Source: an uncultured Muribaculaceae bacterium
Lineage (GTDB): Bacteria > Bacteroidota > Bacteroidia > Bacteroidales > Muribaculaceae
Direction of reading: 5' to 3'
Assembly: GCA_910584185.1 (NCBI GenBank)
Contig: CAJTYC010000002.1
Span: 1 to 60,442, forward strand
DNA length: 60,442 nt
A program made the translations under genes and the position numbers. Numbering within the stretch: position 1 is the first letter of the stretch; every line of letters starts with the position of its first letter. This document shows, in pieces, positions 1 to 60,442 of the stretch. Below the pieces are notes generated by a model. It was not told the DNA's origin. It saw only the letters and a list, made by a program, of their open reading frames with translations, and made no database searches.

Positions 1-101
1 CGGCGACTCCTTTTCCCCAGTGCGCGAAGCAACTTGCCAGGCCGGTTGCCAGCTACTCGGCAGAAGTCGTTGCATCGCGCACTGGGGGAAAGGAGGCGCC
101 G
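1..101. repeat. Long imperfect inverted repeat (REP/MITE-like hairpin), possibly truncated by the window edge
   Basis: Arm 1-33 pairs with arm 69-101: 30 Watson-Crick pairs, 1 G-U pair and 2 mismatches over 33 positions. Confidence 0.8.
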
Positions 102-213
102 CCGACGTCACAAATCCACCGTCAGGCGAGGTTTGTTGGGTCGTTTTGCTTGTAAATCATTAAGTTAGATGAGGGTTGTATACAGAACATCTCCTAAAGT
201 AAATAGTCGCGGT

Positions 214-292
214 AATATTTTTTGGATTGTAATCCAAAAAGTGGGCAATAATTTTGGATTGTAATCCAAAAAGTAGGCAATAATTTTGGATT
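214..292. repeat. About 2.5 tandem 32-bp units, each holding the palindrome TTTTGGATT-GT-AATCCAAAA
   Basis: Palindrome at 220-239 and 252-271, half copy at 284-292; exact 32-bp period. Confidence 0.85.
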
Positions 293-297
293 AATAG

Positions 298-344
298 AAA
301 AAACGGAGTCTGTCGTGATAGATTGGACAGACTCCGTTATTTTT
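298..344. terminator. Intrinsic terminator (bidirectional layout) downstream of purT
   Basis: Perfect 13-bp stem aacggagtctgtc (302-314) / gacagactccgtt (326-338), flanked by A and T runs. Confidence 0.75.
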
Positions 345-382
345 GCCTTCTTGGTGAGTTACGCCAAGAGATGGTCTCTTTA

Positions 383-1567
383 TTACTTCAGGTCGATGTT
401 AATCTTGGCGGCGGCTGCGTCCACCTTGTCGCATGCTTCCTGCACTGTGTCGGCGGTGGCGAGCATCACTCCCATGCGGCGGTGTCCCTTGACTTCCGGC
501 TTGCCGAAGATACGCATATCGGTGCCCGGCACTGAGAGAGCCTCCTCCATGCCGGTGAAAGCGATGTCGGTAGAGTCGCCCCAAGCGAGCAGCGCACGCG
601 ATGCCGACGGGCAGTAGAACTTGATTTCGGGTATAGGAAGTCCGAGCAAAGCGCGAACGTGAAGCGCGAACTCAGAGAGATGCTGCGAAATGAGCGTCAC
701 CATGCCGGTATCGTGCGGGCGGGGTGAAAGTTCGGAGAAGATTACTTGGTCGCCCTTGACGAAGAACTCCACACCGAAGATGCCGAAGCCTCCGAGAGCG
801 CCGGTAACCTTCTTGGCTATTTCCTGAGCCTGAGCGATAGCCGATGCACTCATGGGCTGGGGCTGCCAGCTGCGGCGGTAGTCTCCGCTCTCCTGATAAT
901 GGCCGATAGGTTCGCAGAACGAGGTGCCGCCGATATGACGCACGGTGAGCAGTGTGATTTCATAGTCGAAGTCTACGAAGCCCTCCACGATTACGGCACC
1001 CTTGCCGGCACGTCCACCCTCCTGGGCCTCACGCCATGCGGTGTCGATCTGGTCGGGAGTCTTCACAGTGCTCTGGCCATGACCAGATGAACTCATCACC
1101 GGCTTCACCACGCAGGGGAGACCGATCTCCTCGATAGCCTTCTTGTATTCCTCCTCGGTGTCGGCGAAGCGGAAAGGGGAAGTGGGCACCTTGAGCTCAT
1201 TGGCTGCGAGATTGCGGATCTCGCGGCGGTTCATGGTGATGAAAGTGGCGCGGGCAGTAGGCACCACATTCCAGCCCTCCTGCTCCAAGGCGATAAGGGT
1301 GGGAGTGGCGATAGCCTCAATCTCAGGTATAATATAGTCCGGTTTCTCCTCCTCCACTATCTTGCGGAGGGCGTCACCATCGAGCATCGACACCACGATG
1401 CTCCGGTTGGCCACCTGCATGGCCGGGGCTTTGGGATACTTGTCGAGGGCCACCACCTCCACGCCATAGCGCTGGAGCTCGATGACCACTTCCTTGCCGA
1501 GTTCGCCGCTGCCGAGAAGCAGGGCCTTCTTGCCTCGGGCTGTGAATGGGGTTCCGATTGTTAGCAT
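383..1567 (-). CDS. purT: Formate-dependent phosphoribosylglycinamide formyltransferase
   Basis: [14 protein letters not shown]-grasp [28 protein letters not shown] motifs. Confidence 0.95.
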
Positions 1568-1581
1568 ATTTTTATTTCTTT

Positions 1582-1641
1582 TTTAAGGTCTTTAGGGTCT
1601 TTAAGGTCTTTAAGGACTTTAGGGTCTTTAAGGACTTTAAG
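1582..1641 (-). repeat. 9-bp microsatellite (GACCTTAAA/GTCCTTAAA on the transcribed strand), about 6.7 copies
   Basis: tttaaggtc tttagggtc tttaaggtc tttaaggac tttagggtc tttaaggac tttaag. Confidence 0.9.
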
Positions 1642-1665
1642 ATCAGATGATTCTAAATTATAAAT

Positions 1666-2487
1666 TTAGTAGCTTTCTTCTGGGGTGGGGAAGGAGCCGG
1701 ACTTCACGTCGTCTACGTAGTGGCCTATGGCATCGTGCATGATGGTCGCGAGGTCGGCATAACGGCGCAGGAACCTCGGTGAGAAGCCCTGGTTTATGCC
1801 GAGCATGTCGTGCATCACGAGCACTTGGCCGTCGGTGCCGCCTCCGGCGCCGATTCCAATGGTCGGGATGGTGAGTTGTTCGGAGACTTTGCGGGCCAGT
1901 TCAGCCGGAATTTTCTCAAGCACAATGGCGAAACAGCCTATATCCTCGAGCATATGTGCGTCGGCTATCAGTTTTTCGGCCTCAGCCTCCTCGCGTGCGC
2001 GAACATTATAAGTTCCGAACTTGTTGATGCTCTGAGGGGTGAGACCGAGGTGTCCCATCACAGGGATGCCGGCGCAGAGTATACGTTCGATAGACTCGCG
2101 GATTTCCGAGCCACCCTCCATCTTTACGGCTTCGGCATGGCTCTCCTTCATGATGCGGATAGCGGAAGCCAAAGCCTCCTTGGAGTTGCCCTGATAAGAG
2201 CCGAAAGGGAGGTCGACGACCACGAGGGCACGTTGGGTGCCCTTCATCACCGACTTGGCATGATAAATCATCTGGTCGAGGGTGATAGGCAGGGTTGTGA
2301 CATTACCGGCCATGACATTTGAGGCAGAATCGCCCACAAGAATCACGTCGATGCCGGCACCGTCAACAATCTTGGCCGAACTATAGTCGTAAGAGGTGAG
2401 CATGGAAATCTTTTCGCCACGCTGCTTCATCTCCGCAAGGCGACGCGTTGTGACCTTGCGCTTGTTGTCAGTAGTATTGGTAGACAT
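1666..2487 (-). CDS. panB: 3-methyl-2-oxobutanoate hydroxymethyltransferase; start taken at MSTNTTDNK, not the ORF-track start at 2847
   Basis: [50 protein letters not shown]. Confidence 0.95.
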
Positions 2488-2553
2488 CTTTAATGAGTTA
2501 TAATCAGCAATTTCGACCCGCACGCGTTTGAAATGCGTGACCCGGTCAGATTG

Positions 2554-2561
2554 CAAAATTA
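2554..2561 (-). promoter_or_regulatory. Bacteroidetes -7 promoter element (TAATTTTG) for panB-purT
   Basis: caaaatta on + strand equals TAATTTTG on - strand, about 67 bp upstream of the panB ATG. Confidence 0.6.
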
Positions 2562-2604
2562 CAAAAAAAATATGATTGGAGATTGTGCTTTCAAAATAAA
2601 TTAT

Positions 2605-2612
2605 TAATTTTG
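2605..2612 (+). promoter_or_regulatory. Bacteroidetes -7 promoter element (TAATTTTG) for the met operon
   Basis: Matches TAnnTTTG; TTG at 2583-2585 sits at the -33 position; divergent from the panB promoter. Confidence 0.65.
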
Positions 2613-2641
2613 CGGTGTCAAACAAGAGAAAAACATCTAAG

Positions 2642-2755
2642 ATGATGACGAAGTGTACATATGATAATATAAGCGTCATGGCCTGTGAGGGCATGATGAT
2701 GGTCATGTGTATGTGCATGCGCAGCCGCGAGCCGGGTGTGTCGCCTTTGTCATGA
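2642..2755 (+). CDS. Met/Cys-rich leader peptide [37 protein letters not shown] (37 aa)
   Basis: 9 Met and 4 Cys codons, including the run [10 protein letters not shown]-rich region before the ATG; lies between the promoter and metY. Confidence 0.85.
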
Positions 2756-2816
2756 CATCTTGCATAAGAGATTGAGATAAAGATGAGGCCCGGCGCACCA
2801 AGCGTCGGGCTTTTTT
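2729..2816 (+). promoter_or_regulatory. Attenuator: antiterminator (2729-2751 with 2776-2796) mutually exclusive with terminator (2786-2816)
   Basis: Terminator gcccggcgc-accaa-gcgtcgggc followed by 6 T; gccgggt and ctttgtc in the leader can pair with gcccggc and gataaag. Confidence 0.8.
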
Positions 2817-2874
2817 CTAATAGGGCAAATAGGTCAAATAATCTCATCTATCTAAACACCAAACACCAAAAACT

Positions 2875-4158
2875 ATGGATATAAAGAAACTGAAATTCGC
2901 CACACGTCAGATCCATGCCGGTCTTGACCACAATCCGGCCACCGGTTCGCGCGGTGTAGCCATCTATCCCACTGCAGCTTACCGCTTCAACGACTGCGAG
3001 CATGCAGCCAACCTCTTCAAACTCAGCGAGCCGGGCAATATCTACACCCGTCTTCAGAATCCCACCACCTCAGCTTATGAGGAGCGCGTTGCCGCACTCT
3101 ATGGCGGTGTAGGCGCACTCGGAGTGGCCTCCGGCATGTCAGCGATACTGATTACCATCACATCGCTTGCCCAGGCCGGTGACAACATCGTGGCCTCTCC
3201 TTATTTATATGGCGGCACTTACAACCTCTTCCGTATAAGCCTTCGCAAACTCGGCATCGAGGTGCGCATACCCGCGAGCGAGCGTCCCGAAGACTTCGCC
3301 GCGCAGGTCGACGACCGCACACGCGCACTCTTCGCGGAGTCGATGGGCAACCCCACTTGCGCGGTGCCCGACCTCGAAGGCCTTGCCAAGGTGGCGCACG
3401 ATGCGGAAGTGCCACTGATTGTAGACAACACATTCGGAGGTGCCGGCTACCTCTGCAACCCCTTCGACTGGGGTGCCGACATAGTGGTAGACTCTGCCAC
3501 CAAATGGATTAACGGCCACGGCACAGCCATGGGTGGCGTGATAGTCGACGGTGGCTCGTTCAATTGGGGCAACGGCAAGTTTCCAGAGATAGACGGTCCC
3601 TCAGAGGGTTATCACGGCTTGAACCTCTGGGAGGCATTTGGTCCGGTGGCGTTTATCGTGAAATGTCGAGTGGATGGGCTGCGCGACTTCGGCCCTTGCC
3701 CGTCGGCGTTCGACAGTTACCTCATGATGATCGGTCTGGAGACACTATCTCTACGCGTGCGTCATCAAGTTGAGTCAACGCGCAGGCTTGCAGAATATCT
3801 GCAAAATCACCCCAAGGTGAAGAAAGTTAGTTATGTGGGCTTCGAGGACCATCCCTCATATGCAAACGCGCAGAAATATTACCGCTTCGGCGCATCGGGC
3901 GTACTCAATGTGGAGCTCCAGGGAGACCTGGAGTCAACGGTGAGATTTGTGGAATCGCTCGAACTTCTCGCCAACATGACCATGATAGGCGACTCCATCT
4001 CAGTGGTTACACACCCGGCATCGACCACCCACAAACAACTTAGCGAGTCCGACCTCGAGGCAGCCGGAGTCACGCCGACACTGCTCCGCATATCGCTCGG
4101 ACTGGAAGATGTGGAAGATATAATAGCTGACTTCGAACAAGCATTTGCACATGTCTGA
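2875..4158 (+). CDS. metY: O-acetylhomoserine aminocarboxypropyltransferase (sulfhydrylase)
   Basis: [25 protein letters not shown]-lysine motif [24 protein letters not shown]. Confidence 0.92.
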
Positions 4159-5173
4159 GCCAAAGTATTTTAAATATGATGAGGCTTTTTGTCTCGAATC
4201 GGGAGAAAGGCTCGAGGGGCTCACTATTGCCTATCATACCTACGGCAAACTGAATGCGAGCCGCGACAACGTGGTGTGGGTGTGTCATGCGCTGACTGCC
4301 AACAGCGATGTGGCCGACTGGTGGCCGCATACGGTGGAGGCGGGGTGCTTCCTTGACCCCGACAAATGGTTTGTGGTGTGTGCCAACATACTCGGCTCGC
4401 ACTATGGCACCACCGGACCCCTCAGCCTGAATCCGGCCACGGGAGAGCCATATTATGGCGACTTCCCCAAGATAACCATCCGCGATATTGTCAACGCTCA
4501 CCGTCTGCTCGCCGACGCGCTCGGCATAGGTGAGATACACACGCTTGTAGGAAGCTCGGTGGGTGGTTTCCAGGCCACGGAGTGGATAGCCGGGGAGCCG
4601 GAACGTTTCGGGAGGTTGATACTGTTAGCCACCGACGCGAAGGCCTCGCCCTGGGCGATAGCCATCGATGAGACACAGCGCATGACAATCCTCGCCGACC
4701 CTACATATGGCGAGCGTCGCCCCGATGCCGGCATGGCCGGCATGGCGGCGGCACGCGCCATCGGTCTGCTTACATATCGCGGGCCCGAGGGTTACAACCT
4801 CTCGCAGCAAGACCCCGACGGGCATCAAGGTGAGCATCGGGCCTGCACATATCAGAGATACCAGGGGGAGAAGCTTTGCCGTCGGTATAATGCCTACTCC
4901 TACGTGACGATACTCGATGCCTTCGACACGCACGACATAGGGCGCGGGCGCGGAGGGGTGGCCGAAGCGTTGGCTCGAATCAACTGCCCCACCATAGTGA
5001 TTGGACTCAGCTCCGACATCATCTTCACACCTGCCGAGATGAAAAAACTCGCGCAGTCGATACCAAACGCTGAATACCGCGAGATAACATCTCCGTTCGG
5101 CCACGACGGCTTCTTGGTGGAACATGGTCAGCTTAACGAGATACTGACCCCATTCATCAATGCAAAGCTCTGA
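4151..5173 (+). CDS. metX: Homoserine O-acetyltransferase (MetX family)
   Basis: WVCHALT, ANILGS..GTTGP, nucleophile GSSVGG, GHDGFL; overlaps the metY stop. Confidence 0.9.
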   Translation: MSEPKYFKYDEAFCLESGERLEGLTIAYHTYGKLNASRDNVVWVCHALTANSDVADWWPHTVEAGCFLDPDKWFVVCANILGSHYGTTGPLSLNPATGEPYYGDFPKITIRDIVNAHRLLADALGIGEIHTLVGSSVGGFQATEWIAGEPERFGRLILLATDAKASPWAIAIDETQRMTILADPTYGERRPDAGMAGMAAARAIGLLTYRGPEGYNLSQQDPDGHQGEHRACTYQRYQGEKLCRRYNAYSYVTILDAFDTHDIGRGRGGVAEALARINCPTIVIGLSSDIIFTPAEMKKLAQSIPNAEYREITSPFGHDGFLVEHGQLNEILTPFINAKL

Positions 5174-5197
5174 TTATAAACTCTAAATTTGAAACAA

Positions 5198-6415
5198 ATG
5201 GAACAGATAAATATAGGGCTCTTTGGTTTCGGCACAGTGGGGCAAGGGGTATACAAGGTAATCGACAATGCAAAGAATGCGCACGCCGTGATAAGCAAGA
5301 TAGCGGTGCGCAACATATCCAAGCCGCGCGATGTGGAGGCCCCTAAGGAGCTGTTTACCGACAATCCGGCCGACATACTCGACAATCCCGACATCAACCT
5401 CATAGTGGAGGTGATAGACGATCCCGAGGCGAGCTATAGGATAGTCACGAGCGCATTGCGCAAGGGGATACCCGTAGTGTCGGGCAACAAGGCGATGATA
5501 GCGCGTCATCTACCCGAACTGATAGAACTCCAGCGGCAGTACGACACCGCGCTGCTCTACGATGCGTCGTCGTGCGGTTCGATACCGGTGATACGCAACC
5601 TGGAGGAATACTACGACAACGACCTGCTGCTCGAGGTGAAAGGCATCTTGAACGGTTCGAGCAACTACATACTGTCGCGGGTGTTCGACCACAACCAACC
5701 ATACAGCGAGGCGCTTCGCAAGGCCCAGGAACTCGGCTTCGCGGAGAGCGATCCATCGTTCGACATCGAAGGCTACGACTCTCTCTTCAAACTCATCATA
5801 ATCACCGTGCATGCCCTCGGAGTGTATGTGGCACCTTCGGATATATTTACATACGGCATATCGAATATCCACGAGTCAGATATCAGATATGCCCGCGAGA
5901 AAGGTGTGAAAATCAAGCTCGTGGCGCAGGTGGTGAAAGTGAGCGACGAGCGGTTCACCATGTTTGTCATGCCGGAGTTCGTGCCGCCGTCGCGCTACAT
6001 ATACAGCGTAGATGACGAATACAACGGCGTGGTGATACGCGGCGAGTGCTACGACCGCCAGTTCATGTTTGGCAAAGGTGCCGGGAGTCTGCCCACGGCA
6101 TCATCGATACTTTCCGACATAATGGCACGCCGCCACGACTACCGTTACGAATACAAGAAGATGGCATATGTGGACCGGCCGGAATATACCACCGATGTGT
6201 TGGTGCGCGTCTATGTGCGGTATCGCGAGACCAACATACTCGGCACACTGCCATTTGTGGAGGTGAGGGAGCAATACATGTCGAAAGAAAACAACTACGT
6301 GATAGGCGACATAAAGCTGCGCGACTTGATATCGCACCGCGAACTGCTCTCCGCCCCCGACGTATTCATAGCCAGCCTGCCCACCTTCTTCACCGACCGC
6401 GACAACGCCGAGTGA
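5198..6415 (+). CDS. hom: Homoserine dehydrogenase
   Basis: GLFGFGTVGQG, VVSGNK, GILNGSSNYIL, AQELGFAESDP, GKGAGSLPTA. Confidence 0.92.
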   Translation: MEQINIGLFGFGTVGQGVYKVIDNAKNAHAVISKIAVRNISKPRDVEAPKELFTDNPADILDNPDINLIVEVIDDPEASYRIVTSALRKGIPVVSGNKAMIARHLPELIELQRQYDTALLYDASSCGSIPVIRNLEEYYDNDLLLEVKGILNGSSNYILSRVFDHNQPYSEALRKAQELGFAESDPSFDIEGYDSLFKLIIITVHALGVYVAPSDIFTYGISNIHESDIRYAREKGVKIKLVAQVVKVSDERFTMFVMPEFVPPSRYIYSVDDEYNGVVIRGECYDRQFMFGKGAGSLPTASSILSDIMARRHDYRYEYKKMAYVDRPEYTTDVLVRVYVRYRETNILGTLPFVEVREQYMSKENNYVIGDIKLRDLISHRELLSAPDVFIASLPTFFTDRDNAE

Positions 6416-6475
6416 CGATAGAAGGCGTGCGGAATGCTTTGTGGCTGAATAAAAATGTGTATATATGTGAAAAAC

Positions 6476-6506
6476 TTTGTGGTTTGACAAAAAATTGCTA
6501 ATTTTG
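6476..6506 (+). promoter_or_regulatory. Bacteroidetes promoter for the car-pyr operon
   Basis: TTTG 6476-6479, 19-nt spacer, TAATTTTG 6499-6506. Confidence 0.65.
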
Positions 6507-6523
6507 CAGAGCAAAAGAACGCA

Positions 6524-6601
6524 ATGAAATTTAGACGACATAACAGAGGTAACGCTCGAACCGCGATCCCTGTCAGCTGCCATCTCCTGCGGAGGTGGTG
6601 A
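6524..6601 (+). CDS. Putative Arg-rich leader peptide MKFRRHNRGNARTAIPVSCHLLRRW (25 aa)
   Basis: 6 Arg codons (AGA, CGA, AGA, CGA, CGG, AGG); starts just after the promoter and runs through a terminator-like hairpin. Confidence 0.6.
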   Translation: MKFRRHNRGNARTAIPVSCHLLRRW

Positions 6602-6633
6602 TGAGGTTGACCCGGGGAGGAGCGGTTTTTTTT
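6559..6633 (+). terminator. Long interrupted hairpin plus 8-T tract in the carA leader (putative attenuator)
   Basis: Nested stems aaccgc/gcggtt, tccct/gggga, gtcagct/ggttgac, gccatctcc/ggaggtggt; T run 6626-6633. Confidence 0.7.
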
Positions 6634-6673
6634 ATATACAAAAACAACAATATCAAAATATATCTGATAGACG

Positions 6674-7759
6674 ATGAAGAAAGCCACATTGATACTTGAT
6701 GACGGCACCCGCATGGAGGGTGAGTCGTTTGGATATGACGGCAACGTGGCCGGCGAAGTAGTGTTCAACACGGCGATGACCGGTTATCCGGAGAGTCTGA
6801 CTGACCCCTCATATGCCGGTCAGCTCATGACGCTCACTTACCCGCTGGTGGGCAATTACGGCGTGCCGTCGACCGATGATGAGGAGGGCGGCATAGCCAA
6901 ATTTATGGAGAGCGACAGGATTTATGCCTCCGGTATCATAGTGGGCGATTACAGCGAACAGTTCAGCCACTGGAACGCCAAGGAGAGCCTCTCCGACTGG
7001 CTTAAGCGTGAGAAGGTGCCCGGAATCACCGGCATCGACACCCGTTATCTCACCCAGATTCTGCGTGAACATGGCGTCATGACAGGCAAAATCATAGTGG
7101 AAGGCACAGGACTCGAACCCGAACCGATCGACTACAACAGCATCAACTATGTAGATGAGGTTTCGACCAAGGAAGTTAAGACCTACGGTGCCGGAGAAGA
7201 TAAGAAGAAAGTGGTGCTCGTGGACTGCGGCGCTAAAAACAATATATTGCGCTGCTTGCTCAACCGTGGTGTGGAGGTGACCGTGGTGCCGTGGAACTAT
7301 GACTTCAACGGCATGCAGTTTGATGGTCTCTTCATCTCAAACGGTCCCGGTAATCCGGAGCAATGCGTTGCGGCAGTGGAGAATATCCGCAAGTTTATCA
7401 GCAATCCTGACGAGACACGTCCCTTGATGGGCATCTGCATGGGCAACCAGCTTCTCGCCAAGGCAGCCGGCGCAGGCATCTATAAGCTGAAGTATGGCCA
7501 TCGCTCGCACAACCAGCCCGTGCGCATGGAAGGCACCAACCGTTGCTTCATCACCAGCCAGAACCATGGCTTCGCGGTGGACCCCAGCACGCTCAGCGAA
7601 GGTTGGGAACCATATTTCACCAACATGAACGACGGTTCAAACGAGGGTATCCGCCACAAGAGCAAGCCCTGGTATTCGTCGCAATTCCATCCCGAGGCAT
7701 CGGGCGGTCCTGTCGACACGGAGTTCCTTTTTGATGATTTTGTAAACCTGTTGGGTTGA
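6674..7759 (+). CDS. carA: Carbamoyl-phosphate synthase small subunit
   Basis: GEVVFNTAMTGYPESLTDPSY, SNGPGNP, GICMGNQ, ITSQNHGF, QFHPEA. Confidence 0.97.
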   Translation: MKKATLILDDGTRMEGESFGYDGNVAGEVVFNTAMTGYPESLTDPSYAGQLMTLTYPLVGNYGVPSTDDEEGGIAKFMESDRIYASGIIVGDYSEQFSHWNAKESLSDWLKREKVPGITGIDTRYLTQILREHGVMTGKIIVEGTGLEPEPIDYNSINYVDEVSTKEVKTYGAGEDKKKVVLVDCGAKNNILRCLLNRGVEVTVVPWNYDFNGMQFDGLFISNGPGNPEQCVAAVENIRKFISNPDETRPLMGICMGNQLLAKAAGAGIYKLKYGHRSHNQPVRMEGTNRCFITSQNHGFAVDPSTLSEGWEPYFTNMNDGSNEGIRHKSKPWYSSQFHPEASGGPVDTEFLFDDFVNLLG

Positions 7760-7796
7760 CACACAGTCACCTGTCATAATATAATATCACGTTATC

Positions 7797-10700
7797 ATGA
7801 ATAATGACGAAACAATAAAGAAAGTACTTGTGCTCGGGTCGGGCGCATTGAAGATAGGTGAGGCCGGTGAGTTCGACTATTCGGGCAGCCAGGCCCTCAA
7901 GGCATTGCGTGAAGAGGGTATAGAGACTGTGCTGATCAACCCCAATATCGCTACGGTGCAGACTTCCGAAGGTGTTGCCGACCATATATATTTCCTGCCG
8001 GTGACTCCCGACTTCGTGGAGAAGGTGATAGCCCGCGAGCGTCCGCAGGGCATCATGCTCGCATTCGGCGGTCAGACAGCGCTTAACTGTGGCGTGGAGC
8101 TATTCCACAAGGGTGTGCTCGACAAGTATAACCTCAAGGTGCTCGGCACGCCGGTGCAGTCGATTATCGACACCGAAGACCGCGAGATATTTGTGGACAA
8201 ACTTAATGAGATAGATGTAAAGACCATTGACTCAGTGGCCTGCGATAACAAGGAGGATGCACTAAAGGCAGCTGAACAGCTCGGGTATCCCGTGATTCTG
8301 CGTGCGGCATACGCACTCGGAGGTCTCGGATCGGGCTTCTGCGATAACTCCGAGCAGCTCGTTAAGCTCGCCGAGAAGGCATTCTCTTTCTCTCCGCAGG
8401 TACTGGTGGAGAAAAGCCTAAAGGGTTGGAAAGAGGTGGAATATGAGGTGGTGCGCGACAGCTTCGACAACTGTATCACCGTCTGTAACATGGAGAACTT
8501 CGACCCGCTCGGTATCCATACCGGTGAGAGCATCGTGGTGGCACCTTCGCAGACACTCAGCAACTCAGAATATCACAAGCTTCGCGAGCTTTCAATACGC
8601 ATAGCCCGACATATCGGCATCGTGGGTGAGTGCAACGTGCAGTTTGCCCTTTGCCCTGACTCGGAAGATTACCGTGTGATTGAGGTGAACGCGCGTCTAT
8701 CGCGTTCGTCGGCCCTCGCGTCAAAGGCTACGGGATATCCCTTGGCATTCGTGGCCGCCAAGCTCGGCCTTGGTTACGGTCTGTTTGACTTGAAGAATTC
8801 CGTCACCAAGACCACTACCGCATTCTTTGAGCCGGCGCTCGACTATTGCGTGTGCAAGATACCGCGCTGGGACCTCGGTAAGTTCCATGGCGTGAACCGT
8901 GAGCTCGAATCGTCGATGAAGTCCGTGGGCGAGGTCATGGCAATAGGCCGCACATTTGAGGAGGCGATCCAGAAAGGTCTCCGCATGATTGGCCAGGGCA
9001 TGCATGGATTCGTGGAGAACAAGGAACTCGAAATTGAAGATATCGACGGTGCGCTGCATGCTCCTACCGACAAGCGCATATTCGTGATAGAGAAGGCATT
9101 TGACAATGGCTATACCGTAGACCAGATACATGACCTCACGAAGATAGACCGTTGGTTCCTGGAGAAACTTAAGGGAATCCATGAGACAGCCCGCGAGCTT
9201 AAGAATGCAGGCGGCCTCGAGGCGTTGCCCTCCAAGCTGCTCCGCAAGGCCAAGAAGCAAGGCTTCTCCGACTTCCAGGTGGCACGTGCCATCGGCATGG
9301 AGAATGAGATGGATATTGAGAAGGCATGCCTCAAGGTGCGCGACCGCCGCAAGGCACTGGGCATCGTGCCCTGCGTGAAGCAGATTGACACGCTTGCCGG
9401 TGAATTCCCCGCTGCCACCAACTATCTGTATCTCACTTATGGCGGTAACCATAATGATATAGCTTATGAGCATGACCACAAATCGGTGGTGGTGCTCGGT
9501 TCAGGTGCTTACCGCATCGGAAGCTCGGTGGAGTTTGACTGGTGTGGAGTCCAGGCATTGGAGACAATCCGCAAGGAGGGTTATCGCTCGGTGATGGTCA
9601 ACTACAACCCTGAGACCGTCTCGACCGACTATGACATATGCGACCGTCTCTATTTCGACGAATTGACATTCGAGCGCGTGCTCGACATCATAGACCTCGA
9701 GACACCCCATGGAGTGGTGGTCTCTACCGGTGGTCAGATACCCAACAACCTTGCCCTCAAACTCGACGAGCAGGGTGTGAACCTTCTCGGCACGAGCGCA
9801 CAGAGCATCGACAATGCCGAAGACCGCGAGAAATTCTCCGCCATGCTCGGCCGCATCGGCGTGGACCAGCCTGAATGGAGCGCGTTGACTTCGATGGATG
9901 ATATCAACAAGTTTGTCGAGAAGGTGGGCTTCCCTGTATTGGTGCGTCCGTCGTATGTGCTCTCGGGCGCCGCGATGAATGTATGCTACGACCGCGAGCA
10001 GCTTGAGACATTCCTAAAATTGGCGGCCAACGTGTCGAAGCGTCACCCGGTGGTGGTGAGCCAGTTCCTGGAGCATGCCAAGGAGGTGGAGATGGATGCT
10101 GTGGCCCAGAACGGTGAGATTATCGCTTATGCAATCTCTGAGCATGTGGAGTTTGCCGGTGTTCACTCTGGCGATGCCACCATACAGTTCCCTCCCCAGA
10201 AACTCTATGTGGAGACAGCACGCCGCATCAAGAAGATATCCAAGAAGATTGCCAAGCAGCTCAATATCAGCGGACCGTTCAATATACAGTTCCTCGCCCG
10301 CGACAATGATATCAAGGTGATAGAATGTAACCTGCGTGCATCTCGAAGCTTCCCCTTCGTTAGCAAGGTGCTTAAGATAAACTTCATCGAGCTTGCCACC
10401 CGCATCATGCTCGGCTTGCCGGTGAGCAAGCCCGACAAGAGCGTGTTCGACCTCGACTATGTGGGAGTGAAAGCGAGCCAGTTCTCGTTCAACCGCCTGC
10501 AGAAGGCAGACCCGAAGCTCGGTGTCGACATGGTGTCGACCGGCGAGGTGGGATGTCTCGGCGAGGATGCCCGTGCGGCATTGCTCACCTCGATGCTCTC
10601 GGTGGGCCAGCGCGTGCCCAAGAAGCGTGTGCTTCTCTCCACCGGCAACGGCAAGCAGAAAGCCGACATGCTGGCTGCCGCCAAGCTGTTGCGTCAGAAA

Positions 10701-11021
10701 GGTTATGAACTTTACGCCACTGACGGCACAAGCCGTCACCTTACGGAGAACGGCATAGAGAACACCCGTGTGTACTGGCCCGACGAGGAGGGTACACCCA
10801 AGGCTGTGGATATGCTCGACAATCATGAGATAGACTTTGTGGTTAATGTGCCGCGCAATCATAGCGCCAAGGAGGTGACCAACGGTTACCGCATACGCCG
10901 CACGGCCATAGACCGCAACATACCGCTGATTACCAACGCCCGTTTGGCATCGGCATTTATCAAGGCATTCTGTACCCTCAATCCCGACGATATCGAGATT
11001 AAGAGCTGGCAGGAATTTTAA
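7797..11021 (+). CDS. carB: Carbamoyl-phosphate synthase large subunit
   Basis: GSGALKIGEAGEFDYSG, two ATP-grasp halves (EVNARLSRSS, ECNLRASRS), C-terminal MGS domain. Confidence 0.97.
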   Translation: MNNDETIKKVLVLGSGALKIGEAGEFDYSGSQALKALREEGIETVLINPNIATVQTSEGVADHIYFLPVTPDFVEKVIARERPQGIMLAFGGQTALNCGVELFHKGVLDKYNLKVLGTPVQSIIDTEDREIFVDKLNEIDVKTIDSVACDNKEDALKAAEQLGYPVILRAAYALGGLGSGFCDNSEQLVKLAEKAFSFSPQVLVEKSLKGWKEVEYEVVRDSFDNCITVCNMENFDPLGIHTGESIVVAPSQTLSNSEYHKLRELSIRIARHIGIVGECNVQFALCPDSEDYRVIEVNARLSRSSALASKATGYPLAFVAAKLGLGYGLFDLKNSVTKTTTAFFEPALDYCVCKIPRWDLGKFHGVNRELESSMKSVGEVMAIGRTFEEAIQKGLRMIGQGMHGFVENKELEIEDIDGALHAPTDKRIFVIEKAFDNGYTVDQIHDLTKIDRWFLEKLKGIHETARELKNAGGLEALPSKLLRKAKKQGFSDFQVARAIGMENEMDIEKACLKVRDRRKALGIVPCVKQIDTLAGEFPAATNYLYLTYGGNHNDIAYEHDHKSVVVLGSGAYRIGSSVEFDWCGVQALETIRKEGYRSVMVNYNPETVSTDYDICDRLYFDELTFERVLDIIDLETPHGVVVSTGGQIPNNLALKLDEQGVNLLGTSAQSIDNAEDREKFSAMLGRIGVDQPEWSALTSMDDINKFVEKVGFPVLVRPSYVLSGAAMNVCYDREQLETFLKLAANVSKRHPVVVSQFLEHAKEVEMDAVAQNGEIIAYAISEHVEFAGVHSGDATIQFPPQKLYVETARRIKKISKKIAKQLNISGPFNIQFLARDNDIKVIECNLRASRSFPFVSKVLKINFIELATRIMLGLPVSKPDKSVFDLDYVGVKASQFSFNRLQKADPKLGVDMVSTGEVGCLGEDARAALLTSMLSVGQRVPKKRVLLSTGNGKQKADMLAAAKLLRQKGYELYATDGTSRHLTENGIENTRVYWPDEEGTPKAVDMLDNHEIDFVVNVPRNHSAKEVTNGYRIRRTAIDRNIPLITNARLASAFIKAFCTLNPDDIEIKSWQEF

Positions 11022-11030
11022 TGAAATCTT

Positions 11031-12296
11031 ATGGTAATAAAGAATGGGCAAGTATGGCTCGATGGAGGCTTCAGACAAGCCGACATAAGGGTCAGTGAAG
11101 GCAAGATAGAGAGCATCGCCGATGGCATTGTGCCATCGGCCGATGAATATGTGATTGATGCCGAGGGTGCAAGTGTGATTCCCGGATTGGTCGATGTGCA
11201 TGTGCATTTGCGTGAGCCGGGATATTCTTACAAGGAGACCATAGCCGACGGTTCGTTGGCTGCCGCTCATGGAGGCTTCACCACTGTATGCCCTATGCCC
11301 AACCTGAATCCCGCACCCGACACCCTGGAGCATCTTCAGCAGGAGCTCGACATGATAGAGCGTGATGCCTGCATAGAGGTGCTGCCGTATGCCACCATCA
11401 CGAAGCTCCGCATGGGCAATGAGCTTGTAGACTATGCGGCAATGGCCGACAAAGTGGCCGGTTTCTCCGACGACGGCACAGGAGTGCAAGATGCCGATGT
11501 GATGCGCGAGGCGATGGCCGGCATAGCGAAGACCGGCAAGGTGCTTGCGGCGCATTGTGAGGTCAACGAGTTGCTTCGCGGCGGTTACATACATGACGGT
11601 GCATATGCAGCGGAGCATGGTCACCGCGGCATATGCTCAGAGAGTGAATGGCGTGAGGTGGAACGAGACATAGAGTTGGCGCGTGCCACCGGATGCCGTC
11701 TGCATATATGCCATGTCTCCACCAAGGAGAGTGTGGAGCTGGTGCGCCGTGCCAAGGCCGAGGGCTTACCTGTCACATGCGAGACAGGTGCCCATTACCT
11801 CGTCTTCTGCGAGGAAGATTTGCAGGAAGATGGGCGCTTCAAGATGAACCCTCCGCTGCGAGGCCGCGATGATAAGGAAGCGCTGCTGCGCGGTGTGGCC
11901 GACGGCACCATAGACTGCATCGCATCAGACCATGCACCTCATAGCGCTGACGAGAAGAGCCGAGGGTTGGAGAAGAGCGCCATGGGCGTGACCGGCATCG
12001 AGCTTTCGCTGCCCGCTGTCTATACGTATGCTGTGCTTCCGGGGCATATCTCGTTCGAGCGCATGATAGAGCTGATGGCGCACTCACCCCGGCGCATATT
12101 TGGAATAGAGGGTGATATAGAGATAGGGGCACGGGCAGATCTCGCAGTGGTCGACTTCAACGAAGAGTTTGAGGTCGAGCCGGAGATGTTCCTCAGCAAA
12201 GGTAAGTCCACGCCATTTCTCCATAACAAACTTAAAGGCAAGGTGAAGTATACCATTGCCAACGGAAAGATAGCATATGATTCAACAAAATATTGA
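11031..12296 (+). CDS. pyrC: Dihydroorotase (long, Bacillus-like type)
   Basis: DVHVHLREPG, MPNLNP, HICHVST, KMNPPLR, ASDHAPH. Confidence 0.93.
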   Translation: MVIKNGQVWLDGGFRQADIRVSEGKIESIADGIVPSADEYVIDAEGASVIPGLVDVHVHLREPGYSYKETIADGSLAAAHGGFTTVCPMPNLNPAPDTLEHLQQELDMIERDACIEVLPYATITKLRMGNELVDYAAMADKVAGFSDDGTGVQDADVMREAMAGIAKTGKVLAAHCEVNELLRGGYIHDGAYAAEHGHRGICSESEWREVERDIELARATGCRLHICHVSTKESVELVRRAKAEGLPVTCETGAHYLVFCEEDLQEDGRFKMNPPLRGRDDKEALLRGVADGTIDCIASDHAPHSADEKSRGLEKSAMGVTGIELSLPAVYTYAVLPGHISFERMIELMAHSPRRIFGIEGDIEIGARADLAVVDFNEEFEVEPEMFLSKGKSTPFLHNKLKGKVKYTIANGKIAYDSTKY

Positions 12297-13029
12297 TACG
12301 AGATATGTAGTGGCCGACAATCGATGGATCGGCAAGAACACCATGATGATGCTTCTTGAGGGTCCTACCGGTCACTTCACGGCTCCGGGACAATTTGTCA
12401 ACATCGCCGTGCCCGGCTTCACGCTTCGTCGCCCCATATCGGTCTGCGATATACAGGGCGATATGCTCACCATTGTCTATGACGTGGTGGGACATGGCAC
12501 AGATGCGTTGTCAAAGCTCAAACCGGGTGAAGTGCTCGATGTGTTGCCGGCACTCGGCAATGGCTTCGACATGTCGAAATGTGGCGAACGTCCGGTGCTG
12601 TTGGGTGGCGGTGTAGGTTGCCCTCCCATCTACAGTCTTGCCAAAAATCTATTGGAAAAGGATATACTCCCCACCGTAATCTTGGGTTTCAATTCTGATG
12701 ACCGCATGATTATGATCGAGCAGTTTGAGAATCTTGACGTGCCATTCTATGTGGCCACAGTCGATGGCTCATATGGTCAGAAAGGATTTGTGACCGATGT
12801 GATGAAGGTGGAGAATATTGACTGCGACTACTTCTACGCCTGCGGGCCGCTGCCGATGCTCAAGGCACTTTGCTCGCAACTCAGCATACCCGGTCAGGTG
12901 AGCCTTGAGGCAAGAATGGCCTGCGGCTTCGGAGTCTGCATGTGCTGTTCGATTGAAAACCGCAACGGTGCCAAGCGCATATGCAAGGATGGTCCGGTGT
13001 TTGATAAGGAGGATTTGATATGGAAGTGA
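12277..13029 (+). CDS. pyrK: Dihydroorotate dehydrogenase electron transfer subunit
   Basis: PGQFVNI, RRPIS, GGGVG, ACGPLPM, 2Fe-2S motif MACGFGVCMCC...ICKDGPVF. Confidence 0.93.
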   Translation: MIQQNIDTRYVVADNRWIGKNTMMMLLEGPTGHFTAPGQFVNIAVPGFTLRRPISVCDIQGDMLTIVYDVVGHGTDALSKLKPGEVLDVLPALGNGFDMSKCGERPVLLGGGVGCPPIYSLAKNLLEKDILPTVILGFNSDDRMIMIEQFENLDVPFYVATVDGSYGQKGFVTDVMKVENIDCDYFYACGPLPMLKALCSQLSIPGQVSLEARMACGFGVCMCCSIENRNGAKRICKDGPVFDKEDLIWK

Positions 13030-13943
13030 ACAAGAAGGATACTTTAGCCAATCCGCTTGCAGTGGAGGTGGCCGGCGTGGAGTTGAAAAACCCGGTTATT
13101 CCCGCCAGCGGTTGTTTCGGTTACGGCTATGGCATGACCGACTATTATGATGTAGATATACTTGGTTCTATATCGTTTAAGGGCACTACGCTGCACCCCC
13201 GCTTCGGCAATCCTCTGCCGAGAGTTGCAGAGTGTACTGCCGGAATGATCAATTCGGTGGGGCTCCAGAATCCGGGTATAGATGCTGTGATAGCTGAGGA
13301 GCTGCCCAGGATGCGCGAGGTGTTTCATGGGCCTATCATAGCCAATATCAGCGGTTTCGCAATAGAAGAATACACCGAATGCTGCCGCAAGATTACAGGC
13401 GAGAAGCAGGTGGAGATAATTGAGCTTAACGTGAGTTGTCCCAACGTGCATGGTGGCGGCATGAGTTTCGGCACAAGCGCGAAGTCGGTGGCTGAGGTTG
13501 TTACGGCTGTCAAGAAAGTCACCACATTGCCGTTGGTGATAAAGCTGACTCCCAATGTCACCGATATCGTGGAGATTGCCAAGGCGGCAGAAGGTGCGGG
13601 TGCGGATGGACTTTGCCTTATCAACACCATGCTCGGCATGCGTATCGACTTGAAGACACGCAAGCCGGTGGTGGCCAACGTGATGGGTGGATTTTCCGGT
13701 CAGGCAGTTTTCCCGGTGGCAGTAAGGATGGTCTATCAGGTGAGCAACGCTTGCAGCATACCGGTGATAGGTTGTGGCGGTGTTAGCAGCGCCGAAGATG
13801 TGCTTGAGATGATGATGGCCGGAGCAAAGGCAGTGGAGGTCGGCACAGCCAACCTTATCAACCCCTGGGCTTGCCGCGACATTATAAAGGCACTCCCCTC
13901 TGCAATGGCTAAATATGGCATAAACTCACTACGTGAACTTTAA
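13020..13943 (+). CDS. pyrD: Dihydroorotate dehydrogenase (family 1B) catalytic subunit
   Basis: ASGCFGYG, NSVGLQNPG, ELNVSCPN, KLTPNVTDI, INTMLGM. Confidence 0.95.
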   Translation: MEVNKKDTLANPLAVEVAGVELKNPVIPASGCFGYGYGMTDYYDVDILGSISFKGTTLHPRFGNPLPRVAECTAGMINSVGLQNPGIDAVIAEELPRMREVFHGPIIANISGFAIEEYTECCRKITGEKQVEIIELNVSCPNVHGGGMSFGTSAKSVAEVVTAVKKVTTLPLVIKLTPNVTDIVEIAKAAEGAGADGLCLINTMLGMRIDLKTRKPVVANVMGGFSGQAVFPVAVRMVYQVSNACSIPVIGCGGVSSAEDVLEMMMAGAKAVEVGTANLINPWACRDIIKALPSAMAKYGINSLREL

Positions 13944-13959
13944 GATTTATAATTAAAAA

Positions 13960-13994
13960 TTTAAAATTTAAAATTTAAAATTTAAAATTTAAAA
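13960..13994. repeat. Heptamer microsatellite (TTTAAAA)x5, pyrD-pyrF spacer
   Basis: Five perfect copies read directly; a ctcataacga repeat follows near 14047-14070. Confidence 0.9.
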
Positions 13995-14088
13995 TAGCAG
14001 AGCCAATGATATAGAGGTGAAAATGCAGCTTTTCTAAGCTAAATACCTCATAACGACTCATAACGACTCTGACCTAATACTTATATTT

Positions 14089-14796
14089 ATGAATAGAGAT
14101 GTGATAATAGCGTGCGACTTCGCGACGCCTGAGGCTACCCTCGAGTTTCTTGACAAGTTTAAGGATGAGAAGCCTTTCATCAAGATAGGCATGGAACTTT
14201 TCTATGCAGGCGGTCCCGATATTGTCCGTGAGCTTCGCAAGCGTGGCCATAAGATTTTCCTCGACCTTAAGCTTCACGACATACCCAACACTGTGAAGAA
14301 GGCAATGAAAGTGTTGTCGCGTCTTGATGTGGATATGGTAAACGTGCATGCGGCCGGCACCATAGAGATGATGCGCGCTGCACTCGAAGGCCTGAAAGAG
14401 GGCCGCGAAGATGGCACACGTCCATTGATTATCGCGGTAACTCAGCTCACCAGCACATCAGAAGAGGCGCTTCACAAGCAGCTGCTCATCGATGCTTCTG
14501 TCAACGACACCATAGCGCAGTATGCCCGCAATGCCAAGGAGGCTGGCCTCGACGGAGTGGTCTGCTCACCCCTTGAGGCAGGTCTTGTAAAGGAGGCTTG
14601 CGGATCGGAATTCATGGCAGTGACACCCGGTATACGCTATCCGGATGCCGCCAAGGATGACCAAAGCCGCATCACCTCGCCGGCCAAGGCCCGCGAGATT
14701 GGCTCCGACTTCATCGTGGTGGGCCGTCCTATCACAGCTGCTCCCGACCCGGTGGCAGCTTACCGTCGTTGCTGCGCCGACTTCATTGGCGAGTAA
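14089..14796 (+). CDS. pyrF: Orotidine-5'-phosphate decarboxylase
   Basis: [37 protein letters not shown]. Confidence 0.96.
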
Positions 14797-14853
14797 GTCA
14801 AGTGTTAAGTCATAGTTATTAGTTATGAAGTGACTGGCTTAAAGATTAATAAG

Positions 14854-14926
14854 CTGATAAGCTCGCAAACTGATAAGCTCGCAAACTGATAAGCTCGCAA
14901 ACAAATAAACTGATAAACAAATAAAC
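14854..14926. repeat. 16-bp tandem repeat (CTGATAAGCTCGCAAA)x3 plus degenerate 8-mers, pyrF-pyrE spacer
   Basis: Copies at 14854, 14870 and 14886; GCAA-tetraloop hairpin at 14929-14948 follows. Confidence 0.88.
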
Positions 14927-14957
14927 CGTCATGTCCGCAAGGACATGATTAAAAGAT

Positions 14958-15593
14958 ATGAAAGAGAAAGAGATAGCAAAAGCATTGCTGGGCATAAAGG
15001 CTGTGTTTCTCAGCCCCGACAAGCCATTCACATGGGCAAGTGGTATAAAGAGCCCGATATATTGCGACAATCGCCTTATCCTCACGGCACCTGAAGCCCG
15101 CAACTTGGTGGAGCAGACCATCGCAGAGACTGTGAAGGAGAAATATCCGCAGGCAGAGGTGCTTATGGGCACCAGCACCGCCGGAATCGCCCACGCAGCC
15201 ATCGCAGCTCACTTGCTCGGCATGCCTATGGGTTATGTGCGCGGATCTGCAAAGGACCATGGCCGTAACAACCGTATAGAGGGTAAGCTCGAGCCGGGTC
15301 AGAAAGTCGTGGTGATTGAAGACCTTATCTCTACGGGCGGCAGCTGCATTGACGTGGTCGAGGCATTGCGCGAAGCCGGTGCAGACGTGCTCGGAGTGGT
15401 GTCTATTTTCACATACGGCATGAAGAAAGGTCTCGAGAGACTCGCGGCAGCAAATGTGGAGAACACATCGCTGAGCAACTTCGACACCCTCGTGCAGGTA
15501 GCAGCCGAAGAAAACTACATCAAGGCAGAGGATGTGGAGCGCCTCAAGAAATTCATGGCCAATCCCTCCGACGAATCCTGGATGAATAAATAG
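14958..15593 (+). CDS. pyrE: Orotate phosphoribosyltransferase
   Basis: PFTWASGIKSPIYCDNR, PRPP loop VVIEDLISTGGS. Confidence 0.96.
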   Translation: MKEKEIAKALLGIKAVFLSPDKPFTWASGIKSPIYCDNRLILTAPEARNLVEQTIAETVKEKYPQAEVLMGTSTAGIAHAAIAAHLLGMPMGYVRGSAKDHGRNNRIEGKLEPGQKVVVIEDLISTGGSCIDVVEALREAGADVLGVVSIFTYGMKKGLERLAAANVENTSLSNFDTLVQVAAEENYIKAEDVERLKKFMANPSDESWMNK

Positions 15594-15650
15594 ACAAAAA
15601 TTATTCATCACCAGTTATTAATTATTCATTATTCATTATTACTTAGAATC

Positions 15651-16739
15651 ATGCGGCATCTGATAGATCCTTCCGACCTTAGCCTGGAAGAACTTAATGA
15701 GATAATCGACCTGGCGTGCGACATCATTGCCGACCGTCAGAAGTATGCAGAGGTGTGCAAGGGCAAAAAACTTGCCACGCTCTTCTATGAACCCTCCACG
15801 CGCACGCGCCTGAGCTTCACGGCGGCGATGATGGAACTTGGCGGCAATGTGCTTGGATTTTCCGATGCCAACAGCAGCTCGGTGAGCAAGGGAGAGACTG
15901 TTGCCGACACGACACGTGTGGTCAACAATTTCGCCGACATTATAGCCATGCGACATCCGGTGGAGGGTGCTCCGCTCGTGTCAGCTCTCAACTCGAGCAC
16001 ACCGGTGATAAATGCCGGCGACGGTTCGCATGCACATCCCACTCAGACACTCACCGACCTGCTCACCATCAAGCGAGAGATAGGTCGCTTTGAGAACCTT
16101 ACTGTGGGTTTCTGCGGAGACTTGAAGTTCGGACGCACCGTGCATTCGCTCATCAAGGCCCTCTCGAAATTCAAGAACATCAACATCGTGCTCATAGCCC
16201 CCGACGAACTTAAATTGCCGAGCTATGTGAAGCATGAGGTGTGCGACAAGCTCGGACTTCCCTACGAAGAGGTGAAGAGCCTCGAGGAGGTTATCGACAA
16301 GCTTGATGTGCTTTATATGACACGTGTGCAGAAAGAGCGTTTTCTTGACGAAGAAGAATATGACCGTGTTAAAGATTGCTTCGTGCTGACCGCCGACAAA
16401 CTGAAAAATGCGAAGCCCGAGATGCGCATACTTCACCCGCTCCCCCGTGTCAACGAGATAGCGGTAGATGTTGATGCCGACCCGCGTGCCGCCTACTTCC
16501 GCCAGGTGGAGAATGGCAAATTCGTGCGCATGGCGTTGATGCTCAAGCTGCTCGAGTGGGCAGATAAGCCCGAGAAGCACAAAGAGCTGCTGCGCGAAGA
16601 CGTGGTGCGAGGCGAGTATCGCTGCTCCAACCCCCGCTGCATCAGCAACACCGAAGCCTGCACCGAGTCGCTCTTCCGCCCCTCGGCCGACGGCAACGGA
16701 GTGCGCTGCGTATACTGCGAGTCACGCCCCGCAAAATAA
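15651..16739 (+). CDS. pyrB: Aspartate carbamoyltransferase catalytic chain with a fused C-terminal PyrI-like zinc domain
   Basis: [36 protein letters not shown]; tail CSNPRCIS...CVYCE. Confidence 0.93.
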
Positions 16740-16741
16740 GC

Positions 16742-16830
16742 TAAGAGCCCGTCTCATAAAAATTGCAATTTCATTGCGTTCAAATAATGGCGACCTTTAA
16801 GGTCGCCATTATTTGTGAGAGGGTGCCTTT
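16742..16830. mobile_element. Possible MITE/REP-like element; its left end recurs at 60318
   Basis: taagagcccgtctcataaaaatt is 22/23 identical to 60318-60340; degenerate inverted copy tttgtgagaggg near 16812-16823. Confidence 0.4.
16781..16815. terminator. 35-bp near-perfect palindrome after the pyr operon
   Basis: caaataatggcgacct-tta-aggtcgccattatttg. Confidence 0.7.
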
Positions 16831-16990
16831 GGCTACGATTCAAGTAAAGAATGTATATAATAAGTGAGCTGTGTCAGACATTTATATGATTGACCCTCAC
16901 CACAAAAAAGATGATAGACCGTTGCATTTTGCGAATTGGCAAATTTGCTGATTTGCTGGTTTGTGCTGGTTTAGAATGTAAAAATTTTGT

Positions 16991-17078
16991 TTTACCCTTG
17001 AAAAGGTGTATATTTGCGCTTTATTTTACCCTTGAAAACGTGAATATGTAAAATATGTTATACCCTTGAAAACGTGTA
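16991..17078 (+). repeat. Three 20-bp quasi-palindromic motifs (TWTACCCTTGAAAASGTGWA) at 34-bp period, overlapping the ATPase promoter
   Basis: Copies start at 16991, 17025 and 17059; TATATTTG (-7 element) at 17009-17016. Confidence 0.85.
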
Positions 17079-17086
17079 AGAAGAGT

Positions 17087-18433
17087 ATGAGAAGAAAGAT
17101 ATACAATGATTTACTTGAGTGGAAAGACCGCAAAGGTAAGTCTGCCCTTCTGATAAAAGGGGCGAGACGAGTTGGCAAAAGTTACATTGCGGAGCAATTC
17201 GGTAGGGAACATTATGAAACATTCATAAAAGTGGACTTCAATGATATCTCAGGAGAGAACTTAAATTTGATTTTGGATACCCTTCATGACTGAGACAGAT
17301 TATTCCAATATCTTCAACTAATATATAATACAAAACTGCATGAAAGAAAGTCGTTGATAATATTTGATGAGGTTCAAGAGTGCCCCAAAGTGCGTGCTGC
17401 CATAAAGTATTTGGTAGCCGACGGCAGGTATGACTTTGTGGAGACAGGCTCATTGATGTCAATAAGAAAGAATACAGAAAAAATCATAATCCCTTCAGAG
17501 GAAGAACATATCAATATGTACCCCATGGATTTTGAAGAATATCTATGGGCCAATAATGAAGATATGCTCGTAAGCTTTATAAAAGATTGTTATATTAGTC
17601 GTAAATCTGTGCCCGATGCTATCCATCGAAAAATCATGCGTTTTTTCATCGAATACATGATTGTTGGTGGAATGCCTCAGGTAGTTAACGAATTTCTTTC
17701 AACCAAGGATTTCAATGCGGCCGATAGAGAGAAAAACACGATATTAACCTTATATCGTGGTGATATAGCCAAACATGCAGGAGTTCATACATTGAAAGTG
17801 GAGAGCATATTCGACTCAATACCATCCCAGCTGTCAAAGCATAAAAAGAAATTTAGGCTTGCATCACTTTCTGAATCGGCGAGAATGAGAGAATACGTTG
17901 AGCCGTTCACATGGCTTAAGGATGCTCGCTTTGTAAATTTATGTTTCGCAAGCACTGAGCCAAGTATAGGACTTGAAATTAATGCTGATAGGACGGCCAT
18001 CAAATGTTATATGGGTGATACAGGACTCCTTTATGCTCTCGCATTCTCCAGCGTTGAAGAAAAAAATGATGTATATAAGAAAATAATATTGGGAAAACTC
18101 TCAGTGAATAATGGCATGTTCATGGAAAATATCGTGGCGCAGATGCTGACAACCAACAAGCATAAATTATTCTTTTATTCCAATCCTGACAGGGAGAACA
18201 AGTATAATCGAATGGAGTTGGACTTTCTTTTGCCTAAAAGCAAAATCACAAGTAGGCATAATATAAATTTTATTGAGGTCAAGTCAGGTACGAGATACAA
18301 TTTGACATCGCTTGAAAAAGCCATGAAAAAATATGCTAATGAAATGAATCAGGCCATTGTGCTACATCCTGGTAATCTGCGTTTTGAAAATAATATCCTC
18401 TATTTGCCGACTTACATGGCGTTCTTGTTGTAA
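17087..18433 (+). pseudogene. AAA ATPase with DUF4143-type / PD-(D/E)xK C-terminus, interrupted by an in-frame TGA at 17291-17293
   Basis: Walker A GARRVGKS and Walker B IIFDEVQ are in the same frame either side of the stop; MYPMDFEE, GGMPQ, ELDFLL...FIEVKSG; visibly AT-rich. Confidence 0.85.
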
Positions 18434-18496
18434 CCGGCCAACAGGTGCTTGTAATCGAACCGCTTGCCTAACTTATAATCCTTTTGGATTTTCAGG

Positions 18497-18528
18497 TTTG
18501 CGTATGTGAAAAAAAAGTAGTAATTTTG
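18497..18528 (+). promoter_or_regulatory. Bacteroidetes promoter for the pur operon
   Basis: TTTG 18497-18500, 20-nt spacer, TAATTTTG 18521-18528. Confidence 0.65.
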
Positions 18529-18582
18529 CATATGGAAATAAAGTTAAAGCATAGACATAGCATTAACCCATAGATAAATAAC

Positions 18583-18639
18583 CACAGGTGGGCGTCCGGT
18601 CGTAATGCGACTTGGGCGCCTGCGTGCTTTAATATATTT
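18583..18639 (+). promoter_or_regulatory. GC-rich hairpin with U-rich tail in the purE leader
   Basis: cac..gtgggcgtcc-ggtcgt-aat-gcgact-tgggcgcctgc-gtg followed by ctttaatatattt. Confidence 0.5.
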
Positions 18640-18672
18640 GACGTCAATAATTTAAACAGCTGTTTTACAGGT

Positions 18673-19146
18673 ATGAGTATGAAAGTAGGAGTAGTGATGG
18701 GGTCGACCAGCGACCTTGGAGTTATGAAGGGTGCGTTTGAAATTCTCGACCAGTTTGGGGTGGAGTATGAGAAGAAGGTGTTCAGCGCACACCGCACACC
18801 GACTGCCCTCGAGGAGTGGATTGACGGTGCGCGTGAACGTGGCATAGTGGCCTTCGTGGCAGCTGCCGGCGGCGCTGCGCATTTGGCCGGTGTGGTGGCG
18901 GCTCACACCACATTGCCCGTAATTGGTGTGCCTATCATGTCGAAGGCGCTCCGTGGTCTTGATTCTCTTCTCGCCATGGCGCAGATGCCCTCCGGCATAC
19001 CGGTGGCTACCGTGGCTATCGACGGTGCGAAAAATGCCGCCCTTCTCGCCATCGAGATCATGGGCGTGACCGATGAGTCCCTCCACCAGAAGCTCCGCGA
19101 CTTCCGCGCAGAACAGGCTCGCAAGATTCTTGAGACAGAAATCTGA
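18673..19146 (+). CDS. purE: N5-carboxyaminoimidazole ribonucleotide mutase
   Basis: VVMGSTSD, SAHRTP, AGGAAHLAG, PVIGVP, QMPSGIPVATV. Confidence 0.96.
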   Translation: MSMKVGVVMGSTSDLGVMKGAFEILDQFGVEYEKKVFSAHRTPTALEEWIDGARERGIVAFVAAAGGAAHLAGVVAAHTTLPVIGVPIMSKALRGLDSLLAMAQMPSGIPVATVAIDGAKNAALLAIEIMGVTDESLHQKLRDFRAEQARKILETEI

Positions 19147-19235
19147 TGCTTGAGCCACCGGAAACCATATAGTGGTATTAATTTGGTGGTGCGTAAATAT
19201 CTACTTGACAATAAAGTTCTTACATTAATACAATA

Positions 19236-22200
19236 ATGAATACCAATCGAATCTATGTGGAGAAACGCCCCGAGTTTGGAGTCGAGGCGGAAAGTCTCCG
19301 CAAAGAGCTGAACTCGGCACTCGGTCTCAACATCGGCAAGCTACGTATGCTTTGCGTGTACGACCTCTTCGGCTTCGATGCCGACCTGCTTGAGAAGACA
19401 CGTTATGGAGTGTTTGGAGAGAAGGCCACCGACACCGTTACGGAGACCCCGGACCTCGGAGCATTCCCCCACATCGCGGTGGAAGCTCTCCCGGGCCAGT
19501 TCGACCAGCGTGCCTCAGCTGCACGCGAGTGTGTGCGCCTCGTCAATCCTGACGCAGACGTGGAGATAACTGCAGCGCGTCTTTACGTGTTTGACGACAC
19601 TGTCAAAGAAGCTGACATGGAGCGCATAGCGCGTTATCTCATTAACCCGGTGGAATGCCGACAGAAAGATATGTCGGTGCTCGCATTGCCCGAACGCGCA
19701 CATGCCAACCCGGTGGAGACTCTCGCAGGCTTCCGCGACATCACAGCTGAGCAAGCTACGGCCTATTGCAAGGAAAAAGGTCTGGCCATGAACGGTGACG
19801 ACCTGATGGAAGTGGTGAATTATTTCACCGCCGAAGGCCGTGACCCCAACGAGACAGAACTCCGCATACTCGATACATATTGGAGCGACCATTGCCGCCA
19901 CACTACTTTCACATCACGTCTTACGGATATTCAGGTGGAAGACTCGGCAGTGGCAGCCGACATAAAGGATTCGCTCGCCCTTTGGCACAAGATGCGTGAA
20001 GACTTAGGCCGCAGCGAGAAGCCTCTCTGCCTGATGGACCTCGCCACAATCGGAGCACGCTGGCTTAAGGCCAACGGCAAGCTCGACGACATGGAGCAGA
20101 GCGAGGAGAACAATGCCTGCAGCATCTACGTGGACGTGGATGTGGATGGCGAGCCCGAACGCTGGCTTTTGCAGTTCAAGAACGAGACACACAACCACCC
20201 CACGGAGATAGAGCCCTTCGGAGGGGCTTCTACATGTCTCGGCGGTGCAATCCGTGACCCGTTGAGCGGTCGCAGTTACGTATACCAGGCCATGCGAGTC
20301 ACAGGTGCCGGCAACATCTGGCAGCCCGTGTCGGAGACCATGGCCGGCAAGTTGCCGCAGCGCGTCATATCGCGCGGAGCCGCAGCGGGATATTCATCTT
20401 ATGGCAACCAGATAGGTCTTGCCACAACGCATGTGCGCGAGATATATCACCCCGGATATGTGGCCAAGCGCCTTGAGGTGGGTGCGGTGTGCGGTGCCGT
20501 GAAGGCAGCCGATGTGCGCCGCGAGTGTCCTCAGGCCGGCGATGTGGTGCTGATGTTCGGTGGCCGCACCGGCCGCGATGGCATCGGCGGAGCAACCGGT
20601 TCGTCAAAGGAACACACCGAGTCGTCGCTCGAGATGTGCGGCAGCGAGGTGCAGAAGGGTAACGCCCCCGAGGAGCGCAAGCTCTCGCGCCTGTTCCGCC
20701 GCCCCGAGGTGACTCGACTTGTAAAGAAATCAAACGACTTCGGTGCCGGTGGTGTCAGTGTGGCAATCGGTGAGCTCACCGATGGTCTCGACATTTACCT
20801 CGACCGTGTCACTACAAAATATGATGGTCTCAACGCCACTGAGTTGGCAATATCTGAGAGCCAAGAACGCATGTCGGTGGTTGTGGAAGCCAAAGACATG
20901 GAGGAATTCATGAAGCATTGCGCCGAGGAGAACATCGAGGTGCGCCACGTGGCCGATGTCACTGACTCAGGCCGTATGCGCCTCTACCGCGACGGCAAGA
21001 TTGTGGCTGACCTCAAGCGTGAGTTTATCGACTCAGCCGGTGCGCCTCACTTCGCCAATGCAGTCATCTCGGCCGTGGAAGACCGCAACCCGTTTGTGCG
21101 TGAAGTGGAGGGTGCAGATTTCGACGAGAAATTCGTCAACAACCTGCTCGATCCCAACGTTACTTCGCAGCGCGGCTTGATAGAGATGTTCGACTCAACA
21201 ATCGGTGCCACCACTGTGCTTATGCCCTTCGGCGGACGCACCAACGGCACTGAGACTCAGGTGAGCGTACAGAAATTCCCCGTAGGTCCGCATTTCACCA
21301 ATACAGCAAGTATGATGGTATGGGGCTTCAACCCCTACATCACAGAGTGGAGCCCTTATCACGGAGCTGCTTATGCAGTGGTGGAAGCTGTGGCAAAGGC
21401 TGTTGCCGCCGGTGCAGATTACAGCGGCATGCGCTTCTCCTATCAGGAATATTTCGAGCGCATGCACAACGCCAACTCGTGGGGTAAGCCCTTGGCTGCA
21501 TTGCTCGGTGCATTGCGTATGCAGAAAGAGCTTGGCCTCCCCTCGATTGGTGGTAAGGACTCGATGAGCGGTACATTCGGCGATATAAGCGTGCCCCCGA
21601 CATTGATTGCGTTCGGCGTGGCTACGGTAGATGCCCGCGAAGTGATAAGCCCGGACTTCAAGAAAGCCGGACACGGACTTTACTTGGTAAAACATAAACC
21701 CCTTGCATCAGGCATGCCCGACACAGAGGCTCTTGCCAAGCAGTGGGAGGCAGTGCATCGCGAAATCAAAGCCGGCAACATCCGGGCAGCATATGCTTTA
21801 GGGTTCGGCGGTTTGGCCGAAGCATTGGTCAAGATGTCGCTCGGCAACGAGATAGGAGTGGACGTGTCATACGATAAGAACCGTATGTTCGACACTATGC
21901 CCGGTTCGATTATAGTGGAGGCTGCAGAGCCTATCGACGTGCCGGGAGTGGAATTTATCGGCTATACCATAGAAGAGCCGGTGGTAATGGTGGAGCACCA
22001 CAAGTTCCCCATCTCAGAGCTTGCTGCCAAGGTGAGCGAGCGTCACTCAGAGGTATTCCCCGACAAGGCCGACACCGAAGGTCAGGTGGCTGACGCAAGC
22101 TGCGACCGCAAGCCCGCGCCCTACGAGGGGGAGGCAGTGGAGCATCCGGTGGTTTATCTCCCCGTGTTCCCCGGCACCAACTGCGATTACGATATGCAGG

Positions 22201-22946
22201 CAGCCTTTGTAAACGAAGGTGCGGAGGTGCGCACGAGCGTGTTCCGCAACCTGTCGGCCGGCGACATAGCAGACTCATGCCGCGAAATGGCTGAGCATAT
22301 CGATAACTGCCACATCCTGGCGATCAGCGGTGGCTTCTCTGCCGCCGACGAACCTGACGGCTCAGGTAAGTTTATCGCCACGGTGCTTCTGAATGCAGAG
22401 GTGAAAGCTGCAGTGGAGCGCCTTATGGCACGCGGAGGCTTGATACTCGGTATCTGCAACGGATTCCAGGCACTTGTCAAGTCGGGCCTGCTTCCGTTTG
22501 GCAAGATCGGTGAACTCACACCCGACTCACCGACGCTCTTCCGCAATGACATAAACCGTCACATCTCGCAGATAGCGGTGACACGAGTAGGCACAGTGGC
22601 TTCTCCCTGGCTCGACGGCTTCACGGTGGGTCAGTTCCACTCAGTGGCCATGTCGCACGGTGAGGGTAAGTTCACCGCCGACGAGAAGATGCTGAAGACC
22701 CTCATCGACAATGGTCAGATAGCATTCCAGTATACCGATCCGGCCACAGGCCATGCCACCATGCAATCGCCGATGAACCCCAACGGCTCGACATATGCCA
22801 TAGAGGGCATAATCTCGCCCGACGGACGCATCCTCGGCAAGATGGGTCACTCGGAGCGTTATCGCGAGGGATTGATGAAGAACGTCAGCGGCGACAAGCG
22901 TCAGAACCTGTTTGGCAACGCTGTGAGATATTTCCGTAAAAAATAA
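19236..22946 (+). CDS. purL: Phosphoribosylformylglycinamidine synthase, single-chain form
   Basis: DTYWSDHCRH, KNETHNHPTEIEPFGGA, glutaminase FPGTNCD, GICNGFQ, GKMGHSER. Confidence 0.96.
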   Translation: MNTNRIYVEKRPEFGVEAESLRKELNSALGLNIGKLRMLCVYDLFGFDADLLEKTRYGVFGEKATDTVTETPDLGAFPHIAVEALPGQFDQRASAARECVRLVNPDADVEITAARLYVFDDTVKEADMERIARYLINPVECRQKDMSVLALPERAHANPVETLAGFRDITAEQATAYCKEKGLAMNGDDLMEVVNYFTAEGRDPNETELRILDTYWSDHCRHTTFTSRLTDIQVEDSAVAADIKDSLALWHKMREDLGRSEKPLCLMDLATIGARWLKANGKLDDMEQSEENNACSIYVDVDVDGEPERWLLQFKNETHNHPTEIEPFGGASTCLGGAIRDPLSGRSYVYQAMRVTGAGNIWQPVSETMAGKLPQRVISRGAAAGYSSYGNQIGLATTHVREIYHPGYVAKRLEVGAVCGAVKAADVRRECPQAGDVVLMFGGRTGRDGIGGATGSSKEHTESSLEMCGSEVQKGNAPEERKLSRLFRRPEVTRLVKKSNDFGAGGVSVAIGELTDGLDIYLDRVTTKYDGLNATELAISESQERMSVVVEAKDMEEFMKHCAEENIEVRHVADVTDSGRMRLYRDGKIVADLKREFIDSAGAPHFANAVISAVEDRNPFVREVEGADFDEKFVNNLLDPNVTSQRGLIEMFDSTIGATTVLMPFGGRTNGTETQVSVQKFPVGPHFTNTASMMVWGFNPYITEWSPYHGAAYAVVEAVAKAVAAGADYSGMRFSYQEYFERMHNANSWGKPLAALLGALRMQKELGLPSIGGKDSMSGTFGDISVPPTLIAFGVATVDAREVISPDFKKAGHGLYLVKHKPLASGMPDTEALAKQWEAVHREIKAGNIRAAYALGFGGLAEALVKMSLGNEIGVDVSYDKNRMFDTMPGSIIVEAAEPIDVPGVEFIGYTIEEPVVMVEHHKFPISELAAKVSERHSEVFPDKADTEGQVADASCDRKPAPYEGEAVEHPVVYLPVFPGTNCDYDMQAAFVNEGAEVRTSVFRNLSAGDIADSCREMAEHIDNCHILAISGGFSAADEPDGSGKFIATVLLNAEVKAAVERLMARGGLILGICNGFQALVKSGLLPFGKIGELTPDSPTLFRNDINRHISQIAVTRVGTVASPWLDGFTVGQFHSVAMSHGEGKFTADEKMLKTLIDNGQIAFQYTDPATGHATMQSPMNPNGSTYAIEGIISPDGRILGKMGHSERYREGLMKNVSGDKRQNLFGNAVRYFRKK

Positions 22947-22961
22947 AATACATTATATATA

Positions 22962-23987
22962 ATGGCAAAGAGTTATGAGGCTTCAGGTGTGAACCTTGAA
23001 GCCGGATATGAGGTGGTGAGCCGCATCAAGAAGCATGTGGCAAGCACCAAGCGCAATGGCTGCATGGGAGGCATAGGTGCCTTCGGCGGCATGTTTGACC
23101 TCGGGTCGTTAGGTTACAAGCATCCGATCTTGGTGAGCGGCACCGACGGTGTCGGCACCAAGCTGAAGATTGCATTCGAACTTGACAAGCACGACACCAT
23201 CGGCATAGATGCCGTGGCTATGTGCGTCAACGACGTGCTGGCACAGGGTGCCGAGCCGCTCCTCTTCCTCGACTATGTGGCCGTGGGTCACAACCGTCCG
23301 GAAGTGGTGGAGGCCATCGTGTCGGGAGTGGCAGAAGGTTGCCGCCAGGCCGGATGTGCCTTGGTGGGCGGTGAGACTGCGGAGATGCCCGGCATGTATG
23401 CCCCCGAAGATTACGATATAGCCGGCTTTACAGTCGGTGCGGTGGAGAAAGACAACCTTATCGACGGCACCAAAGTGGCAGAGGGAGATGTGCTCGTGGC
23501 GCTTCCCTCTACCGGCGTGCACAGCAACGGCTTCTCGCTCGTGCGTAAGATCGTGGCAGATGCAGGACTCGACCTCCATGCCAAATATGAGGAAACCGGC
23601 GACAAGACTCTTGGTGAAATGCTGCTTACTCCCACTGCCATCTATGTGAAACCGGTGCTTGCAGCCATGAAAGAGGTGGATGTGCACGGTGTGGCGCATA
23701 TCACCGGTGGCGGCTTCGATGAGAATATACCCCGTATACTCAGCGAGGGTCTCGGTGTAGAGGTGAAGGAGGGTAGCTGGGAGATTCTCCCCGTGTTCCG
23801 CCTGCTCGAGAAGTATGGCAAGGTGCCTCACCGAGAGATGTTCAATATCTTCAACATGGGTGTGGGCATGGTGCTCGCAGTCAGTGCCGCTGATGCCGAC
23901 AAGGCAGTCGAGAGCCTCAAGGCTTCGGGTGTCGATGCCAAAGTAATCGGCAAGGTGGTGAAAGGTAACGGAGTTACAATCTTATAA
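22962..23987 (+). CDS. purM: Phosphoribosylformylglycinamidine cyclo-ligase
   Basis: [40 protein letters not shown]. Confidence 0.97.
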
Positions 23988-23997
23988 AACAGGAAAA

Positions 23998-25527
23998 ATG
24001 AAAGCTTTAATAAGCGTAAGTGATAAGAGAGGAGTGCTCGACTTTGCGAAGGCACTCAAGGAAATGGGATGGGATATCATCGCCACCGGTGGCACCATGA
24101 AGATGCTCGAAGAGGGTGGTGTGCCGGTAATCGGCATTAGCGACATCACCGGTTTTCCGGAGATTTGCGGAGGCCGCGTCAAGACACTTCACCCCAAGGT
24201 GCATGGTGCGCTTCTCGGCCGTCGCGACAACGAAGGCGACATGGCTCAGCTCGCCGAGAATGGCATTGGCCTTATCGACCTCGTCTGCGTGAATCTCTAT
24301 CCGTTTGAGGCAACTATCGCCAAGCCCGATGTGACCTTGGCCGATGCCATCGAGAATATCGACATAGGTGGCCCCTCAATGCTCCGCTCCGCAGCCAAGA
24401 ACTGCAAGAGCGTGACAGTGGTGTGCGAACCTGATGATTATGCCACAGTGCTCGATGAGATTCGTGCCAACGGCAACACTACCGAGGCCACACGCCTCAA
24501 GCTCTCGGCCAAGGCTTATACTCACACCGCGCTCTACGATAGCCATATCGCCGAATATATGCGCAAGCAGGCCGGTCTGCCCGAGAAGCTCTTCATTGCC
24601 ATGGATGAGGTGCAGAGCCTTCGTTACGGTGAGAATCCTCATCAGGAAGCCAAGTTCTACCGCACCGCTCGCGAATATTCATACAGTGTGGCGACTGCCC
24701 GTCAGATTCAGGGCAAGGAGCTTAGCTACAACAATATCCAGGATGCCAACGCCGCGCTCGAGATTGTCAGCGAGTTCACCGAGCCGTTCTGTGTGGGTCT
24801 GAAGCATATGAACCCTTGCGGCGCAGCCGTGGGTGCAGATGTGCTTGATGCGTGGACACGTGCCTATGAGGCCGACAAGGTGAGCATCTATGGCGGTATC
24901 GTGGCTTTCAACCGCGAGGTTAATGCCGAGACTGCACTCGCCATGAAGCCCCTCTTCCTCGAGATTGTGATGGCTCCCTCTTATACCGACGAGGCCCTCG
25001 AGATATTCTCCAAGAAGAAGAATCTTCGCGTGCTTGTGGTCAAGATGGAAGATAAGGGTGAGAAGCGCCCGAAATATGTAGGTGTGACAGGAGGTATGCT
25101 CGTTCAGGATGCCGACACCACTACAGTCGATGTGAAAGATGAGATGACAGTCACTGAGCGTCATGCAGATGCACGCGAGCTTGCTGACATGGACTTCGGT
25201 TGGAAGATTGTGAAGCACGTTAAGTCTAACGCCATCGTGGTAGTGAAAGATGGTGCCACTCTTGGTGTGGGAGCCGGCCAGATGAACCGTGTCGGTTCGG
25301 CGGAGATAGCCCTCGAGGAGGCAAAGGCAGCAGGTGCCACCGAAGGCCTTGTGCTTGCCAGCGACGGCTTCCTGCCCTTTGGCGACACCGTGGAGCTCGC
25401 ATCAAAATATGGTGTTACGGCAATCGTGCAGCCGGGCGGAAGCATCCGCGACCAGGAGTCGATCGACAAGGCCAACGAGATAGGCATTGCCATGCTCTTC
25501 ACCGGCATGCGTCACTTCAAGCATTGA
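23998..25527 (+). CDS. purH: Bifunctional AICAR transformylase / IMP cyclohydrolase
   Basis: ALISVSDK, GRVKTLHP, ENIDIGGP, LRYGENPHQ, KHMNPCG, QPGGSIRD, RHFKH. Confidence 0.97.
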   Translation: MKALISVSDKRGVLDFAKALKEMGWDIIATGGTMKMLEEGGVPVIGISDITGFPEICGGRVKTLHPKVHGALLGRRDNEGDMAQLAENGIGLIDLVCVNLYPFEATIAKPDVTLADAIENIDIGGPSMLRSAAKNCKSVTVVCEPDDYATVLDEIRANGNTTEATRLKLSAKAYTHTALYDSHIAEYMRKQAGLPEKLFIAMDEVQSLRYGENPHQEAKFYRTAREYSYSVATARQIQGKELSYNNIQDANAALEIVSEFTEPFCVGLKHMNPCGAAVGADVLDAWTRAYEADKVSIYGGIVAFNREVNAETALAMKPLFLEIVMAPSYTDEALEIFSKKKNLRVLVVKMEDKGEKRPKYVGVTGGMLVQDADTTTVDVKDEMTVTERHADARELADMDFGWKIVKHVKSNAIVVVKDGATLGVGAGQMNRVGSAEIALEEAKAAGATEGLVLASDGFLPFGDTVELASKYGVTAIVQPGGSIRDQESIDKANEIGIAMLFTGMRHFKH

Positions 25528-25552
25528 TAACCTTACCTGTTACCAAGATTTT

Positions 25553-26797
25553 ATGAAGAAAGTATTAGTGATAGGAGGCGGCGGACGTTGCCACGCCATA
25601 GTGGATGCCCTGGCACGCTCGCCCAAGGTAGATAAGATATATTGTGCTCCCGGCAATGCGGGCATAGAGGCGCAGGCTGAATGCGTGCCCCTGCCCGTAT
25701 CAGATGTTGAGGGTCTCAAGGAGTTCGCGCTGGCCAATGGCGTTGACCTCACGGTGGTGGGACCCGAAGCATCTTTGGCCGTGGGTATAGTCGACGAGTT
25801 CCGCAAGGCGGGTCTGAAGATTTTCGGACCCACCAAGTCGGCTGCCCGCATAGAGAGCTCCAAGGAGTTTGCCAAAGACCTGATGGCGCGTCACGATGTG
25901 CCGACAGCGGCCTACAAGACCTTCGACAACTTCGACGAGGCCCTTGCCTACGTTAAGGCTGCCCCTATACCTGTAGTGATAAAATATGACGGACTCGCCG
26001 CCGGTAAGGGTGTAGTGGTGGCCCTCACTCTTAAAGAGGCTGAGGATGCACTGCGCGACATGTTGCTCGACGAGGCCTTCGGCAAGGGTAGGGTGGTGAT
26101 CGAGGAATTTCTCGATGGCCCGGAGTTCTCATTCATGTGCATCGTGAACGGGCGTAAGCTCTATCCGCTCGACATAGCGCGCGACCACAAGCGTGCTTAC
26201 GACAAAGATGCCGGACCCAACACCGGCGGTATGGGAGCATATTCACCCGTGCCCTTCGTGACTCCGGAGATTCGTGAGACTGCGCTTCGCACCGTGCTCC
26301 AGCCCGTGGCCGATGCAATGGTGGAGGAGGGCAACCCCTTCACCGGTGTGCTATACGGAGGCCTGATTCTGCACAAGGGCACTCCAAAGGTGATTGAGTT
26401 CAATGCACGTTTCGGCGACCCTGAGACAGAGGTGGTGCTGCCGCGACTCAAGAGTGATTTCTACGAACTCATCGATGCTGCAGTGGATGGCCGTGACTTC
26501 GAGACTGAATGGTCAGAAAACTCAATACTCGGTGTGGTGATGGCCTCCAAGGGTTATCCCGGCAAGTATGAGAAGGGTTTCACCATAAAGGGTCTTGACA
26601 AGATAGATGGCAAGGTGTATCATATGGGTACTGCCATGCGCGAAGGCAAAGTGCTGACTGTGGGTGGCCGTGTGCTTATGGTGCTTGGTGAAGGAGAAAA
26701 TCTCGCCGAAGCTCGCAAGAATGCTTATGCAGCAGTCAATAAGGTGGAATGCGACAATCTCTTCAACCGCTCCGATATAGGTGCGAAAGAGGCTTGA
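25553..26797 (+). CDS. purD: Phosphoribosylamine-glycine ligase
   Basis: VIGGGGR, APGNAG, DGLAAGKGV, GPNTGGMG, EFNARFGDPE; start taken at MKKVLVI. Confidence 0.96.
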   Translation: MKKVLVIGGGGRCHAIVDALARSPKVDKIYCAPGNAGIEAQAECVPLPVSDVEGLKEFALANGVDLTVVGPEASLAVGIVDEFRKAGLKIFGPTKSAARIESSKEFAKDLMARHDVPTAAYKTFDNFDEALAYVKAAPIPVVIKYDGLAAGKGVVVALTLKEAEDALRDMLLDEAFGKGRVVIEEFLDGPEFSFMCIVNGRKLYPLDIARDHKRAYDKDAGPNTGGMGAYSPVPFVTPEIRETALRTVLQPVADAMVEEGNPFTGVLYGGLILHKGTPKVIEFNARFGDPETEVVLPRLKSDFYELIDAAVDGRDFETEWSENSILGVVMASKGYPGKYEKGFTIKGLDKIDGKVYHMGTAMREGKVLTVGGRVLMVLGEGENLAEARKNAYAAVNKVECDNLFNRSDIGAKEA

Positions 26798-26838
26798 TGA
26801 CGCATTGCAGCAGTCGTAACAACCGAAAAATTTTCACT

Positions 26839-27696
26839 ATGATAATAAGCGGAAAAGATTTAGCGAAAAAAATCAAGGCAGAAATCGCCGAGAAAGTGCC
26901 GACGCTTGTGGAGAAATATGGCCGTGCGCCCCACTTGGCAGTGATATTGGTGGGTGAGGATCCCGCCAGCCAGTCGTATGTGAAGTCTAAAGGCAAGGAT
27001 GCTGAGCAGGTGGGCTACAAGAGCACCACAATCCGTATGCCGGAGTCGACAACCGAGGAAGAACTCCTCGCCAAGATTGCGGAGCTGAATGCCGATGACA
27101 CCGTGGATGGTGTGCTTGTGCAGCTGCCTGTGCCCAAGCATATCGACGAGGACCGTGTGATAGAGGCTATCGCCAACGACAAGGATGTGGATGGTTTCCA
27201 CCCTGCCAATGTGGCTTCGCTCTGGCAGAAGCGTCCGTGTGTATATCCCTGCACCCCCAAAGGTATAATCCGTATGCTCGACGAGGCAGGTGTGGATATA
27301 GCCGGCAAGGAGGCTGTGGTGATAGGCCGAAGCAACATCGTTGGCCTTCCTATGGCCAAGTTGCTGCTCGACCGCAATGCTACTGTCACAGTGGCGCATA
27401 GCCGCACCAAGAACCTTGCAGAGGTGACACGTCGTGCCGACATTTTGGTGGCGGCCGTCGGTAAGCTCCGCATGGTTACAGCCGACATGGTGGCTCCCGG
27501 TGCGGTGGTGATAGATGTCGGTGTGAACCGCGATCCCGAGACCGGCAAGCTCGCCGGTGACGTGGACTACGATGCAGTCTGCGAGGTGGCTTCAGTAATC
27601 ACCCCGGTGCCCGGAGGAGTAGGCCCGATGACACGCGCCTGCCTCATGGAGAACACCCTCGAGTGCTACCTCAACCACATGGCAAATAAGGGGTAA
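26839..27696 (+). CDS. folD: Methylenetetrahydrofolate dehydrogenase / cyclohydrolase
   Basis: KDVDGFHP, PCTPKG, GRSNIVG, IDVGVN, ITPVPGGVGPMT. Confidence 0.96.
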   Translation: MIISGKDLAKKIKAEIAEKVPTLVEKYGRAPHLAVILVGEDPASQSYVKSKGKDAEQVGYKSTTIRMPESTTEEELLAKIAELNADDTVDGVLVQLPVPKHIDEDRVIEAIANDKDVDGFHPANVASLWQKRPCVYPCTPKGIIRMLDEAGVDIAGKEAVVIGRSNIVGLPMAKLLLDRNATVTVAHSRTKNLAEVTRRADILVAAVGKLRMVTADMVAPGAVVIDVGVNRDPETGKLAGDVDYDAVCEVASVITPVPGGVGPMTRACLMENTLECYLNHMANKG

Positions 27697-27731
27697 AGAC
27701 CCTAAAGTCCTTAAAGACCTTAAAGACTTTA
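27694..27731 (+). repeat. 9-bp microsatellite (GACCTTAAA family), folD-purB spacer
   Basis: taaagaccc taaagtcct taaagacctt taaagacttta. Confidence 0.8.
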
Positions 27732-27777
27732 CCGGCAAAGAAAATTCACCAAAACAACAAAAAACAACTAAAGAACA

Positions 27778-29073
27778 GTGATAGAGAGATATTCAAGGCC
27801 CCGGATGCGAGAAATCTGGACCGAACAGAATAAATTTAACGCCTACCTTAAAGTCGAGATTCTCTCGGCTGAGGCATGGCGTGAACTCGGCGTTGTGCCG
27901 GCTGAAGATATCGACAAGCTTTGGGCCAACGCATCGTTCAATATTGACCGCATAAAGGAGATTGAACTCCAGACGCGTCACGACATCGTGGCTTTCACCC
28001 GCGCCGTGAGCGAGACACTCGGTGAAGAGCGCAAGTGGGTGCACTACGGTCTCACCTCGACCGACGTGGTCGATACAGCCAATGGTTACCTGCTTAAACA
28101 GGCCAACGACATACTTCGCGAAGACCTCGAGAAATTTGTGGAGATGCTCAAGAGCCAGGCCCTTAAATATAAATATGTGCCTTGCATCGGACGTACTCAC
28201 GGCATCCATGCCGACATCACTTCGTTTGGCTTGAAGTGGGTACTCTGGTATGCAGAGATGCAGCGCAACATCAAGCGCTTCGAGGCTGCCGCACGCGGTG
28301 TGGAGGTCGGCAAGATTTCGGGTGCTGTAGGTAACTTCGCAAATATCCCGCCGTTCGTGCAGGACTATGTGTGCGAGAAGCTCGGCATAGACAGTGCAGA
28401 TGTCTCCACTCAGGTGATTCAGCGCGACCGTCACGCTTACTATCTTGCCACTATCGCCGTTATCGGCGCATCTATCGAACAGATGGCCATGGAGGTGCGC
28501 GGACTTCAGCGCACGGAGGTGCATGAGGTGGAGGAAGCTTTTGGCAAAGGCCAGAAAGGCTCGAGCGCAATGCCTCACAAGCGTAACCCCATCGGCTCGG
28601 AGAATATGTGCGGTTGCGCACGCGTGCTCCGCGGCTATATGGCTACCGCATACGAGAATGTGGCTCTTTGGCACGAACGCGACATATCGCACTCAGCCAC
28701 AGAGCGTATCATACTGCCCGATGCCACCATGCTGCTCGACTATATGCTCAACCGCATGATGAACATCCTCGGCAACCTCACAGTGTTCCAGGACAAGATG
28801 ATGCAGGATATCTACCTCACCAACGGCGTTATCTTCGCGCAGCGTGTCATGAATGCATTGATTGGTAAAGGTTTCGCACGCGAGAAGGCTTACGACACGG
28901 TGCAGCCTGTGGCAATGGCGGCTATGGCCAACAACCTCCCCTATAAAGACCTCTTGAAAGAGAACGAAGTAATCAAGGAGACCCTGACAGAGGAGGAACT
29001 CGAAGCCTGCTTCACGCTCGACTACTACCTGAAAAACGTGGATTATATCTACGATAGAAATGGTATAAAATAA
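27778..29073 (+). CDS. purB: Adenylosuccinate lyase (GTG start)
   Basis: [41 protein letters not shown]. Confidence 0.96.
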
Positions 29074-29083
29074 GTTGGGAAGC

Positions 29084-29125
29084 CTTTAAGGTCATTAAGG
29101 TCATTAAAGTCATTAAAGTCCTTAA
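29084..29125 (+). repeat. 9-bp microsatellite (TTAARGTCM), purB-purA spacer
   Basis: ctttaaggtc attaaggtc attaaagtc attaaagtc cttaa, enclosed by agttggga / ttccaact. Confidence 0.75.
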
Positions 29126-29171
29126 TGATTCTTTCCAACTAAAAAACTTAAAAAACTAAAAAAACTTAAAT

Positions 29172-30467
29172 ATGTCAGAAACACTTGTAGTTGTCGGCTC
29201 GCAGTGGGGCGATGAAGGCAAAGGTAAGATCACAGACTACTTTGCTACGCGTGCCGACATGGTGGTGCGCTATCAGGGTGGCAATAATGCCGGCCATACT
29301 GTGGTGTTTGGCGGCAACAAATATTCGCTGCAAAGCATCCCTTCGGGTATTTTCAATCCGAAGACGGTCAATGTGATGGGCAATGGTATGGTGGTTAATC
29401 CGGTGTCGGTAATCGCTGAACTTGAGAAACTTCACGACCGGGGCATCACAGACTATCAGCTTTTCATCAGCACACGTGCCACAATGGTTATGCCTTGGCA
29501 CTCTGTGCTCGACGGTGCCTATGAAGCCGGTCTCGGCAAGGCCCTTATCGGCACCACCAAGAAGGGAATCGGCCCGGCATACAGCGATAAGTACAGCCGC
29601 ATAGGTCTACGCATGGGCGACCTGCTCGAACCTGACTACTTCCGCGAGCGTCTTGACGCAGCTTTGGCTGTGAAGAACCGTGAACTCGAAATGCTCGGAT
29701 TGCCCACTTTCGACCCTCAGCAGGTTTTCGATCAGTATATGGAGCTTGCCAAAGTGCTCGGCCCTATGATTACCGACACTTCGCGCATGGTCAATGATGC
29801 TCTCAACACTCCCGACAAGCGTGTGCTCTTCGAGGGTGCGCAGGGCATGATGCTCTGCATCGAGCATGGCACATATCCTTATGTCACATCATCGAGCCCC
29901 TCTGCATCATCGGTGCCCGTTGGTGCCGGCATTGCTCCCAAGTGGGTGCGCAACGCCATCGGCGTGGCCAAGGCTTACTGCACTCGTGTCGGTTCTGGTC
30001 CCTTCCCCACGGAGCTTTTCGACGAGATCGGCGATGGTATACGCGAGCGTGGCCATGAATACGGCACTGTGACGGGTCGTCCGCGCCGCATCGGCTGGTT
30101 TGACGCTGTGGTGGGTCGCTACACCGCTGAGCTCGGTGGCCTAAGCCACTGGGCAGTAATGCTTCTCGATGTGCTCTCCGGTCTCGACACGATTAAAATC
30201 TGTGTGGCTTACGATCTTGACGGCAAACAGATTCAGAGCCCACCGAGCACCATAGCATCGCTGGCCCGTTGCAAGCCCGTGTATATCGAGATGCCCGGAT
30301 GGACAGAAGATATCACCGGAATCAAGGAGTTCGACAAGCTCCCGGAGAATGCAAAGGCATACGTGCGTAAGCTCGAAGAGGTGACAGGCGTGCCTGTCGG
30401 CATGATTTCTGTTGGCCCCGACCGCGAGCAGACAATCATCGTGGATCCCGAACTCAACAATTTCTAA
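29172..30467 (+). CDS. purA: Adenylosuccinate synthetase
   Basis: QWGDEGKGK, GGNNAGHT, GTTKKGIGPAY, FEGAQG, EYGTVTGRPRR. Confidence 0.97.
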   Translation: MSETLVVVGSQWGDEGKGKITDYFATRADMVVRYQGGNNAGHTVVFGGNKYSLQSIPSGIFNPKTVNVMGNGMVVNPVSVIAELEKLHDRGITDYQLFISTRATMVMPWHSVLDGAYEAGLGKALIGTTKKGIGPAYSDKYSRIGLRMGDLLEPDYFRERLDAALAVKNRELEMLGLPTFDPQQVFDQYMELAKVLGPMITDTSRMVNDALNTPDKRVLFEGAQGMMLCIEHGTYPYVTSSSPSASSVPVGAGIAPKWVRNAIGVAKAYCTRVGSGPFPTELFDEIGDGIRERGHEYGTVTGRPRRIGWFDAVVGRYTAELGGLSHWAVMLLDVLSGLDTIKICVAYDLDGKQIQSPPSTIASLARCKPVYIEMPGWTEDITGIKEFDKLPENAKAYVRKLEEVTGVPVGMISVGPDREQTIIVDPELNNF

Positions 30468-30474
30468 TCTGTAA

Positions 30475-31962
<1,488 letters not shown>

Positions 31963-31976
31963 TAAAAATTAAAAAA

Positions 31977-33503
31977 ATGGAAAAAATACTGATAATAGAT
32001 TTCGGGTCGCAATACACGCAACTCATAGCACGTCGAGTGCGCGAGCTCAACGTGTATTGCGAGATTCACCCGTTCAATCACTTCCCCGAGCCTGACGCAG
32101 ATGTGAAGGGAGTGATTCTCTCGGGTAGCCCGGCCTCGGTGCGCGACGAAGGTTCACCGCGCATCGACCTCTCGGCCATAAAGGGGAAGCTGCCGCTTCT
32201 CGGTGTATGCTACGGCGCTCAGCTCCTCGCCTATGAGTTTGGCGGCGATGTGACTCCGGCTCCGAGTCGCGAGTATGGCCGCGCAATGCTCACAGTCGTG
32301 GCTCCTGAAGACCCTCTGATGCAGGGTCTCCCTTCACCCACACAGGTGTGGATGTCGCATGGCGACACCATCACCGGCACACCGGCCAACTATGAGATAA
32401 TCGGTTCTACCGACAACGTGCGCGTCGCTGCATATCATATCGGCGGCGAGATGACCTGGGGTATCCAGTTCCACCCCGAGGTGTTCCATAGCACAGACGG
32501 CCCGAAGCTCCTCTCCAACTTTGTGCTCGGCATCTGCGGATGCTCCGGCACATGGAGCCCGGCTTCATTTATCGAGACCACCGTGGCCGAACTCAAGGCC
32601 AAGCTCGGCGACGACAAGGTGATACTTGGTCTTTCGGGCGGTGTTGACTCCACAGTGGCTGCTGTGCTTCTGCACAAGGCCATCGGCCAGAACCTGCACT
32701 GCATCTTCGTCAACAATGGCCTTCTGCGTGCCAACGAATTTGACGATGTGCTTGCCCAGTATAAGGGCATGGGGCTCAACGTGCGCGGTGTGGATGCTTC
32801 CGAACGATTCTATGCCGACCTCAAGGGAGTCACCGATCCTGAGCAGAAACGTAAGATTATAGGCCGCGACTTCGTGGAGGTGTTCAACGCCGAAGCTAAG
32901 AAAGTGGAAGGTGCAAGCTGGCTTGGTCAGGGCACCATCTATCCCGACGTGATAGAAAGTTGCTCAGTGAAGGGTCCGTCGGCCACCATCAAGTCGCACC
33001 ACAACGTGGGTGGTCTCCCCAAGGAGATGAACCTCCAGCTCGTAGAGCCGTTGCGTCTGCTCTTCAAGGACGAGGTGCGTCGCGTGGGTCGTGCCCTCGG
33101 CATCGACGACATGCTGCTTGGACGTCATCCCTTCCCCGGTCCGGGTCTTGGCATCCGCATCTTGGGCGAGGTGACAGGCGAGAAAGTGCGTGTGTTGCAG
33201 CAAGCCGACAAGATATTTATCGACAACCTGCGCGAGTCCGGCTGGTACGACAAGGTGTGGCAAGCCGGCGTGATGCTTCTGCCTGTGCAGAGCGTGGGTG
33301 TGATGGGCGACGAGAGAACGTACGAAAGCTGCTGTGCACTGCGTGCGGTAATCTCTACCGACGGCATGACAGCTGACTGGGTGCATCTTCCCTACGAACT
33401 CCTCGCCAAGGTGAGCAACGAGATTATCAACAAGGTGCGCGGCATAAACCGCGTAGTCTACGACATCTCCTCCAAACCACCGGCAACCATCGAATGGGAA
33501 TAA
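31977..33503 (+). CDS. guaA: GMP synthase (glutamine-hydrolysing)
   Basis: [51 protein letters not shown]. Confidence 0.97.
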
Positions 33504-33526
33504 GCGAGACAATGAGTGAATATATG

Positions 33527-33569
33527 CGGGGCCACGAAATTTTATGTTTCGTGGCCCCGGTTGCGTTTT
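33527..33569 (+). terminator. Intrinsic terminator after guaA
   Basis: cggggccacgaaat-tttat-gtttcgtggccccg followed by gttgcgtttt. Confidence 0.75.
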
Positions 33570-33657
33570 AGCGGGTGTGTGGGTGCCTAAAAACGTGTGT
33601 GGGTGTCTAAAAACGGCTGAAAACGGTGAATTTGTTGTCTATTTGAATAATTTGTTG

Positions 33658-33665
33658 TAAATTTG
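33658..33665 (+). promoter_or_regulatory. -7 promoter element (TAAATTTG) for the polysaccharide operon
   Basis: TAnnTTTG match with tttgttg 20-27 nt upstream. Confidence 0.5.
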
Positions 33666-33853
33666 CGTTTTGATAAGGGCTTATGTTTATGCCCTCGTGC
33701 ATACATTTTGCGTGGCATCAGGCTTAATGCTCAGCGTGCTGCGCCATGTTGCGCCTCAATCTGCATGAAAATTTGAATGGCCTCGTGGTTAGGGGGCTTG
33801 ATGTATCACTTACAAGCAACCAAGCACTTTTTTTCAGAACAAAGGGAAAATAG

Positions 33854-34981
33854 ATGGAGACAAGTTTGATTAACTATTTTGTATGTGTGGTATTGTCGAT
33901 AATCATAGCCGGCATTATCATACCCAACATTATGAAGATAGCATTCCGCCGCAGGCTGTTTGACGAGCTGGATGAGCGCAAGATACACAAGGGTGTAGTG
34001 CCGCGTCTTGGCGGAATATCTTTCTTGCCCGCGCTTGTGTTTTCACTCTGCATAGTGGTGGGCACAAACATACGTTTCGCAATCGGAGGGGTGGAGTCGA
34101 TGCTCGTAGCCCCGATTGTGTCGGTGTTTTTCCTGCTATGTGCGCTTATGCTGATGTATCTTGTCGGCATGGCCGACGACCTTGTGGGGGTCAGATATCG
34201 CGCAAAGTTTGTATTCCAGATAGTGGCCGGCGGGCTGATAATAATGTCGGGCACATGGGTTAATAACCTCTTTGGTTTCATGTGGTTGCATGAGATTCCT
34301 ACCTTCGTGGGCTGGATCCTTACAATCTTCCTGCTGTTGGCCATAATAAACTCAATCAACCTGATTGACGGCATAGACGGACTCGCCTCGGGTCTCAGCA
34401 TCATAGCCCTGATTTTCTACAGTTATCTCTTCTTCCAGGCCGGCGATTATGTATATTCGTTCCTTGCCGGGGCAACATTGGGCACACTAATTCCGTTCTT
34501 TTACTACAACGTGTTCGGTACGGCCGAGCGCCACAACAAGATATTCATGGGCGACACCGGCTCGCTGACAATCGGCACAATACTCTCGTTCTTGTCGGTC
34601 AAGGCATTAGGACTCGGAGTAGACCCGATGGGTTCGGGCGAGAATATGTTTATCTTGCCGTTTGTCCCGGTCATGATACCGTGTCTCGATGTGGCACGTG
34701 TGTTCTTGCACCGCATCAAGAGGGGAAAGAATCCCTTCTTGCCCGACAAGTGCCACATACACCACAAGTTGCTTGCCCTCGGCTTCAGGCAGTGGCAGGC
34801 GCTGATTACGATTCTTATGGTGGATGCGTGTTTCATCATATTGAACATGATGCTCTCTCCTTACTTGAACCCGACGGTTCTGATAGCGATCGATATCGCG
34901 CTCTATGCGCTGCTCAACATCGTGCTCACGGCAATGATCAGGCGGCGCGAAGGTAAATTACACACCTGTTTATACGAATAA
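33854..34981 (+). CDS. MraY/WecA-family undecaprenyl-phosphate GlcNAc-1-phosphate transferase
   Basis: RKIHKGVVPRLGG, GMADD, NSINLIDGIDGLA, IFMGDTGS, DKCHIHH; polytopic membrane protein. Confidence 0.88.
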   Translation: METSLINYFVCVVLSIIIAGIIIPNIMKIAFRRRLFDELDERKIHKGVVPRLGGISFLPALVFSLCIVVGTNIRFAIGGVESMLVAPIVSVFFLLCALMLMYLVGMADDLVGVRYRAKFVFQIVAGGLIIMSGTWVNNLFGFMWLHEIPTFVGWILTIFLLLAIINSINLIDGIDGLASGLSIIALIFYSYLFFQAGDYVYSFLAGATLGTLIPFFYYNVFGTAERHNKIFMGDTGSLTIGTILSFLSVKALGLGVDPMGSGENMFILPFVPVMIPCLDVARVFLHRIKRGKNPFLPDKCHIHHKLLALGFRQWQALITILMVDACFIILNMMLSPYLNPTVLIAIDIALYALLNIVLTAMIRRREGKLHTCLYE

Positions 34982-35000
34982 TTTGAGTAATATATCAACG

Positions 35001-35846
35001 ATGAAGAAATTACCAATTGCCATGCTGATGGCAACTGTCGGGGCTGGCTTCCTGCTCACCGGGTGCGGCACCCCGAAAAATATCACATATTTTGAGACGT
35101 CCGATTCTGTGGTGCAGATGGCACAGGCTAATCCCATAAAGCTTAAAGCAGACGACAAGCTCTCGATAGTGGTCAAGTCTAAAGACCCGGCTGTAAGCGA
35201 TCTCTTTAACCTCGGCATATATACCAGCCGTTACGGCACCAATGGCTCGCAGGTGATATCGGGCACACAGGTCAAGTCATTCCGTCCGGGCAGCAACGAT
35301 GGTGTTTCTTATTATACAGTAGACCCGAAGGGATGCATCGACTTCCCGGTGCTCGGAGAGCTCAAGGTGGCCGGCATGACCCGTTCGGAACTCGCAGGCT
35401 TCATCAAGGGTGAGCTTATGGGCCGTGAGCTGGTGAAAGACCCCACGGTGACAGTGGAGTTTGTCAACACCGGAGTCAACGTGATGGGTGAGGTGGTGAA
35501 CCCGGGCCGTTACGACATAAACCGCGACCACCTCACTGTGCTCGATGCGCTATCGCTTGCCGGCGACCTGACAATCAACGGCCGCCGCGAGAACATCAAG
35601 GTGCTCCGCGAGGAGAACGGCCAGACCAAGGTGTACACGCTCGACCTCACCGACCTCAACAAGCTGGTGAAATCGCCCGCCTACTCGTTGCAGCAGAACG
35701 ATGTGGTGTATGTGGAGCCCAACGACTTCCGCAAGCGTCAGACCACGGTGAACGGTAACAACGCGCTCAGCACCGGATTCTGGGTCTCGGTGGCGTCGCT
35801 AATCACATCGGCAGTCACCACGATAGGTGTCTTCATAAACAAATAA
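35001..35846 (+). CDS. wza: Polysaccharide export lipoprotein (Wza-like)
   Basis: Lipobox LLTGC, VDPKGCIDFPVLG, SLBB-like GEVVNPG...ALSLAGDL. Confidence 0.85.
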   Translation: MKKLPIAMLMATVGAGFLLTGCGTPKNITYFETSDSVVQMAQANPIKLKADDKLSIVVKSKDPAVSDLFNLGIYTSRYGTNGSQVISGTQVKSFRPGSNDGVSYYTVDPKGCIDFPVLGELKVAGMTRSELAGFIKGELMGRELVKDPTVTVEFVNTGVNVMGEVVNPGRYDINRDHLTVLDALSLAGDLTINGRRENIKVLREENGQTKVYTLDLTDLNKLVKSPAYSLQQNDVVYVEPNDFRKRQTTVNGNNALSTGFWVSVASLITSAVTTIGVFINK

Positions 35847-35881
35847 TCTTAGTTATACATTATCAGACCCCAGGTTCTTAT

Positions 35882-38281
35882 ATGGAAAACAACAATACAG
35901 TCACCGACAATGCGTCAGGGCAGGAGAAGGTGACACTGAAGAAATTTCTTGTAGCTTGTAAGAAAAGATGGTTATGGTTCTTGATATCCATAATTTTCTT
36001 TACCGGCTTAGGCACATTCTACGCATTCCGTCAGCAACCGATCTATCTGCGATCTATGTCGGTGCTGATACAAGATGAGGATTCGGGAGGTGTGAGTGCC
36101 ATTGCAAGCTCGTTCGCATCGCTCGGATTTGGCGGTGGTGCCAACAATGTGTATAACGAGATGCTGACATTCATGTCGCCTGCCGTTATGATGCAGGTGG
36201 TCAAGAACCTTGACCTTGACATGAGCTATACGAAAAAGGGTTTTCCTCATGGCACGACGCTTTATGGCTCAAATCTTCCCTTCACGGTGGAGTTTCTTGA
36301 CCTTGACCCTATGATGGGTGGTCAATTTATAGCTGAGGTATCTCCCGATGGCAAGATGAAGCTCAAAAAGTTTATCCTGCGCACTCTTGAAGGCAAGGAG
36401 AAACTCGATGGCGAGGTTATGGTACCCACACGTTTCTGCACCGTCAAGACTCCGCTCGGCAAGGTGAGATTCTCACCCAATCCTAAATTCAGCGGAGAGT
36501 CATACGATGAAGAGGAGAAGATAGTGGTGCGCTGTGATGGTGTGCTTTCCACAACAGAAGCCTACACCGAGGCCCTTAAGGTTGAGATTGCCGACCGCGA
36601 TGCCCAGGTGATTAATCTCAGTATAAAGGATGTCTCGACCGAGCGTGCCGATGATGTGCTCAATATGGTGCTCGATGTCTACACCAAAGACTGGATGGCA
36701 GATAAGGAGCGCGTGTCGCAGGCTACTTCTGACTTCATAGACCGCCGCCTTGACCTGCTCGTCGGAGAACTCGGCAGCGTGGACAACAATATAGCCGATT
36801 TCAAGAAAAACAAGCTTACCCCTGACCTCGTGGAGGCCGGGAAACTCAATATGACCACCACGCGCGACATAGACAACCAGCTGCTCGAGACTTCGACCAT
36901 GCTGAGCATGTCGCGATATATCGCCGAATATGTAAACAATCCGGCCAACGACATGAAGGTGATTCCGGTAAATACCATCGGCACCAGCTCGCAGCTTGAG
37001 GCTCAGATTGTGAAATATAACGAGTTGCTGATGGCCCGCGACAACCTTGTGGCCAGTTCGTCGGTCAACAACCCGCTTGTGCTCGACTATGATACGCAGC
37101 TGAAAGGACTCCACGCGGCAATTGCACGCGCCCTCAACAATGAGGTGGTAAATCTGACCAATAGCGTAAATTCGTTGCAGTCGGCCAAGGGAGAACTCAA
37201 AGGTCAGCTCGCCGATGGTCCGGAGATGGCGAAGTATCTCCGCACAGAGGAGCGCCAGCAGAAAATCAAGGAGCAGCTTTATCTATATCTGCTTCAGAAG
37301 CGTGAGGAAAACCAGCTCTCCAAGACATTTACCAACGACAAGACCCGTGTCATCACCCCGCCGATGGGTTCCGTAAGGCCTATCGCTCCCAAGAAGAAAC
37401 TCATTATACTGATGTCGTTCCTCTTCGGACTCGCGCTCCCCGGCGGTATCGTATATCTGCAGGTGGCAGGCGACAACAAGGTGCGTTCGCGCAAAGACCT
37501 TGATCTTATGTCGATTCCGATGCTCGGTGAGATTCCGATGGTGGGCAAGAAGAATAACAAAGTCATGAGCTTGTTTGCCAGGAAGAAGAAACAGGGAGAA
37601 CTCGAGCAGATGTCTGTGCTCGTGAAGAGCGGCAGCCGCGACATGATAAACGAGGCATTCCGTATAGTGCGAGGTAACCTTGACTTCATGACTCATCGTA
37701 AGAAGCATCAGGTCATCATGATTACCTCGTTCAATCCGGGCAGCGGCAAGTCGTTTGTATCTTACAACCTTTGTGCATCGTTCGCCCTGAAGGGTAACAG
37801 TGTGTTGCTTATCGACGGGGACCTCCGCCATGGCTCCACTTCTCAATATGTGGGTATGCCCTCCAAGGGTATCACATCATATCTCACAGGCAATGCCGAC
37901 GATTGGCGTAAGTTTGTTGTGCCGGTCAAGGATCAGCCGGGCTTCAGTGTACTCCCCATCGGACATCGTCCCCCCAACCCCGCAGAGATACTCGACAGCG
38001 ATGAGATGCGCGCTCTCGTTAACGCCGCTCGCGACGAATACGACTATGTGGTGATAGACTGCCCGCCGATCGATGTGGTTGTGGATACACAGATTATAGG
38101 CGCATTGGTCGACCGTACTATCTTCGTGGTGCGTGCCGGTCTGCTTGAGAAGGCAGCTCTGCCGGATATAGAACAAATCTACGACTCAGGCCGTTTCAAG
38201 AATATCACCATACTCCTCAATGGCATCGACACGCACTTCAGCGTGTACGGTGGCGGAAGCACTTACTACAATTCAATTTAA
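35882..38281 (+). CDS. wzc: Polysaccharide co-polymerase / tyrosine autokinase
   Basis: Two TM segments, EAFRIVR, Walker A PGSGKS, LIDGDLR, VVIDCPP, Tyr-rich tail. Confidence 0.9.
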   Translation: MENNNTVTDNASGQEKVTLKKFLVACKKRWLWFLISIIFFTGLGTFYAFRQQPIYLRSMSVLIQDEDSGGVSAIASSFASLGFGGGANNVYNEMLTFMSPAVMMQVVKNLDLDMSYTKKGFPHGTTLYGSNLPFTVEFLDLDPMMGGQFIAEVSPDGKMKLKKFILRTLEGKEKLDGEVMVPTRFCTVKTPLGKVRFSPNPKFSGESYDEEEKIVVRCDGVLSTTEAYTEALKVEIADRDAQVINLSIKDVSTERADDVLNMVLDVYTKDWMADKERVSQATSDFIDRRLDLLVGELGSVDNNIADFKKNKLTPDLVEAGKLNMTTTRDIDNQLLETSTMLSMSRYIAEYVNNPANDMKVIPVNTIGTSSQLEAQIVKYNELLMARDNLVASSSVNNPLVLDYDTQLKGLHAAIARALNNEVVNLTNSVNSLQSAKGELKGQLADGPEMAKYLRTEERQQKIKEQLYLYLLQKREENQLSKTFTNDKTRVITPPMGSVRPIAPKKKLIILMSFLFGLALPGGIVYLQVAGDNKVRSRKDLDLMSIPMLGEIPMVGKKNNKVMSLFARKKKQGELEQMSVLVKSGSRDMINEAFRIVRGNLDFMTHRKKHQVIMITSFNPGSGKSFVSYNLCASFALKGNSVLLIDGDLRHGSTSQYVGMPSKGITSYLTGNADDWRKFVVPVKDQPGFSVLPIGHRPPNPAEILDSDEMRALVNAARDEYDYVVIDCPPIDVVVDTQIIGALVDRTIFVVRAGLLEKAALPDIEQIYDSGRFKNITILLNGIDTHFSVYGGGSTYYNSI

Positions 38282-38307
38282 AAATTCTAAGTTCCAAATT
38301 TTAGATA

Positions 38308-39039
38308 ATGAATCTTTGGCCTTTTAAGTCGGTTGACAAATTGGAAAAATCGGGCATGCTCGACGGCTATGTGGATTGGCATTCACATATATTGCCGGGT
38401 GTGGACGACGGCATCCGCACCATGGATGAGTCGCTCGACACGCTCAAGGCATTTGAAGAGCATGGTGTGCGCAAAGTGTGGCTCACCCCGCATGTCATGG
38501 AAGATTGTCCCAACACCACGGAGCGTCTACGCGAGCGGTTTGAAGACTTGAGACAGGCTTACAAGGGTAATATGGAATTGGCTCTTGCCTCGGAGAATAT
38601 GCTCGACTCACTGTTTGAGGAACGCCTGCAGGCAAAGGATTTCCTGCCGATAGGTGAGAAGGGGGAGCATCTGCTCGTGGAGACCTCATATGTCAACCCT
38701 CCTTACGGCATGGACGATATGATCGACGGCATATTCAACATCGGCCTTATCCCAATCCTCGCGCATCCGGAGCGGTACCGCTACATGAACGAGGATGATT
38801 ATCTGAAATGGAAAGAGAAGGGTGTTCTTTTCCAGTCTAATTTCATATCGATTGTGGATGGCTACGGAGAGACCGCACGTAAGAAACTGGAGTGGATGCT
38901 GAAGCAGAACATGGTGGACCTCATAGGTTCTGACATACACCGCAAGTTCGTCTTCGATCACATCATAGCCAAAAGCCCCAAGCGCAAGGATTCCCTCACA
39001 GCACTCGTTGACGTGGCTCACAACCCCAAGATAAAATAG
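38308..39039 (+). CDS. PHP-family tyrosine phosphatase (CpsB/CapC-like)
   Basis: DWHSHILPGVDDG, LTPH, LAHPERY, GSDIH. Confidence 0.88.
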   Translation: MNLWPFKSVDKLEKSGMLDGYVDWHSHILPGVDDGIRTMDESLDTLKAFEEHGVRKVWLTPHVMEDCPNTTERLRERFEDLRQAYKGNMELALASENMLDSLFEERLQAKDFLPIGEKGEHLLVETSYVNPPYGMDDMIDGIFNIGLIPILAHPERYRYMNEDDYLKWKEKGVLFQSNFISIVDGYGETARKKLEWMLKQNMVDLIGSDIHRKFVFDHIIAKSPKRKDSLTALVDVAHNPKIK

Positions 39040-39054
39040 GTTGCCCACCTTATT

Positions 39055-40584
39055 ATGCAGGCGTCTAACCGAATCATTGTAAATACACTTGCGCAGTATG
39101 GAAGAACTATTGTCAACATACTGCTGACTCTTTATTCATCAAGATTGATATTGGAGATACTCGGTGTCTCCGATTACGGTATATATACGCTTATTGCCGG
39201 TGTGGTGTCGATGCTTTCGTTTTTTACCAATTCGTTGGTGGCCACCACGCAGAGATTTCTGTCGGTGGCTCAGGGCAAGCACGACAATGCGGTGGAAGTA
39301 AGGGCTATTTTCAACAACAGTATGATTGTTCACCTGTTTTTCGGTGTGATTTTGCTTGTTGTGTTAGGTGGCCTCACTCCATTGCTGTTCAACGGATTCC
39401 TGAATATACCGGCAGGAAGGGAGGATGTGGCAAGGTCATTGTATTACCTTGTCATGGCGATGTTGTTTCTTACCTTTATCACCTCCCCTTACAGGGCTTC
39501 TTTTATTTCGCGCGAGAATATCGTTTACATTTCAATAGTAGAGGTGCTTGATGCTGTGATACGCCTTGCCTTGGTTATCGGGTTGCAATATATCGATTGT
39601 GAGAAACTTCTTGCTTATGGCTTGATATTGTTCAGCGTACAGCTTTTCAATCTGCTTGCGCTCGGCATATATGGGCATATAAAGTATGATGAGTGTGCCT
39701 TGCCAAATCTTAGAAGATGGCAATGGGATTATGGTAAAAAACTGATGGGCTTTGCCGGTTGGACCATGTATTCCACATTTTGCATCGCCGTTCGCAATCA
39801 AGGCATAGCGATTATATTGAATCGGGCAATGACTACTGCAATCAATGCGGCTTATGGTATCGCTACGCAGATATCGGGTTATATGGCTTTTCTGTGCACA
39901 TCGCTGATGACGGCCGTTGCTCCGCAGCTTATGAAAGCTGTCGGTGCCGGAAACCGCGAGCACGCGTTGTATCTCGCGGAATTCCAAAGTAAGATTGCAT
40001 ATCTTTTGCTTGGCGTTGTGGCGTTCCCCGCCATGTTTCAGATTGATTTTATTCTTCATTTGTGGCTCGTAGATGTGCCCCCATACACCGGACTGTTTGC
40101 CATCATGACAGTTGCCTCGATGCAGGTAGATATGCTTAGCACCGGTCTTGGCACCATGGTTAATGCAACGGGTAAGATACGCAAGTATTCACTGTGGTGT
40201 TATACCCCCAAATTCCTGATTATGCCTATTTGTTGGTTGCTGTTGAAATATAATCAGCCATTATGGACTATATCGCTTTGCTATTTTGTGATTGAGGCAA
40301 TCATGATGTTCGTGAGAGTATTTCTGCTTAAAAACGACCTCGGCTTCAAGCCTTATGACTTTATTTCACATGTGATGTTGCGCGTTGCCGCGCCGACCAT
40401 TATGTGTGTGTTGGTATGTTGGGCCTCCTGTGCATTTGTTGCAGAGGGGTGGTTAAGATTTATAGTGGTGTTTTTACTTGGTTCGTTCATATTTACACTT
40501 TCCGCATATTATCTAAGTCTGAACAAACGTGAACAGACAAAGGCGCAGAGCATTATGGCAAGCATTAAGTCGCGATTTGCATAA
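39055..40584 (+). CDS. wzx: Wzx-type flippase (MATE superfamily)
   Basis: RIIVNTLAQY, LGVSDYGIY, TQRFLS, INAAYGIA; 12 or more hydrophobic segments. Confidence 0.8.
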   Translation: MQASNRIIVNTLAQYGRTIVNILLTLYSSRLILEILGVSDYGIYTLIAGVVSMLSFFTNSLVATTQRFLSVAQGKHDNAVEVRAIFNNSMIVHLFFGVILLVVLGGLTPLLFNGFLNIPAGREDVARSLYYLVMAMLFLTFITSPYRASFISRENIVYISIVEVLDAVIRLALVIGLQYIDCEKLLAYGLILFSVQLFNLLALGIYGHIKYDECALPNLRRWQWDYGKKLMGFAGWTMYSTFCIAVRNQGIAIILNRAMTTAINAAYGIATQISGYMAFLCTSLMTAVAPQLMKAVGAGNREHALYLAEFQSKIAYLLLGVVAFPAMFQIDFILHLWLVDVPPYTGLFAIMTVASMQVDMLSTGLGTMVNATGKIRKYSLWCYTPKFLIMPICWLLLKYNQPLWTISLCYFVIEAIMMFVRVFLLKNDLGFKPYDFISHVMLRVAAPTIMCVLVCWASCAFVAEGWLRFIVVFLLGSFIFTLSAYYLSLNKREQTKAQSIMASIKSRFA

Positions 40585-40604
40585 TGACCGGAATGTGATT
40601 GAAG

Positions 40605-40665
40605 AAGCGATAACAAAATAAGGTGGTGATTCTATCTGAATCACCACCTTATTTTGTTATCGCTT
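40605..40665. terminator. Perfect 28-bp inverted repeat between convergent wzx and acyltransferase genes
   Basis: aagcgataacaaaataaggtggtgattc-tatct-gaatcaccaccttattttgttatcgctt. Confidence 0.85.
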
Positions 40666-40670
40666 AGAGA

Positions 40671-41315
40671 TTATTCGGTAAGTTTTCTTTCCCACCTGAT
40701 ATCGCTTCGGATTTCCTTGGCGGGAGCACCGGCCACTATGCTGTGGGCATTGACGTCTTTTATGACACTGGCTCCACCACCTATTACGGCACCGTCGCCT
40801 ACGGTGACACCTTTCTGAATACGTGCTCCTTCAGCTATCCATACATGGTTGCCTATCACGACATCCTTGCCAGGATTGGTGCGTTCACCATTCTGATCGT
40901 ATATCGGGTGACCATCACTGTTACGTATTATCACGTTGATTGACATCATTACATCATCACCGATTTTGATGGAATTTCCCTTCTCGTGGCAAATCACTGC
41001 CGAGTTGAGACCCATTGTGGTTTTGTTGCCGATGTGGATTAGGCCGTTGTTTGCTGTGAAAACCATACGGCATCCTCTCTCGAAATAGCAATCCTTGCCG
41101 ATTATAAGTTTGTTGTTATTACCTCTGAATTCTATTTCAAGAAGTTGATAACCGGTGTTTTCTCCTATCTCGATTGAGTTCCCCTTGCCGTAGGCTGTGA
41201 GGCGGATTCTTCCGTATCCTTTCGATTTCTTCTTTGTGCGTGATAACCAGGTCTGGACTTTGGGTGCCCATACCATAAAGAAAGGAAGGTGCCTTATGAT
41301 GTTGCCCTTGTTCAT
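40671..41315 (-). CDS. Hexapeptide-repeat (left-handed beta-helix) O-acyltransferase
   Basis: IKIGDDVMMS, RNSDGHPI, VVIGNHVWIAE, VTVGDGAVIG, VAGAPAK. Confidence 0.85.
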   Translation of the reverse strand: MNKGNIIRHLPFFMVWAPKVQTWLSRTKKKSKGYGRIRLTAYGKGNSIEIGENTGYQLLEIEFRGNNNKLIIGKDCYFERGCRMVFTANNGLIHIGNKTTMGLNSAVICHEKGNSIKIGDDVMMSINVIIRNSDGHPIYDQNGERTNPGKDVVIGNHVWIAEGARIQKGVTVGDGAVIGGGASVIKDVNAHSIVAGAPAKEIRSDIRWERKLTE

Positions 41316-41333
41316 GGTTCTTACATTGTCTAC

Positions 41334-44096
41334 TTATATAACCACGTTGACGATGCGTCCGGGTACCACTATTACCTTGCGCGGCTCCTTGCCGGCGAGC
41401 CATTTGGCGGCGTTCTCGTCGGCGAGGGCTATCTTCTCCACTTCCGCCTTGTCGGCTGTGGTGGGAGCCTCAATCATATAGCGGGTCTTGCCGTTGAACG
41501 ATACCGGGTATTTCACCGAGTCTTCGGTCAGTGCGCTCTCATCATATGCCGGCCATTCGGCATCTACCACCGAGCCTTCGTTGCCGAGACGGTGCCAGAT
41601 CTCCTCTGCCATATGCGGTGCGAATGGTGCTATGACGCGTGTCAGCAGGTCGAGTGCGCGGCGGCTTGTAGATTTCTGCGAAGTCAGCTCGTTCAAGGCT
41701 ATCATGAAGGCCGACACTGAAGTGTTGTAAGAGAAATTCTCAATGTCGCCGGTAACCTTCTTGATAAGCTTGTGCACGCTCTTTTTCTCCTCCTTGGTCA
41801 TCTCTGCATCGTTGGCATAGTCCACCTTGTCGGCGAAGCCCCAGAGCTTCTTCAGGAAGCGGTTCACTCCGTCGATGCCGTTAGTGTCCCAAGGTTTCGA
41901 CTGCTCCACCGGACCGAGGAACATCTCATAGAGGCGAAGCGTGTCAGCGCCGTAACGCTCCACAATGTCGTCTGGGTTGACCACATTGAACATCGACTTA
42001 GACATCTTCTCCACAGCGTATCCGCACACATACTTGCCATCCTCGAGCACAAACTCAGCGTCGGCATACTCCGGACGCCAGGCGCGGAAGCGGTCAGTGT
42101 CGAGCACATCGTTGCTCACCATAGATATGTCAACGCGTATCGGGGTGGTGTCATACTCCTTGCGCAGGCCATGACTCACGAACTTGTTGGTGCCCTTGAT
42201 GCGGTATACGAAGTTGCTGCGTCCCTGTATCATGCCCTGGTTCACCAGCTTCTTGAACGGCTCGTTTTCAACCACTACACCGAGGTCGAAAAGGAATTTG
42301 TTCCAGAAGCGAGAATAGATAAGGTGGCCGGTGGCATGCTCGGCACCACCCACATAGAGGTCTACATTGCGCCAATACCCGTCAGCCTCCTTGCTCACGA
42401 GCGCATTCTCGTTGTGCGGGTCCATATAGCGGAGATAATAAGCCGACGAACCGGCGAAGCCCGGCATGGTGCAGACTTCGAGAGGATAACCCTCCTTGGT
42501 GGTCCATCCCTCGGCACGGGCCAACGGTGGTTGGCCATCTTCGGTGGGGAGGTAGCTCGAAACGGCGGGGAGCAGCAGCGGCAGCTCGCTCTCATCGAGC
42601 AGATAAGCCACACCATCTTTATAATATATGGGGAAAGGTTCACCCCAATAACGCTGGCGCGAGAAAATAGCATCGCGCAGACGGTAATTGGTCTTCACCT
42701 TGCCGAGGCCCTCAGCCTCGATAAACTGTTTGGTCTTTGCAATCGCCTCCTTCACATCAAGGCCGTTGAGGTCGAGCTTCGGACCCTTGGAGTTAATCAT
42801 CTTACCCTCCTTGGCGTCAAAACTCTCTTCCGACACATCGGCCCCCTCGATAAGCGGGATAATGGGGAGGTTGAAATGGCGTGCGAAGGCATAGTCACGA
42901 GAGTCATGTGCGGGCACTGCCATGATGGCGCCTGTGCCATAACCGGCAAGCACGTAGTCGCTCACCCACACCGGAATCTTCTCGCCTGTGAGTGGATTGA
43001 TGGCATAGCTGCCGGTGAACACTCCCGACACCTTCTTCTCAATCTGGCGTTCGCGCTCGGTCTTGTGCTTCACCTCATCGAGATAAGCGTCCACAGCCTC
43101 CTTTTGCTCCGGAGTGGTGAGCATCTGCACATATTTTGACTCCGGTGCGAGCACCATGAAAGTCACGCCGAAGATAGTGTCGGCACGTGTGGTGAAAATC
43201 TCCAGCTCTATATCGGAATCGGCTACCTTGAAGCGCATCTCGGCACCCTCGGAGCGGCCTATCCAGTTGCGCTGGGTCTCCTTGAGCGAGTCGCTCCATT
43301 GCAGCGTGTCGAGGTCATCGAGCAAGCGCGGGGCATAAGCCGACACGCGCAGGCACCACTGGTTCATCAGTTTCTGCTCCACGGGGAAGCCGCCGCGCAC
43401 GCTCAGTCCCTCGCTCACCTCATCGTTGGCAAGCACGGTGCCGAGTTCGGCGCACCAGTTCACCATTGTCTCGCCCTGGTATGCTATGCGGTAGTTCATC
43501 AGAACCTCGCGCTGCTCCTTCTCGCTCATCGCATTCCACTCGTCGGCGGTGAAGTGAAGTTCCTTGCCGCAGGCGGCATGTATACCGTCGGTGCCATGCT
43601 TTGCGAAGTGGTCGGTGAGTGCGGTGATGGGCATTGCCTTATTAAGAGCAGTGTCGAAATAGGAGTTGAACATCTGCATGAAGGCCCATTGCGTCCACTT
43701 GTAATACTTAGGGTCGCAGGTGCGCACCTCGCGGCTCCAGTCGAACGAGAAGCCGATCTTGTCGAGCTGCTCGCGATAGCGGGCTATGTTGGCGTTGGTG
43801 GTCTTCTCAGGGTGCTGACCGGTCTGTATAGCATACTGCTCAGCCGGGAGTCCATAGGCGTCATAGCCCATCGGATGCAGCACGTTGAAGCCCTGCTGGC
43901 GCTTGTAGCGCGAATAGATGTCGCTCGCTATGTAGCCGAGCGGATGGCCCACATGCAGACCCGCACCAGAAGGGTAGGGGAACATGTCGAGCACATAGAA
44001 CTTGCGGCGCGAGGGGTCCTCCTTCACGCGGTAGATGTCGTTGTCGCGCCAGTATTGCTGCCAGCGCTTCTCGATTTCCTGATGATTATATTCCAT
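41334..44096 (-). CDS. leuS: Leucine-tRNA ligase
   Basis: [36 protein letters not shown]. Confidence 0.97.
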
Positions 44097-44157
44097 TGTA
44101 TGTTAAGATGTTTTTATCATGGATGGTCACAGGCTCGCAAAGCCCGCGAATAATCTG

Positions 44158-44165
44158 CAAATTTA
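44158..44165 (-). promoter_or_regulatory. -7 promoter element (TAAATTTG) for leuS
   Basis: caaattta on + strand, about 62 bp upstream of the leuS ATG. Confidence 0.5.
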
Positions 44166-44214
44166 CGAAAATAACCTAACTTTCGCAAATCGGCTTCACG
44201 ACCGCCTATCTCAT

Positions 44215-44272
44215 TACATTTATATCCTCATAAAAATGTAATATCGCCACGCTTTTATCCGCATAAAATGTA
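44215..44272. repeat. Two quasi-palindromic 25-26-bp motifs at about 33-bp period
   Basis: tacatttatatcctcataaaaatgta and cacgcttttatccgcataaaatgta. Confidence 0.6.
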
Positions 44273-44308
44273 GTTATGTAGCGGTAAAACTAAAAGAAGC
44301 CGCAGGCC

Positions 44309-44397
44309 AAAATTTGCGATAATTTGCGTAAATTCGCGATAAGAAAAACTCAGCAGGAAAGGATGAATCGCAAATTACGCAGATTAACGCAAATTTT
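44309..44397. repeat. Inverted pair of short tandem arrays (AATTTGCG / CGCAAATT units)
   Basis: 44309-44340 is a near reverse complement of 44367-44397. Confidence 0.75.
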
Positions 44398-44660
44398 TTC
44401 ATGCTTCCTTAACTTTTTGTAAATATAACAAAATGTACCATTTGGTACTCAATTTAGTAACGATTGAAAAATAACTTGGTAGAGTTCGGTGACATATGTG
44501 CCGATTTACATGTTGATGTTTTTAAAACCGAAATAGAGCCACATCGGTGTCTATAAGATAGATTTGACAGGGCTTGTGTAGTTGATTCACGTTGGCAGCG
44601 GCAGCTGTAAACTATAATATTTTTGTGGTTTGGTGGAAATTTCTTAACTTTGCATTTGCT

Positions 44661-45593
44661 ATGTGCCCTTACCTGTTGACAATCATAATTCCTCATAAGG
44701 ATATCCCTGAGCTGTTGCATCGTTGCTTGGGGAGCATGCCTCGTAGAGATGATGTGCAGGTGATAGTGGCAGACGACCATAGCGAGTGTGATACACAGAC
44801 TTTGCTCTCTGAGTGGGGTTTTTCAGATGTGACGTTTTGTCGCACGGAGTCACCGGCCGGCGGAGGAGCGGCGCGTAATCTCGGGCTTTCGTTGGCACAG
44901 GGAGAGTGGATCACTTTTGTCGATGCCGATGATTTCCTTACCCCTCTTGCCGGAGAGATAATAGATTCGCTTAAGCAAGTCGATGAGAATGTGGATGTGG
45001 TGTATTGCGCGGCATGCAGCGTAGACAGCGTGAATTTCACCACTTCCGACAGGGCAGATTGGCTCAATAAGCATATATCAATGTATGCCACTAATCCGCA
45101 CGAAGCGGAGATGCGCTTACGTTATACGTTTGGCGAACCATGGTGCAAGATAGTAAGACGCTCTCTGATTGAGAAACACAACATAGACTTCGACACCACA
45201 CGCATACACAACGACACGAAATACTCCTACTTGACAGGCCATTATGCCGATAAGGTGAAGGTTGATTCCCGTGCTCTATGCACTATCACGACCCGTAGCG
45301 GATCAGTGTCGCGCACGCTCACAGAAGCCAACAAGCTGCAACGCATAGAGGTGTTCGGCAGGGAGGATAAATTTTTTGAAGAGAACGGCATTCCGCACCG
45401 TTATCAGATACGATTCCTCTGGGCCCAGATGGCGAGGTCGCTATTTGAGAACCGCGATACCTTCAGGCAGGGAGTCCGCACACTGCGCGGATTCGGCATA
45501 AAACGTTCGCGCATAGCCAAGATGACAGCCAAGCATGTGGTGCGCAATGCCATGGTCAAGGCTGCCAAAGGCGTGCTTAAAAGATTCAAATAG
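44661..45593 (+). CDS. Glycosyltransferase family 2
   Basis: LTIIIPH, VIVADDHS, AARNLGL, TFVDADD; TAACTTTG promoter element at 44645-44652. Confidence 0.85.
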   Translation: MCPYLLTIIIPHKDIPELLHRCLGSMPRRDDVQVIVADDHSECDTQTLLSEWGFSDVTFCRTESPAGGGAARNLGLSLAQGEWITFVDADDFLTPLAGEIIDSLKQVDENVDVVYCAACSVDSVNFTTSDRADWLNKHISMYATNPHEAEMRLRYTFGEPWCKIVRRSLIEKHNIDFDTTRIHNDTKYSYLTGHYADKVKVDSRALCTITTRSGSVSRTLTEANKLQRIEVFGREDKFFEENGIPHRYQIRFLWAQMARSLFENRDTFRQGVRTLRGFGIKRSRIAKMTAKHVVRNAMVKAAKGVLKRFK

Positions 45594-45594
45594 T

Positions 45595-46869
45595 ATGATG
45601 AAATTCTTGAAAAAGTTTACTGCATGTCCGGTAGGATGCTCATCTTCCGATTGGATAGGCGTCAATATATTCAGTGCGACTTTATTCTTGCCCGTGCTGA
45701 TTATGTATGTGGGGTTTATTACAGGCGGCACCGCAGGCATTCTAAATATGCTTTTCTATTTCGTAATGCTTGTAGTGAGTGGGTACTACGGGTTGCGTCA
45801 TCTTAATTCGTCAGATGTGTTTATAATGCTTTGCATATACAGCTTTTTTGTATTGAATTTCATTATGGATCCATCATTGAGCGAATATTATGTGAGCGGT
45901 ATTATGGTAGCCGTATATATCACATATGTGCCTATCAGTGTATGCATAGTCAGGAAAATCAAGGATTGGAACTATTTTTTCGACAGTTGCCGTATATTCT
46001 GTGTGTTGGCGTTGCTGGTGGCATTGGGAACAGTCTTTACCCATGATTCGGATGTGTTGGCACGCTATGACTTTATCAGTTATATGCCATACAGTTACTT
46101 CATGCTTCCGTTTATACTTTGCTCGTATGTGTTGGCGAGGCGCAAGAGGTCTCTGTTGTGGCTGGCAGTATTTTTTGCGTTGTATGCATCTATATTGTCG
46201 CATGGAGCGCGTAATGCAGTGGTGATGCCTTTGCTCTTTGTGTGTGCATATGAACTATTCACCGGCAGTCTCGTGAAGCGGGTTATTACATTGATTGTAA
46301 TCTTGGTTTTGGGTGCGGTTCTTTTCCTGTTTCTCGACAAGATAATGTATGCGCTCAGTCTGCTCCCGTTTTTTGAGAATTCCCGACTCGTCACAAAGTT
46401 CCTGGCCAAGGCTGTGACAAGTGGCGGTGAACGAGACTTGTTTATCAATGAAGGAATCCGGAGACTCTTGCATATGGAAATGGAGGTGCCCGGGCTGTTT
46501 GGTGACAGGGCATTTATCAGCGGTCCTTATCCTCACAATATTTTTCTTGAGATTCTTCTGCAGTTCGGATGGATTTTAGGCACACTGATGTGTGTCGGCA
46601 TATTATATCTGATTATATATGCAATTTGTTTCTCTCGCAATAAGGTGATGGGCTTGTTCTTGTTTTTCGGAGTATTCGTAAAATTGATAGTGTCTGACTC
46701 CTATGTGATGTATGGTAATTTTTGGCTCTGGTTGTTTGCAAGTATAAGCTTATGTTACAGTAACGGGAAATTTAAATTCAATTATTTGCGTAGCAGGCGC
46801 AACTCGAAGATGACAAAAGGAGTTTCCAATGGGCCTCAATCCGAAAATCGCAGCCAAATCAATGTGTAA
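45595..46869 (+). CDS. Wzy-like polymerase / O-antigen ligase-family membrane protein
   Basis: About 10 TM segments, SHGARNA, YPHNIFLEILLQFG motif, AT-rich. Confidence 0.7.
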   Translation: MMKFLKKFTACPVGCSSSDWIGVNIFSATLFLPVLIMYVGFITGGTAGILNMLFYFVMLVVSGYYGLRHLNSSDVFIMLCIYSFFVLNFIMDPSLSEYYVSGIMVAVYITYVPISVCIVRKIKDWNYFFDSCRIFCVLALLVALGTVFTHDSDVLARYDFISYMPYSYFMLPFILCSYVLARRKRSLLWLAVFFALYASILSHGARNAVVMPLLFVCAYELFTGSLVKRVITLIVILVLGAVLFLFLDKIMYALSLLPFFENSRLVTKFLAKAVTSGGERDLFINEGIRRLLHMEMEVPGLFGDRAFISGPYPHNIFLEILLQFGWILGTLMCVGILYLIIYAICFSRNKVMGLFLFFGVFVKLIVSDSYVMYGNFWLWLFASISLCYSNGKFKFNYLRSRRNSKMTKGVSNGPQSENRSQINV

Positions 46870-46928
46870 TATGCTTGTATTGGCCGATTATTTGGAATTT
46901 TAAAAAGTTTGTCTTAAATTTGGATGCC

Positions 46929-47888
46929 ATGAAAAAGATATGTAGTATAATAGTCACATTTAATCGACGAGAGCTGCTGGCTCGTTGCGCACGCGCTGTG
47001 ATGGGGCAGACAGTTCGCCCTGATGCGCTGATAATAGTCGACAATGCCTCTACCGACGGCACTTTCGAATATCTCTGCGGTGAGGGTATTGTGGCCGGGG
47101 CGCCGCTTCAGACAGAGGTGATGATGGAGTCGCAAGTAGAAGGCATGAGGGTGATATACTACCGCATGCCGGTAAATGGCGGTGGTGCCGGGGGCTTCCA
47201 CAAGGGGCTCGAACTTGCTCACCATATGAATGAGTTCGATGCTTTCTGGATGATGGACGATGACGGCTATCCCACTCCCGAGTGTCTTGAGAAGCAGCTC
47301 GCATATCTCGACAAATATGACTATGTGATGCCTGTGAGCATCAATATAGAGGAGCACACACAGCTCTCTTGGGCCACGAAACTCAAGAAAGGTGGCAAGA
47401 CCGAATCATATGCCGAACTTATGGCCGACTGGGGTGAGATTCTCCCCTTCGTGTTCCCCTTCAACGGTTCGCTGCTGAGCAAGAAGATAGTAGATGAGGT
47501 GGGTTATATCAATCCCGACCTCTTCATTTGGGGCGACGACTACGAGCATTATTACCGTTGTCTCAAGGCCGGTTTCAAGCCGGTGACAGTGCTCGACGCC
47601 GTGTTTTATCATCCGGCCAACCGTGCGCCGGTGGTGCCGGTGATGGGTGGACTCTTCAAGGTGCCGTATGTTGACTCGAAGCTCAGGTTCACCTGTCTGA
47701 TACGCAACTGGGCCTTCATCAACAAGAACAATCATCGCTGGCTGGCCGCCGCCAAGATATTCGGCGCCTACACATGGCTATTCCTCGTGACGCGCGGCTT
47801 CGACCTGGAGGGCTATAAGCACTACCTCGCCTGCACGCGCGATGGCTTCCGCGGTGTCTTCACCCGTCACCTCCAATACCTGAAATAA
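46929..47888 (+). CDS. Glycosyltransferase family 2, galactofuranosyltransferase-like
   Basis: IVTFNRRELL, VDNASTDGT, NGGGAGGF, WMMDDDG, FIWGDD; adjacent to glf. Confidence 0.8.
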   Translation: MKKICSIIVTFNRRELLARCARAVMGQTVRPDALIIVDNASTDGTFEYLCGEGIVAGAPLQTEVMMESQVEGMRVIYYRMPVNGGGAGGFHKGLELAHHMNEFDAFWMMDDDGYPTPECLEKQLAYLDKYDYVMPVSINIEEHTQLSWATKLKKGGKTESYAELMADWGEILPFVFPFNGSLLSKKIVDEVGYINPDLFIWGDDYEHYYRCLKAGFKPVTVLDAVFYHPANRAPVVPVMGGLFKVPYVDSKLRFTCLIRNWAFINKNNHRWLAAAKIFGAYTWLFLVTRGFDLEGYKHYLACTRDGFRGVFTRHLQYLK

Positions 47889-47907
47889 CTCATTCAGCAA
47901 ACTCCTG

Positions 47908-47957
47908 AAAGACCTTAAAGACACTAACGACCTTAAAGACCTTAACGACCTTAAAGT
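47908..47957 (+). repeat. 9-bp microsatellite (GACCTTAAA/GACCTTAAC)
   Basis: aaa gaccttaaa gacactaac gaccttaaa gaccttaac gaccttaaa g. Confidence 0.85.
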
Positions 47958-47990
47958 GGTCAGTGATACAATCCAAAAAAAAGACCAATT

Positions 47991-49133
47991 ATGAAATATG
48001 ACTTTCTGATAGTCGGAGCGGGCCTCTATGGCGCAGTCTTCGCACGCCTCGCCACCGACTCCGGCAAGAAATGCCTCGTGATAGAAAAACGCAACCACCC
48101 CGGCGGCAATATATATTGTGAGAACGTCGACGGGATAAACGTTCACAAATATGGTGCACATATCTTCCATACTTCTAACGAGGAAGTGTGGGAGTTCGTG
48201 AATCGCTATGTGCGCTTCAACCGTTACACCAACTGCCCGGTGGCCAAGGCCCCGGATGGCAAGATGTATAACTTGCCGTTCAATATGAATACTTTCTGCA
48301 AGCTCTGGGGAGTGGAGACTCCGGCTGAGGCCGAGGCGAAGCTAGAGAAGCAAAGGCGCCAGGCCAAGGAGAAGATGGCCGCCGATGGTGTGGCCGAGCC
48401 CCGCAACCTCGAAGAGCAGGCCCTCACGCTCATAGGCCGCGATGTATACGAACTTCTTATAAAGCATTATACTGAAAAACAGTGGGGTAGACCCTGCACC
48501 GAACTCCCTGCCTACATAATCCGACGCCTGCCGGTGAGGCTCGTGTATGACAACAATTACTTCAACGACCTCTACCAGGGCATACCCGTGGGTGGCTACA
48601 ATGTGCTGATTGATGCCCTGCTCGAAGGGGTGGAGGTGCGACTCGACACTGACTATCTCTCTGACCGCAAGGTATTTGATGCCATGGCTGAGCGTGTCGT
48701 TTACACCGGCCCAATCGACGAATATTTCGGCTTCAAGCTCGGCCAGCTGCAATGGCGCACAGTGCGCTTCGAGACTGAGAAGCTCGACAACCCCAACTAT
48801 CAGGGCAACGCTGTGATAAACTATACAGCGGGTGATGTGCCTTACACACGCATCATAGAGCACAAGCATTTCGAGATGTTCGGCCAGGTGGTCTATGACA
48901 ATCCTAAAACTGTAATCTCACGCGAATACAGCACAGAGTGGGAACCAGGCATGGAGCCATACTATCCTGTGAACGATGCGCGTAATAATGCGCTGATAGA
49001 GAAGTATCGTGAGCTTGCCGAAAGGTTGAAGCCCCATGTATATTTCGGCGGCCGTCTCGGCACATACACCTATCTCGACATGGATAAGGTGATTGCTAAA
49101 GTGCTTAACGATTTCAAGGAAATTATGGACTGA
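47991..49133 (+). CDS. glf: UDP-galactopyranose mutase
   Basis: IVGAGLYG, HKYGAHIFH, YTEKQWG, YQGIP, TRIIEHKHF, EPYYP, GRLGTYTY. Confidence 0.95.
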   Translation: MKYDFLIVGAGLYGAVFARLATDSGKKCLVIEKRNHPGGNIYCENVDGINVHKYGAHIFHTSNEEVWEFVNRYVRFNRYTNCPVAKAPDGKMYNLPFNMNTFCKLWGVETPAEAEAKLEKQRRQAKEKMAADGVAEPRNLEEQALTLIGRDVYELLIKHYTEKQWGRPCTELPAYIIRRLPVRLVYDNNYFNDLYQGIPVGGYNVLIDALLEGVEVRLDTDYLSDRKVFDAMAERVVYTGPIDEYFGFKLGQLQWRTVRFETEKLDNPNYQGNAVINYTAGDVPYTRIIEHKHFEMFGQVVYDNPKTVISREYSTEWEPGMEPYYPVNDARNNALIEKYRELAERLKPHVYFGGRLGTYTYLDMDKVIAKVLNDFKEIMD

Positions 49134-49311
49134 CGCGCCTGTTGGGGCGATACTCGTTTTGCCGATTTTTATTCTTTTGCTTAAAAAGTTTGAAAATATG
49201 CAAAAAAAGTGTTATTTTTGTTGCTGCGACATCATAAGGGGCCTTCGCAGCTTGTTTTCAAGAGTGTCGCAATATCAGTGAAGCCATGAAATTGAACACA
49301 TCACACCGCAT

Positions 49312-50082
49312 ATGAAAGAGGATATGGTATCCATTATCACTCCCATGTATAAGGGAGCGGCCTTTGTTGGCGATGCAATAAGAAGTGTATTGGCCCAGGA
49401 CTATCAGAACTGGGAGATGATTATAGTAGATGACTGTTCGCCCGATGGAGGGGCCGGTATCGCAGAAGTGAAAAAAGTTGCAGCCGGCGACCCACGTGTC
49501 ATACTTGTGGAAAGCAAGCAAAACAGGGGTTCATCCGGAGCCCGAAATATTGCACTCGAAAAGGCGCAAGGTCGATATATCGCTTTCCTCGATTCTGACG
49601 ATATCTGGCACGCTGACTATCTCTCGAAGCAGCTCAACTTCATGAAACAGAAAGATGCAGCTTTGGTATTCAGTTCATACCGCCGCATTAATGAGGAGAC
49701 CAAGGAAGAGCTTTTGAGGCCTTTTATCGTGCCTGATAAAGTGACTTACAAGAGATTGCTGAAGTCCAATCCGATATTTCCCTCCGCAGCTGTTTTCGAC
49801 ACACAAAAAGCACCCAAGATTTTCTTTAATGAAGAGCTCGGAAGCATGCGCGATGACTACGTGTTCTTGCTGCATATGCTCAAGGAGATAGGGGTGGCCT
49901 ATGGCAATAAGGAGGTGATAGCTGACTATCGTATGCGCAAGGCATCGGCCACAGGCGACAAGCGCAAGGTGATCAAGCCGCAGTGGAATGTGCTATACCG
50001 CGAGGAGAAGATTGGCCTGCTGCCGAGCATTTACAATATGATGTGCTGGGCCTGGATTTCCTACAACAAGTATCGCAAGTAA
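49312..50082 (+). CDS. Glycosyltransferase family 2 (TuaG-like)
   Basis: VSIITPMY, IIVDDCS, ARNIAL, IAFLDSDD. Confidence 0.85.
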   Translation: MKEDMVSIITPMYKGAAFVGDAIRSVLAQDYQNWEMIIVDDCSPDGGAGIAEVKKVAAGDPRVILVESKQNRGSSGARNIALEKAQGRYIAFLDSDDIWHADYLSKQLNFMKQKDAALVFSSYRRINEETKEELLRPFIVPDKVTYKRLLKSNPIFPSAAVFDTQKAPKIFFNEELGSMRDDYVFLLHMLKEIGVAYGNKEVIADYRMRKASATGDKRKVIKPQWNVLYREEKIGLLPSIYNMMCWAWISYNKYRK

Positions 50083-50088
50083 GAAAGC

Positions 50089-50190
50089 AAGGACTTTAAG
50101 TCCTTAACGACCTTAACGACCTTAACGACCTTAACGACCTTAACGACCTTAACGACCTAAAGTCCTTAAAGCCCTTAAAGACTCTTAAAA
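50089..50190 (+). repeat. 9-bp microsatellite (GACCTTAAC), about 11 units
   Basis: gtccttaac, (gaccttaac)x5, gacctaaa, gtccttaaa, gcccttaaa, gactcttaaa. Confidence 0.9.
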
Positions 50191-50249
50191 GCCGTCGGCG
50201 AGGATTAATCAACTACAATATATAGCAAGTCTTTTTCGTTAAATCATAG

Positions 50250-53200
50250 ATGGATAAACGAAAAAGACTTGTTTTTGCAACCAACAATGCCCACAAACTC
50301 GAAGAAGCCCGCCGCATCGTGCCGGAGGGATTCGAGATTGTGTCGCTTGCCGAGATAGGTTGCCATGATGATATACCCGAAACTGCCGAGACCCTCGAGG
50401 GGAATGCCCTGATTAAGGCGCGTTGGGTACACGACCGTTACGGATATGACTGTTTCGCCGACGACACCGGCCTGATGGTCGACGCGCTCGACGGCGCGCC
50501 GGGCGTGCGTAGCGCACGTTATGCCGGTGAGGAGTGCGACTCCAAAGCCAATATGAAGAAACTTCTCTCCGAAATGTATGATAAGGAGCAGCGCGATGCC
50601 CACTTCTCCACCGTGATAGCCCTTGTGGCCGACGGTGAGGAGCATTGTTTCGTCGGGCGTGTGGATGGCCGGATAGCCCGCGAACCTCACGGCGACGGCG
50701 GCTTCGGCTACGACCCCGTGTTCGTCGCAAAGGAGTCGGGTAAGTGTTTCGCCGAAATGCTCCCCGACGAGAAGAATGCCATATCGCACCGTGGACGCGC
50801 CATGCGCAAGCTGAGCCGGTTTCTCGGCCTGCTCTCCATGCTCATCATCTTGATGCTCTGCGGCTTTACGGCCAATGCGGAGCAGTGGCGTCTGCACGGC
50901 TCATACGACGGCAATATGGAGCGAATCGTCGACACGCAGAAGTACACATATTTTCTCGGCCTTTCGCAAGATTATGAGCCTTCTGTCACGGCAATGGCAA
51001 TACATTACGGCATATTGATGCGCTACGACAAGGAGGGGGAGGAAATGATGGTGCTCAATTCGCAGAACCTGCTGAGCGGCAACACTGTGAATGCCATAGA
51101 ATATAACTTCGCCAAGAAGTATCTTGTGGCAGCGTTTGACGACGGCAATGTGGATTTGCTCTATGACAACGGCGACAAATATACTGTGCCGGGTCTGAAG
51201 CTCTCGCAATCGGCACCCTCCAAGAAAATCAACAGTCTGACAGTCGACAATTCGAGCGGCACCATATATGTCGCTACAGATTTCGGCTATTATACAATCA
51301 ACGAAGGCAATAAGGAGGTGGGCACCTCACGCGTGTATGGTGTGCCTGTAAATGCTATGGCCATGTATGACGGCAAGATGTGGCTTGCGTCTGACAATCA
51401 GGTTTATTATGGCCAACCGGGTGAATATACTTTCGACAAGCTCATGAAGGGCCCTAAGTTCGGCATAGATTCCAAACCGGGCACCGGCACTGTGTCGCGA
51501 ATGTATCCGTTGGGCAACCGCGGCATTGTAACCCTTTATGGCAAGCGTGACAACATGACCGTGGCCTTGATTTATAAGGATGGTGACAAATATACATCGC
51601 GCACGTTGGTGGGCAGCAGATCTCGCGGCATGGAGCCTCTCCCCAATGGTGTGCTGCTTTGCCACCCCAATTCTATCACAATACTTCATGCCGACGGCAA
51701 GGATGCCTTTTTCGATGTGCCGGTCGACGACCGTAACGGACTCTTCGGCACTTACAACGAGTCTGACTTCTGGCTGTCGGCCAAGCGTAAGGGCATTTCG
51801 CTGAAGCGCAAACCCTCTTCGGGCGACAACTGGACCGTGCTGAAGGACCGCTTCTTCCCCAACGTGTCGTCGAGCTTCCTGAGCTCTTATATGGCTTACA
51901 GCCCGGAATATGGTATGCTCGTGCGCAATCACAGTATGGATAACATCTTCTATCAAGATGCCGGCAACCACTTCTATATCCCGGATATGCTGTCGGGCTA
52001 CAAGGATATGAACTGGTCCCAGCTGTCGGCTACATATCGGAGCGATTCTAAGGGACTTATAGTCACCAGCCCGCGTGGCATAGCCATTGACCCTAAAAAT
52101 CCTCACCACGTGTATTGCGGCTCGGTGAAGAATGGCTTTATGCGTCTTGACCTGAAAAATGTAGAGAATTCGATACATATATCAAAGCGCACTGACGATT
52201 CCGGAGGCTATGGTCATCCCGGTTTCGTCGTGGCTGTGGAGGAATCGCCCGAAAATGCCTCGTGGCGTGCACGCTGTGTTTTCTCCGCTCCGGCATTCGA
52301 TTCTTACGGCATTCTCTGGATAAGCCACCTTGTGCCCAACAATTATCATGAGTCGGATAGCGAGGATACGGAACTGTGGTATTGGCTGCCCGAGGAGCGT
52401 GCCGCCGTCACTTCAGCCGCCAATTTCAAGCCGCTTCGCAAGCTGACAGTGAAGGGTGCAAAGATTTCAAACTCGCCGCTGATGCTGCCGCTCAAGACCT
52501 CGGCCAACCGTAATCTTATCTTGCTCCAGGGCAATACCAAGGGTGGCGGTCTGACCATCTATGACCATAACGGCACACCGACTGATACGTCTGACGACCG
52601 CATGGTCACTATGACTGAATTATATGACCAGGATGGCCAAAAGGTGGAGTTCCTGTATGGTTATGCCCACTATGAAGATCCGCTCACCGGACTCGTGTGG
52701 CTATCTACCGGTGATGACTTGATTACCTTTAAGCCCTCTGAGGCTTTCGATAATCCCTCGGCTGTGCGCCGAATTAAGGTGGCACGTAATGACGGCACCA
52801 ATCTCGCCGACTACCTGCTCAACAAGGTGCAGGTGAACGGCATAATAGCAGATAAGGCCGGCAACAAGTGGTTTGCCACAATGGGTGCGGGTGTGATGTG
52901 CACTTCTTCTGACGGACGTGAAGTGCTCGCATCATATACCACCGACAATTCTCCACTCCCCGACAATGATGTGTATTCAATAGGTTACAACCCTGACACC
53001 AATTCCATCATGGCCTCTACCGATAAGGGCCTCGCCGAACTTTTCCTCTACGGCACATCAGCCGGTGGCGGCGACGACGATGTGAGGGTTTACCCCAATC
53101 CAGTGGCACCCGACTTCTATGGTTACGTGACCATAGATGGTCTGCAAGATGACGCGATGATAAAGATAGTGGATGCTGCCGGCAACCTCGTGAAAGAATG

Positions 53201-53348
53201 CGGTGAGGCCTCCTCAGGTCGCGCCCAGTGGGATATCACCGGCATGAACCGCAAGCGAGTGCCGGGCGGTGTATATTTCATCTTGGCTACCAATGCCCCT
53301 AATGCCGACAATTTCGTGCAGGTGGGCAAGGTGCTCGTGGTGAATTGA
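50250..53348 (+). CDS. rdgB: Single ORF: RdgB/HAM1 non-canonical purine NTP pyrophosphatase (about aa 1-192) fused to a signal peptide and a PorZ-like beta-propeller with T9SS C-terminal domain
   Basis: [34 protein letters not shown]; then hydrophobic ...[41 protein letters not shown]. Confidence 0.85.
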
Positions 53349-53386
53349 TTTTCAACTGATTTCAAACAAGAATATAAGTACGATAG

Positions 53387-54748
53387 ATGAAGAAGATAGT
53401 ATTGTCTGCGTTAGGCGTCATGGCTCTTTGCTTCTCCGGCTCTGCGCTGGAGATTGCAGTGACTCCCGGCTCGCTCAGCGCCTCTAAACTTACCATCAAC
53501 AATACCCGCGACTCGCAGCTGAAACTCACCGGTTCGGCCTCTGCGGCCGACCTTGAGTTGCTGAAGTTTATAAGCCCCTCGATCAAGGATCTTGACCTGA
53601 GTGCATTGTCGCTGCCCGGAGGCATTCTCCCCGATATGATGCTTATAGGCAGCAATGTGGAGACAGTGACGCTGCCCGAAGACCTGAAGAGTATCGGCAC
53701 TTCGGCTTTCGCTTCGAGTGCGATAAAGCAGATTCTGGTGCCGCAGTCTGTCACGAAGATTGGCGACCGTGCCTTTGCCGCCTGCCCCAATCTTGCCAAG
53801 GTTGTAATACAGGGCAACCCCACGCTCGGCACCGGTCTCTTTAAGGATGATGCTAACCTCACAGAAGTTAATTTCGGTGCCGACATAACCGAAGTCCCTG
53901 ACCGCACTTTCGAGAATTGCTCTAAATATGCGCAGCCGGTGCCTGCGGAGGTCTCCAAAATCGGCGCTTACGCTTATTGCGGCACTGCCTTGACTTCGGT
54001 CAATCTCACCCGTGTATCTGAAGTCGGCGACTTCGCGTTTGCCAATTGTGCCGAACTCGTGGAGCTGGACATAGACCATGAACATGAGATGACTGTGGGC
54101 AAAGGAGCTTTCTTTGCCGATGCCTCGATAGAGGTGCTTCCTTTTCTCTACGGATTCTATCCGTCGCTCGTGATGTCGGGGACAGCCGGAACTGTTGACC
54201 TCGATTTGAACGGCGAGAGCGTGGAGGAGGGTGCGTTTGCCAACAACAACACCGTGAAGACGCTGCGCTTGGGTGCGGATGTGAAATCAATCAAGGCTCA
54301 CGCTTTCCGCAACATGGGTTCGCTCGAGACTGTCAATGTAAATCCGCTCGGAATAAACATACCGGAGACGGACGACCTCGCATTCTCAGGTCTTGAAAAC
54401 GCCGAGGGTCGTTACGACATATTGCTGCACGTCAAGGAGAAAACCGCCGATGTGTGGCGTGAGCATCCGGTGTGGCGCCTCTTCAACATAGTGGATGGTG
54501 GTGCCGACGTGGGTTCGGTGACCGACTCTGAACTCGCCAGCGTGGGTGTGACACGCGATGGCGGCAACGTATATGTGAAATCTAACGGAGTGATCGACAG
54601 CGTGGCGATATATTCGCTCGATGGCAAGACGCTGTGGCAAGGCAGCCCCAGCGCCGATTCAGCCCATGTGGATAGCCTCCCCGAAGATGAGGTGCTGATA
54701 GTCAAAGTGGTGAGCCAAGGAGCAATAAAAGTTGTAAAACTGAAATAA
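53387..54748 (+). CDS. Secreted BspA-type leucine-rich-repeat protein with probable T9SS-like C-terminal domain
   Basis: Signal peptide; LPEDLKSIGTSAF and VTKIGDRAFAACPNL repeats; C-terminal IYSLDGK...KVVKLK. Confidence 0.8.
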   Translation: MKKIVLSALGVMALCFSGSALEIAVTPGSLSASKLTINNTRDSQLKLTGSASAADLELLKFISPSIKDLDLSALSLPGGILPDMMLIGSNVETVTLPEDLKSIGTSAFASSAIKQILVPQSVTKIGDRAFAACPNLAKVVIQGNPTLGTGLFKDDANLTEVNFGADITEVPDRTFENCSKYAQPVPAEVSKIGAYAYCGTALTSVNLTRVSEVGDFAFANCAELVELDIDHEHEMTVGKGAFFADASIEVLPFLYGFYPSLVMSGTAGTVDLDLNGESVEEGAFANNNTVKTLRLGADVKSIKAHAFRNMGSLETVNVNPLGINIPETDDLAFSGLENAEGRYDILLHVKEKTADVWREHPVWRLFNIVDGGADVGSVTDSELASVGVTRDGGNVYVKSNGVIDSVAIYSLDGKTLWQGSPSADSAHVDSLPEDEVLIVKVVSQGAIKVVKLK

Positions 54749-54846
54749 GGCTAAGTAAGGCTAAGAAAGGCAAGGCAAGGCTAATAAGGCAAATAGGGCT
54801 AATAAGTTTTCTTCTTATTAGCCCTATTTGCCTTATTAGCCCTAAT
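54746..54846. terminator. Hairpin built from 9-bp CTAATAAGG/CAAATAGGG repeats between convergent genes
   Basis: ggctaataaggcaaatagggctaataag-ttttctt-cttattagccctatttgccttattagcc. Confidence 0.8.
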
Positions 54847-54852
54847 GTTTTT

Positions 54853-56160
54853 TTAATCCCTGCTGAAGAGGTCGCGGGTGTAGACCTTGTCTTTGACATC
54901 GTTTAGCGACTCGTCGTAGCGGTTGGCGATTATCGCCGCCGACTGGCGTTTGAACTCGTCGAGGTCGTTGACCACCCGGCTTCCGAAGAATGTGGTGCCA
55001 TCTTCGAGCGTAGGCTCATATACTATCACATTTACACCTTTGGCTTTGATACGCTTCATTACACCCTGTATTGACGACTGGCGGAAATTGTCGCTGTTTG
55101 ACTTCATGGTGAGGCGATATACTCCCACTGTGCATTCGCGCTCAGACTCGTTGCTGTAGTCGATATTTCCCGCGTAGTCATACCATCCGGCCATCTTCAG
55201 CACTTGGTCGGCTATGAAGTCCTTGCGCGTGCTGTTGCTCTGCACAATGGCCGACATCATGTTTTGCGGCACATCTGCATAGTTGGCGAGCAACTGCTTG
55301 GTATCTTTGGGGAGACAGTAGCCACCGTAACCAAACGACGGGTTGTTGTAATGCTCGCCGATGCGCGGGTCAAGTCCGATACCTTCGATTATCGCTTTTG
55401 AGTCGAGTCCCTTGACCTCTGCATATGTGTCGAGTTCGTTGAAGTAACTGACGCGCAGCGCGAGGTAGGTGTTGGCGAAGAGCTTGACGGCTTCGGCCTC
55501 CTTTAGACCCATGTATAGCACAGGTATATCTTTCTTTATGGCGCCTTGCTCAAGAAGTGCCGCAAATTCGTGAGCTTTCTCGGTGAGAAATGGTATGTCG
55601 GCCAGTCGCTTTATGGCCTCGTTCTCCTCATGGAAGTCCTCCTTGACAATCAGTTTCGGTATGCCGACGATGATGCGCGAGGGGTAGAGGTTGTCGTAGA
55701 GGGCCTTGCTTTCGCGCAGGAACTCCGGAGCGAAGAGCAGGTTGAGCTTCTTCACGCCGAGCGCGTTATATTTTGTATACATATTGCGGCAGAAGCCTAC
55801 CGGTATAGTAGACTTGACCACAATCACTGCGTAGGGATTGACTTCGAGCACAAGGTCGATCACCTCTTCTACGTGAGAGGTGTCGAAATGGTTGCGGTCG
55901 GAGTCATAGTTGGTGGGAGTGGCTATCACCACGAAATCGGCATCGCGATAAGCGGAGGCGCCGTCGAGGGTGGCTGTGAGGTCGAGCTGCTTCTCGCTCA
56001 GATATTTCTCTATGTAATCGTCCTGGATGGGTGACTTGCGGTTGTTGATAAGTTCAACCTTTTCCGGAATCACATCTACGGCTGTAACCTTGTTGTGCTG
56101 AGCAAGGAGAGTGGCTATGCTTAGACCCACATAGCCGGTGCCGGCTACTGCTATTTTCAT
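54853..56160 (-). CDS. ugd: UDP-glucose 6-dehydrogenase
   Basis: [39 protein letters not shown]. Confidence 0.93.
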
Positions 56161-56196
56161 ATCTTGAAGTTGTTTTAGTTGTTTCTTTTTAGATTA

Positions 56197-56310
56197 ATGT
56201 CATCATGACAATTTTTTTATTATGACATTTTTGTCATTATGTCATTATGACATTATGATATTATGAAATTTTGTCATAGTGACATTTTGTCATAGTGATA
56301 TTTTGTCATT
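56197..56310. repeat. 8-bp microsatellite (TGTCATTA/TGACATTA) in both orientations
   Basis: tgtcattatgtcattatgacattatgatattatg and repeated ttttgtcatagtga. Confidence 0.8.
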
Positions 56311-56321
56311 AAGGTTATCTC

Positions 56322-57848
56322 TTATTGCTGTGTGATTGTCAGCAGGTTGTCCACGATCTTGCGGTCGTTGCTCAGGCGTGGCACTTTGCGTTGGCCTCCG
56401 AGTTTGCCGGTGCCTACGGAGCGGAGCCAGCGTTCGAATGTGCCGTGCGGCACTGTGGTGACGAGCGGCGGGTCAAGGAAGATCGTGTGGCTGCGCTTGG
56501 CATCGTAGTCGGAGTTGAGACGGCGCAGCTCGTGGTCGAGCTTGAATGCGAATGTCTCGATATCGGCCGGTGGTGTGATCCACTCTATGACCCATTGGTG
56601 ACGCCCCTTGGAAGTCTCGGTGGCAAAGACCGGAGCCGCCGTGTAGTGGCGCATAACTGCCCCGGTGGCCTTGCAGGCCGCTGCCATGGCATGTTCGGCA
56701 TTGTCTTCCATCAGTTCCTCGCCAAATGCGTTGATAAATGTCTTGGTGCGTCCGGCTATCCTTATCTTCACCGGGTTGGTGTCATATACGCGCACTGTGT
56801 CACCGAGGTGATAGCGCCAGAGTCCGTTGCTCGATGATATGAGCAGTTCGTAGACTTTACCTTTCTCCACTTCCCAGAGTGGTATCGGCTTGGCCTGCGG
56901 GTCTGCTATGTCGATAAACTCATAGAACACATCGTTGTCGATGATGAGCAGCATTGAGCGGTCGTTGGGGTCATTCTGCACTGCGAAGAAACCCTCGGAG
57001 GCGTTGTAGGTCTCGAGGAAGTGCATCTTCGCGGAGTCGGTGAGCTGCGTGTATATCTCACGGTATGGCTCGAAGGAGATGCCGCCGTGGAAGAATACCT
57101 CGAGGTTGGGCCACACGTCCGATATTTTTTCAACGCCCTTCTTGGCTATCACCTCCTTGATTACCGTGAGAAACCAGGAGGGCACGCCGGAGAGGTTGGT
57201 GATGTTTTCATCTTTTGATGCCTCTACGAGGGCAGGCAGTTTTTCGGTCCAGTCGGGGAGCAGGGCAGTGCGCATGTGCGGCACGCGAAACTTGTTGGCC
57301 ACCGGGTTGATGCGGTTGATGAGCGTGGCGCTGAGGTCACCTATCCTGACGTGGGGGTCGCGTGGTTTCACCTCGGAGGCGAAGGAACCGCCGAGCACGA
57401 AAGCCTTGCCCGAGAATATGCGTGAGTGAGGATTATGTCGCAGGTAGTGGGCCACGCAGTCGAACGCCCCTTTATAGTGGCAATTGTGCAGGTTGCGCTC
57501 GGTGATGGGAATATATTTGGAGCGGCCTCCCGATGTGCCCGACGATTGGGCGTAGTTGCGGCAGCGTCCTGGCCAGAGTATGTCGCGCTCGCCGTTGATC
57601 ATGCGCATCACGTCGGCACGTATGTCTTCGTAGCTGCACGTCGGCACGTTTGCAGCATAGGCTGCATACATGTCGTCGGAGTCGAGTATGCCGCTGAAGT
57701 CATATTTGCGGCCTGTCTCCGTGTGGCGTGCGCATTTGAGCAATCCCCTGAGCTGTTTGAGCTGGAGTTCGCGCCCGTGGCCGGCATATCGGTCGGTGGC
57801 GCGTGAGCGGCGCACAAACATGGGCCTTGCTATGGGTGTGAAGTTCAT
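56322..57848 (-). CDS. GH3 (auxin-responsive promoter) family adenylating enzyme
   Basis: SSGTSGGRSKYIP, YNASEG, GLWRYHLGD, GRTK, GGQRKVPRL. Confidence 0.85.
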   Translation of the reverse strand: MNFTPIARPMFVRRSRATDRYAGHGRELQLKQLRGLLKCARHTETGRKYDFSGILDSDDMYAAYAANVPTCSYEDIRADVMRMINGERDILWPGRCRNYAQSSGTSGGRSKYIPITERNLHNCHYKGAFDCVAHYLRHNPHSRIFSGKAFVLGGSFASEVKPRDPHVRIGDLSATLINRINPVANKFRVPHMRTALLPDWTEKLPALVEASKDENITNLSGVPSWFLTVIKEVIAKKGVEKISDVWPNLEVFFHGGISFEPYREIYTQLTDSAKMHFLETYNASEGFFAVQNDPNDRSMLLIIDNDVFYEFIDIADPQAKPIPLWEVEKGKVYELLISSSNGLWRYHLGDTVRVYDTNPVKIRIAGRTKTFINAFGEELMEDNAEHAMAAACKATGAVMRHYTAAPVFATETSKGRHQWVIEWITPPADIETFAFKLDHELRRLNSDYDAKRSHTIFLDPPLVTTVPHGTFERWLRSVGTGKLGGQRKVPRLSNDRKIVDNLLTITQQ

Positions 57849-57849
57849 A

Positions 57850-58935
57850 TCAGGGATTGTATAAGTCGTTGTTGCGGTAGTCGAGTATCTCGTTGGCGGC
57901 TTTCAGCGCCTCGTTGGCCCGGCTCTGCGGGTTGATGCGGATGGCAGTCAGGTAGTCGCGTATCGAGGATGCCCGGTCGCCGAGGCTCCAATATTTCAGC
58001 CCCCGCATTATGTATGCCTCTTCGCGATCCGGGTGCGTCTCTATGTAGCCGTTGAGTTTCTCGACGGCTTCGGCCGGCAGCATGCCTTTCACCATGTCGC
58101 GGAGTTGGTCTGACGAGTCGGACTTGTCGGTCTTGTCCGACTTGTCTGACAGGTCTGACTTGTCGGTCTTGTCTGACTCGTCTGACTTTAGGGCCGGGAA
58201 GTTCGGTCTGGGCATGGCCCGGTAGTCATCTTTCTCTATGTCGTCTTCTTGGGGTTCCATAAGTTTCCCTTCTGCCGGAAGACGGAATGATATCAGCTTG
58301 ATTTTCTTGCCCCGCGAGAGCCATTGCTGTTCGTAATATGTCTTTATCGACGACACGGGGTCAGCCATGCCTGTGCCGTAAAGGTCGTCGGTCTGCATCA
58401 GCACTTCGAAGCCGTTCAGCTCCACGAGCCGGCGTGTGTATTCGTAGAGAAAGGGGGAGTCTGTCTTGAGGTTCACTACGCCGTCGGGCTTCATGATGCC
58501 TCGGTAGAGCGAGAGAAATCTTGTGGAGGTTAGGCGCTTGCGACGCTTCTTCATCTGCGGGTCGGGAAACGTGATCCAGATGCTGTCGACTTCGCCGGGG
58601 GCGAAGAATGAGTCGATGTTTTCTATCTCGCAGCGCAGGAATGCCGCGTTGGCTATCCCTTCGCGCTCCACCTCGGAGGCTCCGGTCCACATGCGTGCTC
58701 CCTTTATGTCGATGCCCACGAAGTTGCGTGTCGGCTCGCTCTTGGCGAGTGCCACGGTGTATTCGCCGCGTCCGCAGCCAAGTTCGAGGGTGATGGGGTT
58801 GGGGTTGGCAAACACATCTTGGTGCCATGCTCCCTTATGCGGAAAACCCACGCGAAGTAATTCTTCACGCGGATACTGATACACGCATTTATATTGTGCC
58901 ATGTCGGCAAATTTCTTCAGTTTGTTTTTTCCCAT
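57850..58935 (-). CDS. trmB: tRNA (guanine-N7)-methyltransferase fused through a low-complexity linker to a small TPR module
   Basis: MGKNKLKKF, LELGCGRGEY, DIKGAR, ITFPDPQ, LKTDS, TYYE; linker SDESDKTDKSD...; TPR AYIMRG...YLTAIRINP. Confidence 0.9.
   Translation of the reverse strand: MGKNKLKKFADMAQYKCVYQYPREELLRVGFPHKGAWHQDVFANPNPITLELGCGRGEYTVALAKSEPTRNFVGIDIKGARMWTGASEVEREGIANAAFLRCEIENIDSFFAPGEVDSIWITFPDPQMKKRRKRLTSTRFLSLYRGIMKPDGVVNLKTDSPFLYEYTRRLVELNGFEVLMQTDDLYGTGMADPVSSIKTYYEQQWLSRGKKIKLISFRLPAEGKLMEPQEDDIEKDDYRAMPRPNFPALKSDESDKTDKSDLSDKSDKTDKSDSSDQLRDMVKGMLPAEAVEKLNGYIETHPDREEAYIMRGLKYWSLGDRASSIRDYLTAIRINPQSRANEALKAANEILDYRNNDLYNP
58108..58188 (-). repeat. Nine 9-bp units (AAGTCAGAC-like) translated in frame inside trmB
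   Basis: 81 bp encoding KSDESDKTDKSDLSDKSDKTDKSDSSD. Confidence 0.9.
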
Positions 58936-59041
58936 GTGTCTGATAGCTTATAGGGGTGATGCACCTGTACGTTTTCTCTTTATTTCAGATGCAGGGCTTG
59001 GATAAGGGCCTCTAAGGTGTTAACAACCGTAGGAGGTGTAA

Positions 59042-60235
59042 TTATCGCTGCCAGGTGAAATTTTTTTTGTATGTGCCCAAGTGGGAGAGCTTGAAGATGG
59101 CGTTGGCAATAGGTCGCCATAGCCATAGCAGCGGTGCTGCCCACCATGCGGCTGTCACGTCAAACAGCTTGGCGGCCTTGCGGTAGCTGAGCATGTCGGC
59201 TGTCCAGAGCATTGCCACGATGATGCATGCCGCCACGATGGGCCATAGGGAGGGGAGGCCGAGCAGGGCTCCGGCCACGGCGGCAGCGGTGACGAGCCAT
59301 TGCATGAGGCTCACTGCGCCGGCACGCAAGAAGGGTGCGGACGGCAGCCAGCGGCGCGTGAAGTTGCGCGACGCTTTATGAAGCGACCATATGCGCCGGG
59401 CGGATTCTCCCCAATTCACGGTAAGTATGGTGTGTGGCGATGTGGCGATGCGGGCGTTGGCCGATGTGCATATCTGATTGATATATACATCATCTTCACC
59501 ATTAAGTAGATACATGCAATTGGCGTATCCTTTGTTGTCGAAAAATGCCGTGCGACGCAGCGCGAGGTTGAAGCCGTCGCCGCGATATGGATGCCCCATG
59601 GCCGCATATCCGGCCCAGAGGCTGTCGCTTAGCAGGGAGTCGAAACGGCGGTAGCACTTGCCGAGGCCGTGAAACTCATTGAAGTCCGGGTGGGTCAGAC
59701 CGAACACAAGGTCGATATATTTGCCTTGTGGCCCGCAGAAAGGTGTCATCATGCCGCTCAGCCAGCTTGCGGAAGGTATGGTTATATTGGCGCGGGTTGT
59801 CAGCACCACTTCACCTTTGGCTGCCTTTATGCCGATGGTGTTGGCAAGTTTCAGGCGGCTCAGGTTGTGCGAGCCTGGCTGCAGATAGGTCACATATACG
59901 TTATCCCAACGCTGCTCCACAATCTCGGATATATATGAGGCGTATTCGGCGCCGGAGTCGCACACCACCACCACGTCGAAGTCGGGATAGTTCTGCTCGC
60001 AGACCGACTGGAGGGTATTCATCAGTGTCTCCTCGTCGCTTTGGCAATATATCACCACAGTGGCCTTGGGCATTGAGGCCGGTTGGCCGTCGGTTTCGGG
60101 CTTGTGTTGGTCTTCATGGCGCGCTGCGCTGCGCAGTGGCCGCATACCATAGGTTATCATAAAGATAACACCGGCTATCGCGACGCCGAGAAGCGCCCAC
60201 GATTCCGGTGGTATGTCGTAAAGAGATGTTGTCAT
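59042..60235 (-). CDS. Membrane glycosyltransferase family 2-like protein with degenerate motifs
   Basis: N-terminal TM, QNYPDFDVVVV, KLANTIGIKAA, GFNLA, GEDDVY, C-terminal TMs. Confidence 0.7.
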   Translation of the reverse strand: MTTSLYDIPPESWALLGVAIAGVIFMITYGMRPLRSAARHEDQHKPETDGQPASMPKATVVIYCQSDEETLMNTLQSVCEQNYPDFDVVVVCDSGAEYASYISEIVEQRWDNVYVTYLQPGSHNLSRLKLANTIGIKAAKGEVVLTTRANITIPSASWLSGMMTPFCGPQGKYIDLVFGLTHPDFNEFHGLGKCYRRFDSLLSDSLWAGYAAMGHPYRGDGFNLALRRTAFFDNKGYANCMYLLNGEDDVYINQICTSANARIATSPHTILTVNWGESARRIWSLHKASRNFTRRWLPSAPFLRAGAVSLMQWLVTAAAVAGALLGLPSLWPIVAACIIVAMLWTADMLSYRKAAKLFDVTAAWWAAPLLWLWRPIANAIFKLSHLGTYKKNFTWQR

Positions 60236-60317
60236 AGTTTTTGCCTCCCACTATGCCGGTTATAAGGTGAGCCTCAGCTGCTTGATGCCCTGCGCCGGCT
60301 AACGGTTATGCGGGTAA

Positions 60318-60442
60318 TAAGAGCCCATCTCATAAAAATTTTGCCCATAGGGGTCGCAGAGTTGAGTCGATTTTAGTGCCTGACTGCAAGGCGCAACCTT
60401 TCGGTTGCAACTGAAAGTCAGGTGCTAAAAGCGGCCAACTCT
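60318..60442 (+). mobile_element. MITE/REP-like element with a long hairpin, running off the window end
   Basis: Left end shared with 16742; stems agagttg/caactct, ttttagtgcctgact/agtcaggtgctaaaa, gcaacc/ggttgc. Confidence 0.5.

Follow-up and report, generated by a model that had tools for sequence, protein, structure and literature searches.

A predicted methionine-keyed leader attenuator upstream of metY-metX-hom in a Muribaculaceae genome

Among the closest described systems are trpL, hisL, thrL, leuL and pheL of E. coli and Salmonella, in which a short ORF rich in codons for the pathway's final product is followed by a terminator before the first structural gene. One strand of the antiterminator in these classical attenuators is also part of the terminator, and the partner strand lies where the leader ORF ends; since the terminator is the stabler of the two structures, control is kinetic. 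The textbook controls of methionine genes are SAM riboswitches, T-boxes and regulators of the MetJ/MetR type, and to our knowledge leader-peptide attenuation keyed to AUG codons has been predicted in few organisms and never dissected. Post-transcriptional control in the Bacteroidota has, as far as we know, been little studied; members of this phylum do not use Shine-Dalgarno-led initiation and have a different type of promoter.

Sulfur amino acid leaders have been proposed in other phyla. In Campylobacter jejuni, MetL is a predicted leader of 20 amino acids with 3 Met codons, carried on a short RNA before metBA (Porcelli et al., PMC3847290). According to the published descriptions this RNA ends soon after the stop codon, its authors proposed a leader-peptide attenuator, and the translation start of MetL was seen by TIS profiling in a study that also notes another short ORF rich in Met, upstream of a Met transporter (bioRxiv 10.1101/2022.11.09.515450). 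In Streptomyces lividans, metL before metNIQ is annotated as a methionine attenuator and has the sequence …CMCRRMCAF (PMC8079986). In mycobacteria, leaderless polycysteine sORFs are described in which stalling at codons for a sulfur amino acid relieves attenuation of biosynthetic genes, as tested with reporters (bioRxiv 10.1101/834739). In the Bacteroidota, short ORFs in 5' UTRs of Bacteroides thetaiotaomicron have been called 'reminiscent of leader peptides' (PMC7366714).

Here we analyse a stretch of 60,442 nucleotides from an uncultured Muribaculaceae bacterium (the window; contig CAJTYC010000002.1 of GCA_910584185.1), in which a short Met-rich ORF and a terminator precede metY-metX-hom. 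The arrangement resembles the classical attenuators in every respect listed above; it differs from them in that AUG (and UGY) would be the sensed codons, in its Bacteroidota host, in that its antiterminator is predicted to form in the absence of translation, and in having no similarity to them by sequence or Rfam model. It has in common with C. jejuni MetL an ORF with Met codons upstream of methionine biosynthesis genes; MetL belongs to another phylum and has far fewer Met codons. The S. lividans metL is likewise a short leader ORF containing Met and Cys, but it is leaderless, lies before a transporter operon, and was reported by its authors to have no typical intrinsic terminator (PMC8079986). 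The mycobacterial sORFs, unlike the present leader, use Cys only and act translationally by sequestering the Shine-Dalgarno sequence, with no intrinsic terminator in the published account (bioRxiv 10.1101/834739). A SAM-I (S-box) riboswitch would occupy the same place and give the same output, premature termination before met genes, but it senses SAM directly without translation.

In the literature searched, supplementary small-ORF tables aside, no Met leader attenuator was described from the Bacteroidota. The initial annotation of this DNA knew of no characterised Met leader attenuator in Bacteroidales and allowed for earlier predictions; such leaders had been predicted outside the Bacteroidota, in C. 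jejuni and S. lividans. Met leader peptides are therefore not new as a prediction, and the present leader is an example in Bacteroidota.

The leader and the operon downstream

The leader lies in a 387-nt intergenic region between panB (1666-2487, minus strand, divergent) and metY (2875-4158); all other features described here are on the plus strand. The leader ORF, its terminator and an alternative pairing together form a set 60 nt upstream of metY-metX-hom. The three downstream genes were named by NCBIfam profiles: metY encodes an O-acetylhomoserine aminocarboxypropyltransferase / sulfhydrylase (TIGR01326, E 1.4e-172, 574 bits, cut-off 495), metX (4145-5173) a homoserine O-acetyltransferase (TIGR01392, E 4.8e-102; PRK00175, 317 bits), and hom (5189-6415) a homoserine dehydrogenase (NF004976, 311 bits, cut-off 205). 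Because both of its matches are under the curated cut-offs, metX is a family-level call only; its listed start is a TTG that overlaps the 3' end of metY. The genes overlap or are separated by gaps of at most 15 nt, and between metY and hom there are no terminator-like sites above background.

The leader ORF has 37 codons (2642-2755), among them 9 Met and 4 Cys, and includes the run MMMVMCMCM (2693-2719), the proposed stalling site; both ORF and run are exactly where the initial annotation had placed them. If the start codon is excluded there are 8 internal Met versus 4 Cys. We ranked all ATG-started ORFs of 8-70 amino acids in six frames of the 2.36-Mb assembly to which the window belongs (134 contigs, 95.5% complete), and the leader ORF was first of 28,188 short ORFs for Met density. 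Its best 10 residues contain 6 Met, or 8 Met plus Cys, and it is first by both measures. The single other ORF in this genome with 6 Met per 10 residues is a tandem repeat. Five ORFs have 5 Met per 10 residues, of which the three examined are all within long ORFs, and the remaining two come from opposite strands of a single repeat at C84. The top-ranked ORFs examined in this genome include no further Met-run ORF that lies outside genes and repeats.

The sequence upstream of the leader ATG is A-rich, with A at -3, -11, -12, -13 and -15, a context typical of Bacteroidetes start sites as described in PMC7366714. The initial annotation had also marked a promoter element at 2605. This is TAATTTTG (2605-2612), a candidate -7 element that fits the Bacteroidetes consensus TAnnTTTG, as quoted in the introduction of PMC7366714, and is the only plus-strand match to it within the 387-nt intergenic region. 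Of 21 distinct relatives, 13 likewise carry an exact motif, 17-55 nt upstream of the leader ATG.

RNA contigs give a weak hint of where transcription starts. Two RNA runs of different studies contain leader-only contigs, 2619-2794 in run X19 and 2620-2790 in run X20, whose shared start at 2619/2620 is 7-8 nt after the -7 element and whose 3' limits, at 2794 and 2790, are inside the 5' arm of the terminator, short of the T-tract. Run X19 also has one contig inside metY (3128-3459). DNA-like runs cross the leader boundaries, X15 with one contig (2300-4339) and X17 with several contigs that cover all bins. Such contigs prove neither RNA ends nor strand nor level, so a 5' end at 2619/2620 is not provable in this way, and parts of metY left uncovered in the RNA runs are not evidence of low expression. 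The X19 and X20 contigs are thus a weak hint of a discrete short leader RNA. If the 5' end at 2619/2620 is real, it excludes the GTG at 2615 as a start codon. Based on the A-rich start context, the conservation of the frame of the AUG run and the possible 5' end, we infer that the leader ORF is probably translated.

Occurrence of the leader among relatives

The initial annotation had proposed looking for Met-rich uORFs and covarying stems upstream of related metY genes, and both are present. We collected 80 metY loci, close and distant, from a species-genome collection, 78 of them with upstream sequence, and looked within 450 nt upstream for short ORFs in which 10 residues include at least 5 Met/Cys, the start Met not counted. 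Such an ORF precedes metY in 15/33 close loci, versus 0/33 on the reverse complement of the same DNA, and in 16/45 distant Bacteroidota loci, versus 1/45 in the control. Met prevails in the close leaders and Cys in the distant ones, as in MCMCCCCC from Pontibacter and CCCCCCCC from Saprospiraceae.

In an even sample of 121 genomes of the family, a metY orthologue (69-80% identity) is present in 15 other genomes, and most of the remaining genomes have a paralogue with 40-47% identity. Of the 15 orthologues, 11 are preceded by a leader in which 10 residues include at least 4 internal Met, and the leader of L093, which the length filter missed, was found by eye, giving 12/15. None of 14 paralogue loci has a Met-rich leader, which indicates that the leader is specific to the group of metY orthologues of the type found in the window. 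The orthologues without a full leader are L094, which has none, L089, which has 3 Met codons and a terminator, and L096, in which the gene itself is broken by internal stops. Many metY loci labelled 'Alistipes' also have no leader. Close leaderless loci fall into two groups, those where metY directly follows a co-directional gene and those with a plain intergenic region, and Rfam detects a SAM riboswitch in 1 of 20 of them (L035), where it lies before metY in place of the leader. Five further loci have a different type of leader with no U-tailed terminator.

The remark in the initial annotation that Cys codons are interleaved with the Met codons holds for most leaders: Cys codons are in or beside the Met run in 17 of 21 distinct leaders, and 4 of the 21 runs have no Cys. 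In the distant Bacteroidota leaders Cys is dominant.

We also searched for known regulatory RNAs. A scan of 2300-3100 against Rfam (E up to 10) found no family at its gathering score, and neither a SAM family nor a T-box. SAM-I (RF00162) has no match in the whole 95.5%-complete genome; the genome search for SAM-II (RF00521) does not count as a negative, as its control matched in no control genome. The Thr_leader model scores 17 bits in this leader versus a gathering score of 55. Matches that would suggest an sRNA or toxin-like element, Betaproteobacteria_toxic_sRNA (20.5 bits versus 50) and MicC (17.7 versus 90), were rejected because the alignments cover the terminator hairpin only. A loose pattern search for further leaders in the 121 family genomes gave 35 matches versus 7 for a reversed-pattern control. 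Six adjoin metY orthologues, and the other 29 look coding-like by eye and have no further AUG run, so that this search, a weak test, found no extra member of a regulon.

Pairing between the leader ORF and the terminator

The intrinsic terminator found by hairpin search at 2785-2816 has a 12-bp stem (2785-2796 / 2802-2813) in which 8 of 12 pairs are G-C, a 5-nt loop (ACCAA), a T6 tail (2811-2816) and an energy of -21.5 kcal/mol. Equivalents are present in relatives: by a strict rule 12 of 14 close leaders have a U-tailed hairpin, and the other two (L020 and L025) have hairpins with weak T tails. The predicted antiterminator has a 5' strand at 2729-2751, made up of a conserved core, GAGCCGGG (2729-2737), and an inner part specific to the window, CUUUGUC (2745-2751), and a 3' strand at 2776-2796 that overlaps the terminator 5' arm (2785-2796). 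Folding of 2720-2800, with the terminator 3' arm omitted, gave the pairs 2731-2737:2788-2794, 2741-2743:2784-2786 and 2745-2751:2776-2782 (-29.2 kcal/mol, z -2.28, 5/200 shuffles equally good). The U-tailed terminator and the complementarity of its arm to the ORF tail, both read from the sequence in the initial annotation, were thus recovered, including the pairing itself. The whole leader (2625-2825) folds at -74.5 kcal/mol (z -4.44; 0/200 shuffles equally good), and in the full-length MFE structure of the window leader the 5' part of the ORF pairs with 2745-2751. This pairing is a possible equivalent of the 1:2 pause or anti-antiterminator hairpin by which trp-type leaders terminate when untranslated, though in truncated RNA the antiterminator forms without a ribosome (see below).

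In the relatives, the end of the leader ORF carries a shared RNA motif, (G/A)AGCCGG(G/A)TGT, complementary to a terminator 5' arm of the CCGGCT type. The ORF tail is complementary to this arm in all 14 close leaders, and 5-12 nt separate the last Met codon of the run from the start of the complementary strand. After shuffling, tails matched the observed duplex energy in 0-49 of 300 trials, depending on the leader (window, 21/300).

For covariation we used 21 distinct leaders (24 examined, 3 duplicates dropped). A core helix of 7 bp is paired in 16-21 of them, and four of its positions have compensatory pairs: GC/AU in 9/7 leaders, AU/GC/CG/UA in 12/3/1/1, GC/AU in 19/2 and CG/UA in 18/2. Compensatory double changes include AGTCGG:CCGACT, AACCGG:CCGGTT, ACGCCGG:CCGGCGT and GTGCCGG:CCGGCAC. 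In an alignment built on a reference, cut to the antiterminator and with both strands aligned (A2), 77.2% of cells are paired versus 68.9 +/- 1.6% after shuffling (0/500 as high), the covariation score is 0.232 versus 0.129 (0/500 shuffles as high), and 10 of 13 pairs have changes on both sides. Kinship among the sequences inflates these shuffle tests, so the slid-register control, in which 25-45% of cells are paired, is more telling. A MAFFT alignment from the Met run to the terminator (A1) was not used for pair counts as it misaligned the terminator arms.

The position of the core relative to the stop codon is also conserved. In 15 of the 21 distinct leaders the distance from the start of the core to the stop codon is exactly 7 nt, which would put the core within a terminating ribosome, in the E and P sites. 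In the window leader and in L003 the conserved motif is in another frame and the ORF runs on, so that the core is at -21 and -24, respectively. The motif is therefore retained whatever the reading frame, which argues for a role as RNA and not as peptide.

When complete leaders were folded at equilibrium, the terminator persisted in most simulated ribosome states, the Met-stalled state included, and in the window 0.83-1.0 of its pairs were kept. We therefore dropped equilibrium MFE with simulated ribosome footprints as a way to tell the states apart, and used co-transcriptional snapshots instead, in which the RNA of each of 14 leaders ends after the terminator loop, with the 3' arm not yet made. 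As the terminator is more stable than the antiterminator at equilibrium, a switch would have to be kinetic, as in the trp operon.

In the snapshots, stalling of the ribosome on any of the run's Met codons lets 6-11 nt of the terminator 5' arm pair with the ORF tail, in 14/14 leaders. With a ribosome at the stop codon and the upstream RNA masked, 0-2 nt of the arm are paired. If only a 28-nt footprint is masked, 4 of the 14 leaders (window, L003, L011 and L017) still pair across the ribosome, and in the window 9 of 12 arm nucleotides can still pair. The truncated RNA without a ribosome forms the antiterminator in all 14 leaders, with 11 of 12 arm nucleotides paired in the window. The comparison of folds with and without ribosome masking, which the initial annotation had suggested, hence separates the states in the snapshots, when the upstream RNA is masked too, but not in equilibrium folds of the full leader. 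In the window, a ribosome waiting at the stop codon would have the core (2731-2737) directly behind it and not underneath, so that occlusion there would depend on the inner helix, 2745-2751:2776-2782.

Probable attenuation, its alternatives and methionine supply

Taken together, the leader has a Met-rich ORF before genes of the pathway, an intrinsic terminator, and an antiterminator whose formation excludes the terminator. The spacing is also that of an attenuator, with the complementary strand 5-12 nt past the Met run and the core at -7 in most leaders; in the window, with its core at -21, only the inner helix would be covered. We consider it likely that this is a methionine-keyed, ribosome-mediated transcription attenuator of metY-metX-hom, with a probable contribution from cysteine. 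Judging from the sequence, metY-metX-hom would most likely be switched on only when charged methionine tRNA is short. The trp/his-type geometry proposed in the initial annotation is real, conserved, and supported by covariation in the antiterminator. Its model of stalling and antitermination is backed by the elements, their conservation and the snapshots, with the amendment that occlusion in the window would act through the inner helix only; the translation of the leader, the stalling and the methionine response are our inferences.

In the mechanism that we propose, transcription would start a few bases past TAATTTTG and the 37-codon leader would be translated. With Met-tRNA(Met) plentiful, the ribosome would reach the stop codon and cover or disrupt the 5' strand of the antiterminator; with the antiterminator blocked, the 2785-2813 hairpin would form and RNA polymerase would terminate in the T-tract before metY. 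Under a shortage of charged tRNA(Met) or tRNA(Cys), the ribosome would stall within 2693-2719, leaving 2729-2751 free 10 nt downstream to pair with 2776-2796 before the terminator 3' arm is made, and transcription would read through into metY. Control would be kinetic, the terminator being the more stable structure at equilibrium. Methionine starvation would presumably also limit charging of the initiator tRNA, which complicates the sensing of Met by a translated leader. Based on the snapshots, however, the design may read through by default when it is not translated, and such a default would be apt for an amino acid on which initiation itself depends.

Since Cys codons accompany the Met run in most of the leaders, the main signal could instead be the supply of cysteine or reduced sulfur, with ribosomes stalling at the interleaved Cys codons. 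This would fit an enzyme that consumes sulfide or thiol, Cys runs such as those of Pontibacter and Saprospiraceae dominate the distant metY leaders, and poly-Cys short ORFs are described as tested Cys sensors in mycobacteria (bioRxiv 10.1101/834739). We regard it as unlikely for this family, where Met codons outnumber Cys codons, two to one inside the window ORF, and some runs are free of Cys; UGC beside AUG may also partly mirror constraints of RNA pairing. The leader-only contigs in two RNA libraries raise the further thought that the terminated leader is also, or mainly, a trans-acting sRNA like rnTrpL of Sinorhizobium, and a precedent for an attenuator-derived sRNA is reported in bioRxiv 10.1101/606483. 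An ordinary attenuated transcript would be equally expected to give such contigs, and an sRNA would be an added function and no replacement for attenuation, so we think this very unlikely as an account of the leader.

The strong structure of the leader (z -4.44) is what one would expect of an unrecognised metabolite-binding riboswitch or a protein-controlled terminator in which the ORF is incidental, and other lineages use SAM riboswitches for met genes, with L035 having one before metY. But no Rfam family reaches its threshold here, and the features that are kept are an in-frame AUG run, a frame that stays open from an AUG further upstream, and a constant spacing between stop and core, while the intervening and N-terminal sequences are not conserved and the reverse-complement control gave no such ORF in 33 loci; this explanation seems to us highly improbable. 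We give the least credence to a function of the Met-rich peptide itself, whether as a small protein or as an arrest peptide that would respond to Met or SAM from within the exit tunnel. An R/S-rich C-terminal tail (e.g. MRSRRSRV) is common to many leaders, but its residues are specified by the RNA motif complementary to the terminator arm, and in the window and L003 the motif is kept in another frame and encodes different residues. The peptides also range from 16 to 65 residues in length and have unrelated N-terminal parts.

As a side observation, we noted the distribution of methionine synthase in these genomes. The genome of the window has no match to MetH, MetE, PF02574 or PF01717. We compared the 16 genomes of the family sample that have a metY of the window type (own genome included) with the other 105. 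Of the 16, 2 have a MetH-type frame that is long (at least 1000 aa), in 6 PF02574 is confined to a short stand-alone frame (290-491 aa), and 8 have no PF02574 match, 6 of these 8 being listed as 99% complete. Among the other 105 genomes, PF02574 is present in 94, about 85 of which have long frames; in this tally the relatives are not independent and the assemblies are incomplete. Matches to PF01717 are weak and rare (18/121), and among the 16 only G042 has one. Most of the 16 show no methionine synthase, and the pattern suggests that the operon under this leader functions in genomes devoid of that enzyme.

O-acetylhomoserine sulfhydrylase is described as able to use methanethiol as 'the precursor of methionine' (PMC7279501), and MetY may thus make methionine directly from methanethiol. 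Direct synthesis of methionine from gut methanethiol is on this basis a testable idea, and if it is true Met-tRNA would be the natural signal for the operon. A bolder extension, which is possible but which we hold only tentatively and with some doubt, is that hom-metX-metY is a self-contained pathway from O-acetylhomoserine and gut methanethiol to methionine in Bacteroidales without methionine synthase, where sensing of Met-tRNA would hence replace sensing of SAM, and that the leaders form a phylum-wide, undescribed class of three-strand Met/Cys attenuators whose default read-through sidesteps the initiation problem.

In abundant Bacteroidales of the rodent gut, this locus provides an example that is well conserved, shows covariation and makes clear mutational predictions. 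It offers a handle on ribosome-sensed attenuation where initiation is not led by Shine-Dalgarno sequences and where the sensed amino acid is itself required to initiate. The methionine synthase pattern, in turn, bears on cross-feeding of methionine and methanethiol in the gut.

Sequence around the window leader

At position 2853, in the spacer that separates metY from the terminator, contigs from two DNA-like runs, whose contigs extend across both leader boundaries, carry a 7-nt insertion relative to the window. It consists of one extra copy of AAACACC, a short tandem repeat whose copy number varies between strains. On the other side of the leader, a second TAATTTTG lies on the minus strand at 2554-2561, upstream of panB and 67 nt from its start, and is likely the divergent promoter of that gene.

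Other leaders upstream of metY

Five metY loci in relatives (L007, L008, L019, L093, and L095) have a distinct second leader type, with the C-terminal end ...M(P/S)M.(Y/S)MRMCR and a small hairpin, GTGCC-GTTA-GGCAC, that encloses its stop codon. This leader type is not followed by a U-tailed terminator, and it may use a different mode of attenuation, translational or Rho-dependent. Among the distant Bacteroidota (L036-L080), metY is preceded in Pontibacter, Rufibacter, Saprospiraceae, Chitinophagales, Thermonema, and others by leaders that close with runs dominated by Cys, for example MCMCCCCC, CCCCCCCC, and MMQMCCCCM. In Carboxylicivirga and Thermophagus the runs are Met-dominated.

metY and methionine synthase in the family

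One window-type metY (L096, on contig C10 of genome G026) is broken by one TGA and one TAG, which fall within two adjacent matches, and is probably a pseudogene. In the window's own genome (95.5% complete), searches of the whole genome for MetH, MetE, PF02574, and PF01717 gave zero matches. Counting this genome, 14 of the 16 family genomes with window-type metY lack a long MetH-type frame, and half of them (8/16) have no PF02574 match at all; PF02574 was matched in 94 of the remaining 105 genomes of the family sample. Methanethiol may be converted directly to methionine via MetY.

Follow-up and report, generated by a model that had tools for sequence, protein, structure and literature searches.

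The open reading frame described here lies in a window of 60,442 nucleotides (the whole stretch of DNA that was analysed, contig CAJTYC010000002.1 of an uncultured Muribaculaceae bacterium) and joins two proteins that belong in different places. RdgB is a cytoplasmic ITP/XTP pyrophosphatase, and PorZ sits at the surface as a part of the attachment complex of the T9SS (type IX secretion system). The question raised by this locus is whether such a chain is genuine and, if so, how its parts could reach their separate compartments. The rdgB-porZ fusion is real, and it is likely from the sequence comparisons that many gut Bacteroidales make an RdgB-PorZ chain that is cut into two parts on opposite sides of the envelope. 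Features of the fusion are listed in Table I.

Table I. Features of the rdgB-porZ fusion, in coordinates of the window
Feature	Position	Strand	Remarks
rdgB-porZ fusion ORF	50250..53348	+	1032 aa + stop, one open frame
RdgB/Ham1 dITP/XTP pyrophosphatase domain	50250..50825	+	aa 1-192; Pfam and NCBIfam scores exceed cut-offs
SHR motif and last RdgB helix	50784..50825	+	aa 179-192; contains M185
Hydrophobic h-region of internal signal	50820..50867	+	aa 191-206
c-region with A-x-A	50868..50879	+	signal peptidase I cleavage predicted at 50879/50880 (A210/E211)
Predicted mature PorZ, two β-propellers and C-terminal domain	50880..53345	+	aa 211-1032; NF052228 over cut-off
T9SS C-terminal domain	53079..53345	+	about aa 944-1032

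The original prediction was that RdgB runs in frame, with no stop, into a PorZ-like part, and both the 1032-residue frame and independent contigs agree with it. DNA contigs from two other studies, X10 (50129–51548) and X12 (50523–52263), span the junction without any difference, and an RNA-library contig of a third study, X18 (50679–50963), bridges it with six substitutions and zero gaps; the five substitutions listed inside the piece, read against the sequence, are third-position and synonymous. The bridging, which includes the region 50790–50880 that had been singled out for checking, rests on these three assembled contigs; those of run X14 do not cover the junction. Because contigs of other studies cross the junction without indels, the fusion is not an assembly slip. 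It is retained in relatives with 55–92% RdgB identity. Of the 149 genus genomes matched, 46 carry it, and these fall into two distinct clades (65 loci of the genus are separate and 47 fused). In start-site scoring its first ATG scores like a genuine start. An assembly or gene-calling artefact, with a lost stop or a frameshift, is hardly credible: although the source genome comes from a 134-contig assembly of metagenome type, several of the distant fusions form clusters with one member each, and P0371 and P0114 are among the few fusions retaining an intact Met-started signal after a lost stop, the concurring contigs already refute an artefactual stop or frameshift at this locus, the junctions of the 47 fused loci have diverged yet stay in frame, and 513 homologues of fused length were found.

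Sequence and model both support the N-terminal part as an intact RdgB domain and predicted ITP/XTP hydrolase, as had been proposed. Residues 7–190 match Pfam Ham1p_like (PF01725, E 3.5e-66, 223 bits against a cut-off of 22.5), and the NCBIfam scores are 175.6 bits for TIGR00042 (cut-off 145.35) and 275.4 bits for PRK14823 (cut-off 272). The model of this part aligns to 4BNQ with a TM score of 0.94 on target and an rmsd of 1.5 Å. K16, E44, K56, D71/D72, FGYD, K175, and SHR are invariant in 130 aligned fusions, while DD[TS]GL and FGYDP are each found in 119 of 119 database fusions and K..xSHR in 118 of 119. We take DD[TS]GL to be the catalytic Asp motif, and FGYD and K..xSHR to be the specificity motifs of RdgB. 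Domain, motifs, and fold are all alike in the fusion and in RdgB/Ham1 proteins (PF01725, TIGR00042; PDB 2Q16, 4BNQ). In contrast to these, the fusion has no stop past the last helix and continues into a predicted membrane-spanning signal, such that the enzyme would be made within a membrane-inserted precursor. No other RdgB/Ham1 gene was found in the genome.

The PorZ-like β-propeller and C-terminus of the original prediction were borne out by family and fold matches. Residues 198–1032 match NCBIfam T9SS_PorZ (NF052228, profile positions 11–757 of 757) at 321 bits, above the cut-off of 260, and Porphyromonas gingivalis PorZ (5M11) is the sole PDB sequence match of this part as well as its best fold match (E 1.6e-47, TM 0.81 on target). 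The structure model (pLDDT 91.8) was built from a 130-sequence alignment, single-sequence prediction giving a pLDDT of only 35. Pfam Por_Secre_tail matches at 947–1015 with an E value of 8e-4, under its cut-off; P949-N950-P951 and W994 are invariant across the 130 aligned fusions, and G1007, Y1009, and K1027 nearly so. The fusion is the genome's sole PorZ above cut-off, and SprA, PorU, PorV, PorQ, signal peptidase I, and RseP all score above cut-off in the same genome. The fused PorZ part is not decaying, since fused and unfused PorZ scores overlap (294–374 and 275–373 bits, respectively). In the sections consulted, PorZ is described as two β-propellers and a C-terminal domain (PMC5121618), and the P. 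gingivalis protein as needing surface delivery and having a cleavable signal (PMC5121618, PMC8545088). Compared with that protein (PG1604, PDB 5M11; NF052228), the fusion has the same propellers and C-terminal domain, with PorU/PorV/PorQ/SprA partners in the genome, but no N-terminal signal peptide on the translated product; its signal-like stretch starts at residue 185–191, after a 190-residue enzyme. The C-terminal part is classed as a PorZ domain in a fusion and not as a canonical PorZ pre-protein; PorZ itself is located at the surface with PorQ and binds A-LPS.

Unfused relatives have an rdgB-stop-spacer-porZ arrangement, in which the last RdgB helix is the end of the protein. In fusions the spacer and PorZ's own start are lost, PorZ's old hydrophobic stretch and A-x-A are kept, and the last RdgB helix stands in for the Met-Lys-Lys start. 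M185 (ATG at 50802) is followed by a basic stretch (186–190), the hydrophobic stretch, and T-A-N-A/E at 207–211, with R186, K187, and R190 of the helix occupying the n-region position. That the last RdgB helix doubles as the start of a signal, as originally proposed, fits both the unfused relatives and the model, in which an uninterrupted helix (180–203) crosses the junction. By sequence the junction has the features of a Sec/signal peptidase I substrate: a basic n-region, an h-region, and small −3/−1 residues. The best 11-residue hydropathy of the h-region is 3.05 (median 2.8 across 116 database fusions). The A-x-A register is common to fusions and the signal peptides of unfused sisters; the register is fixed and the middle position free, with 24 of 30 clade members having Ala at both sites. 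Of the 116 database fusions, 82 have Ala at each site, and the commonest middle residue there reaches at most 18. The predicted cut site, A210/E211, is derived from homology and a simple score. This score is blind to the +1 position, at which Gln is found in 47 of 74 distinct distant junctions, a preference that fits signal peptidase I cleavage; small-residue-Gln occurs in 53 of the 74 junction windows and in 285 of 2504 background windows. Bacteroidetes, according to the part of the source consulted, follow a Q-rule, under which most proteins cut by signal peptidase I have Gln at the +1 position (PMC5837995). The +1 residue here is Glu, not Gln, a point against the cut, but the unfused sisters are alike in this (E 13, D 4 of 18).

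It is probable, judging from these features, that one chain is made with an internal Sec signal and cut by signal peptidase I, PorZ being exported and RdgB staying inside. Sec would insert the single product via the internal signal, perhaps co-translationally (a guess), leaving RdgB in the cytoplasm. Cleavage after A210 would release PorZ for type IX export and delivery at the surface to PorQ/PorU/PorV. RdgB would be held by the 20-residue stub at the cytoplasmic side of the inner membrane, but with RseP present in the genome it may be freed and need not remain tethered. The fusion may give 1:1 synthesis of RdgB and PorZ, and no benefit is required. Recurrence is likely because the basic, amphipathic last RdgB helix already resembles a signal n-region, so that a short in-frame loss of the spacer would work at once.

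The original prediction had offered two options, a polyprotein cut by signal peptidase and two in-frame products from an internal start. The first is favoured. Under the second, which we consider unlikely, translation beginning inside the frame, at M185, M170, or a clade-specific site, would give most of the exported PorZ, and the long product would supply RdgB. M185 with R-K-L-S-R and the hydrophobic stretch does read as a normal 26-residue signal. An ATG is present at SHR+9 in 17/17 clade B fusions, three of which score in the real-start range; clade A gene L050 has a high start score at the earlier Met170-equivalent, and unusual starts occur, TTG being a frequent start codon where the sister clade has porZ as a separate gene. 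However, the score of M185, −7.6, equals the median for 11,602 internal ATGs and is lower than that of 98% of the 132 confident starts (AUC of the model 0.95), upstream synonymous sites have no A/T enrichment, and local folding is −10.8 kcal/mol compared with −1.3 at real porZ starts. The Met is less conserved once fused (16/30, against 17/18 in unfused sisters); in clade A, 14 of 30 genes have no ATG there and seven have no ATG, GTG, or TTG from SHR+3 to +14. Among distant junctions, 51 of 74 have no Met at the protein level, and two of three checked at the DNA level have no ATG/GTG/TTG. Furthermore, the long product would still bear the signal and be cut. Thus the proposal of a typical Sec signal starting at M185 stands for its basic, hydrophobic, and A-x-A elements, but not for M185 as a start, given its score, its conservation, and the start-less fusions. 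No Bacteroidetes-type −7 box was found inside the fusion ORF, and a sigma-70 scan for an internal promoter was at chance level; −7 boxes are rarer in fused rdgB (3/47) than in unfused (19/75). All sequencing runs used are contigs.

A second alternative is that the junction is an uncleaved or rarely cleaved anchor that keeps the whole protein in the inner membrane, with RdgB inside, PorZ tethered on the periplasmic side, and the surface function of PorZ changed or supplied by a paralog. Clade A provides observations that speak for this reading and against cleavage. Its uncharged run is 18 residues, against 16 in unfused signals, and its 15-residue hydropathy is 2.44 against 2.21, a slight gain in length and strength that could also suit an uncut anchor; and an Arg has been gained at SHR+10 (22/30 clade members, 0/18 unfused sisters). 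Of the clade A genomes checked, 24/24 carry a further, divergent PorZ-like gene that has a signal peptide of its own. Internal signals are not always cut in an ER system, as reported in the part of PMC2114505 consulted. Nevertheless, the anchor is improbable, as A-x-A and, distantly, the +1 Gln are retained across separate origins, residues of the export-type C-terminal domain are retained, and R190 to A210 span about 20 residues, the length of a signal peptide. The paralog predates the fusion (8/9 unfused sisters, 15/25 unfused genomes), and in clade B the fused gene is the sole PorZ-like gene found in 5/5 genomes checked, so compensation by a second PorZ-like gene was rejected as a general rule.

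The fusion is recurrent, having originated repeatedly from an old rdgB-porZ gene pair. The two fused clades are recovered alike on the RdgB+PorZ and RpoB trees, and a 103-row tree has 16 state changes, 13 of them forced by strong branches. A single origin is rejected on RdgB+PorZ (AU p 0.015), while RpoB gives no rejection (p 0.06) with 51/60 genomes remaining after partial or missing rpoB and with row G158 excluded for its wrong frame. The genus tree omits two short PorZ rows, and L098, whose junction is broken by an N, was placed in neither the fused nor the unfused class. Fusions are also found in Prevotella-related and other Bacteroidales lineages. Ten 500-residue RdgB frames in the Prevotella-containing family resembled further fusions, but 6/6 checked extend N-terminally, with no PorZ. 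It is very improbable that the fusion was selected, with RdgB acting at the membrane or coupled to type IX secretion, for instance in an RsiV-like regulated release of RdgB or of PorZ. In favor of selection, the many independent origins share near-equal junction lengths (SHR to first Trp 32–36 residues in 108/116), rdgB and porZ have been neighbors since early on and over a broad range (21 separate pairs, Prevotella to Marinifilum), and RdgB is also located behind the membrane proteins YitT and CAAX protease. Against selection, the fusion is found in 0/136 other-genus family genomes and in 2/139 genomes of the Prevotella-containing family, unfused genes branch within the fused Prevotella set, as if reversal were easy, and RdgB is also fused to unrelated soluble neighbors such as QueA, RadC, and PurN. 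We know of no biochemical link between RdgB and PorZ activities. The fusion brings no new biochemical activity and is probably near-neutral, and it illustrates how a cross-compartment fusion can arise harmlessly.

By sequence the fusion is a variant of signal-peptidase-processed polyproteins, the cut being predicted. Cleavable bacterial signals are held to be N-terminal. In Bradyrhizobium japonicum FbcH, the cytochrome b-c1 precursor, one gene gives two proteins, and signal peptidase is said to cleave the signal-like linker that lies within the chain. The fusion likewise encodes in one ORF two proteins that elsewhere come from distinct genes, with a signal between them, but the FbcH products are both membrane subunits of one complex, whereas RdgB and PorZ are unrelated in function and predicted for the cytoplasm and cell surface, and here the signal shares residues with a structural helix of the first protein. 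In RsiV, according to the sections consulted, signal peptidase cleaves after an N-terminal portion located in the cytoplasm, and a site-2 protease (RasP/RseP) clears the stub (PMC4183432). The RsiV membrane segment lies at residues 37–59, and the ligand-gated cut destroys the protein. The fusion resembles such anti-sigma factors in its predicted cytoplasmic N-terminus and single membrane segment, and in its conserved A-x-A. In contrast to RsiV, what precedes the signal is a folded enzyme of 190 residues, each half would function as a protein, and there is no sign of gating; no anti-sigma domain was among its family matches, and RsiV is used as a mechanistic precedent, not as a class. Literature searches (PorZ with RdgB, PorZ in Muribaculaceae, PG1604/PG1603 operon) found no paper on an RdgB-PorZ fusion, a search for bacterial polyproteins with signal peptidase or an internal signal peptide yielded no bacterial case, and neither HAM1 nor pyrophosphatase occurs in a T9SS review or in the PorZ structure paper (PMC5121618).

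These loci offer many diverged natural alleles of several independent origins, with unfused sisters as controls, in which a signal that looks cleavable follows a complete folded enzyme. They open to test at what depth in a chain a signal can still serve Sec and signal peptidase I, along which targeting route, and the fate of the stub. It is tempting to speculate more broadly, though we hold this tentatively and lean slightly against it as a whole, that Bacteroidales have repeatedly evolved a cytoplasm-to-cell-surface polyprotein, in which an enzyme's last helix would be a ready n-region, signal peptidase I would serve as the protease that splits the polyprotein after a folded domain of 190 residues, and the enzyme would be freed by RseP; the RdgB-signal cassette could then export other passengers, and a hidden secreted class would escape N-terminal signal prediction. 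The named database members found here carry the RdgB label alone, and annotation conceals an essential type IX component under that name. In one sequence, P0097, the RdgB-signal part is joined to a leucine-rich-repeat protein, and one clade of 1550-residue proteins bears two PorZ-type units.

The rdgB and porZ genes lie in one uninterrupted reading frame, and both domains score above their curated cut-offs (see table), bearing out the original prediction of an in-frame fusion with a PorZ-like C-terminal half. PorZ (5M11) is the only solved-structure sequence match of the C-terminal part. An alignment-based model of the protein (mean pLDDT 91.8) comprises the RdgB fold, a continuous helix (residues 180–203), two propellers and a C-terminal sandwich; its top overall fold match is again 5M11, and the N-terminal part agrees with Ham1 structures to ~1.5 Å. 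Model confidence along the helix drops from 90 to 55 on leaving the RdgB domain. Four runs were compared over the junction as contigs, which places transcript ends and levels beyond their scope: two of DNA type bridge it with zero differences, an RNA-library contig crosses it with no change other than substitutions, and the fourth lacks coverage there. A long RdgB frame was found in 11/24 genomes of the same genus and 0/16 from other families in a first draw, and in 46/149 matched genomes of a larger genus draw (151 searched, including the source genome; at least 700 aa, counted by eye). The fusion is real and conserved, and the chance that it is an artefact is negligible.

Coordinates of the fusion gene, its domains and a second PorZ-like gene (L139) of the source genome (G000)
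Feature	Position	Strand	Description
rdgB-porZ fusion ORF	50250-53348	+	single open frame, 1032 codons
Ham1/RdgB domain	residues 7-190 of fusion ORF		profile score above curated cut-off
Full PorZ	residues 198-1032 of fusion ORF		profile score above curated cut-off
Second PorZ-like gene (L139)	G000:C20:11361-13766		889-aa frame; own signal peptide, below PorZ cut-off

Unfused RdgB chains stop a few residues past the last helix, which carries the SHR motif. In the fusions this helix continues directly into a hydrophobic stretch, as expected were it to double as a signal start, and the PorZ start, the PorZ Lys/Arg and the spacer are missing. The spacing between SHR and the first PorZ Trp is 32–36 residues in 108 of the 116 database fusions used for junction statistics (3/119 were skipped). 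Ala occupies both −3 and −1 in a fixed register in 82/116 of these and in 24/30 genes of clade A, the group of fused loci that includes the window gene; the residue between is free to vary, and the register is that of the signal peptides of the unfused sister loci. That the junction serves instead as an uncut anchor is judged improbable. An extra Arg beside the hydrophobic stretch (clade A 22/30, unfused sisters 0/18) and an uncharged run that is slightly longer (18 vs 16) are descriptions rather than tests, because kin lack independence. A strong hydrophobic core is present in 73 of the 74 distinct distant junctions, and 47 carry Gln at the predicted +1, a position to which the cut-site score is blind. 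PMC5837995 describes a Bacteroidetes Q-rule, by which Gln is the residue exposed on most substrates of signal peptidase I; the predicted +1 of the window protein is Glu, as in the unfused sisters. RdgB motifs are preserved throughout the fusions, and fused and unfused genes score alike for PorZ. Of 803 long ORFs of the source genome that were scanned crudely, 21 contain one hydrophobic segment inside the chain, and 3 of those 21 also have an A-x-A-like motif; the fusion ORF alone has the basic, hydrophobic, A-x-A order, as judged by eye.

RdgB substrates are cytoplasmic nucleotides. By the simplest route, the RdgB part would fold in the cytoplasm first, after which the following stretch would insert into Sec in the usual N-in orientation, with PorZ threaded outward. 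Signal peptidase I would cut after A210 and PorZ proceed to the type IX translocon, leaving ~20 added residues of the RdgB product in the inner membrane, from which RseP may free it. PorU, PorV, PorQ, SprA, signal peptidase I and RseP each score over cut-off in the source genome (95.5% complete), in which the fusion gene is the sole Ham1 match and the sole PorZ over cut-off. The divergent second PorZ-like gene (139 bits, cut-off 260) is found in 24/24 clade A genomes, 0/5 of clade B (the other fused group in the genus) and 15/25 unfused genomes. PMC5121618, PMC5445135 and PMC8545088 describe PorZ as both cargo and component of the type IX system, exported by Sec via a cleavable signal, retaining its C-terminal domain and ending at the surface. 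For RsiV, PMC4183432 reports that signal peptidase cuts at an A-x-A located after a cytoplasmic part and a membrane segment, and that the site-2 protease removes such stubs; the title of a paper on RseP remnants is listed in a review (PMC10202637). We consider Sec insertion, cleavage after A210, delivery of PorZ to type IX and an RdgB left inside probable, and infer the steps past the sequence anatomy.

An added internal start supplying PorZ, which the original prediction offered as an option at M185, is unlikely at this locus and cannot be the general explanation of the fusions, but may operate in clade B. This rests on start scores, missing start codons, Met loss and folding. A model of start sites, built from 132 confident starts and 11,602 internal ATGs of the source genome (cross-validated AUC 0.95), gives the ORF start 3.0 and M185 −7.6, which equals the internal-ATG median and is lower than the scores of 98% of real starts; no other candidate between residues 157 and 215 scores higher than M185. 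Across relatives, the best helix candidate has a median of −7.6 in fusions and −4.4 at the equivalent site where the genes are unfused; the median of 6.9 for real porZ starts is a best-of-window value and hence biased upward. ATG is absent from the helix region in 14/30 clade A genes, and ATG, GTG and TTG all in 7; the Met is retained in 16/30 fused against 17/18 unfused genes. No A/T gain was found at upstream synonymous sites, and the region folds at −10.8 kcal/mol, compared with −1.3 at real porZ starts. Distant fusions lack a Met ahead of the core in 51/74 cases (mostly at protein level), and a common start codon in 2/3 read as DNA. On the other side, all 17 clade B genes keep an ATG at SHR+9, with fair start scores in three, and one clade A gene scores highly at an earlier Met. 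Whichever start model holds, the long product is the sole source of RdgB and bears the signal.

Other genera of the same family yielded no long RdgB frame in 136 matched genomes. Examination of 135 loci showed 47 fusions; in most of the others rdgB ends in a stop and is followed, after a short spacer, by a porZ whose own signal starts at Met or TTG. Nine sister-clade porZ genes are apparently TTG-started (L041, L043, L045, L047, L048, L052, L053, L055, L076), and in five further unfused pairs the two genes overlap by ATGA (L091, L092, L101, L112, L118). L098 (genome G065) has a fused-type junction interrupted by an undetermined base, which probably marks an assembly gap within a clade A gene, and L103 (G052) encodes a 372-aa RdgB with a proline-rich C-terminal extension, porZ not being adjacent. 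A search at protein level yielded 513 relatives of fused length, and close homologues carry source names that indicate Muribaculaceae. Searching cluster representatives added RdgB-signal-PorZ proteins far outside the source genus, and a second search, with one of these distant proteins as query, about a hundred further fusions. Five fusions (P0114, P0371, P0108, P0361, P0375) retain an intact Met-started signal or linker after the RdgB helix, possibly as early read-through stages or assembly errors. Among named genome loci (76/80 parsable), rdgB and porZ sit side by side as separate genes in 21 (Prevotella, Paraprevotella, Barnesiella, Marinifilum, Mariniphaga, Falsiporphyromonas and others), 53 have no porZ within reach, and 2 are fused, one a Prevotella and one placed inside clade A; 2/139 further matched genomes of that Prevotella's family are fused. 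The gene pair is thus old and its fusion patchy.

The fusions fall into two groups on a tree of RdgB+PorZ from 115 loci: clade A, with 30 members and unfused sisters next to it, and clade B, with 17. RpoB sequences of 51 genomes gave an independent tree that supports A and B at 100 each, and A with its unfused sisters at 99. A topology constrained to unite A and B is rejected for RdgB+PorZ (AU p 0.015), where A itself falls in two; for RpoB the same constraint is not rejected (p 0.06). On a broad tree with 103 rows, in which fused rows were over-sampled on purpose and several are single-member clusters, 16 changes are needed, 13 of them forced by strong branches. Some may be reversals, because unfused Prevotella genes nest within fused ones; we take at least five multi-member lineages as the safe count.

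Because short gaps separate the neighbouring genes and the last helix of RdgB is both basic and amphipathic, a small in-frame loss could create a working signal at once. Other RdgB fusions are of many kinds, with soluble neighbours downstream and membrane proteins upstream, so RdgB tolerates additions and membrane tethering. Most relatives are unfused. A near-neutral, easily repeated event fits the recurrence best; selected or regulated coupling of RdgB and PorZ is very improbable. Elsewhere in the Bacteroidota, RdgB is fused behind YitT (P0143, P0154, P0382), a CAAX protease (P0177, P0212, P0226, P0230) and membrane proteins at L281–L286, and P0385 is one LeuS-YitT-RdgB chain. P0097 (627 aa, one contig) joins RdgB and a like internal signal to a BspA-type leucine-rich-repeat protein; as the gene after porZ in the window (53387–54748) also encodes leucine-rich repeats, P0097 may stem from a porZ deletion, with the RdgB-signal cassette reused for another passenger. 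The P0171 and P0286–P0303 group is a clade of ~1550-aa proteins with RdgB, an internal signal and two tandem PorZ-type units.

The product would work like a polyprotein processed by signal peptidase; the closest case known to us is Bradyrhizobium japonicum FbcH, reportedly such a polyprotein. Unlike FbcH, RdgB-PorZ joins unrelated proteins destined for cytoplasm and cell surface, builds its signal partly from a structural helix of the first protein, and arose many times. No earlier description of the fusion was found in the literature searched, which was mostly outside subscription journals and comprised main texts rather than domain-architecture tables of supplements.

Just upstream of rdgB lies a 9-bp tandem repeat (unit CCTTAACGA, 9.7 copies, 50102–50188). 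Similar 9-mers occur between other window genes (1582, 27694, 29086, 47904), and comparable 9-bp-type repeats on unrelated contigs of other runs. A 9/18/27-bp repeat at 58108–58188, translated as an S/T-D-K repeat, falls within an ORF (57850–58935, −) that we take to be tRNA methyltransferase-like and that runs on into a further domain beyond that part.
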